Positions 1 through 32,000 of a DNA stretch of 32,000 nt are shown in pieces (position 1 is the first letter of the stretch; each line of letters starts with the position of its first letter). A model generated the notes under the pieces. That model saw only the letters and a list, made by a program, of their open reading frames with translations. It searched no databases and was not told where the DNA came from. The position numbers and the translations under genes were made by a program. The stretch is taken from positions 240,001-272,000 of the forward strand of contig NZ_CP045650.1 of NCBI RefSeq assembly GCF_009557235.1. Reading direction: 5' to 3'. This stretch comes from Acinetobacter wanghuae. Lineage in GTDB: Bacteria > Pseudomonadota > Gammaproteobacteria > Pseudomonadales > Moraxellaceae.

Positions 1-388
1 GGTCAGCTTGACGTACTTGATTCCAGCCCATATGCGGTACTTTCAAACCATCCATATCTGGGAAGCGTTTCACTGCACCTTCAAAAATACCCAGTGCATC
101 TGCACCGCCATTTTCTTCAGAATGTTGCATTAACGCTTGCATACCCACACAAATGGCAAGTACAGGCTTATTAAACACTGCGTTACGCACAACATCATCG
201 ATGCCTGCTTCATGCATGCCTTGCATACAGTCACGCATTGCACCAACGCCTGGAAACACAATTTTATCTGCTTGCGCAATTAACTTTGGATCATTGGTCA
301 CATCAACGGTTGCACCGACATGTTCGAGTGCTTTTGCTGCTGAGTGAAGATTTCCCATGCCATAGTCAAGAAGGGCAATACGGGTCAT
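1..388 (-). CDS. hisH: Imidazole glycerol phosphate synthase, glutamine amidotransferase subunit HisH (N-terminal part; gene runs off the left edge)
   Basis: My translation of the minus strand from ATG (cat at 386-388) reads [55 protein letters not shown]..., typical HisH. TAATG overlap with the hisB stop. The + ORF 153..347 is its antisense shadow. Confidence 0.9.
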
Positions 389-981
389 TACAATGTTCCT
401 TTGGTTGAAGCGACAGTATTCGCAGCACGTGGATCAATTTCACATGCCATACGAAGCGCGCGCGCAAATGCTTTAAACACGCTTTCGATTTGGTGATGGC
501 TATTTTTGCCTTTCAAGTTGTCAATGTGAAGCGTCATCAGTGAATGGTTCACAAAGCCTTGGAAAAATTCAGAGAATAAATCCACATCAAAGCGACCAAT
601 CATAGAACGAGTAAATGGAATATCCATAAACAAGCCCGGACGACCAGAGAGATCCACCACAACACGGCTTAAAGACTCATCTAAAGGTGCATAGAAATGA
701 CCATAGCGTTTTAAGCCTTTTTTATCGCCAAGCGCTTGCGCAAATGCCTGTCCGAGTGTGATCCCGCAGTCTTCTACGGTATGATGATCGTCAATTTCCA
801 AATCGCCATCACAATGAATATCAATATCAAACAGACCATGTCGCTTGATTTGATCAATCATATGATCTAAAAATGGAACACCAGTGTTTAAAGTGCCTTG
901 ACCAGAACCATCGAGGTTCAAACGAACTCGAATTTTGGTTTCGTTGGTATTTCTTACCACTTCACTGATACGATCTGTCAT
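388..981 (-). CDS. hisB: Imidazoleglycerol-phosphate dehydratase HisB
   Basis: ORF 388..1005 contains ...[18 protein letters not shown]...[11 protein letters not shown]...[11 protein letters not shown]... (IGPD motifs). The likely true start is the ATG at 979-981 (MTDRISEVV), preceded by GAGGAA 8 nt upstream. Confidence 0.9.
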
Positions 982-1077
982 AGACACGTTCCTCAAATAC
1001 GTCAAAATGATTGATGTAGAAAATATTTTCGCCGTGACGACGTCACCGCATATTAGATTGCTCAGGAGGGTTTATCA

Positions 1078-1455
1078 ATGCCTATCACCGTACATGCCTA
1101 TACTTCCCTAGAAAATGAAGAAGTGCGCAGCCAGCTTGAGCGACTGTATGACACCAGCCCTGAATTTAGTGATGGGACAGATGCCATTGAACAACTAGAG
1201 CAAAACTTAGCACAGTATACCTCACTTTATACCGCCGAATTTAATACTAAAGTCATTGGTGCAATCTGGAGCAGTGGTCAGGGCGAAAGCCGCCTACTGC
1301 AAAATATTGTGGTGCATCCTGCCAATCGTGGGCGCGGGGTTGCCGACCGACTGGTGAGTGAAGTCTGCCGTATGGAAGAAGAAAAAGGGGTGAAGCATTT
1401 TGAACCGGGCTGTGGCGCAATTCACCGTTGCTTGGCACATCTTGAGAAAATTTAA
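1078..1455 (+). CDS. Small GNAT-fold protein, PanZ/PanM-like acetyl-CoA-binding family
   Basis: 125 aa. The segment LLQNIVVHPANRGRGVADRLVSEV resembles the acetyl-CoA-binding R-x-x-G-x-G/A motif of GNAT/PanZ proteins. GGAGGG SD lies upstream of the ATG. Confidence 0.55.
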   Translation: MPITVHAYTSLENEEVRSQLERLYDTSPEFSDGTDAIEQLEQNLAQYTSLYTAEFNTKVIGAIWSSGQGESRLLQNIVVHPANRGRGVADRLVSEVCRMEEEKGVKHFEPGCGAIHRCLAHLEKI

Positions 1456-1609
1456 GTCTTCGTTGGAAACAAAGCAGCGTATTCGCTTCTTTTTTCATAT
1501 TTAAATGCGCTGCAGCCCAAATAAAGCCACTGTTTTTGCTAAAAAATGTGCAAATAAGCCAAGATGTGTTTGAAAATTAAACATTTGAAATAAATTATAC
1601 TTTTCACGC

Positions 1610-1639
1610 TTGACGGCATAGGGCGGAGATTGTTTAATA
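1610..1639 (+). promoter_or_regulatory. Candidate sigma70 promoter for tRNA-Phe copy 1
   Basis: TTGACG (1610-1615), a 17-19 nt spacer, then the TTTAATAC region (1633-1640), followed by a GC-rich discriminator (gcgacatcgg) just before the tRNA 5' end. Confidence 0.45.
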
Positions 1640-1648
1640 CGCGACATC

Positions 1649-1724
1649 GGCGTGATAGCTCAGTAGGTAGAGCAACGGATTGAAAATCCGTGTGTCCCCA
1701 GTTCGACCCTGGGTCTCGCCACCA
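1649..1724 (+). tRNA. tRNA-Phe (anticodon GAA)
   Basis: 76 nt: GGCGTGA-TA-GCTC-AGTAGGTA-GAGC-A-ACGGA-TTGAAAA-TCCGT-GTGTC-CCCAG-TTCGACC-CTGGG-TCTCGCC-ACCA. Cloverleaf folds by hand, GAA sits in a 7-nt anticodon loop, CCA is encoded, and the sequence closely resembles E. coli tRNA-Phe. Confidence 0.95.
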
Positions 1725-1750
1725 TATTTAAAACTGATTTAAAGTTTCGA

Positions 1751-1777
1751 TCCCTGATCCCATCAGGGATTTTTTTT
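1751..1777 (+). terminator. Rho-independent terminator after tRNA-Phe copy 1
   Basis: Perfect 8-bp stem TCCCTGAT/ATCAGGGA (1751-1758 / 1762-1769) followed by T8. Confidence 0.75.
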
Positions 1778-1860
1778 GGTCTAGCGATTGACCAAACACA
1801 GTATGAAATTCATATTTCGACTAAAATTTACGCACTCAAATCTTTTTTTTATATTTTTGA

Positions 1861-1890
1861 TTGACTAATGTGTCGAGATACGGCTTAATA
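1861..1890 (+). promoter_or_regulatory. Candidate sigma70 promoter for tRNA-Phe copy 2
   Basis: TTGACT (1861-1866), a 17-19 nt spacer, CTTAATAC (1884-1891), then a GC-rich discriminator (caccgcatcgg). Same layout as copy 1. Confidence 0.45.
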
Positions 1891-1899
1891 CACCGCATC

Positions 1900-1975
1900 G
1901 GCGTGATAGCTCAGTAGGTAGAGCAACGGATTGAAAATCCGTGTGTCCCCAGTTCGACCCTGGGTCTCGCCACCA
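1900..1975 (+). tRNA. tRNA-Phe (anticodon GAA), second identical copy
   Basis: Sequence identical to 1649..1724, starting 251 bp downstream of the first copy's start. Confidence 0.95.
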
Positions 1976-1985
1976 TATTCAAAAA

Positions 1986-2017
1986 AATCCTCAAGCATGA
2001 TTTGGGGATTTTTTTTG
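1986..2017 (+). terminator. Probable rho-independent terminator after tRNA-Phe copy 2
   Basis: Imperfect stem AATCCTCAA...TTTGGGGATT followed by T8. Confidence 0.5.
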
Positions 2018-2247
2018 TCTGTATCTTTTGTTTTTAGCCTATATTCATTCTTTTAAGCCTCAAAATAGTATCTATCACGCTTTCATTTAAACAGCGTACG
2101 CATGCATAAACGCTGAATCTGTTTGCTACTCTGCACCACGATAACCAAGCCGTTTATCGTCATTAACAGTTTTATTGTATAAAAATTACGCAACTTCAGG
2201 CATAAATAGAGCTATAAATTTTCCCTTTTCTATGTTGGGACGTATCT

Positions 2248-2730
2248 ATGTATCTCCTTAAAACATCCAAGATTACGCTACTTGCCATGCTGAGTGCTTT
2301 TGGGCTCAGTTCGATAAGCTATGCAGACACTGTGCGCGTGATAGAGCCTGTCAAGCTGCCGACCATGACGGTTATGGCTGAACCTGAATTACGCGCAGAA
2401 ACAGGCTATTTACCGTTTCAAGAACAACCTAAGAAGCGTACTGCCTTACAACACCGTATGGTCAAACTTGAACGCGATATTCAAAGCTATACGGTGGATG
2501 CTGACTTTGCTGGAAATGTTGATATCCTGCCGCCACAACCTGCACCCGATTTAGGCAGTTTACCGCTTGGCTTACAGCATTATGTGCTTGCTGTTGCAGA
2601 TGGTTTGCAATCGAGCGATCCGCGTAATGGCGTCTATACCATGTTGCAGCATTTTGGCATTGACCATAACGCGACCAATGTCCAGATCAGTCGTGAGCAG
2701 TTTAATACGCGTTTTCCTCCAGCGAATTAA
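2248..2730 (+). CDS. Hypothetical secreted protein (signal peptide)
   Basis: 160-aa ORF. The N-terminus MYLLKTSKITLLAMLSAFGLSSISYA/DT looks like a Sec signal peptide. I recognise no family. The overlapping ORF 2567..2749 is ignored. Confidence 0.55.
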   Translation: MYLLKTSKITLLAMLSAFGLSSISYADTVRVIEPVKLPTMTVMAEPELRAETGYLPFQEQPKKRTALQHRMVKLERDIQSYTVDADFAGNVDILPPQPAPDLGSLPLGLQHYVLAVADGLQSSDPRNGVYTMLQHFGIDHNATNVQISREQFNTRFPPAN

Positions 2731-2765
2731 TCCTGTTTCTCATACTTGATGCTTGAGCGTCATTG

Positions 2766-2798
2766 AAAAAAGGAAATCTGAAACGGTTTCCTTTTTTT
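2766..2798 (+). terminator. Rho-independent terminator
   Basis: AAAAAGGAAA ... TTTCCTTTTTTT hairpin with a T-run, 35 nt after the stop of 2248..2730. Confidence 0.6.
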
Positions 2799-2902
2799 CT
2801 ATGCATAAATCCGTCTGATCTGTTTGATGATTGATTTATGCTTAAAAAATAAGCATAGTGGTTGAAATGCATCAATTTGTCTCGTCAATTTGGAGTTTAT
2901 GA

Positions 2903-3652
2903 ATGCCGCGTATTTTTATCGTTTTAGCACTGGTTACGGTGTCGGTATTTGCTTGGATGTTTTATCAATATTCGGTGCAAAAGCAAGATGCGGCAGCCTT
3001 GGGTGAATATGAACAGGTCTTAAATGAAAAGACGCAAGCGCTGTATACCCAAGCCAAAGACTGGCAAAAACCGATTCAAATTGAGGTTGATGACGACCGT
3101 TTAGAAGGTGATTATGCTGAAATGGCTGCCTTTATTGTGGGCAGTATGCGTGACAGTGCAGAACTGCGAAATCAATATTTACGGGACTTAAAAGCGCAAC
3201 ATTGGGATCGTTTTTTAGATGTTTCACGTTTGGCTAAAGACCAAAAACAAAACTATAAAGAAACCGAAGCGATGCTGAAAGCCGTCGCCGATATTGTAAA
3301 AGAATACGAATTACAAACCCAAAATCGCGATGCTTTGTTAATTCAAACTGCGAAGCAATTGGATATTAAAAATCGCTATCGTCAGCAGCTTATTCATAAT
3401 TTAAAAGAGAATTTAAATGATGATGCCGCTAATGCAATTTTTGCTTTAGAGAAGCAAAGTTTGCAAAAAGCCAATCAATTATTTGCGCTGTTAAAACAAC
3501 ACAAATGGCAAAATAAAAACAATATGGTGATGTTTTATGAAGATGCCCCGATTGCGCCATTTAACGCCTTATATAAAGAGATGGTGGAGCTGAATCAGCA
3601 AATGGAGCAGATTAAGCTCAACAATCGACAGCAAATTAAAGATCAGCTCTAA
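2903..3652 (+). CDS. Hypothetical membrane-anchored, coiled-coil-rich protein
   Basis: 249 aa. N-terminal TM segment (IFIVLALVTVSVFAWMFY), remainder Q/K/E/L-rich. GGAG lies 8 nt upstream of the ATG. Confidence 0.6.
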   Translation: MPRIFIVLALVTVSVFAWMFYQYSVQKQDAAALGEYEQVLNEKTQALYTQAKDWQKPIQIEVDDDRLEGDYAEMAAFIVGSMRDSAELRNQYLRDLKAQHWDRFLDVSRLAKDQKQNYKETEAMLKAVADIVKEYELQTQNRDALLIQTAKQLDIKNRYRQQLIHNLKENLNDDAANAIFALEKQSLQKANQLFALLKQHKWQNKNNMVMFYEDAPIAPFNALYKEMVELNQQMEQIKLNNRQQIKDQL

Positions 3653-3715
3653 TGGCATAAGTCATGCTGAGATGAATCATGCATTTTGTTGTGACTTTCG
3701 TTGAAGTCACACATC

Positions 3716-3747
3716 AAAAAAGGATGCCATTTGGCATCCTTTTTTTT
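3716..3747. terminator. Bidirectional rho-independent terminator between convergent genes
   Basis: A6-AGGATGCC-ATTT-GGCATCCT-T8, a perfect 8-bp stem flanked by an A-run and a T-run. It sits between the 3' ends of 2903..3652 (+) and 3763..4227 (-). Confidence 0.75.
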
Positions 3748-3762
3748 GTTTAAATTGCAGAA

Positions 3763-4227
3763 TTAAGCTGCTTTTTTAAACCAAGAGAACCAGCCTTTTT
3801 TCTCAGCTTTTGCTGCAGCTTCAACAGTTGCTTCAGCAGGAGCAGCTTTTGCAGCTTCTACTTGTTCAGCAGCTTCTGTTTTTGTTTCTTCAACTTTTGC
3901 AACAGCAGCGTCTTTTACTTCTTCAGTTTTAGTTACAGTTTCAGTTTTAACTGTTTCTACTTTTGCAGCAGCATCTGCTTTCACTGCAGCAGGAGCAGCT
4001 TTTGCAGCTTCAACTTGAGCCACAACAGCAGTTTTTTCTTCAGTAACTTTAGCTACAACAGCATCAGCTTTAGCAGCAACAGGTGCAGCTGCTTGTTGAG
4101 CAGTTTGAGTTGCTACAGTTTTTACTTGTGATTTAAGTACAGTTACAGGAGTCGCTGTTTCAGCAGCCATTGCAGCAGCAGAAGATGCAACAATTGCAGT
4201 TGCTAGAAGTGTTTTTAGCATGTTCAT
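3763..4227 (-). CDS. Secreted low-complexity Ala/Lys/Glu/Val/Thr-rich repeat protein
   Basis: ORF 3763..4266. The likely start is MNMLKTLLATAIVASSAAAMA/AE (signal peptide) at 4227. The body consists of degenerate A/K/V/E/T repeats with QVEAAKAAPA occurring twice, and the C-terminus is KKGWFSWFKKAA. The F/S/C-rich + ORF 3862..4131 is its shadow. Confidence 0.6.
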   Translation of the reverse strand: MNMLKTLLATAIVASSAAAMAAETATPVTVLKSQVKTVATQTAQQAAAPVAAKADAVVAKVTEEKTAVVAQVEAAKAAPAAVKADAAAKVETVKTETVTKTEEVKDAAVAKVEETKTEAAEQVEAAKAAPAEATVEAAAKAEKKGWFSWFKKAA

Positions 4228-4365
4228 ATATAGCCCCATCAGGAGAAACAAGAGAATTGAGGGCAATATGATACGCTTATAAAAATTAACCGATTGATTT
4301 GTTAAGTTTTATTGGTTGAATAATGGGCTAAAATTACAAAGGGATAACATTCATTTATATGTAAA

Positions 4366-4401
4366 GCATTTAGCGATTCTAGAAATAAGATTTCTAAATG
4401 C
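4366..4401 (-). terminator. Inverted repeat downstream of the RT gene (weak terminator candidate)
   Basis: GCATTTAG (4366-4373) pairs with CTAAATGC (4394-4401), and there is an inner AGAAAT/ATTTCT pair. Only a short U-run follows on the minus strand. Confidence 0.3.
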
Positions 4402-4466
4402 TGTGTGAATTTAAGAATCAGTTTCGTAGTTGATTAAAAGTTTTAAATTTAAAAAAGAGAGTGTAT

Positions 4467-5822
4467 TTAGTTTTCCTTTTTCACTAGAGCATCATAAAAA
4501 TCCTGATTTAAGTCATCATATTTAAGCAATTTTCTTTTTAAATTAAGCCAATGGGGCTGAATTTGTTTTTTAATTGCTGGTTCATTCATGATTTTTGCGG
4601 CTCTTAAAGCATAACTTATGTAGTTTCTTTGTCCGATAAAGGAAAACCTTCTATAAATATACTTTTTGTGGGGGATAAGAGGGGCTAACCCTCTATTGAT
4701 CCTAGAAAGGTTAATTTTCAATATGCGCTTATTAGTCATTCGGATAGCTTTGTTAGCTTTATAAGAGTATTTAGCCAATCCAGTATCACGTAATAAAATT
4801 TTGATACCATCATAAGTAAACCCTAAATATTGGAGTTCATCTTTAGAAACACGTATTCCATTTTTAAATTCAGCTATTTTAGTTTTTTTATCTTGTATTG
4901 TTAGCTTCATTTTTGTGATTTGAGTTTGAGAGTATCTTAGCAATTGATACTGATTCGCCCTATCACAAATAATTAAAATATCATCACAATATCGATAATA
5001 CTTAGCATCAAATTTATCCGCTTCTTTCTTTAGTTTTTCATCAAATTTCATCATGTAAATATTTGATAAAAAGGCACTTAGTGCTGACCCTTGAGGAATT
5101 CCTTTTTGTAAATTGTTTTTGCAAATTATTTTATTGCTTCTAATTTTTTCTCTAAATTCTTCACTCGTGCAAAGCCGTTTAAGATCTTTATGATGACGAT
5201 TCAAAGATAGTTTTAGATTTTGATAAACTAAATTTTTTTCAACATAACTGTATTTGGTTATCGATTTAAATACGTTGTAATGATCATTTGGCAGTGCATC
5301 TATGCCTAAAACTTCTTTCCATGCCTGTTTTAATAATTCATGATCTAATTCATCAAAAAAGCTTTTTATATCTAAACAAATCACGGAACAATTTTGACGT
5401 TCTTTAACTTCATCGAAGACTTTTTTTGCAAAATTAATGTTGTTTGGAGAGTTGGGAAGTTTTCTAAATGCTAAAACGCAATCCTGAATTTGCTTTTGTA
5501 TGAGTATTTCTTCATAAAAAGGTGATAAGAGAAATGCGTAGTAAGCATAAATATGACCATCTATATGGGCTGAATATTTTATAGGTCGAATTTTGGGTTC
5601 TTGCTTTTCAACGATAATTTTTCTTGCTCCATTGATGACTTTGAATCCTTTCTTTTTAATTTTTCTAGAAATTAATTCAAAATGAATAAATGGGTAGAAC
5701 GCATGCTTATTAATATTATCTTGATTCGTAACATAGTGATAAATCTTTTCTGATGAAATAGGATAATCAAAATGTAGATATTTTTTTTGTCGATCTTTAA
5801 AAAAATTATGGTCAATACTCAT
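4467..5822 (-). CDS. Stand-alone reverse transcriptase, UG/Abi (defence-associated) type; the architecture fits DRT2/UG2 best
   Basis: ORF 4467..5837 begins at a TTG; the first ATG is at 5820-5822 (MSIDHNFF...). RT palm motifs are read directly: SVICLDIKSFFDELDH (motif A), GIPQGSALSAFLSNIYM (motif B), YYRYCDDILIIC (motif C, with YCDD encoded at 4980-4991) and LQYLGFTY (motif E). About 165 aa lie C-terminal to YCDD with no recognisable nuclease, ATPase, TIR or primase domain. The gene is K/I/N/Y-rich and visibly more AT-rich than its neighbours. Confidence 0.85.
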   Translation of the reverse strand: MSIDHNFFKDRQKKYLHFDYPISSEKIYHYVTNQDNINKHAFYPFIHFELISRKIKKKGFKVINGARKIIVEKQEPKIRPIKYSAHIDGHIYAYYAFLLSPFYEEILIQKQIQDCVLAFRKLPNSPNNINFAKKVFDEVKERQNCSVICLDIKSFFDELDHELLKQAWKEVLGIDALPNDHYNVFKSITKYSYVEKNLVYQNLKLSLNRHHKDLKRLCTSEEFREKIRSNKIICKNNLQKGIPQGSALSAFLSNIYMMKFDEKLKKEADKFDAKYYRYCDDILIICDRANQYQLLRYSQTQITKMKLTIQDKKTKIAEFKNGIRVSKDELQYLGFTYDGIKILLRDTGLAKYSYKANKAIRMTNKRILKINLSRINRGLAPLIPHKKYIYRRFSFIGQRNYISYALRAAKIMNEPAIKKQIQPHWLNLKRKLLKYDDLNQDFYDALVKKEN

Positions 5823-5831
5823 TATTAGAAA

Positions 5832-6140
5832 ACTCAAGGAAAGGCTGACGATAATCCTCGTTTAAACGCCCTATTCTAAGAACAGAGTTCCTTGAGCATA
5901 CCCAAGTACCCAAAATACGTACCCTCTAGAAGAAAGCTTCTACATCGTCTTTAGATCACGAAAGGAATATACTATGAGAAGCATTGATTACATTCTGTGG
6001 AGTACCCTATACCTTGTATTCAGTACTTGGTTCCAGGCAGTATGTAATGTATCACCTGAACTGCTAGAAATTCTTCTAACATTTCTGAGTACAATACTTG
6101 CAAACAGATTACCTTCCCTATGCCCTACAGCATAGGCTTA
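5832..6140 (-). ncRNA. Candidate RT-associated structured non-coding RNA (template/leader RNA), RT-sense
   Basis: The interval between the IS end and the RT start has stops in all three RT-sense frames. It is less AT-rich than the RT gene and contains several hand-foldable stems, which are listed in the findings. Its position directly upstream of the RT on the same strand is where DRT2 and retron ncRNAs lie. The boundaries are guesses. Confidence 0.4.
5974..6135 (+). other. SD-preceded 53-codon ORF antisense to the RT leader, lying within a 79-codon stop-free window (5896..6132); either a neo-like template frame or a small hydrophobic peptide
   Basis: AAGGAA (5962-5967) lies 6 nt before the ATG at 5974. 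Translation: MRSIDYILWSTLYLVFSTWFQAVCNVSPELLEILLTFLSTILANRLPSLCPTA*. It is below the 60-aa cut-off of the ORF track. The other two + frames have stops at 5927/5975 and 5952/5985. Confidence 0.3.
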
Positions 6141-6150
6141 ATAAATATAC

Positions 6151-6157
6151 TAAATTA
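6151..6157. repeat. Target-site duplication TAAATTA (left copy) of the IS982-family insertion
   Basis: An identical 7-mer abuts both IS termini (6151-6157 and 7132-7138). Confidence 0.7.
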
Positions 6158-7131
6158 ACCCGAATCCTGTTTAAGCCGATGACTCCATAATTTGAATTGT
6201 TGGCTTATTTTTATGGATCAGTTGATATGCACACAAGGACGCGTAAATCCCTCCTAGAAATCCATGAACACTACGTGCTTTGCTTGTCACTAAATTGTAC
6301 TGACCTTTCAACAAACTGAATAAAGTCTCTATCTTATTACGCTGTTTTAAGTGATATTTATCTGACTCAGAAAGTTGTGTAGCCTGCATATTTTTTCGAT
6401 GATAGGTAATTAAATCAATGCCTTGCTCTTTTAATCTAATCTTCAGTTCTTGACTAATATAGCCACGATCTCCATACAACTTTGCTTCCACCTCTTTAAC
6501 GAGTCTCTCAACCATTTTTATGTCAGCAACATGTCCATTCGATAAAGCAGAACAAGCAATTTCACCAAATTGGTTCATTGCAATGTGCAATTTACAGCCA
6601 TAAAACCAGCCCATTGAACTTTTACCACGAGATGCAATTTTAGCTAAAGATTTATGGCGTTGAATACGTTGATTTTTACAAACTGGCAGAGTTGTTGAAT
6701 CAATCCATAAATATTGTGTACCTTGGTCTTTCATCAGCACCACATGTAAAGCGTGTAGAGCCAATTGGTGCATATTGATCAGATGAATCATCCTTTGATA
6801 GCAAGGCAAATACTTAAATAAATGGTTTTTATCTTCTTTTAACCAAATGAAAAATGCTTTGAAATTATTGAAATGAGAACATTTGTACCAAATAGCGATA
6901 AAACAGATTTCTGAAATGGTTAAATGAGCAGTTCTGATTCTTAAGGAACGATTACTTTGCTTAAGAAAATTCCAGTAGGTTGCTTCAAATTTAAGAAAGA
7001 AATCATCAATTAAGCAAAATAATTCGGTACTATTAAACATCGGGACTAGAGTTTTAAGTTTTGTGTGGTAACTCAACTGATGGCTCTAGTCCTTCTATTT
7101 TTCAAGTTAATTTCTTATCCGCGATTCGGGT
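6158..7131 (-). mobile_element. IS982-family insertion sequence (974 bp)
   Basis: Terminal inverted repeats are ACCCGAATCCTGTTTAAGCC (6158->) versus the reverse complement of the right end, ACCCGAATCGCGGATAAGAA (<-7131). The first 9 positions match fully and about 14 of the first 19 overall. There is a single DDE transposase ORF, and the element is flanked by a perfect 7-bp direct repeat. Confidence 0.85.
6171..7040 (-). CDS. IS982-family DDE transposase
   Basis: ORF 6171..7076 starts at a TTG; the probable start is the ATG at 7040 (MFNSTELFCLIDDFFLKFE...). The segments ...WIDSTTLPVCKNQRIQRHK...GKSSMGWFYGCKLH...YGDRGYIS...KQRNKIETLFSLLK... match my memory of Acinetobacter IS982-family transposases (ISAba4/ISAba825-like). 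Confidence 0.85.
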   Translation of the reverse strand: MFNSTELFCLIDDFFLKFEATYWNFLKQSNRSLRIRTAHLTISEICFIAIWYKCSHFNNFKAFFIWLKEDKNHLFKYLPCYQRMIHLINMHQLALHALHVVLMKDQGTQYLWIDSTTLPVCKNQRIQRHKSLAKIASRGKSSMGWFYGCKLHIAMNQFGEIACSALSNGHVADIKMVERLVKEVEAKLYGDRGYISQELKIRLKEQGIDLITYHRKNMQATQLSESDKYHLKQRNKIETLFSLLKGQYNLVTSKARSVHGFLGGIYASLCAYQLIHKNKPTIQIMESSA

Positions 7132-7138
7132 TAAATTA
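7132..7138. repeat. Target-site duplication TAAATTA (right copy)
   Basis: See 6151..6157. Confidence 0.7.
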
Positions 7139-7205
7139 AGATTTAAACCACAAACAATTGTTTTATAAAATAAACTCCACATTAAGCGGAATTCTTTTTG
7201 TAGAA

Positions 7206-7221
7206 GTATTTAAGAATTAAA
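7206..7221. repeat. 16-bp direct repeat GTATTTAAGAATTAAA (copy 1)
   Basis: Identical to 8070..8085, which overlaps the fadA stop codon. A partial copy, GAATTTAAGAATCA, lies at 4407-4420. Confidence 0.6.
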
Positions 7222-7294
7222 TACAGTTCAATTACTGTCTCACTCTTATAATTCTACTGAATATTCTTTAAGCAAGCCATAAGAACGCAAATAT

Positions 7295-7993
7295 TTAAGG
7301 CTGATAAACAATACCTAAACCTTGAAATGGTAAAGCAATTACATCGACTGCAAGTGCAATTGGGAATAATGCAATTTTTTCCGCTAAAGGTGTGTCAGGC
7401 AAACGCTTTTTCACTTTCTCAGTTTGGTAAACACTGACTTTATAAGCCTTACTGAGCGGCTGTAGGCGCTTAATATTATTGGCGACAGGATAGATCAATC
7501 CTGAAAGTTTAAGTTCAAAGGAATTTGCCGATGATTTTGAGCCTGTACCACATGCACACGGTGCGACCCCATAGCTTTTAAAAAGTACTTGTTCCTGAGC
7601 ACTTAAACCAGAGGGTGGGGCATAGTCGAAACGAATCGTGCCTGAGAATTGATTATTTATCCCATAAGGGTGGTAAAAGCTTAAATCATGGTGAAAGCGA
7701 ATATATTTGGGGTCAAGCTGACTAAACAAAGACTGAAATGCCATTGCACCTTCGGTGATGACATAACTATATTTTTCACCTGCCACAACAACAGCATCAC
7801 TGGGTAGATCTGAAGAAGGCTGTGCAAGTTTCCCAAAAGCAACAACATTGTCTTCAATGAGCGTAACTCGTTCATAATCGTAACGATATTGCGGAGATAC
7901 TAAATCGCTGACATTGCCTCCAACTTTGGAGTTAGGCGAACACCCTGTTAAGCATAATAATGACAAACAAAGAAAAATAGTTTTTTTATACAT
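7295..7993 (-). CDS. Hypothetical lipoprotein
   Basis: 232 aa. The N-terminus MYKKTIFLCLSLLCLTGCSP carries a lipobox (L-T-G-C). I recognise no family. Confidence 0.65.
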   Translation of the reverse strand: MYKKTIFLCLSLLCLTGCSPNSKVGGNVSDLVSPQYRYDYERVTLIEDNVVAFGKLAQPSSDLPSDAVVVAGEKYSYVITEGAMAFQSLFSQLDPKYIRFHHDLSFYHPYGINNQFSGTIRFDYAPPSGLSAQEQVLFKSYGVAPCACGTGSKSSANSFELKLSGLIYPVANNIKRLQPLSKAYKVSVYQTEKVKKRLPDTPLAEKIALFPIALAVDVIALPFQGLGIVYQP

Positions 7994-8029
7994 GGTGAGT
8001 TTTTATAAGGATTTGTTTTAATCCATAGT

Positions 8030-8062
8030 AAAAAAAATCCCCGCACAAAGCGAGGATTTTTT
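8030..8062. terminator. Bidirectional-looking rho-independent terminator downstream of fadA
   Basis: A7-ATCCCCGC-ACAAA-GCGAGGAT-T5. On the minus strand it follows the fadA stop by about 20 nt. Confidence 0.7.
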
Positions 8063-8069
8063 AATCGAC

Positions 8070-9253
<1,184 letters not shown>

Positions 9254-9265
9254 TCACGTTGCTCC

Positions 9266-11419
9266 TTAACCGTAGAATTTTTTGTTGTTAGCAGCCATGT
9301 CACGCAACAATTGTGGCGCTTCATAAGCTTTACCTAAATGTGCATATTTGTCGCAAAGCGCAACGTATTCAGCAACACCTGTTTGGTCGATGTAACGTGC
9401 AGGACCACCACGGAATGGAGGGAAACCTACACCCATGATCATCGCCATATCTGCTTCAGATGGCGTTGCCACGATGTTGTCTTCTAGGCAACGAACCGTT
9501 TCATTACAGAATGCCAGCATCATACGGTCAATGATTTCTTGCGCATCAAATTCACGTTTTTCGCCTGTCACAACAGATGAAATTAACTCATACGCAGTTA
9601 GATCGACTTTCTTGGCTTTTTTGCCTTTCTTGTCCAATTCGTATTTGTAGAAACCAACGTCATTCTTTTGACCAAGACGTTTGTTTTCATACATGGTTTG
9701 AATTGAACCTTTGAAGTCCGGTTTCATACGGTCAGGGAAACCTTCCGCCATGACTTCTGCACCATGAACGCCAGTATCAATACCGACAACGTCCATCAAG
9801 TAAGCAGGACCCATTGGCCAGCCGAAGCGTTCCATCACTTTATCGATTTGCTGGAAGTCAGCACCATCTTTAAGCAATAAATCGAACGCACCGAAGTAAG
9901 GGAATAACACACGGTTTACAAGGAAGCCCGGGCAGTCGTTCACCACGATTGGGGTTTTACCCATTTTTTGCGCAAGCACAACAGTCGTCGCGATTGCCTC
10001 AGCAGATGTCTTCTCACCACGGATCACTTCCACCAAAGGCATCATGTGAACAGGGTTAAAGAAGTGCATACCCACGAAGTTTTCAGGACGCTCTAGGTTT
10101 TCAGCCAAACGCGTGATTGAAATCGTAGAGGTGTTAGACGCAATGATCGTGTTTTCACGTACTTTAGATTCAGTCTCTTTCAGTACAATGCCTTTCACTT
10201 TTGGATTTTCAGTCACTGCTTCAATGACAATGTCGACTTCTTTGAATTCGTCATAGCTTAACGTTGGACGGATGCGCGCCAGTGTTTCACCCATTTTTGC
10301 AGGGGTCATTTTTTTACGTTCAACTTGTTTGGTCAGTAAGCCATTGGCTTCTTTCATACCCAAAGCAAGTTGCGCATTACCAATATCTTTCATGATGATT
10401 GGTGTGCCTTTGCTTGCCGCTTGGTAAGCAATACCACCACCCATGATGCCCGCGCCTAGAACAGCCGCTTGCTCAACAGGGTGTGCACCTTTTTCATAAC
10501 GCTTTGAGGTTTTTTTCACAATTTGATCGTTGATGAATAGACCAATCAACGCGCCAGCTTGTGGAGTTACCGCAGCTTTGGCGAAACCTTGTGCTTCAAC
10601 TTTCAATGCTTCATTACGTGGAAGGCTTGCACCTGCTTGCAATGAGTCTAGAAGTAATTTTGGCGCAGGGTATTGAGCAGGATTGGCTTTCGCAAGCACC
10701 ACACCTTTAGATGAGTTAAACGCCATCATTTGTTCGATTGGGCTTAACTTCACAGGGTCTAATTTTTCTTGGCGTTTTGCTTTCCAATCTAAACGACCCG
10801 CGATTGCTTGTTTCACCAAGTCAATTGCAGCGTCTTGAAGTTTGTCCGCAGCAACCACAGCATCTACAGCACCGTCTTTCAGTGCAGCAGCAGGCTTTTT
10901 AGGATTTGCCATTGCCATCCATTCAACCGCGTTATCAATACCGATCACACGACTTAAACGAACTGTACCACCGAAGCCCGGGAAGATACCCAGTTTGATT
11001 TCAGGCAGACCAACAGCAGCCGCTTCTGACATCACACGATAGTCACACACGAGGCACATTTCAAAACCGCCACCCAATGCTTGACCATTGATTGCAGCAA
11101 CTTTAGGGATGTCTAAATCTTCAAACGCATTGAAGATATCGTGAACAGGCAATGCCCAATCTACAATCGCTTGTTCGCCTTGTGCGAAGTTCGCGCCGAA
11201 TTCTGTAATGTCTGCACCCACGATAAACGTAGATTTGCCAGAGGTGACGATTAAACCTTTAATGTCAGCGTTGTTTTTGACCGCATCAATTGCAGCTTTA
11301 AAGTCTTCAATTGTTGCACGGTTAAATTTGTTGACCGACTCACCTTGTAAGTCAAAGCGGAATTCTGCAATTCCGTCCGAAAGCATTTGGACGGTAATGG
11401 CATTGCCAGCGTGGATCAT
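9266..11419 (-). CDS. fadB: Fatty-acid oxidation complex alpha subunit (enoyl-CoA hydratase / 3-hydroxyacyl-CoA dehydrogenase)
   Basis: 717 aa. N-terminal crotonase fold ([10 protein letters not shown]), NAD-binding [12 protein letters not shown], and a 3HCDH C-terminal region. AAGGAG SD. Confidence 0.95.
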
Positions 11420-11939
11420 GCCTGATCTCCTTTATTTTGGAGGACTTCTAAGTTGATGTTGTGAAGCGTTATGCGCGATTCCTGCGCATATGAATGCTTC
11501 GCCAATCTTACGATAACTATAGCGAAAAAGGACATAACAAGTTGTATCAAGCCGTGACGCAAGGGTCATCTATTTTTGCCAAAAATATTTCGCCTGTTAT
11601 GTGCTTTGCTCGCGTTTTTATAAAGCACAATGAACTAAAGATTTTGTTTCAATTCATTATTTTTGATCAATTTACTGTTTTTATATGGGGCAAATAGACA
11701 GATTTTCAAGTGAGAAAAACGCGCTGATGCTGTCAAATAAGTCAATTGAGTCTCATTTTTCATGCCTTTAAGCCAACATGCTGCCTAGATCATGAACCTT
11801 CAATTTTTATGTTTTGTATAAGTTTGGTGAATTTAACGACATTGATCGTATTTTACTGTGAACAGCGAAAACAGCGTTCTAAGATATAAAACTTGAAAGA
11901 CGTGCTTGGATCATTTTCACAACAATAAGAAGTCTTGCT

Positions 11940-13010
11940 ATGAATCCTACTGATCAATCATTAATGCAACAAATGCAGATCTCGATTATTGATATTGAAT
12001 ATCGTAAACAGCTTCTCGGACTTACAGCGCCAGAGCTGCAAGAACTAGCGCGCGTACGGTATTTGATTGAAGCGGATTTAGATCAAATGATTGAGGCGTT
12101 CTACAGTTTTCAAACCAGTATTCCTGAAATTAATAGCATTATTGGTGATGCCGATACGTTAAGACGTCTTAAAATGGCGCAACATCAATATATTTTGGAC
12201 TTATTTTCAGGCTGTTATGACAGCAATTATATTAATAACCGTCTGCGCATTGGTTTGGTACATAAGCGCATTGGGGTAGAGCCGCGCTTTTATTTGGCAG
12301 CCTTACATCATTTGAAAATACGCTTATTTGACCATATTCGCACATGTTTAGATGATCAGGCATGGGCAGATGCCATTTTGGTGAGTCTAGAAAAGCTATT
12401 TATCTTTGATATGACATTGGTGTTTGAAACCTATGTCTGGAGTTTGATTAATGAAGTGAATCACTCCAAACAAAAACTACAAGCCTATGCCAGTGCATTA
12501 GGGGTGCATGCACAGGAAATGGAAACCTTGTCACGGATTGATCCATTGACAGGTCTACTTAATGTGCGTGATTTGATCCCACTTTTAAACGAACTCATTT
12601 ATCGTGCCGAACAGAAAGGTGAACCCTTAACCTTGGTTTTTATTGATATTAACGACTTTAAAAAAATGAATGATGAATATGGGCATCTGTTCGGTGATCA
12701 AGTCATTCAGGCCGTGGCAACAGCATTAAAACAGTTTGCGCGCGATGAAGACTATTGCTTCCGTTATGGGGGTGATGAGTTTTTATTGGTTTTGCCTAAC
12801 TGTACTGAACACAGTGCTGAGCATAGTTTAATTCCACGGATTTTAGAGCAGCTTCATCTGACGCATCAACAGGTGAGTTTAAGTATAGGTATTCATCAAG
12901 TGGATGCCAAATCAGGTTATATGGACAGCTCGAGTCTGATTCGAGCAGCAGATAGTAAAATGTATGCAGTCAAAAAAAGCCTGAAAATGCAACAAACTGA
13001 ACAACATTAA
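11940..13010 (+). CDS. Globin-coupled sensor diguanylate cyclase (GGDEF)
   Basis: The N-terminal roughly 160 aa resemble sensor globins (…RLRIGLVHKRIGVEPRFYLAAL…, the proximal-His motif). The C-terminal GGDEF domain has an intact RYGGDEF and an RDED I-site 5 residues upstream. Confidence 0.8.
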   Translation: MNPTDQSLMQQMQISIIDIEYRKQLLGLTAPELQELARVRYLIEADLDQMIEAFYSFQTSIPEINSIIGDADTLRRLKMAQHQYILDLFSGCYDSNYINNRLRIGLVHKRIGVEPRFYLAALHHLKIRLFDHIRTCLDDQAWADAILVSLEKLFIFDMTLVFETYVWSLINEVNHSKQKLQAYASALGVHAQEMETLSRIDPLTGLLNVRDLIPLLNELIYRAEQKGEPLTLVFIDINDFKKMNDEYGHLFGDQVIQAVATALKQFARDEDYCFRYGGDEFLLVLPNCTEHSAEHSLIPRILEQLHLTHQQVSLSIGIHQVDAKSGYMDSSSLIRAADSKMYAVKKSLKMQQTEQH

Positions 13011-13150
13011 ACGGATCTTTTCAGTTATTCAAAAACCATCTTCTTCGTTCTATTATTGGTTGATTTTTAAATCCCTTAAATTTTTTATGTATTTCACTAT
13101 TTATGTGCTTATTTATGGTTACAATGCATTGAAACAAAGAGGGGAAAGTC

Positions 13151-13567
13151 ATGCAGCGATTTCGTTCTAAAAAAGATTGGTGGGTATGGGCTTTTATCAT
13201 CTGTATGACCGGATTGTTATTGCAGTTACTGTTGACCATGCAAGTGAAAGGTACATTGCTCCAATATCCTGTACATACCTTGGTTTATATTGTGACCATC
13301 GCGGTCATTTGGTGGCCTCTTTTAAATACTCAATATATCGTGCATGAGCAAAAACTACATATTCGCAGTCTATTTTTGAGCTGGCATATTCCGCTTGAAC
13401 ATATCAGCAAAGTGAGTAAGACGCAGAACTCGATTGCATCTCCTGCATTATCTTTAGATCGCCTAAAAATCGACTATATTGAACACGGGAAATCCAAATT
13501 TATTCTGGTATCGCCTAAAGATCAAAACGCATTTTGCCAAGCCTTAAATCGAAGCATAGAACGGTAA
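13151..13567 (+). CDS. Small membrane protein with bacterial PH-like domain
   Basis: 138 aa. Two N-terminal TM segments are followed by ...ALSLDRLKIDY..., reminiscent of bPH-domain proteins. This is a weak family call. Confidence 0.5.
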   Translation: MQRFRSKKDWWVWAFIICMTGLLLQLLLTMQVKGTLLQYPVHTLVYIVTIAVIWWPLLNTQYIVHEQKLHIRSLFLSWHIPLEHISKVSKTQNSIASPALSLDRLKIDYIEHGKSKFILVSPKDQNAFCQALNRSIER

Positions 13568-13617
13568 TGTTTTAAGACGAGGTGTTTTCTCATTAGACAG
13601 AGTCACTGGGTCAGAAG

Positions 13618-14664
13618 TTAGGATCGAATCTGCCATTGTTGATTCATATAGTCCAAAAGCAAATGCCGCTGTTCAGGATGGTTTAGAAAATGTATCGCCA
13701 GAATCGGCTCAAGTTCAGTGCGGATTTTGCGGGCTAAATGTCGTGCGCCGTAGCGAATATCATGACCTTGATAAAAAAATGCTTTTGCAGCATCTGTCAG
13801 TTGAATGCTACGCTTTTGATGTTTTAAACGTTGATTAAGTTTGTTGAGTTCAATCTCGACTAAACGAGGTAGAGCATCTTCTTGAACGGCTTGGTAATGT
13901 AGCGTCCGATCAATTCGGTTTAAAAATTCAGGGTCAAATTTGCGTTGTAAGACTTTTTCTATAACTCGTGCTGTAGGCATCTTTTTTAAGCACAGGCTTT
14001 GCATTTTTTGCGGTAAAAATTGTAATTTTTCCAAATATTGCTGCGCTGCTTGCGCACCGACATTACTGGTCATAAAGATCATGCAATTCCGAAAATCAAT
14101 GGTTTTGGTGCCCGCGGTTAACGTCAAACGTCCCGTATCTAACACATTCATGAGTCCACGAATGACTTCATTGGAGGCTTTTTCTAACTCATCGAATAGC
14201 ATAATGCCGGGTCGAGTATGTGAACCTGTAATCGCAGTTTCATCAAACAGGCTATGACCTTCCTTCGAGCCAACATAGCCCGGAGGCGCACCTGTCAGGG
14301 CTGCCGCATAGTGTTCTTGCGCGAGAGTATTCATATCAATGCGGCAAAAGGCATCGGGACGACCATAAATGGCTTCTGCAATCAGGCGCACGGTTTCAGT
14401 TTTGCCCACACCTGTTGGTCCAAGCATAAGGGTGACAGACAACGGTCGTTCAGGACTTGAAAAATCTGCTTTGACCACATGCAGCATTCTTTCAATCTCA
14501 AGCAGTGCATCATCCTGCCCAATAATGCGTTCACGTAATAATGCCATAACCTCACATGGTTCAAAATGAAAACGCGGTTTGCCCATTAAGCAATCACGCT
14601 CAGATGGCTGTTGCATTGAAAGATGTGCTTGAACATGTTTTATATCCGATGCTGATGATGTCAT
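13618..14664 (-). CDS. Stand-alone AAA+ ATPase resembling the ClpA/ClpB D2 module
   Basis: 348 aa. Features: IIGQDDAL, Walker A LGPTGVGKTE, Walker B IMLFDELEKA, sensor region MTSNVG, and a C-terminal D2-small-like segment (YGARHLAR). There is no N-domain, no D1 and no ClpP-loop context. Confidence 0.8.
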   Translation of the reverse strand: MTSSASDIKHVQAHLSMQQPSERDCLMGKPRFHFEPCEVMALLRERIIGQDDALLEIERMLHVVKADFSSPERPLSVTLMLGPTGVGKTETVRLIAEAIYGRPDAFCRIDMNTLAQEHYAAALTGAPPGYVGSKEGHSLFDETAITGSHTRPGIMLFDELEKASNEVIRGLMNVLDTGRLTLTAGTKTIDFRNCMIFMTSNVGAQAAQQYLEKLQFLPQKMQSLCLKKMPTARVIEKVLQRKFDPEFLNRIDRTLHYQAVQEDALPRLVEIELNKLNQRLKHQKRSIQLTDAAKAFFYQGHDIRYGARHLARKIRTELEPILAIHFLNHPEQRHLLLDYMNQQWQIRS

Positions 14665-14888
14665 GGGGCAAACTCAAGATTGAACGCTTTGAGCATAGCA
14701 AAGTTAAAACTTGAAATTTATAGCTTTTAACAATCGAATTATCGTTAAACAGCAGCTTAAAGTGGTACAAAACAGCAAAAGCGAAGATAACAATGACACG
14801 AACTTCGAGGTAATTTTGTGTCATTGCTTGAAAACTCACCCCAAAACATCACATTATCTGCATATAACGGTATTTGAATAGGCTTCAG

Positions 14889-16694
14889 GTGAACGAAAAC
14901 GCGCGTCCCCATATTGAAAAAATCTTAGCCAATATGACCACTCTTCCGGGGGTGTATCGTATGTATGGCAAAGACGGCGAACTGCTGTATGTGGGCAAAG
15001 CCAAAAACCTGAAAAACCGTGTGTCGAGTTATTTTGTCAAAACCATTGAGCATCCTAAGACCCAAGCTTTGGTCGCACGTATTTATGATATTCAGACTTT
15101 GGTGGTACGTTCTGAAACCGAAGCATTATTGCTTGAGCAAAATCTGATTAAGCTGCATCGTCCGCCGTATAACATTATGCTGCGTGATGATAAATCTTAC
15201 GTGTATATTTTTATCTCGAGTGATAAGCCTTATCCACGTATTGCCACCGGCCGAGGTAAAGAACAACATCAAGCGGGTAAGTTTTTTGGACCCTATCCAA
15301 GTGCATACAATGCCCGTGATACCTTGGTGGTGCTGCAGAAACTGTTTAACGTTCGCCAATGTGAAAATAGTTTTTTTGCGCAGCGTAAACGCCCTTGTTT
15401 GCAATATCAAATTAAGCGTTGCTCCGCACCGTGTGTGGGATTAATTTCGCCTGAAGACTATAAAGAAGATGTCAATAATTCCATCCGTTTTTTACAAGGT
15501 GATACCAAAGAGCTGAATCAAGAACTGATTCAAAAAATGGAACAAGCTGCGGAAGCACTCGAATTTGAAAAAGCGGTGTTTTATCGCGATCGGATGGCGC
15601 TATTGCGTGATGTTCAATCACAACAAGCCATTTATAAAGTTAAAGGTGAGGCAGATATTCTCGCGATTGCACATTATGCAGGCGTGACTTGTGTACAAAT
15701 TATGCATGTGCGGAACGGTAAAATGCTCGGTGGTAAAGGCTATTTTCCTGATATGCAAGGCGATGATTTAGGACAAATGCTGCATGATTTTATGGCGAAC
15801 TTTTACTTCCAAGTGGCGGATGAAGTACCGAGTGAATTGATTGTCAATGTCGCAGTGATCGACCAAAAATTACTAGAACAAGCCTTGTCACAGCATTTTG
15901 ATAAGAAAATTCAAATTAAAAACAACGTACGTGAAACCCGTGCAGAATGGCTTGAATTGGCAGAGATGAATGTTCAACATGCCATTAAAGGCAAACTTGC
16001 CAATCACTTTGAATTGAATGAACGTTTCCATCAACTTGAGCAAGTGGTCGGGCGTCCCATTGATCGGATTGAATGCTTTGATATTTCGCATACCATGGGC
16101 GAAGAAACAGTTGCATCTTGTGTGGTGTTTGACAGTGGTGGGATTCGTAAACGTGATTATCGTCAGTTCTCTATTCAAGACATTACGGGTGGCGATGATT
16201 ATGCTGCGATGCGTCAAGCTTTAACGCGACGTTATAAAAAAGCGATGTTACCTGATTTACTGCTGATTGATGGTGGTAAAGGTCAGCTGCACATGGCAAT
16301 GGAAGTGATGGAAGCGCTTGGACTGGCACAAGACGCCTTTATGGTCGGGGTATCGAAAGGGGAAGGGCGTAAACCGGGCTTAGAGACCTTGCATTTTACC
16401 GATGGCACAAAAATCCAATTGCCTGAAGACCATAAAGCCCTGCATTTGATTCAGCAGGTACGAGATGAAGCGCATCGCTTTGCCATTACCAAACATCGTG
16501 CTAAACGGGATAAAAAACGTGGTTCATCTATTTTAGAAGTGATCCCGGGCTTAGGTCCCAAACGCCGTCGCGATTTATTGACTCATTTTGGAGGGATTCA
16601 AGGCGTACTTAAGGCTTCTGAACATGACTTGAAAGTCGTGCCGGGTTTAGGCGATGTCATGGCACGTACCATCTATAAAGTGCTGCATGAATAA
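14889..16694 (+). CDS. uvrC: Excinuclease ABC subunit C
   Basis: GIY-YIG N-terminus ([29 protein letters not shown]), UVR domain, endonuclease V-like domain and C-terminal (HhH)2. The ORF opens at TTG 14874. The GTG at 14889 ([11 protein letters not shown]) is my preferred start, but this is uncertain. Confidence 0.93.
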
Positions 16695-16811
16695 AAAATC
16701 GCATCACATATTGATTTGCCAAAATGCTCAATGACCTGTGAGTCACCGAGCATTCACAGCAGCACAATTTTGTTGAATGATAGGGATATAACAAATACGG
16801 ATAGAAGTCTC

Positions 16812-17606
16812 ATGTCATTAATGCAGTTATATCAACAAATTGAACACAATGAATGGGTCGATATTCCTGAAGGATGGTTACAAGGGCGCACATTGTATGG
16901 TGGCTTAGCCGCAGCCATGATGATGCAAAAAGCGATTTACGCTATTGCGGATCCAAATAAACAGCTACTGAGTACCAGTCTCACCTTTGTCGGACCTATA
17001 GAACAAAGCAAAGCACGATTAACTGCTGAGATTCTGCGTGAAGGTAAGTCTGTGACCACAATTGAAGTGCGGTTATGGCAGAACGATGCCGTGCAAAGTA
17101 TTTTAATTGCAAGTTTTGGTGTGGCGCGTGAATCCAGTATTCGCGTGAACCATGAAGCACAAGCCCCTGATTATGCTGCGCCTGAAACGATGTTTACGAT
17201 TCCTGCCCAATATGGCATGCCAGAGTGCTATAACAATTTTGAAGTGGTATGGTCGGACATGAACTTACCTTGTACAGGGAGTGATCATCCTGACTTTGGC
17301 GGTTGGTGTCGTTTTCATATAGAAAAACAAGAAAATCGGTGTTTTGAAACCGCAGATTTGATGGCACTTTTTGATATTTGGCCACCCGGCGTCTTACCGA
17401 TGTTTAAACAATTGGCACCCGCAAGCAGTTTGACTTGGACAGTCACCTATGTTCATCCGATCCAACAAAATTTACATGATTGGTTTAAATATAAAGTATT
17501 TACGGACTATGCTGCAGACGGTTATGCGACTGAACATGCCCATCTATGGGATGCTGAAAATCGTTTGATTGCGATTGCTAGACAGACAGTGACAGTGTTT
17601 GCCTAG
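16812..17606 (+). CDS. Thioesterase-like (hotdog-fold, TesB-like) family protein
   Basis: ORF 16716..17606. The probable start is the ATG at 16812 (MSLMQLYQQIE...). GRTLYGGLAAAMMMQKA and a double-hotdog length suggest an acyl-CoA thioesterase-like protein. The start is uncertain. Confidence 0.55.
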   Translation: MSLMQLYQQIEHNEWVDIPEGWLQGRTLYGGLAAAMMMQKAIYAIADPNKQLLSTSLTFVGPIEQSKARLTAEILREGKSVTTIEVRLWQNDAVQSILIASFGVARESSIRVNHEAQAPDYAAPETMFTIPAQYGMPECYNNFEVVWSDMNLPCTGSDHPDFGGWCRFHIEKQENRCFETADLMALFDIWPPGVLPMFKQLAPASSLTWTVTYVHPIQQNLHDWFKYKVFTDYAADGYATEHAHLWDAENRLIAIARQTVTVFA

Positions 17607-17701
17607 TGACACCACATGCCAATTCGTATAAAGTGAAGCCTATTCATGATGGATCTTCGCGCATTAAAAGTGTGCATTTTCATCGTTCATGAGGGGAACA
17701 A

Positions 17702-18301
17702 TTGGCGGTGTCTATGACTACAGGTCGTATCCTGAATATTCCAAATATCTTGACCTTGGCGCGTATTGTCTTAATTCCAGTATTTTTGTTGGTCGCATAT
17801 TGGCCACCTGCTGTAGGAATCAATGATGCTGCACCAAATGTGACGCGGCATTTAATTTTAACTGCAATTTTTGTAGTGGCTGCAATTACCGATTGGTTTG
17901 ACGGCTACTTGGCACGATCATTAAATCAGACCTCAGCATTTGGTCGTTTTCTTGACCCTGTGGCAGATAAGTTAATGGTTGCAGCGGCACTGATTGTGTT
18001 GGTGCAATGGCAACCGACCATTTCGATGGCATTTGCTGCAATTGTGATTATTTCTCGTGAAATTACGGTATCTGCATTACGTGAATGGATGGCAGAGTTG
18101 GGTGCGCGCACGAATGTTGCGGTGTCTACTGTCGGTAAATATAAAACTGCATTTCAAATGATTGCGATTAGCGTGTTCTTATTGAACTGGCGACCATTGG
18201 ATATGTTGGCATATGCTTTACTTTATACGGCAGTTGTTTTGACGTTATGGTCAATGATGATTTATTTAAGAGCCGCTTGGCCGTATTTAAAACAGCCTTA
18301 A
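17702..18301 (+). CDS. pgsA: CDP-diacylglycerol--glycerol-3-phosphate 3-phosphatidyltransferase
   Basis: CDP-alcohol phosphatidyltransferase motif DWFDGYLAR...G..LDPVADK. The start is either TTG 17702 (GAGGGG SD 5 nt upstream) or ATG 17714 (MTTGRILNIPN). Confidence 0.9.
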   Translation: MAVSMTTGRILNIPNILTLARIVLIPVFLLVAYWPPAVGINDAAPNVTRHLILTAIFVVAAITDWFDGYLARSLNQTSAFGRFLDPVADKLMVAAALIVLVQWQPTISMAFAAIVIISREITVSALREWMAELGARTNVAVSTVGKYKTAFQMIAISVFLLNWRPLDMLAYALLYTAVVLTLWSMMIYLRAAWPYLKQP

Positions 18302-18315
18302 TTTTGGCTTAAAGC

Positions 18316-18345
18316 AAAAAAGCTCCTTAAAAGGGGCTTTTTTTA
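18316..18345 (+). terminator. Rho-independent terminator after pgsA
   Basis: AAAAAGCTCC-TTAAAA-GGGGCTTTTTTT (one G-U pair), T-run. Confidence 0.65.
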
Positions 18346-18641
18346 TGTCTGATAGAAAGTGTTTCGTAAAATTATACGCAAAAAAATACCCAGCCTTTGG
18401 GGGAAGAACTGGGAATTAAATCGGGATATTTATCGCTATTATACAAAGATGTTTCCATCTTCTTGATTCTCATTATAGACAAATCATTTCGTCAGTCATG
18501 TGGCTTCTTGTAGCGGTATGTTGTTCTTTGTTGGCAGCAATGTAGAGAATATTTACATTTACTTGTTTTGATACAAATACTGCGGTCGAAAACGAACGAC
18601 CATGCCGTTCGCTTGTCTTGCAGTAAAAGAAGGTAGGGCAT

Positions 18642-18673
18642 AAAAAAGAATCCCCAATAATGGAGATTCTTTT
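18642..18673. terminator. Terminator-like hairpin in an ORF-free region
   Basis: A6-GAATCCCC-AATAAT-GGAGATTC-T4, one mismatch, flanked by an A-run and a T-run. Confidence 0.45.
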
Positions 18674-18764
18674 AGATTAAAGCCTACGCGGACTTTGTGC
18701 TTGTTTTACGCAGCTAAAACATAGTTTTAGCTCTTGCGGCGTGGCGGAGCAGTGCTCCGCTTTA

Positions 18765-19037
18765 TCACGCCTCAGGCTTTAGACCTTCGGCTTTTTCTAA
18801 GCTTGCATCGTTGCTAAAGAACTTCTCACGTTGTTCTTCAAGGAACTTTTTCGCTTCTGCTTCAAACACATTTAAACGTTTTTCATTGATTAACGTGGTT
18901 TGGTGTTTTAACCATTCACCCCAAGCTTGTTTAGACACATTGTCAAAATATTCTTGACCTTTTGCACCCGGAAATGGGGCAAAGTCTAAACCTTCCATTT
19001 CAGCCTGATACTTACGGCAAAATACTTGTCGAGACAT
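18765..19037 (-). CDS. yggX: Fe(2+)-trafficking protein YggX family
   Basis: 90 aa. [31 protein letters not shown]...[20 protein letters not shown] is characteristic of YggX. GGAG SD. Confidence 0.85.
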
Positions 19038-19066
19038 ATCAATACTCCGAATTAAACTTTAAAAAT

Positions 19067-20497
19067 TTAAGCGTAAAGTTTCTCTAAACGCGTGTAGGCA
19101 CGAGCAATCGCAGCTTCAACTTGAGCAGGCGCAGTACCACCAATATGGTTACGTGCATTGACCGATGCTTCTAAAGTCAGTGCTTTTTCAAACACATCTT
19201 CAGAAATTAAGTCAGAGAACTGTTGAAGTTGTTCCAGCGTAAGCTCAGATAAATCTTTCGATTCTTGCACACCAAGTGCAACTGCTTTACCGACAATTTC
19301 ATGTGCATCACGGAACGCAACGCCATTTTTCACCAAGTAATCGGCAAGGTCAGTTGCAGTTGAGAAGCCACGAAGTGCTGCTTCACGCATTACTTCAATA
19401 TTTGGAACCAAGGCAGGAATCATGTCTGCAAATGCCATCACACAACCACGAACGGTATCAATAGCATCAAAGAGTGGTTCTTTATCTTCTTGGTTGTCTT
19501 TGTTATATGCCAACGGTTGACCTTTCATGAGCGTTAATAAGCTCATTAAGTCGCCATAAACACGACCGGTTTTACCACGAACCAGTTCAGGTACATCTGG
19601 ATTTTTCTTCTGCGGCATGATTGAAGAGCCTGTGCAGAAACGATCCGGAATATTCACGAATTTAAACTGCGCAGATGTCCAAAGAATCAGCTCTTCTGAC
19701 ATACGCGACAAATGCATCATAATAAGCGATGCAGCAGCATTGAACTCAATACCAAAATCACGGTCAGACACAGCATCGAGTGAGTTTTCACATACCGCTT
19801 CAAAACCTAGCAATTCAGCAGTGTATGCGCGGTCGATCGGATATGTTGTACCTGCAAGCGCAGCAGAACCGAGTGGCATGCGGTTGGCACGTTTACGGCA
19901 GTCAATAAGACGTTCTGAATCACGTACTAACATTTCAAACCACGCCATTAAATGGTGACCAAAAGTCACAGGCTGAGCTGTTTGAAGATGGGTAAAGCCC
20001 GGCATAATGGTTGCTGTATTTTGAGCAGCTAGACCCAAAATGCCTTTTTGCAATTTTTCTAATAATTTTAAAATAGCATCAATTTCATCGCGGACATATA
20101 AACGGATGTCTGTTGCCACTTGGTCATTACGGCTACGACCGGTATGCAGTTTTTTACCTGTAATGCCAATACGTTGAGTCAAACGCGACTCAATGTTCAT
20201 ATGCACATCTTCTAAATCAATGCGCCATTCAAAGTTACCTGCCTCAATATCCGCTTGAATTGCGGTTAAACCCGCGATGATGTCATCGCGTTCTTGTGTG
20301 GTCAGTACGCCCACTTTTGCAAGCATAGTTGCATGTGCAATTGAACCTGCAATATCTTGTTTATAAAAACGTTGGTCAAATTGCACAGATGCTGTAAATT
20401 CAGCAACAAAAGCATCAGTCGCTTCAGAAAAACGACCGCCCCACATACCCGAAGTTTGGGCTTGTGTTGGATGAGAGGAATTAGAAGATGTGGTCAT
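19067..20497 (-). CDS. argH: Argininosuccinate lyase
   Basis: 476 aa. Fumarate-lyase signature [12 protein letters not shown], and N-terminal WGGRFSE. Confidence 0.95.
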
Positions 20498-20595
20498 GTC
20501 GGCTCAATCAGATCAAAAGCAGTAGAACGAAAAAGAGTATAACAAATTCAAAGGCTATTGCCGAAGTCTCATCCGATCAATCTTTTACTCATCTG

Positions 20596-21642
20596 ATGGG
20601 GCAGCCCGTGCATTCTTATTTTTTTAGTCAATTGGGTAATTGGAAGTATTTGCTCGAGTTATTTGTTGCTGGCAATATTTTGGCATTGATTTTAAGTCTG
20701 GCTGAAGCGCAATCATGGCAAAATTTAGATGTTAAGCATTTGATTCAATATATGTTGTATATCAATTGGGTATTGTTGTCTTTTGCTGCATTTATTGAAA
20801 TATTCAATAGGTACTTTGAAAAAATGCGCATTCAATGGGCATTGCTGTGCGGCTTTTTACTACTACAAAGTATTGTTTTAATTACCACCATCAGTTTAAA
20901 TATTTTGCTGCATTTTGGGGTGAATTTTAATTTTCATCTGCTCACTACAGAACTTATTTTTAATCGAGTCGGCATGCATCTTAGTTTTGGCATGCTTTTA
21001 GGCACATTTTGTTTCAGATATCTTTATTTGAGAGAGCAATGGTCAAGACAACAATTGAGTGAATTGAATGCACGGATCCAAGCGATGCAAGCACGGATTC
21101 AACCGCATTTTTTATTTAATAGCTTAAATAGTGTCATCAGTTTGATTAGTATTGATCCCGATAAAGCAGAGCAAATGTTATTGAATTTATCTCGGCTGTT
21201 TCGTGCAAGTTTTCAAGAACTTAAACTGGTCAGTTTAAAAGAAGAGATTGAACTTTGTCAGCGTTATCTAGATATTGAACAGATGCGCTTAGGGGATCGT
21301 TTAAAGGTTGAATGGAAACTGGAAAACAAAGAACTGTATTCAACAGTTAAAATTCCATTGCTAACTTTACAACCATTGCTCGAAAATAGTATTTTCCATG
21401 GAGTTGAAAAAATTCTAACTAAGAGTACGATAAGTGTACTCATCGAAATATTGCAAAATCAAACCAATATTGTCATAACAAACCCATATACAAAGGATAA
21501 TAAAACGTTTAAAAAGGGGCATGGTATTGCAATTGAAAATGTAAAGCAGCGTCTAAAGGCTTATTATGGTCCGACCATGACGTTTCGTACATTTGCCGGT
21601 GAAGGGATGTTTACCACCGTCGTGCAATATCGCTATAAATAA
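20596..21642 (+). CDS. algZ: LytS/YehU-type sensor histidine kinase (AlgZ/FimS-like)
   Basis: Multi-TM N-terminus, then His_kinase motif IQPHFLFNSLNSV and an HATPase region (LQPLLENSIFHG). ORF 20488 overlaps argH. The ATG at 20596 (MGQPVHSYFF) is preferred. Confidence 0.8.
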   Translation: MGQPVHSYFFSQLGNWKYLLELFVAGNILALILSLAEAQSWQNLDVKHLIQYMLYINWVLLSFAAFIEIFNRYFEKMRIQWALLCGFLLLQSIVLITTISLNILLHFGVNFNFHLLTTELIFNRVGMHLSFGMLLGTFCFRYLYLREQWSRQQLSELNARIQAMQARIQPHFLFNSLNSVISLISIDPDKAEQMLLNLSRLFRASFQELKLVSLKEEIELCQRYLDIEQMRLGDRLKVEWKLENKELYSTVKIPLLTLQPLLENSIFHGVEKILTKSTISVLIEILQNQTNIVITNPYTKDNKTFKKGHGIAIENVKQRLKAYYGPTMTFRTFAGEGMFTTVVQYRYK

Positions 21643-21700
21643 AAATAAATCATGCAAAATATAAGAATGGTCACTGAGTTTGACTGCATAAGGAGGATAA

Positions 21701-22441
21701 ATGGACATCCTAATTTGTGATGATGAGCCTTTGGCGATCGAACGTTTAGCACGTTTAGTCACGCAATTGGGGCATGAGGTCGTCGCAAAAGCAACCCATG
21801 GTCAACAGGCAATTGATCTTGCACATCAATATGAACCCGATGTTATTTTACTTGATATTCAAATGCCTGAAATGGATGGCTTGGTGTGCGCACAGCATTT
21901 GCGTCAACTTGACCCCATGCCAGCCATCGTTTTTTGTACGGCTTATGATCAACATGCACTTGATGCATTTAAATCCAATGCTGAAGGGTACTTGCTAAAA
22001 CCGGTGATGCAACAGGATTTAGAACAGGTTTTAGAACATATTACGAAACTTACTCAAGCTCAACTGAGCCAATTAAAACAAAAAGAAAATATGCAAGAAC
22101 TGAATAATAGCCGCCATCAGATTGCGGCAAAAACGTATCGTGGGGTGGAACTGGTTCCGGTAGAAAATATTTACTATTTTTTAGCAGATCAGAAATATGT
22201 CACGGTGCGTCATAAAAATGGTAGCGTTTTAATTGATGAAACATTGAAAGATTTAGAGCGAGAATTTGGTTCCCAATTTATTCGAATTCATCGTAATGCT
22301 TTGGTTGCGGTCAGTTATCTTGATGGTCTAGAAGTGGTAAGTTCTGGTCAATATCAAGTGCGTTGCCGTGAACTTGAAGAACGCTTAGCGGTGAGTCGTC
22401 GTCATTTGCCCGTTCTACGTGAGCGAATTTTAAGTCTATAA
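21701..22441 (+). CDS. algR: LytTR-family response regulator (AlgR-like)
   Basis: REC domain (ILICDDEPLA...DVILLDIQMPEMDG) plus a LytTR DNA-binding domain (YFLADQKYVTVRH...RIHRNALV). AGGAGG SD. Synteny algZ-algR-hemC. Confidence 0.85.
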   Translation: MDILICDDEPLAIERLARLVTQLGHEVVAKATHGQQAIDLAHQYEPDVILLDIQMPEMDGLVCAQHLRQLDPMPAIVFCTAYDQHALDAFKSNAEGYLLKPVMQQDLEQVLEHITKLTQAQLSQLKQKENMQELNNSRHQIAAKTYRGVELVPVENIYYFLADQKYVTVRHKNGSVLIDETLKDLEREFGSQFIRIHRNALVAVSYLDGLEVVSSGQYQVRCRELEERLAVSRRHLPVLRERILSL

Positions 22442-22548
22442 GGCTAACCTCGATGCAGCATAGCGGAAACTTGCATAAATTCACTTGCATTTTAAAGTGA
22501 TCAGGTTAAGTTTAGACTATTGTTCTCAATTGGCTGTTACTTGAATTT

Positions 22549-23469
22549 ATGAAGACCCTGAAAATTGCGACTCGACAAAGTCCACTTGCGCTTTGGCAAG
22601 CGGAACATATCCGTGCACGTCTTGAAGCACTACACGCAGATCTGAAGGTCGAATTGGTTACTTTTGTGACGCAGGGCGATAAAATTCTAGATACACCCTT
22701 GGCAAAAATTGGTGGCAAAGGTCTATTTGTAAAAGAGCTTGAAGCTGCTTTATTAGATGGTCGTGCTGATTTAGCCGTACATTCTATGAAAGATGTGCCT
22801 ATGGCTTTGCCAACAGGCTTAAGTCTTGCTGTGATTTGTGAGCGAGAAGATCCTTTAGATGCCTTTGTATCAAACACTTATGCGCATTTTGATGAATTGC
22901 CACAAGGTGCAAAGGTTGGTACCTCAAGTTTACGTCGTAAAAGCCAAATTTTAAAACAACGTCCTGATTTAGAGATTATTGATTTACGTGGCAATGTCGG
23001 TACACGTTTATCTAAACTCGATGCAGGTCAATATGACGCGATTATTTTAGCTAGTGCGGGCTTAAAACGTTTAGGTCTTGCTGAACGGATTCGTCATACA
23101 CTAGATGCTGCGGTGAGCTTACCTGCTGTGGGTCAAGGCGCACTCGGTCTGGAATGCCGTGCCGATGATCAAGCTGTACTCGATTTAATCTTGCCATTAT
23201 TACATGCAGAAACTGATGCATGTGTCCGTGCCGAACGTGCCTTTAATGCTTATTTAGAAGGTGGTTGCCAAGTTCCAATCGCAGGTTATGCAACCTTGCA
23301 GGATGGAAAAATTGCGATCGAAGGTCGTGTCGGAAGTACAGATGGAACGACCTTACTCAAAGCCAATTTAAAAGGTGATATTGCAGAAGCTGAGCATTTA
23401 GGCGTGATCTTGGCACAAGATTTATTATCACAAGGCGCAGGCGACTTATTGAAAGCGCTCTATCAGTAA
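22549..23469 (+). CDS. hemC: Hydroxymethylbilane synthase (porphobilinogen deaminase)
   Basis: [20 protein letters not shown]..., GTSSLRR and RGNVGTRL motifs. Confidence 0.95.
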
Positions 23470-23481
23470 GCTTCTAAATTC

Positions 23482-24261
23482 ATGTTATTTCTGAACACTC
23501 GACCGCCTGATCGTGCGGCTTTATTAAGCAATGATTTAAAAGCCGCAAAGATTAAGGTACTTGAATTACCCTTGCTTGAATTGGTTGAAGAACCTTATTC
23601 ACTGATGCTTGAAGGTTTATATCAACAGTTGCCACAAGCACATGTCATTGTGGTGGTGAGTCCAACAGCAGCACACGTCGGGATGCGTTATTTAGTGCAA
23701 GCGGGAATGACTTTACAAGCGTTGACAAAGATACAATGGATTGCTGTCGGTAAAGCCACACAGCGTACATTGGCTGAATACGGCATTTCTAGCATTGTGC
23801 CTGATGTTGAAACCTCTGAAGGCATGCTTGAATTACCTATACTTACAACACTCAAGCCTGAATCTACATTGGCTTTTTGGCGAGGTGAGGGAGGGCGTGT
23901 TTTTATGATGGATCATTTTCGACAGTTGGGTATTCAGGTACTCAATTTTGTTTTATACAAGCGTCGGTGTCCAAATAATACGCTTTCTCTTTTTCAGCAG
24001 TATGTGGGTCAGCTCAATCAAGCAGAGTGCTTTGCTGTATTGATTAGCAGTGAAGCAAGTTGGCTGAATTGGTTAAGCTTAGTCAATGCATATCCAAAAA
24101 TAGTTGAAAAAGCGTATTATTTAACCCTTGGTCCTCGTTTGACCAGACTTGTGAGTACATATCAACGCGAGCAAGGATTGACGTTAGGTTGGGTTGAAAT
24201 TGAAAACCTGCAAAAAGAAACGATTTTGCATCATCTAGATCGGATACAAGGGACATCATGA
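23482..24261 (+). CDS. hemD: Uroporphyrinogen-III synthase
   Basis: 259 aa, positioned after hemC, with a HEM4-like sequence (LNTRP...). ATGA overlap with the next gene. Confidence 0.8.
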   Translation: MLFLNTRPPDRAALLSNDLKAAKIKVLELPLLELVEEPYSLMLEGLYQQLPQAHVIVVVSPTAAHVGMRYLVQAGMTLQALTKIQWIAVGKATQRTLAEYGISSIVPDVETSEGMLELPILTTLKPESTLAFWRGEGGRVFMMDHFRQLGIQVLNFVLYKRRCPNNTLSLFQQYVGQLNQAECFAVLISSEASWLNWLSLVNAYPKIVEKAYYLTLGPRLTRLVSTYQREQGLTLGWVEIENLQKETILHHLDRIQGTS

Positions 24262-25100
24262 AAAAATTGGTATGGATCATCTCTATCTTGGCTTTACTAT
24301 GGATTATTAAGTTAAGTTATGATTTTTATGAACTTCATACCCAGCAGCTTGATGTCACCAATAAGATCGGTCAATTACAACAAGAAAATGCCAATCTCAA
24401 TGACCAAGTGATTGCTTTAAAACGGCAAATGACGTTGGTGAAGACAGCAAGTAAAGATGGTGAGTCAGCCAATCATTTAACAACTACAACTTTAGCTTCT
24501 ACAGCTGATGATACAGCTTTGGTACGTCAACAACTCGATTTGATTGAATTTGCCTTGCAGCAAAAGCAATATGCCACAGCTTTGGAAAAATTGAATCAAC
24601 TGGAACAGAGCTTAGCCCATTATCATTTGTCTGCGGCATTGAAAGACAGTCTGGAAGCCGTGGTGGTCAAAGATCGCAATATGCTCAAGCAGTTTATAGC
24701 GAATGAATTGGGTCAAATCAATAAACTCAAAGCCTTTATGCAGCAATTGGATGCAGAAATTGCAGTGGAAATGCAGCATCCTTATCAAGAGACAATACAT
24801 GAAACGCGCTCATTTTGGCAGCGTCTGATTCAGGTGGAATCGGTGAAGCAACCAAGTGCGTTGTTAATGCAGCGTAGCGTCATTTTGAAGGAAGCACAGC
24901 TACGTTTGCTCACGGCACAGAGTGCTTTGCAATCAGGTCAGCCTTTGGTGTTTGCCAAAGCAATTGATTCCGTTATAGAAGTCTTGAAACAATTGCCTGA
25001 TCAAAAAACCAAAACATGGATCAATCAACTGATCCGTATTAAAGCGATCCCAGCAACACCTCTTCCTATGCTGAACACGCGTACCTTGATTGGTGAATAG
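24258..25100 (+). CDS. hemX: HemX-like membrane protein (annotated in relatives as putative uroporphyrinogen-III C-methyltransferase)
   Basis: N-terminal TM plus coiled-coil, in the conserved hemCDXY position. Confidence 0.65.
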   Translation: MKKLVWIISILALLWIIKLSYDFYELHTQQLDVTNKIGQLQQENANLNDQVIALKRQMTLVKTASKDGESANHLTTTTLASTADDTALVRQQLDLIEFALQQKQYATALEKLNQLEQSLAHYHLSAALKDSLEAVVVKDRNMLKQFIANELGQINKLKAFMQQLDAEIAVEMQHPYQETIHETRSFWQRLIQVESVKQPSALLMQRSVILKEAQLRLLTAQSALQSGQPLVFAKAIDSVIEVLKQLPDQKTKTWINQLIRIKAIPATPLPMLNTRTLIGE

Positions 25101-25103
25101 AGT

Positions 25104-26297
25104 ATGAAACACATTTTAGTTGCTTATCTATTGGTTGCGTTGTTGGGGCTGGCGCTGTTAAGTGTCTTCAGTTATGGACATAGCATGGGCTACGTCTACT
25201 TATATTGGCGCGATTACCAACTGCAAACCAATATTTGGCTTTTGAGCTGTGGCTTGTTCTGGGTCAGTTTCTGCATTCATATGCTTTGGTATGCTTTAAA
25301 ACGTTATTTAAGCCGTGAACAGCGTAAAAATGAGACGGTTTTAAGTTTCTCTAGCTTACATCCCTATGAACAGTTAGCCGTTGTATGGCTACTCAATGCA
25401 GCCCATGATCAGCGCGATTTTATCCAACAAGCCTTTAGCGAATCAGGGCTATTAAAAGATGTGATTCAAGCGCGACTAAAAACTGGTGAGCAACAATTTG
25501 ATACTGCTTTATCAGCTTTAAATGCATCCAATCCGATGGCATTTGAGCTTGCTGAAGTGCAGCGTATCGAAATTTATTTAGCACAAGGTCACGGTGATCA
25601 AGCGCTCACCCATCTTGAATTTTTAAATCAACATGAATTATCGCCTTGGTTATATCAGGTGAAGACTGCTTATGAGCAACGGGTAAATATTCTATGGGGT
25701 AGTTTTGCATTGCATTATCCATGGTTGTATTTACGCTCGACGAAATATGGTCATTTAGAACGTCAAACCAAAATGAATTGGTTGGAACAATTATTATCAG
25801 CCTTCGATCAAGCCACTCACGATGATTTGGAATATTTAAAAAAACGCTATTGGGATTTAAGTGAGCATATTTTAGAAAGTGACTACGACGTTAAAATTTT
25901 GTGGTTGAAATTATTATTTAAAATCCCTGAAATGAGTGCTGAGCATGAAGCATTAGCAGAGCATTTATTGGAACAGCAGTTTAATCAGGATGTGTTTTAT
26001 TTGTGGTTTCAACAACAGTTACTCAAGCAAAATCCAGATTATATGGATGTTGAACAGCATATTGCACAATGGGAAAATAAATACCCCGCAATGCCTGTTT
26101 TAAGCTTTGCAAAATGGCATATTCTTCAGGCGACGCAGCGTCCTTTAGAAGCTGAGCAACTATTGGATTTATATCCACAAGATGTACGCATGAGTTATTT
26201 AAGGGTGAAATCAGCATTACAAGGACAGGATGCTTTATTACAGCAATTGAATGTCGTGTTTGAATCAAATATGAATTTTATTGACATTAAAATATAG
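25104..26297 (+). CDS. hemY: HemY-like protein (two N-terminal TM segments, helical/TPR-like C-terminus)
   Basis: 397 aa, with HemY_N-like topology, in the position after hemX. Confidence 0.65.
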   Translation: MKHILVAYLLVALLGLALLSVFSYGHSMGYVYLYWRDYQLQTNIWLLSCGLFWVSFCIHMLWYALKRYLSREQRKNETVLSFSSLHPYEQLAVVWLLNAAHDQRDFIQQAFSESGLLKDVIQARLKTGEQQFDTALSALNASNPMAFELAEVQRIEIYLAQGHGDQALTHLEFLNQHELSPWLYQVKTAYEQRVNILWGSFALHYPWLYLRSTKYGHLERQTKMNWLEQLLSAFDQATHDDLEYLKKRYWDLSEHILESDYDVKILWLKLLFKIPEMSAEHEALAEHLLEQQFNQDVFYLWFQQQLLKQNPDYMDVEQHIAQWENKYPAMPVLSFAKWHILQATQRPLEAEQLLDLYPQDVRMSYLRVKSALQGQDALLQQLNVVFESNMNFIDIKI

Positions 26298-26306
26298 GGA
26301 TTAAAT

Positions 26307-26735
26307 ATGTTTGAATTGACACAGTATCCGATTGTTTATGATCAAAAAATTGCATGGGGTGATATGGATGCCTTTGGACATGTCAATAACGTCATATTTC
26401 ATCGTTATATTGAAAGCGCCCGTTTAGCGTATTTAGATCAATTGGATATTTTATCAGAGCCTTTATTGACAGTTGTTTTAAGTAATCAATGTCATTATTT
26501 GAAGCCTGTCGTTTACCCTGATCAGTTAAAGGTTGGGGTCAAGGTTGAGGAAATTCGAAACAGTGCATTTAGAATGAAGTACACACTGTATAGTGAAGAG
26601 CAAAAAAGTATTGTTGCCAATGCTGAAGCAGTCATTGTATGCGTAGATAAAACCTCAATGCAAAAAATAAAAATACCTGAATATATCGTAGATAAAATAA
26701 AGCAGCTTGAACAGTCGGTCAATAATGTACTTTAA
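26307..26735 (+). CDS. 4HBT-type acyl-CoA thioesterase (YbgC/FcoT-like)
   Basis: 142 aa. The N-terminal WGDMDAFGHVNNVIFHRYIE is the catalytic-Asp hotdog motif. Confidence 0.75.
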   Translation: MFELTQYPIVYDQKIAWGDMDAFGHVNNVIFHRYIESARLAYLDQLDILSEPLLTVVLSNQCHYLKPVVYPDQLKVGVKVEEIRNSAFRMKYTLYSEEQKSIVANAEAVIVCVDKTSMQKIKIPEYIVDKIKQLEQSVNNVL

Positions 26736-26873
26736 ATAGTAACGTTATATCTTTTGTAGGTGTTGTATTTAATCCTGTATTTTAATAAAAGATATTGATT
26801 GAATATTATTTGTAATCTAAATATTATGTTTGGGTTATGTATAAAACAAATAATGTCATTTTTGGAGCGCGTT

Positions 26874-27197
26874 ATGCCGGATATTACGAATTTATCAGTT
26901 GAAGAGTTAAAACGTTTACAAGCCGAAGCTGAAATCCTGATTGCCTCGAAAAAAGATCAAGAGATTGAAGACGCATATTCCCAAGTACTGAGCATTGCTG
27001 AAAAGGTGGGTTTAAGTATCGAACAGCTTTTGGAATATGGCGCGACAAAACGTAAAAAAACATCACGTAAGTCGGTTGAACCACGCTACCGTAGCAAAGC
27101 AAATCCGACAGATACTTGGACAGGTCGTGGCAAGCAGCCCCGCTGGTTAGTGGCTGAACTTGAAAAAGGCGCTAAATTAGAAGATTTTCTAATCTAA
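26874..27197 (+). CDS. hns: H-NS family nucleoid-associated protein
   Basis: ORF 26799..27197. The ATG at 26874 follows GGAG by 6 nt. N-terminal coiled coil (LSVEELKRLQAEAEILIASKK) and C-terminal DNA-binding motif TWTGRGKQPRWL. Confidence 0.8.
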   Translation: MPDITNLSVEELKRLQAEAEILIASKKDQEIEDAYSQVLSIAEKVGLSIEQLLEYGATKRKKTSRKSVEPRYRSKANPTDTWTGRGKQPRWLVAELEKGAKLEDFLI

Positions 27198-27241
27198 TAC
27201 AATTTTGATCATCTCGGAGTACTATTTACTCTACGATTGAT

Positions 27242-27269
27242 AAACCAAGCATTCATGCTTGGTTTTTTT
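27242..27269 (+). terminator. Rho-independent terminator after hns
   Basis: AAACCAAGC-ATTCAT-GCTTGG followed by T7. Confidence 0.75.
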
Positions 27270-27368
27270 ATATCTATGAATTGGCGTAGCCGAAAAAGTG
27301 TGCATAATGTGGATATAAAGAAAATACGATAAAAAGGGATGCGTATTCAATATGTCGGGCTTGATGCG

Positions 27369-28112
27369 ATGAATAATAAAACCAAAAATTTCAGATGGTT
27401 GATGCTCGCTATTGTTGCTTTTTTTATTTTTGTTGTACTGCAAGTGCCAGCAGCATGGCTGATTGCAAAATTTTATAAAAATGGTCAATTTTTACATAAT
27501 GTCAGTGGCAATGTTTGGCAAGGCAGTGCGGATTGGCAAAAAGGGAATTTAAGAGGTAGTTTAAATTGGCAGTTAAGACCTCTAGAGTTGCTTTTGTTAC
27601 GTTTAGCCGCTGATGTTGATGTACATAGTGGTAATACTAAACTTTCCGGTACTGCAAGTTACAGCATGAATAAAACAATTTATATGCGAGATATGCAGGG
27701 GCAATTCGCGCCTGAGACCTTAAAGAAAGTTGCTGATTGGCAGTGGCCGAGCAATCCCATTCAATTTAAAGATATGCAATTCAAATATAAAAAGACTCAA
27801 GGTTTTAATCATGCTGATGGCAATTTACTGTGGTCAGGTGGTGAACTACTTTATACCTTTGCTCAGCGCCAAGAGCGAATGAATGTCCCTGTATTGTCAG
27901 CAAAATTAACCGATGAAAGTGGTCAGTTGGTTATTGATGTACGCGATAATCGCGAGCAAAGAATGATGAACATCAAACTTGATCCTGATTTGATGATCGA
28001 TGTGCAATTGACTCAACGTATGTTGTTGAATGTCCCTTCTTATGACGGCAATGCAGGACTTGATACCTACGTGATTAGCACGCGTCAACCCTTAATGGGG
28101 GCAATGAACTAA
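27369..28112 (+). CDS. gspN: Type II secretion system protein N
   Basis: N-terminal TM (FRWLMLAIVAFFIFVVLQVPAAW), GspN-like body, and TAATG overlap with gspC. The start is ambiguous (ATG 27339 or 27369). Confidence 0.7.
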   Translation: MNNKTKNFRWLMLAIVAFFIFVVLQVPAAWLIAKFYKNGQFLHNVSGNVWQGSADWQKGNLRGSLNWQLRPLELLLLRLAADVDVHSGNTKLSGTASYSMNKTIYMRDMQGQFAPETLKKVADWQWPSNPIQFKDMQFKYKKTQGFNHADGNLLWSGGELLYTFAQRQERMNVPVLSAKLTDESGQLVIDVRDNREQRMMNIKLDPDLMIDVQLTQRMLLNVPSYDGNAGLDTYVISTRQPLMGAMN

Positions 28113-28966
28113 TGCCACTTAAGTTTGATCGTCTCAAGAACCTTGATCTCAATAGTATCAATCGTACAGCACCGATCGCTTTATTTTTACTTATCCTCTA
28201 TCTATGTTGGAAGCTTGCTGCACTGTTTTGGATTGTGGTTGCGCCTTTACAAGCGATGCAATTTGAACGTGTGGAACTCGGTTCACAACAAAGCCAAGTG
28301 CCGAACATCCATTCATTCTCACTGTTTCAAGAACAAACACAAAATCAAGCGACAGCCGATATTGCAGATCTGACTCTACAAGGGGTGATGATCTCAAACC
28401 CGAGTCGTCTTTCATCAGCCGTGATTAAAGTAAAAGAGATATCGGATCGTTTTCGTGTAGGGGAGCGTTTGGGAGATACAGGTTACGAGCTATCTGAAGT
28501 CTATTGGGATCATGTCATTATTCGACAGCCTTCAGGTGCAATGCAAAAGTTGAACTTTAAAGGCTTGGAAAATGGTTTAAATCAGCCGTATCCAATCAAA
28601 GATCAACCCTCAAGTCAGCCGAGTTCAGCATCTAATCAAGCACCTCAAACTGAACAGCCGAATTCACCACAAGAGGAAATTGGTCGCGCGATTCAGCAAA
28701 TGAATGAAAACCGTGAACAATATATGCAAAACATGGGGGTGAGTTCATCTGAAAATGGTTATGAGGTTTCAGCGCGAACTCCTGCGATATTAAGGAATCG
28801 TCTAGGTTTAAGACCCGGAGATCGAATTTTATCGTTAAACGGTAAAACGATGGGCAATGGACAATCGGAAACGCAGTTATTAGAACAAGCGCGCCGTGAT
28901 GGACAGGTCAAACTCGAAATTAAACGTGGTGATCAAGTGATGACCATACAACAGGATTTAAAGTGA
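28112..28966 (+). CDS. gspC: Type II secretion system protein C (HR domain plus C-terminal PDZ-like domain)
   Basis: N-terminal TM, LTLQGVMIS... HR-like region, and C-terminal GLRPGDRILSLNG PDZ-like motif. Located directly upstream of gspD. Confidence 0.8.
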   Translation: MPLKFDRLKNLDLNSINRTAPIALFLLILYLCWKLAALFWIVVAPLQAMQFERVELGSQQSQVPNIHSFSLFQEQTQNQATADIADLTLQGVMISNPSRLSSAVIKVKEISDRFRVGERLGDTGYELSEVYWDHVIIRQPSGAMQKLNFKGLENGLNQPYPIKDQPSSQPSSASNQAPQTEQPNSPQEEIGRAIQQMNENREQYMQNMGVSSSENGYEVSARTPAILRNRLGLRPGDRILSLNGKTMGNGQSETQLLEQARRDGQVKLEIKRGDQVMTIQQDLK

Positions 28967-29004
28967 TGTCTTATCACCTATAAGGTTGGGAAAAACCAAA
29001 GTTT

Positions 29005-31248
29005 ATGAGTTTATTTAATAATAATCGATCAGCTTGGGCATTGTGTGTTGCTGCACCTTTAATGGCGGTTGTCAGTACGGAAAGCTATGCACAAACATGG
29101 AAGATCAATCTTAGAGATGCGGACTTGGCAGCTTTTATTAATGAAGTTGCTGATATCACGGGTAAAAATTTTGCAGTTGACCCACGTGTACGCGGTAATG
29201 TAACGGTCATTTCTAACAAACCTTTAAATAAAAATGAAGTGTATGACTTATTTTTAGGGGTGTTAAATGTCAACGGCGTGGTGGCAATCCCATCAGGCAA
29301 TACCGTGAAATTGGTGCCGGATAGCAATGTGAAAAGTTCGGGCATTCCTTATGATGCCAGAAGTCGTGCAACGGGCGACCAAATTGTGACACGCGTCATT
29401 TGGCTTGAAAATACCAATCCCAATGACCTGATTCCTGCACTTCGTCCACTCATGCCACAGTTCGCTCATTTGGCTGCAGTACCCGGAACCAATTCTTTAA
29501 TTGTGTCGGATCGTGCCAGTAATATTTATCAATTGGAAACAATCATTCGTAATTTGGATGGTACGGGTCAAAATGATATTGAAGCCATTTCGTTACAATC
29601 GAGTCAGGCAGAAGAGATTATCGGTTTACTCGACAATATGAGTTCAACGGGGGCCGCGAAAGACAACAAAGGCGCTCGTGTGCGTGTGATTGCAGATACA
29701 CGTACCAATCGCATTTTAATTAAAGGTGATCCTGCCACGCGTAAACGTATTCGCCAGATGATTGAAACGCTCGATGTCCCTGCGGCAGATCGTTTAGGGG
29801 GCTTAAAAGTTTTTCGATTAAAATACGCCAGTGCGAAAAATTTAGCAGAAATCTTACAAGGTTTGGTGTCTGGGCAAAATGTCAGGACATCTTCAGATGG
29901 CACGAGTTCAAATTCAAATCTGAATAATAGCTTTAGCTCGAATCAAAATAATAGCAGTGAAAACACAAGCACGAGTACAGGCGTGAGTGGTATTCAGCTC
30001 AATAGCAATTCCAATAGCACACAAAACTCAATTAGTAGTTTTAATGGCAATGGCGTGAGTATTATCGCGGATCACACGCAAAACTCGATTGTGGTGAAAG
30101 CTGATCCTCAGCTAATACGTGAGATTGAATCGGCGATTACTCAACTCGATATTCGTCGTCAGCAAGTACTCATTGAAGCGGCGATTATTGAAGTTGAAGG
30201 CACAGATGCAGATCAACTCGGCGTGCAATGGGCTTTAGGCGACATCAGTAGCGGTATTGGTCTGATCAATTTTGATAATTTTGGGGCGAGTTTAAAAAGC
30301 ATCGCCTCTGGTTATGCTTTGGGTGGTGGCGCAGGCGCTGCAAGTGCTGTGGGGAGCGGTGCATCGTTAATTCTAGGGGATTATAAAGAAGGTGCAGACG
30401 GCTCACGCAAACTCTATGGCGCGATGATCCAAGCCTTAAAAGAAAATACAAAATCTAATTTACTGTCTACGCCGTCAATCGTCACGATGGATAATGAGGA
30501 AGCCTACATTGTCGTGGGTGAAAATGTGCCTTTTGTGACAGGTTCGGTATCCACAGGTGCAGCGGGTGTTGCCAATCCTTATACGACTATTGAGCGTAAA
30601 GATGTTGGTGTGACCCTTAAAGTCATTCCACATATTGGTGAAGATGGCACGGTACGTTTAGAGGTCGAACAAGAAGTTTCAGATGTCAAAGCCAATAAAG
30701 GTCAAGCATCCGATTTGGTGACCAGTAAACGTGCGATTAAGACGTCAATTTTGGCAGAGCATGGTCAGACCGTGGTTTTAGGTGGCTTGATTTCCGATAA
30801 CGTCAGTTATGGTCGGCAATCTATTCCCGGTTTAGGTGCAATTCCAGGCTTGGGTAAATTATTCCGATCAGAAGGCAAATCAAGTCAAAAACGTAATTTA
30901 CTTATTTTTATTCATCCAACCATCGTGGGGGATAAAAATGATGTGCGTAAATTATCGCAGCAGCGTTATAGCCAACTGTATAGTTTACAACTCGCGTTAG
31001 ATTCAGATGGCAATTTTGCCAAACTGCCTGAAAATGTTGAAGATGTGTATCAGCAGCGCATTCCTGTCTCTAAATTGCCGCAACGTTCAAATTATCAAAC
31101 TGTACCGACGGCGCCAATTTCACAAACAGTCGTCACGACACCAGTTGCCATAGAACCGATGACACAAGTGCAACCGATTCAGCCGGTGCAGCATGTAGAA
31201 AAAACAAGAAATACGGTGACGACAACCACTTTGACACCAAACAACTAA
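29005..31248 (+). CDS. gspD: Type II secretion system secretin GspD
   Basis: Signal peptide, N0-N3 domains (INLRDADLAAFINEVADITGKNF), and secretin core (LLSTPSIVTMDNEEAYIVVGENVPF...VVLGGLI...IPGLG...LLIFIHPTIV). Confidence 0.95.
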   Translation: MSLFNNNRSAWALCVAAPLMAVVSTESYAQTWKINLRDADLAAFINEVADITGKNFAVDPRVRGNVTVISNKPLNKNEVYDLFLGVLNVNGVVAIPSGNTVKLVPDSNVKSSGIPYDARSRATGDQIVTRVIWLENTNPNDLIPALRPLMPQFAHLAAVPGTNSLIVSDRASNIYQLETIIRNLDGTGQNDIEAISLQSSQAEEIIGLLDNMSSTGAAKDNKGARVRVIADTRTNRILIKGDPATRKRIRQMIETLDVPAADRLGGLKVFRLKYASAKNLAEILQGLVSGQNVRTSSDGTSSNSNLNNSFSSNQNNSSENTSTSTGVSGIQLNSNSNSTQNSISSFNGNGVSIIADHTQNSIVVKADPQLIREIESAITQLDIRRQQVLIEAAIIEVEGTDADQLGVQWALGDISSGIGLINFDNFGASLKSIASGYALGGGAGAASAVGSGASLILGDYKEGADGSRKLYGAMIQALKENTKSNLLSTPSIVTMDNEEAYIVVGENVPFVTGSVSTGAAGVANPYTTIERKDVGVTLKVIPHIGEDGTVRLEVEQEVSDVKANKGQASDLVTSKRAIKTSILAEHGQTVVLGGLISDNVSYGRQSIPGLGAIPGLGKLFRSEGKSSQKRNLLIFIHPTIVGDKNDVRKLSQQRYSQLYSLQLALDSDGNFAKLPENVEDVYQQRIPVSKLPQRSNYQTVPTAPISQTVVTTPVAIEPMTQVQPIQPVQHVEKTRNTVTTTTLTPNN

Positions 31249-31311
31249 GGCATTCGGCATTTTTTTACGGCATGCTATGATAATTGGAAAGATTGAAGAG
31301 AAATAAAAGTC

Positions 31312-31962
31312 ATGACTTGGAAAATTCAGGCCATTAGCGGCGACTTGACTGGGCAAGAAATTGTGATTGATCGTGATCTGCTTATTGGTCGTCATCAAGA
31401 TGCAGATGTTGTATTAAAAGCGGCTGAAATCTCGCGTAAACATGCGGCATTTGTTCTTAAAGATCAGCAGCTTTACATTCAAGATTTGAGTTCATCGAAC
31501 GGTACCTTTGTGAATGATGTACGTGTCGAGAATGAGGTTGCGCTTAAAGAAGGCGATATTGTTCAATTTGCCAGTTTGAAATTTAGTTTGCTTGCCCCTG
31601 CGCCAGTATTGGACATTGAGCCTGAGCTTGAACAAACGGCTGCGAAAATTGTAGAAGAAGCGGATAAAACCCCAGCACAGCAAATGAATGAGCAAGGTAT
31701 ACCTGAGCTGAAAGAACGTGATACAAACGTTCAATTGACGCGTGACGGCATGCCAACTGCTGTGGGTATTCCAAAACCTGCACCAATCGCTGAAGGTATT
31801 GATATTCATGCGGTAAAACCAGAGCCAGTGCCAATTGCTGTGGAACAACCTGTGTCGCGTGTAGAAGAAACCAAAGAAGCACAAAAAAATGCATCTGTCG
31901 GTTTGGTTTCACTCATTACGCTGATTATTCTAGCCATTATTGCTTGGGTCTTATTTAAATAA
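31312..31962 (+). CDS. FHA-domain protein with C-terminal transmembrane anchor
   Basis: The N-terminal FHA domain reads LLIGRHQDADVVLKAAEISRKHAAF...DLSSSNGTFVN. An acidic/proline linker follows, then the C-terminal TM segment VGLVSLITLIILAIIAWVLF. Confidence 0.8.
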   Translation: MTWKIQAISGDLTGQEIVIDRDLLIGRHQDADVVLKAAEISRKHAAFVLKDQQLYIQDLSSSNGTFVNDVRVENEVALKEGDIVQFASLKFSLLAPAPVLDIEPELEQTAAKIVEEADKTPAQQMNEQGIPELKERDTNVQLTRDGMPTAVGIPKPAPIAEGIDIHAVKPEPVPIAVEQPVSRVEETKEAQKNASVGLVSLITLIILAIIAWVLFK

Positions 31963-32000
31963 GCTGCGTATTGGTTACAATCAAGGCATGTTTCAAGCAT

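Follow-up and report, generated by a model that had tools for sequence, protein, structure and literature searches.

A type 2 defence-associated reverse transcriptase (DRT2) locus of Acinetobacter wanghuae with a predicted neo template and an IS982-family element in its promoter

The window analysed here is a stretch of 32,000 nucleotides from Acinetobacter wanghuae (contig NZ_CP045650.1, positions 240,001 to 272,000), and all coordinates are counted from its first letter. A reverse transcriptase (RT) gene lies on its minus strand, preceded by a structured leader and then by an insertion sequence (IS) (Table 1). The RT open reading frame spans 4467-5837 when read from a TTG start, and the ATG that is common to the relatives gives the shorter gene listed in the table. 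The protein has the complete set of palm motifs (LDIKSFFD, IPQGSALS, YRYCDD, and LQYLGF) and RVT_1 is its sole Pfam domain, with no fused effector, maturase, or endonuclease domain. The GC content is 0.27-0.31 over positions 4250-5750 versus 0.40-0.47 in the flanks. The upstream interval 5823-6157 has no open reading frame on the same strand and folds with an energy of -90.8 kcal/mol (z = -2.9; 1 of 100 shuffles was equally good). A sequence-only reading of the same DNA had described intact palm motifs, a bare RT, an AT-rich insert, and an ORF-free, stem-rich interval upstream, and all four descriptions held. The RT is 100% identical to an A. wanghuae entry that is annotated as 'hypothetical'.

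Table 1. Features of the locus, with positions in the window
Feature	Position	Strand	Remarks
drt2 reverse transcriptase gene	4467..5822	-	451 aa, YRYCDD active site, no additional domain
Predicted DRT2 ncRNA, ~317 nt	5823..6139	-	Upstream of Drt2 in 7 other Acinetobacter loci
ncRNA 3' scaffold	5823..5952	-	Each main helix has compensatory changes
ATCT direct repeat, copy 2	5953..5956	-	Adjoins the template 3' end; predicted template-jump landing site, ACA-2 counterpart
Predicted rolling-circle RT template, 153 nt	5957..6109	-	Starts with ATCT; antisense is one Neo repeat unit
Predicted neo RBS AAAGGA (5961-5966) and ATG (5974-5976)	5961..5976	+	Kept in 8/8 sequences
Junction-promoter -10 (TATACT)	5968..5973	+	Antisense unit positions 12-17; 17 nt from the -35 only after unit joining
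Junction-promoter -35 (TTGCAA)	6098..6103	+	Position equals that in Klebsiella-type units (PMC12039810)
5' handle hairpin (CCUAUGCU / GGCAUAGG)	6117..6136	-	8 pairs, 3 changed on both sides, 96% paired
Retained -10 (TATATT) of the shared ncRNA/RT promoter	6144..6149	-	Relatives have TTGTGA-17 nt-TATATT here, with a terminator before it
IS982-family insertion sequence, 974 bp	6158..7131	-	Transposase ORF 6171-7076
Candidate IS-borne -35 (TAAACA)	6168..6173	-	18 nt from the retained -10; consensus scan 9/12, pattern match only
Orphaned -35 (TTGTGG) of the shared ncRNA/RT promoter	7148..7153	-	Now 998 nt upstream of the -10

Judged from its sequence, the locus is a type 2 defence-associated RT (DRT2/UG2) system, and an ordinary member of a family that is already known. 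The RT is placed in the Drt2 family by several profile and structure matches. The NCBIfam Drt2 equivalog NF041746 scores 517.9 bits (cutoff 390) and profile positions 3-415 of 416 are covered, the PADLOC Drt2 model matches at 8.7e-150 (498 bits), and residues 7-434 align to residues 8-425 of the Klebsiella Drt2 in PDB 9c0i with E = 2.6e-105. The YRYCDD motif is unvarying across the RT alignment. No neighbouring effector stands out: the flanking ORFs either lack a Pfam match or, in the relatives, are not kept beside the RT. The sequence-only reading had called, from architecture, a DRT2-like module of a single RT gene and an ncRNA with concatemeric cDNA as its product, with PADLOC and HMM searches as its check; the Drt2 models, the match to the solved structure, and the hallmarks of the leader described below all agree with that call. 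Its alternative of an uncharacterised UG/Abi system gives way to a plain member of the already annotated Drt2 family. Its term 'orphan' does not hold either, as at least seven further species of the genus have Drt2 next to fadBA.

Seven comparison loci (L001-L007) were taken from A. terrae, Acinetobacter sp. ANC 4204, and others, and several of them are annotated by NCBI as 'antiviral reverse transcriptase Drt2'. They share with the window the RT clade (54-68% identity), the ncRNA (57-89% identity by segment), the template boundaries, the promoter within the leader, the Neo frame, and the chromosomal neighbourhood by fadBA. They differ from it in that their TTGTGA-17 nt-TATATT promoter is intact and free of an IS, their repeat units are 141-150 nt long, and five of them have a perfect TTGACA -35. 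The nearest RT relatives outside this Acinetobacter clade have about 40-45% protein identity.

In the alignment the leader is kept upstream of Drt2 in all seven of these Acinetobacter species, and when a profile of the Acinetobacter ncRNA was searched with nhmmer against all 81 loci the matches were confined to the Acinetobacter clade (236-327 bits). The ends of the ncRNA are predicted: the position of the -10 was taken to set the 5' end, and the last motif that is conserved to set the 3' end. The proposed structure, including a pseudoknot, has 52 pairs, 15 of which show compensatory changes; 91.6% of the cells are paired versus 40-52% in slid controls, and 0 of 500 shuffles were as good. In the 3' scaffold the pseudoknot pairs GACGAUG (5949-5943) with UAUCGUC (5853-5847) and crosses a helix formed by CUCAAGGAA (5896-5888) and UUCCUUGAG (5841-5833), and four hairpins are predicted at 5942-5927, 5924-5904, 5887-5869, and 5868-5859. 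Rfam 15, searched with gathering and E-value thresholds, returned no relevant family and one chance sub-threshold match to a lncRNA. At the level of sequence, the ncRNA is conserved, its helices covary, and its template is under coding constraint.

The coding constraint concerns the template, whose complement is a unit of 51 codons (MRSIDYILWSTLYLVFSTWFQAVCNVSPELLEILLTFLSTILANRSRKEYT). The template has a length of 3n and a single stop-free circular antisense frame in 8 of 8 sequences (153 nt in the window and 141-150 nt in the seven relatives). Alignment gaps within it are all 3 or 6 nt, and those in the scaffold are 1, 2, 4, 6, or 16 nt. Like the canonical units, the Neo unit has a hydrophobic composition (GRAVY 0.46-1.03). 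On the strand opposite the leader a 53-codon ORF (5974-6135, plus strand) is the genomic footprint of this frame. The flanking repeats are ATCT/ATCT in the window and in L002-L006; L001 has ATCG/ATCT, and in L007 the two copies are altered together, to ATT/ATT. Among dinucleotide shuffles scanned with fixed geometry, 27 of 2000 contain a stop-free 3n unit that is flanked by a repeat and whose promoter is equally good, and the same scan on canonical loci recovered TTGACA-17-TATAAT and the ACA repeats in most of them.

A predicted promoter is formed across the junction of two joined repeat units and reads TTGCAA-ACAGAT|CACGAAAGGAA-TATACT. In the genome the two elements are 91 or more nt apart and in the wrong order, and across the repeat junction a -35, a 17-nt spacer, and a -10 are found in 8 of 8 sequences. 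The -35 begins 12 nt ahead of the unit's 3' end and the -10 begins at position 12, which matches the geometry of the Klebsiella DRT2 (PMC12039810). The -35 is TTGACA in L002-L006, TTGCAA in the window and L007 (a 4/6 match to consensus in the window), and TTGCTA in L001; the -10 of the relatives is TATACT, TATAGT, or TATAAT. The repeat-bracketed 3n template, the stop-free antisense frame, and the junction promoter with its 17-nt spacer, all kept in the seven relatives, are the hallmarks that were defined experimentally for DRT2 (PMC12039810). The predicted start codon is the sole in-frame ATG, GTG, or TTG of the unit and follows the AAAGGA after a gap of 7 nt. Because AAAGG also complements the basal-stem arm CCUUU, its conservation has two possible causes. 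Since the ATG abuts the -10, a transcript initiated at the junction would meet the RBS and ATG one repeat later.

Other template boundaries were tried and rejected. A strict ACA...ACA template scan of the leader gave zero matches, and so ACA is not the repeat here. A wider template of 168 nt with TTAGAT as the -10 has in-frame stops in L002 (TAG) and in L004-L006 (TAA) and a spacer of just 15 nt, and a 162-nt TGT...TGT model was ruled out by its 9-nt spacer.

Among the closest known systems is that of Klebsiella pneumoniae, KpnDRT2 (PDB 9c0i/9c0j; Wilkinson et al. 2024, PMC12039810; Tang et al. 2024, doi 10.1101/2024.05.08.593200). Both it and the window have a bare YCDD RT of about 425-451 aa and an upstream ncRNA on the same strand whose elements follow in identical order. 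This order is a 5' hairpin, a short stem closing the template, the template, a second copy of the repeat, a pseudoknot strand, two hairpins, a long stem around the other pseudoknot strand, and a U-rich 3' end. In both, the template start precedes the -35 complement by 6 nt and the complement of the -10 lies 11 nt before the template end; the antisense unit has its -10 at 12-17, its -35 from 12 nt before the end, and a 17-nt junction spacer. Both also have a 3n length and an antisense frame free of stops. The two systems differ in the repeat, which is ATC(T) in the window versus ACA (ACA-1/ACA-2) in the Klebsiella type, and in the unit, which is 153 nt (51 codons) versus 120 nt. In the window the promoter spacer contains the RBS, and the -10 is followed directly by the ATG, whereas in KpnDRT2 both lie about 13 nt or more downstream. 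Unlike KpnDRT2, the window has additional hairpins within the long 3' stem and a promoter that is interrupted by an IS.

No sequence similarity between the RNA of the window and the Klebsiella-type RNA was detected by nhmmer or by a covariance model. The latter was built from 43 canonical 3' scaffolds and gives 44-67 bits at other canonical loci; it reached significance at no Moraxellaceae locus. Its best local match in the window with the full model, 5812-5954, is in the expected place and scores 1.8 bits (E = 0.75). Because this model is not significant, it is the collinearity of the elements, one by one and judged by eye, on which any homology between this RNA and that of the Klebsiella type depends.

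Similar units are found in the DRT2 systems of A. baumannii and A. pittii (SPC68994.1 and AUM27447.1; Tang et al. Table S1), which have units of about 153 nt with non-ACA ends and a Neo called as identified. These systems differ from the window in belonging to another RT subclade with proteins of about 467 aa that have an insertion and a different N-terminus, and in resembling the Klebsiella type in that their RBS (GGAGG) and ATG follow downstream of the -10. The clade of the window did not turn up in the part of Table S1 that was searched. Among other class 2 UG/DRT systems, DRT9, DRT10, and DRT3 also have a structured ncRNA next to the RT that serves as the template for repetitive or homopolymeric DNA, but these systems depend on protein priming or on a second RT, and they create no gene.

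A rival reading keeps the RT in the DRT2 family but gives this divergent clade another product, such as non-coding repeats or a homopolymer as in DRT9 or DRT10, the antisense frame being incidental. The ACA motifs are absent, the canonical scaffold model falls short of significance, and Tang et al. (doi 10.1101/2024.05.08.593200) state that Neo annotation was harder in divergent DRT2 clades and that alternative mechanisms are possible. We nevertheless regard this reading as improbable, as a stop-free frame, 3n lengths, indels of only 3n, a junction promoter, and a start codon are found in all eight sequences, and the frame is set against the -35 and -10 as it is in canonical units (LDN from the -35, Y-T/N from the -10). 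The RT itself scores 53 bits with Drt9 and 77 with Drt3a versus 498 with Drt2, and a curated Drt3a model also stays far under its cutoff. The palm has weak similarity to RTs of other kinds (group II intron 92.3 bits, CRISPR-associated RT 76, retron St85 55.9), which is what could be said for a retron, group II intron, DGR, or CRISPR-associated RT in place of a DRT. Such an identity is extremely unlikely: the group II intron model TIGR04416 stays at 92.3 against a cutoff of 300 and the best retron at 55.9 against 235, with Drt2 far higher, Pfam finds no maturase or endonuclease domain, the Rfam scans gave no intron, retron, or other RNA family, and no cas or DGR accessory genes are present among the neighbouring ORFs listed and scanned.

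The DRT2 reading is preferred, and we consider it very probable that the locus encodes a DRT2 system that works through concatemeric cDNA, a junction promoter, and Neo, and that an IS982 element landed later in its promoter spacer. We infer cDNA synthesis, the phage trigger, and Neo toxicity from published work on DRT2. In the proposed mechanism a single transcript would bear both the ncRNA and the RT message, and the RT would bind the 5' hairpin and the pseudoknotted 3' scaffold and copy the 153-nt template from 6109 to 5957. The ATCT repeat would allow the RT to jump from the template 5' end back to the 3' end, which would give concatemeric cDNA. By analogy with the Klebsiella DRT2, phage infection would lead to this cDNA becoming double-stranded, whereupon each repeat junction would form a sigma-70 promoter (TTGCAA-17 nt-TATACT). 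Transcripts from the junctions would encode an endless hydrophobic protein of 51-residue repeats (Neo), and the infected cell would be arrested. The IS982-family element arrived afterwards in the spacer of the module promoter.

These findings leave the known picture of DRT2 unchanged. The Acinetobacter clade provides a second, independent set of sequences that obeys the neo logic: a length divisible by 3, a frame free of stops, and a junction promoter whose distances to the ends of the unit are fixed. Its differences from the Klebsiella type (ATC/ATT versus ACA, units of 141-153 nt, and the placement of the start codon) help to separate what the mechanism requires from what is specific to Klebsiella. 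The 'hypothetical protein' of A. wanghuae should be reannotated as Drt2, and both the ncRNA and the predicted neo template should be entered as features beside it.

The IS belongs to the IS982 family, its transposase scoring 252 bits with the NCBIfam model NF033520 (cutoff 130). The ends are clean, the terminal repeats start with ACCCGAATC, and a 7-bp target duplication, TAATTTA, is present at 6151-6157 and 7132-7138. The size, the AC ends, and the 7-bp repeats agree with the description of the family (PMC7335449). The element sits within the spacer of the module promoter that is conserved in the relatives and parts the -35 from the -10, so that the spacer is now 7147..6150 versus 17 nt. When the empty site is reconstructed it reads TTGTGG-17 nt-TATATT, which restores the promoter of the relatives. 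An exact protein look-up for an IS-free allele returned one other contig (draft GCA_009601085.1, with an identical RT), which ends inside the IS.

Because the IS separates the -35 from the -10, present-day expression is uncertain; it may proceed from a weak hybrid promoter or by read-through from the transposase gene, or it may be lost. The Klebsiella ncRNA and RT are both expressed from one start site, which lies upstream of the ncRNA, and with the corresponding promoter split here the module may be silent. A plausible reading, though not the one we favour, is therefore a recently silenced DRT2 in which IS982 took the -35 from the only promoter, the ncRNA and RT are no longer usefully made, and the sequences have not yet decayed. 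The IS lies within a 17-nt spacer that all relatives conserve, the -35 candidate that it carries is weak (9/12), and the perfect target duplication and intact transposase ORF suggest that the insertion is recent. On the other side, the -10 is still present, and for members of the IS982 family in Acinetobacter it is documented that they create hybrid promoters which increase expression downstream (PMC7335449). Read-through into the ncRNA is also possible, because the transposase gene reads towards it and stops 13 nt short of the IS edge, and the RT, the scaffold, and the Neo frame are free of lesions. Promoter-like sites across the region are no more frequent than in shuffles.

It is possible, if rather doubtful, that the position of the neo RBS and ATG, within or abutting the junction promoter, together with the replacement of the shared -35 by IS982, matter functionally for DRT2 in this lineage. 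If so, translation that starts only in the next repeat would raise the minimum number of repeats needed for toxicity, and the insertion would be a natural case of an IS rewiring or silencing a self-toxic immune system that synthesises its own gene. The insertion can be regarded as a natural experiment, and a simple one, in the ways that cells tolerate or tune such a system.

The IS, the promoter split by it, and the 53-codon ORF opposite the leader are absent from the sequence-only reading, and the right boundary that it gave for the module, 6157, is the exact edge of the IS982 insertion. The element is present as a single copy within the window, and IS elements 86-88% identical to it are found on 42 records of the plasmid collection, all from Acinetobacter.

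The evidence supports reading this locus as a DRT2 system, a family that is known, experimentally characterized and routinely annotated. The points of interest are clade-specific variations in the signals of neo, the repeat-protein gene predicted from the antisense of concatenated template copies, and a promoter split by an insertion sequence (IS). The reverse transcriptase (RT) has the motifs LDIKSFFD, IPQGSALS, YRYCDD, and LQYLGF with RVT_1 as its sole Pfam domain, as the sequence-only reading of an unfused palm had it, and the DRT2-like identity proposed there was borne out by profile searches. The NCBIfam Drt2 equivalog NF041746 scored 517.9 bits (cutoff 390) over nearly the entire profile, and in the PADLOC comparison of UG groups that had been suggested the Drt2 models ranked top (8.7e-150 and 2.7e-148, vs 4e-26 for the runner-up UG group). 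Group II intron (92 bits, cutoff 300), Drt3a (71 bits, cutoff 200), and retron (56 bits, cutoff 235) models scored below their cutoffs, and RT residues 7-434 align to residues 8-425 of the Klebsiella DRT2 RT of solved structure (9c0i and related entries; E = 2.6e-105). The 100% match in Acinetobacter wanghuae is named 'hypothetical protein GFH30_01130'; several relatives at 55-68% identity already carry the NCBI name 'antiviral reverse transcriptase Drt2'. The GC content is 0.27-0.31 across the RT gene vs 0.40-0.47 in the flanks, in line with the AT-rich insert described earlier.

Features of the DRT2 locus and its surroundings (window coordinates)
Feature	Position	Strand	Size	Remarks
drt2 RT ORF	4467-5837 (from TTG) or 4467-5822 (from ATG)	-	451 aa from ATG	ATG is the start in all relatives
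Leader (predicted DRT2 ncRNA)	5823-6139	-	~317 nt	
Predicted template	6109-5957	-	153 nt	Starts with ATCT, second ATCT after its end; model fits 8/8 sequences
-10 of DRT2 promoter	6144-6149			Retained
IS982-family element	6158-7131		974 bp	Transposase 252 bits (cutoff 130)
Target duplication TAATTTA	6151-6157 and 7132-7138		7 bp	Perfect
-35 of DRT2 promoter	7148-7153			Split from -10 by IS
Lipoprotein-like ORF	7295-7993		232 aa	
fadB-fadA	8081-11419			~250-3590 in L001-L007
Alanine-rich ORF	3763-4266		167 aa	
tRNA-Phe(GAA) pair	1649-1724 and 1900-1975			250 nt apart
Protoglobin-GGDEF fusion	11940-13010			

A scan with one genome per species gave 229 loci encoding RT relatives. Among the best 80 of these 229, which were retained, are seven Acinetobacter loci (L001-L007; 54-68% protein identity) whose upstream 300-320 nt can be aligned with the window leader, and an nhmmer profile of this RNA matched exclusively these loci among the 81 scanned. 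There is no same-strand ORF in 5823-6157, and this interval folds more strongly than shuffles (z = -2.9). The structure tested on the alignment comprises one 5' and four 3' hairpins, a 5-bp stem that closes the template, and a pseudoknot in which GACGAUG/UAUCGUC crosses CUCAAGGAA/UUCCUUGAG. Across its 52 pairs 91.6% of the cells are paired, vs 40-52% when the partners are slid by 1-3 columns; two-sided changes occur at 15 pairs, and 0 of 500 shuffles matched the observed values. The ORF-free, structured RNA previously proposed upstream of the RT is conserved in all seven loci. In Rfam 15 the leader (5823-6139) matched no DRT2 ncRNA at the gathering or E-value threshold; a model of a mammalian lncRNA was its single E-value-threshold match (18 bits vs a threshold of 70) and was rejected as chance. 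The RT start codon (5822) abuts UUUUCUAAUA, the final conserved motif of the ncRNA, with zero spacer, so the ncRNA's 3' end overlaps the RT translation start; no clear Shine-Dalgarno sequence precedes this codon within 5820-5835.

In Klebsiella a 120-nt template is flanked by two ACA trinucleotides. In the antisense unit (one repeat), TATAAT is placed 12 nt from the 5' end and TTGACA 12 nt from the 3' end; only across a repeat junction do the two form a promoter, with a 17-bp spacer. The unit also has an RBS and a start codon, is divisible by 3 in length and is stop-free (Wilkinson et al., PMC12039810). A strict search for ACA repeats gave no match in the window. The window antisense has a stop-free run of 237 nt, with homologous runs in 7/7 relatives, and the predicted repeat-flanked units measure 153, 147, 147, 150 (four loci), and 141 nt; each length is divisible by 3, and each of the eight sequences has exactly one stop-free frame; in L007 both repeat copies are altered from ATC to ATT. 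The window junction (slash) reads TTGCAA-ACAGAT/CACGAAAGGAA-TATACT-ATG, which provides a -35 and a -10 separated by a 17-nt spacer, followed by an ATG, with AAAGGA as RBS; five relatives have a perfect TTGACA. Alignment gaps in the template are of 3 or 6 nt only, and those in the scaffold are of 1, 2, 4, 6, and 16 nt. Among 2000 dinucleotide-shuffled versions of the leader, 27 yielded a 3n unit that was flanked by repeats, free of stops, and equipped with an equally good promoter in the fixed geometry. The same type of scan, applied to canonical (Klebsiella-type) loci, recovered TTGACA-17-TATAAT, ACA repeats, and units of 105-132 nt in the majority, which validates the approach. The window Neo unit (MRSIDYILWSTLYLVFSTWFQAVCNVSPELLEILLTFLSTILANRSRKEYT) is hydrophobic, as are the canonical units, and it shares their reading frame with respect to the -35 and -10.

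The window locus differs from the Klebsiella type in its ATC(T) rather than ACA repeats and in unit length, 153 nt in the window and 138-153 nt in Moraxellaceae loci whereas Klebsiella-type loci in the sample have 105-132 nt. Additionally, the RBS lies inside the promoter spacer with the ATG abutting the -10, whereas canonical units have both at about position 42. With this placement, a transcript that starts ~7 nt past the -10 would meet its first RBS and ATG only in the following repeat. The conservation of AAAGG is ambiguous since this RBS motif is also complementary to an arm of the basal stem. R1, a covariance model of 43 canonical 3' scaffolds, gave 44-67 bits on other canonical loci and 1.8 bits (E = 0.75) on the window, in a match that spans the full model and falls exactly where expected; homology of the RNA to the Klebsiella type is therefore suggested by the collinearity of the elements and not by a significant score. 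Tang et al. (doi 10.1101/2024.05.08.593200) list an A. baumannii DRT2 with a ~153-nt unit, non-ACA ends, and an identified Neo, so long units are not new in Acinetobacter. In four Moraxella and Psychrobacter loci (L030, L034, L063, L072) a permissive scan predicted neo units of 138-150 nt that have TGT as the flanking repeat and the -35 at the extreme unit end, which would be a third junction arrangement in the family. In four other loci (L039, L059, L068, L078) R1 finds a canonical 3' scaffold upstream of the RT (53-67 bits), but no stop-free unit flanked by repeats came out of the neo scan; either its thresholds are too strict or these loci differ.

The right-hand limit of 6157 set by the sequence-only reading coincides with the border of an insertion sequence. 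The IS982-family element, with ends ACCCGAATC, is intact and present once in the window; relatives 86-88% identical to it occur in 42 plasmid-collection records, Acinetobacter in every case. In silico excision of the element and one duplication copy yields TTGTGG-17 nt-TATATT. The relatives have TTGTGA-17 nt-TATATT directly after a terminator and ~7 nt before the first conserved RNA base, and this shared layout places the insertion inside the 17-nt promoter spacer. In Klebsiella DRT2, the ncRNA and the RT share a single start site, which lies upstream of the ncRNA. What remains for expression in the window is the -10 and an IS-borne candidate -35, TAAACA, 18 nt away (a pattern match), and read-through from the transposase, which has the same orientation, into the module is possible. 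Both gene inactivation and activating hybrid promoters are known for IS982-family elements in Acinetobacter (PMC7335449).

In 7/7 relatives the DRT2 module follows directly downstream of fadB-fadA; in the window the two are separated by one lipoprotein gene and the IS. Across these species the identity of FadA is 87-97% and that of the RT 54-68%, a contrast that suggests either a resident that evolves fast or a hotspot at which replacement has recurred. Three relatives (L003, 4824-5384; L005 and L006, ~6850-7425) have homologues ~41% identical to the lipoprotein on the other, downstream flank of the RT, a displacement that points to a locally rearranged module neighbourhood. No conserved partner gene of the RT was found, which agrees with the earlier statement that it has no neighbouring effector. 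The alanine-rich ORF directly downstream of the RT has a hydrophobic N-terminal segment, no Pfam match, and no counterpart found beside the RT in the relatives. The other window ORFs scanned have housekeeping or signalling functions (uvrC, argH, pgsA, a two-component system, a secretin), and no further defence system was recognised among them. Two tRNA-Phe(GAA) genes with equal Rfam scores are placed between a GNAT-like gene and the variable region, and a globin-coupled diguanylate cyclase is encoded just past fadB.

Follow-up and report, generated by a model that had tools for sequence, protein, structure and literature searches.

The question raised by the locus described here is whether the leader of a reverse transcriptase (RT) gene of Acinetobacter wanghuae specifies a gene that can be read only from repetitive cDNA made by that RT and, if so, which segment of the leader constitutes the repeat. 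The locus is located in a stretch of 32,000 nucleotides (NZ_CP045650.1:240001-272000), referred to as the window, from whose first letter all coordinates are counted. The leader comprises the ~330 nt separating the RT start codon from the transposase gene of an insertion sequence (IS; 6171-7076, minus strand). A first-pass annotation of the window had recognized an open frame on the cDNA-sense strand of this leader and proposed that template jumping between short repeats would yield an in-frame never-ending open reading frame (ORF), in analogy to the neo gene of Klebsiella DRT2. In the latter system, a ~280-nt non-coding RNA (ncRNA) is encoded upstream of the RT gene (Tang et al. 2024, PMC11100668; Wilkinson et al. 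2024, PMC12039810) and contains a 120-nt template between two ACA motifs, which is copied by rolling-circle reverse transcription (PMC11100668, PMC12039810). The −35 and −10 boxes are located at opposite ends of the unit, so that a promoter arises only across the junction of two units, and neo is a stop-less ORF on RNA antisense to the ncRNA, that is, in cDNA sense (PMC11100668, PMC12039810). The unit starts at the first ACA and excludes the second, the −35 box of KpnDRT2 is followed by the last 6 nt of the unit and its −10 box starts at nucleotide 12; units of 111-129 nt were described, every one divisible by 3, with 117 nt being the commonest length among close Klebsiella-type homologs (Wilkinson et al., PMC12039810). 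That an RT can assemble a stop-less gene out of an ncRNA was established in 2024, and the present locus is not new in principle. The published orientation also resolves a doubt expressed in the first-pass annotation as to which strand carries neo, and agrees with its choice of the cDNA-sense strand (PMC11100668, PMC12039810).

The RT gene (4467-5822, minus strand) encodes a protein of 451 residues, which is full length in the window and 100% identical to A. wanghuae GFH30_01130. It is matched by the PADLOC Drt2 models with E-values of 9.2e-150 and 4.1e-148, contains RVT_1 as its sole Pfam domain (E 7.8e-21), and possesses the active-site motif YCDD, which is invariant across the RT alignment; many of its homologs carry the NCBI name "antiviral reverse transcriptase Drt2". 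The likeness to Klebsiella DRT2 drawn earlier is thus borne out by the RT (best PADLOC match, as above), and the leader (5823-6137) is part of a DRT2 (UG2) system. For comparison, three sets of loci were assembled, that is, (i) 80 loci from species-representative genomes, (ii) 13 metagenome loci obtained in a metagenome scan with the RT, among which L081 is the only close relative, and (iii) 13 contigs with close homologs. The Acinetobacter clade to which the window belongs comprises 22 loci with RT identities of 54-79%, of which 19 are non-redundant.

Directly upstream of the RT gene, and on the same strand, lies a structured ncRNA. When the 19 clade leaders are aligned, a pseudoknotted structure of 61 base pairs is 93.8% paired, with 28 pairs exhibiting compensatory changes; none of 500 shuffles reached the observed values, and slid controls were paired to 43-48%. 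The predicted DRT2 ncRNA spans ~310 nt (5823-6137, minus strand), with its 5' end placed according to the −10 box TATATT (6144-6149, minus strand) of the ncRNA/RT promoter; the relatives have TATATT or TATAGT at this box, 17 bp after TTGTGA-like boxes. The structure comprises (i) a 5' hairpin CCUAUGCU/GGCAUAGG (6117-6136, minus strand), the equivalent of the published 5' handle, in which 7 of 8 pairs show compensatory changes, (ii) a pseudoknot formed by the strand GACGAUG (5943-5949, minus strand) and its partner UAUCGUC (5847-5853), which is 98.5% paired and covaries at two pairs (AU/GC and CG/UA), (iii) a local scaffold hairpin GGGUAC...GUACUU (5904-5924, minus strand), (iv) a tower-like hairpin (5887-5869, minus strand) along with two small hairpins, (v) a closing helix of CUCAAGG (5896-5890) with CCUUGAG (5839-5833), and (vi) a helix in which GAAGG, located upstream of the template, pairs with CCUUU from the region of the −10 box and ribosome binding site (RBS) discussed below. 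The local scaffold hairpin, in which GUACUU (5909-5904) pairs with GGGUAC (5924-5919), is 98.2% paired, and three of its pairs are compensated in 13 cells, with covarying pairs such as UA/AU/CG and AU/GC/UA. All helices are intact in the window. Rfam searches of the whole window at the gathering threshold, and of 5700-6300 with E-values of up to 1 admitted, yielded just two tRNAs and no ncRNA family.

For the same RNA, the first-pass annotation had invoked an 8-bp stem between CCAAGTAC (5902-5909) and GTACTTGG (6023-6030), which would close a 113-nt loop and join the two sites between which the cDNA was thought to jump. Both arms are indeed present in the window. Over the 19 leaders, however, the stem (6030-6023 with 5909-5902) is paired to 76.9%, a value attained by 216 of 500 shuffled partners, only one pair shows a compensatory change, and the 5' arm is absent in three relatives. 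Its 3' arm (5902-5909) falls mostly within the covarying local hairpin 5904-5924, which competes with the stem and displaces it. The repeated AGTAC is likewise present in the window, and it is a side effect of the palindromic GUAC contained in this hairpin.

To locate the repeat unit, all leaders were scanned in cDNA sense for units of 90-200 nt that end in the same 3 nt by which they are preceded, and the candidates were ranked solely by how well TTGACA and TATAAT are matched at the positions given by the published promoter geometry. The scan is hence blind to reading frames. As a positive control, the top unit of the Vibrio locus L014 turned out to be identical, at 120 of 120 positions, to the "putative cDNA" of a V. 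cholerae locus in Table S1 of Tang et al. Among the distant loci with promoter scores of at least 10 (n = 50), 43 have a unit whose length is divisible by 3 and which possesses a single stop-free circular frame; without exception, this frame lies in phase 2 as counted from the start of the unit, the units of those loci are 105-132 nt long, and the microhomology is TGT (ACA in the RNA) in 42 of the 43. Requiring exact 3-nt microhomology and a 17-bp spacer, the strict scan missed the unit in four clade loci, owing to a single-nucleotide difference between the two border sites in three of them (L098, L105 and L106) and to a tie, at a score of 9, involving the correct unit in the fourth (L099). 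These four were resolved by a motif-anchored measurement, in which GGAAGG-N2 precedes site 1 and site 2 is located before UAAAGACG. Several Pseudomonas-type loci were likewise missed by the strict scan; judged by eye, their second site reads GCA.

In the window, the top match of this frame-blind scan is a unit of 153 nt, or 51 codons (5957-6109, plus strand), with the predicted repeat peptide MRSIDYILWSTLYLVFSTWFQAVCNVSPELLEILLTFLSTILANRSRKEYT. Its 3' end is formed by the microhomology AGAT (6106-6109, plus strand), templated by an AUC (RNA 6109-6107) equivalent to the first ACA of the published systems, and a second copy of AGAT (5953-5956, plus strand), corresponding to the second ACA (AUC at RNA 5956-5954), immediately precedes the unit and is the predicted landing site of the jump. 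The predicted junction then reads CAAACAGAT|CACGAAAGGAA (6109|5957). Of the two halves of the junction promoter, the −35 box TTGCAA (6098-6103, plus strand) is followed by the last 6 nt of the unit and the −10 box TATACT (5968-5973, plus strand) starts at nucleotide 12 of the unit; across the junction they are arranged as TTGCAA, ACAGAT|CACGAAAGGAA and TATACT, so that the 17-bp spacing is attained only after concatenation. The circular unit can be read without stops in phase 2 alone, the very frame singled out earlier (coordinate mod 3 = 1), and its antisense strand has no open circular frame. Hence, 5957-6109 is the unit predicted to fit the leader. The exact nucleotide of the jump, assigned by homology, is uncertain because the border sites are mismatched in three relatives.

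One may object that the open frame arose by chance from RNA-structure constraint and base composition, and that the RT product of this clade is non-coding. For the window on its own this objection carries some weight. The stop codons reported in the first-pass annotation are all correct, both on the minus strand (6022, 6009, 5990, 5974, 5958, 5953, 5942 and 5928) and in the two closed plus-strand frames (5952/5985 and 5927/5975), and its remaining plus frame is in fact open for 79 codons (5896-6132), bounded by TGA at 5893 and TAG at 6133. This frame is only modestly unusual, since 177 of 5000 shuffles that preserve the dinucleotides of 5823-6156 (3.5%) contained at least 79 open codons in any of six frames, and a stop-free circular frame occurs in 4.2% of shuffles. 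It has also been stated that neo is harder to annotate in divergent DRT2 clades (Tang et al., PMC11100668). The relatives, however, argue strongly against chance. Taken from the conserved anchors given above, the homologous unit of the 19 clade leaders measures 153, 150, 147, 141, 138 or 120 nt, that is, 138-153 nt except for the 120 nt of L104, and in spite of these six length classes each of the 19 units is a multiple of 3 and lacks stops in phase 2. The repeat peptides are homologous (MRSIDYILWS...LDNRSRKEYT), and the border sites are AUC/AUC in 15 of the 19 leaders and AUU/AUU in L007, with a one-nucleotide mismatch in the three others (AAC/AUC, AUG/AUC and AUU/AUC). Nucleotide diversity peaks at the third position of codons (0.403 vs 0.317 and 0.260), and codons with a single difference are synonymous in 43% of cases in the neo frame vs 17% in either shifted frame and 22% expected at random, where the peptide alignment underlying this comparison was built in the tested frame. 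The excess of synonymous changes is thus confined to the neo frame, and a chance origin appears extremely unlikely. The frame is conserved and under coding-like constraint in the relatives, which vindicates the earlier choice of frame through its being open in all 19 relatives and through its synonymous bias.

The conservation of the unit also bears on where the cDNA would jump. According to the first-pass annotation, the jump leads either from 6022-6026 to 5905-5909 (AGTAC) or from 6001-6007 to 5905-5911 (AGTACCC), yielding concatemers of 117 or 96 nt. These direct repeats exist, in the window both units are free of stops and have lengths that are multiples of 3, and 117 nt is the very length found most often in the close Klebsiella-type homologs (PMC12039810). 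In the relatives, however, the equivalents of the 117-nt unit range from 95 to 120 nt and only 7 of the 19 are multiples of 3, so that the distances between the AGTAC motifs differ by other than multiples of 3, an outcome which that annotation had itself named as refuting its model; for the 96-nt unit the count is 8 of 19, and both counts are at chance level. The lengths are not multiples of 3 because both units run into the 3' scaffold (5910-5956), which harbors a pseudoknot strand and two covarying hairpins and whose loops vary by single nucleotides. In addition, the repeats are not conserved, with the microhomology decaying to 1-4 of 5 matches and most of the concatemers containing stops, the junctions do not create a −35/−10 pair of conserved geometry, and the stem supposed to join the sites lacks covariation beyond the single pair mentioned above. 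We thus consider jumps at these sites very improbable. With the 117-nt unit failing in the relatives, the proposed 39-residue repeat peptide is unsupported, and the suggestion that a 96-nt jump would swap a −10 hexamer downstream of TTGATT to CAAAAT falls with the 96-nt unit. What stands of the earlier proposal of an in-frame never-ending ORF is its strand, its frame and the kind of gene, whereas the repeat unit has to be replaced by the one of 153 nt.

The RBS AAGGAA (5962-5967), which had been correctly located 6 nt before the ATG at 5974, and the predicted neo start codon (5974-5976; together 5962-5976, plus strand) are both invariant in the clade alignment; the RBS is located upstream of the −10 box, within the promoter spacer, and the ATG directly abuts the −10 box. 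Most relatives have TTGACA as −35 and TATACT as −10, the pattern of the latter being TATANT in the clade, with position 5 free to vary. With its −35 TTGCAA and an overall score of 9/12, the junction promoter of the window is among the weakest of the clade. An RBS followed by an ATG, along with a hydrophobic peptide, would also be expected for a conventional small gene, namely a 53-codon ORF (5974-6135) expressed from a chromosomal transcript antisense to the ncRNA, for example, a type I toxin. In the chromosome, however, the −10 box (5968-5973) directly precedes the ATG, its matching −35 is located 125 bp downstream of it, and the proper upstream position is occupied by TCGTCT with 3 of 6 matches. 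Moreover, what the relatives preserve is a circular unit divisible by 3 and not a linear ORF with a fixed stop. We therefore deem such a gene highly improbable. For a junction-borne neo, the same arrangement has a peculiar consequence: since the ATG directly follows the −10 box, a transcript initiated at a junction cannot use the ATG of its own repeat. Starting ~7 nt after the −10 box, it would lack that ATG, and translation would begin in the next repeat.

Whether the system is expressed in this strain is a separate issue, because an IS982-family insertion sequence (6157-7132, minus strand; transposase gene 6171-7076) sits in the spacer of the ncRNA promoter. The transposase is matched by Pfam DDE_Tnp_1_3 (E 5.9e-47), the ends of the element are exact 10-nt terminal inverted repeats (GATTCGGGTT), a 5-bp target duplication, AAATT, is found at 6152-6156 and 7133-7137, and plasmid copies with 87% identity are annotated as IS982. 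In silico removal of the element reconstructs an empty site TTGTGG-17 bp-TATATT, as present in L003, L005 and L097, which indicates that the native −35 box TTGTGG (7148-7153, minus strand) has been moved ~1 kb away from its −10. With IS982 separating the −35 from the −10, expression of the ncRNA and the RT in this strain is uncertain and may depend on a weak hybrid promoter at the IS end (TAAACA-18 bp-TATATT, 9/12 matches) or on read-through from the transposase gene, which has the same direction as ncRNA and RT.

It is conceivable, then, that the insertion took the −35 box of the sole promoter of ncRNA and RT and that the system is silenced or decaying, with little or no ncRNA, RT or Neo being made and the open frame being a relic. 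The location of the element inside the 17-bp spacer with a clean 5-bp duplication, the single transcription start for ncRNA and RT seen for KpnDRT2 in published dRNA-seq data, and the weakness of the window's junction promoter are in line with such a fate. On the other hand, the RT ORF retains its full length and none of the ncRNA helices is broken, the hybrid promoter still matches 9 of 12 consensus positions, and a co-directional transposase gene makes read-through possible. On balance, we regard silencing as unlikely, even though it is a good deal more plausible than the other alternatives discussed above.

Taken together, it is in our view likely that the leader is a DRT2 ncRNA, transcribed in RT sense, and that a head-to-tail cDNA with a 153-nt repeat encodes a stop-less neo gene. 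The comparisons establish the family of the RT, the structure of the ncRNA, the geometry of the unit and the conservation of its frame, and we infer cDNA synthesis, the exact jump site, transcription, translation and toxicity by homology. By analogy with Klebsiella, the RT would bind the pseudoknotted 3' scaffold (~5830-5953) and the 5' hairpin (6117-6136), and would copy the intervening template in the direction of increasing window coordinates. On reaching ...AGAT (6106-6109), the cDNA could then re-pair through its 3' end with the identical RNA motif just downstream of the template (plus-strand 5953-5956), so that synthesis would restart at 5957 and produce head-to-tail repeats of 153 nt. 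Once the cDNA is double-stranded, each junction would set TTGCAA (−35) and TATACT (−10) 17 bp apart, and transcription antisense to the ncRNA would yield an mRNA with one stop-free frame of 51 codons per repeat, each repeat offering AAGGAA-N6-ATG. The product is expected to be a growth-arresting, hydrophobic protein built of two-helix repeats. Consistently, the 51-residue repeat is hydrophobic (GRAVY 0.46), and AlphaFold2, run on the single sequence of a linear 58-residue stretch (5959-6132), predicts two helices broken at Ser-Pro with a mean pLDDT of 81, in agreement with the helical repeats predicted for Neo by Tang et al. (PMC11100668). The predicted repeat includes the peptide SIDYILWSTLYLVFSTWFQAVCNVSPELLEILLTFLSTILANR, and the predicted junction peptide is ...ANRSRKEYTMR. 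The −35 box is read as Leu-Asp-Asn in most clade relatives, as it is in Vibrio Neo, and as Leu-Ala-Asn in the window (TTGCAA).

Comparison with the known systems reveals both close correspondence and clear differences. As in Klebsiella DRT2, (i) a single RT gene is preceded by an ncRNA on the same strand, (ii) the ncRNA is organized in the order 5' hairpin, template and pseudoknotted 3' scaffold, (iii) identical trinucleotides are located at both template borders, (iv) the unit is divisible by 3 and has one stop-free antisense frame in the same phase relative to the junction, (v) the −35 box 6 nt before the unit end and the −10 box at nucleotide 12 attain their 17-bp spacing after concatenation only, (vi) the helix GAAGG/CCUUU, involving the regions upstream of the template and around the −10 box, is the counterpart of the "template hairpin" of Wilkinson et al., (vii) the −35 box is translated as Leu-Asp-Asn within Neo, as predicted for most of the clade though not for the window, and (viii) the repeat peptide is hydrophobic and helical, which is a prediction in the present case. 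The border motif, however, is AUC (GAT in the cDNA) instead of ACA (TGT), and the unit comprises 153 nt in the window and 120-153 nt in the clade, compared with 120 nt in Klebsiella and 105-132 nt in the distant loci sampled here; apart from L104, all clade units are longer than those of the distant loci and than the published 111-129 nt. Furthermore, the RBS precedes the −10 box and the ATG abuts it, while RBS and ATG of the published type are found at least 13 nt downstream of the −10 box.

The TGT-type DRT2 systems of Vibrio, Pseudomonas, Idiomarina and other genera (L008-L080) share the geometry and the phase in the 43 of 50 high-scoring distant loci described above, but the Acinetobacter clade stands apart from them in RT identity, junction motif, unit length and start-site arrangement. 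Its RT is ~25 residues longer than, and ~42-45% identical to, the TGT-type RTs sampled, and the Acinetobacter entries in the part of Table S1 of Tang et al. that was compared belong to a different RT lineage (PMC11100668). A covariance model of the 3' scaffold of the clade recognizes TGT-type scaffolds weakly: with default filters no match was obtained outside the clade, and with the filters off the best matches of 7 of 16 distant loci fell exactly within the ~130 nt that precede the RT start, each of them individually weak (E 0.0025 to 7) but consistent in placement. A parallel may also be drawn to circular IS or transposon intermediates, in which promoter halves at opposite ends have to be joined in order to work (an analogy made in PMC11100668 and PMC12039810); in the present case, the proposed joining is accomplished by template jumping of an RT on RNA and not by a transposase.

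It is thus tempting to speculate, albeit with slightly less than even confidence, that the Acinetobacter clade constitutes a distinct DRT2 subtype, characterized by a jump at AUC, a repeat of up to 51 codons, and an RBS in the promoter spacer with the ATG at the −10 box, that its start-site layout imposes a threshold of two jumps, and that IS982 has rewired or silenced the system in this particular strain. What the present study adds is a junction at AUC, a longer repeat, another layout of the start site and a promoter split by an IS, and exact, if predicted, junction coordinates are now given for an Acinetobacter system. These features suggest that the ACA motif is not essential for DRT2, while identity between the two border motifs appears to be conserved, and they extend the range of neo repeat lengths. 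The different layout of promoter, RBS and start codon could alter the number of repeats needed before Neo is made. If our view of the subtype is correct, a translatable neo mRNA would require at least two template jumps, which would represent a built-in threshold against accidental toxicity. Finally, and separately, the insertion of IS982 between the −35 and −10 boxes may be a natural rewiring or silencing of a toxic system, and its presence in the promoter may be regarded as a natural experiment in how a host copes with, or adjusts, a defence that is toxic to itself.

Within the template, a block of the plus strand at 5980-5996 (...GCATTGATTACATTCTG...) is almost invariant across the Acinetobacter clade. 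TTGATT (5984-5989), which the first-pass annotation had proposed as a -35 element, falls inside this block. Part of the block pairs with AGUAUU, which adjoins the real -35 (TTGCAA, 6098-6103, plus strand). The remainder may be conserved on account of a contact with the RT or because it encodes the Neo N-terminus, MRSIDYILW. L004, L005 and L006 have no counterpart of the first of the small hairpins in the scaffold (UAGAAG/CUUCUA, 5942-5927 in the window; columns 247-262 in the alignment of 19 Acinetobacter-clade leaders). All three nonetheless retain a 150-nt open unit, and the hairpin may be dispensable.

The promoter of the DRT2 ncRNA is interrupted by an IS982-family element (6157-7132; 6152-7137 including the AAATT target duplications) that inserted inside the 17-bp spacer and thereby split the native -35 (7153-7148) from the -10 (6149-6144). 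It is possible that the insertion created a hybrid promoter, TAAACA-18 bp-TATATT. In L020, from Idiomarina sp., the region upstream of the RT does not resemble an ncRNA but has the look of a transposase-like coding region at its 3' end, and this locus may represent a further DRT2 leader broken by a mobile element.

We also compared the neighbourhood of the thiolase gene fadA (window 8081-9253) with that in L001-L007 and L094-L106. The fact that the DRT2 unit directly follows the 3' side of fadA and its terminator in most of these Acinetobacter relatives suggests a conserved insertion spot for DRT2; in the window, an additional 232-aa ORF (7295-7993) separates fadA from the DRT2 promoter. Gene content 3' of the RT varies among the relatives. 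Here, a 167-aa ORF (3763-4266, minus strand) lies ∼200 nt 3' of the RT gene and encodes an Ala/Lys/Glu/Val-rich, low-complexity product with an N-terminal hydrophobic segment and no match in Pfam or PADLOC. Two tRNA genes identified with Rfam (1649-1721 and 1900-1972) have equal scores and are spaced 251 nt apart.

The strict scan, combining an exact 3-nt microhomology with a junction promoter of 17-bp spacer, did not succeed in the Pseudomonas-type loci L011, L013, L016, L018, L019 and L025. Because the second border site in these six loci, inspected by eye, reads GCA and not ACA (…CCUAGCAAUCGCGGC), border-motif pairs with imperfect identity are, as judged from the sequences, not confined to the Acinetobacter clade.
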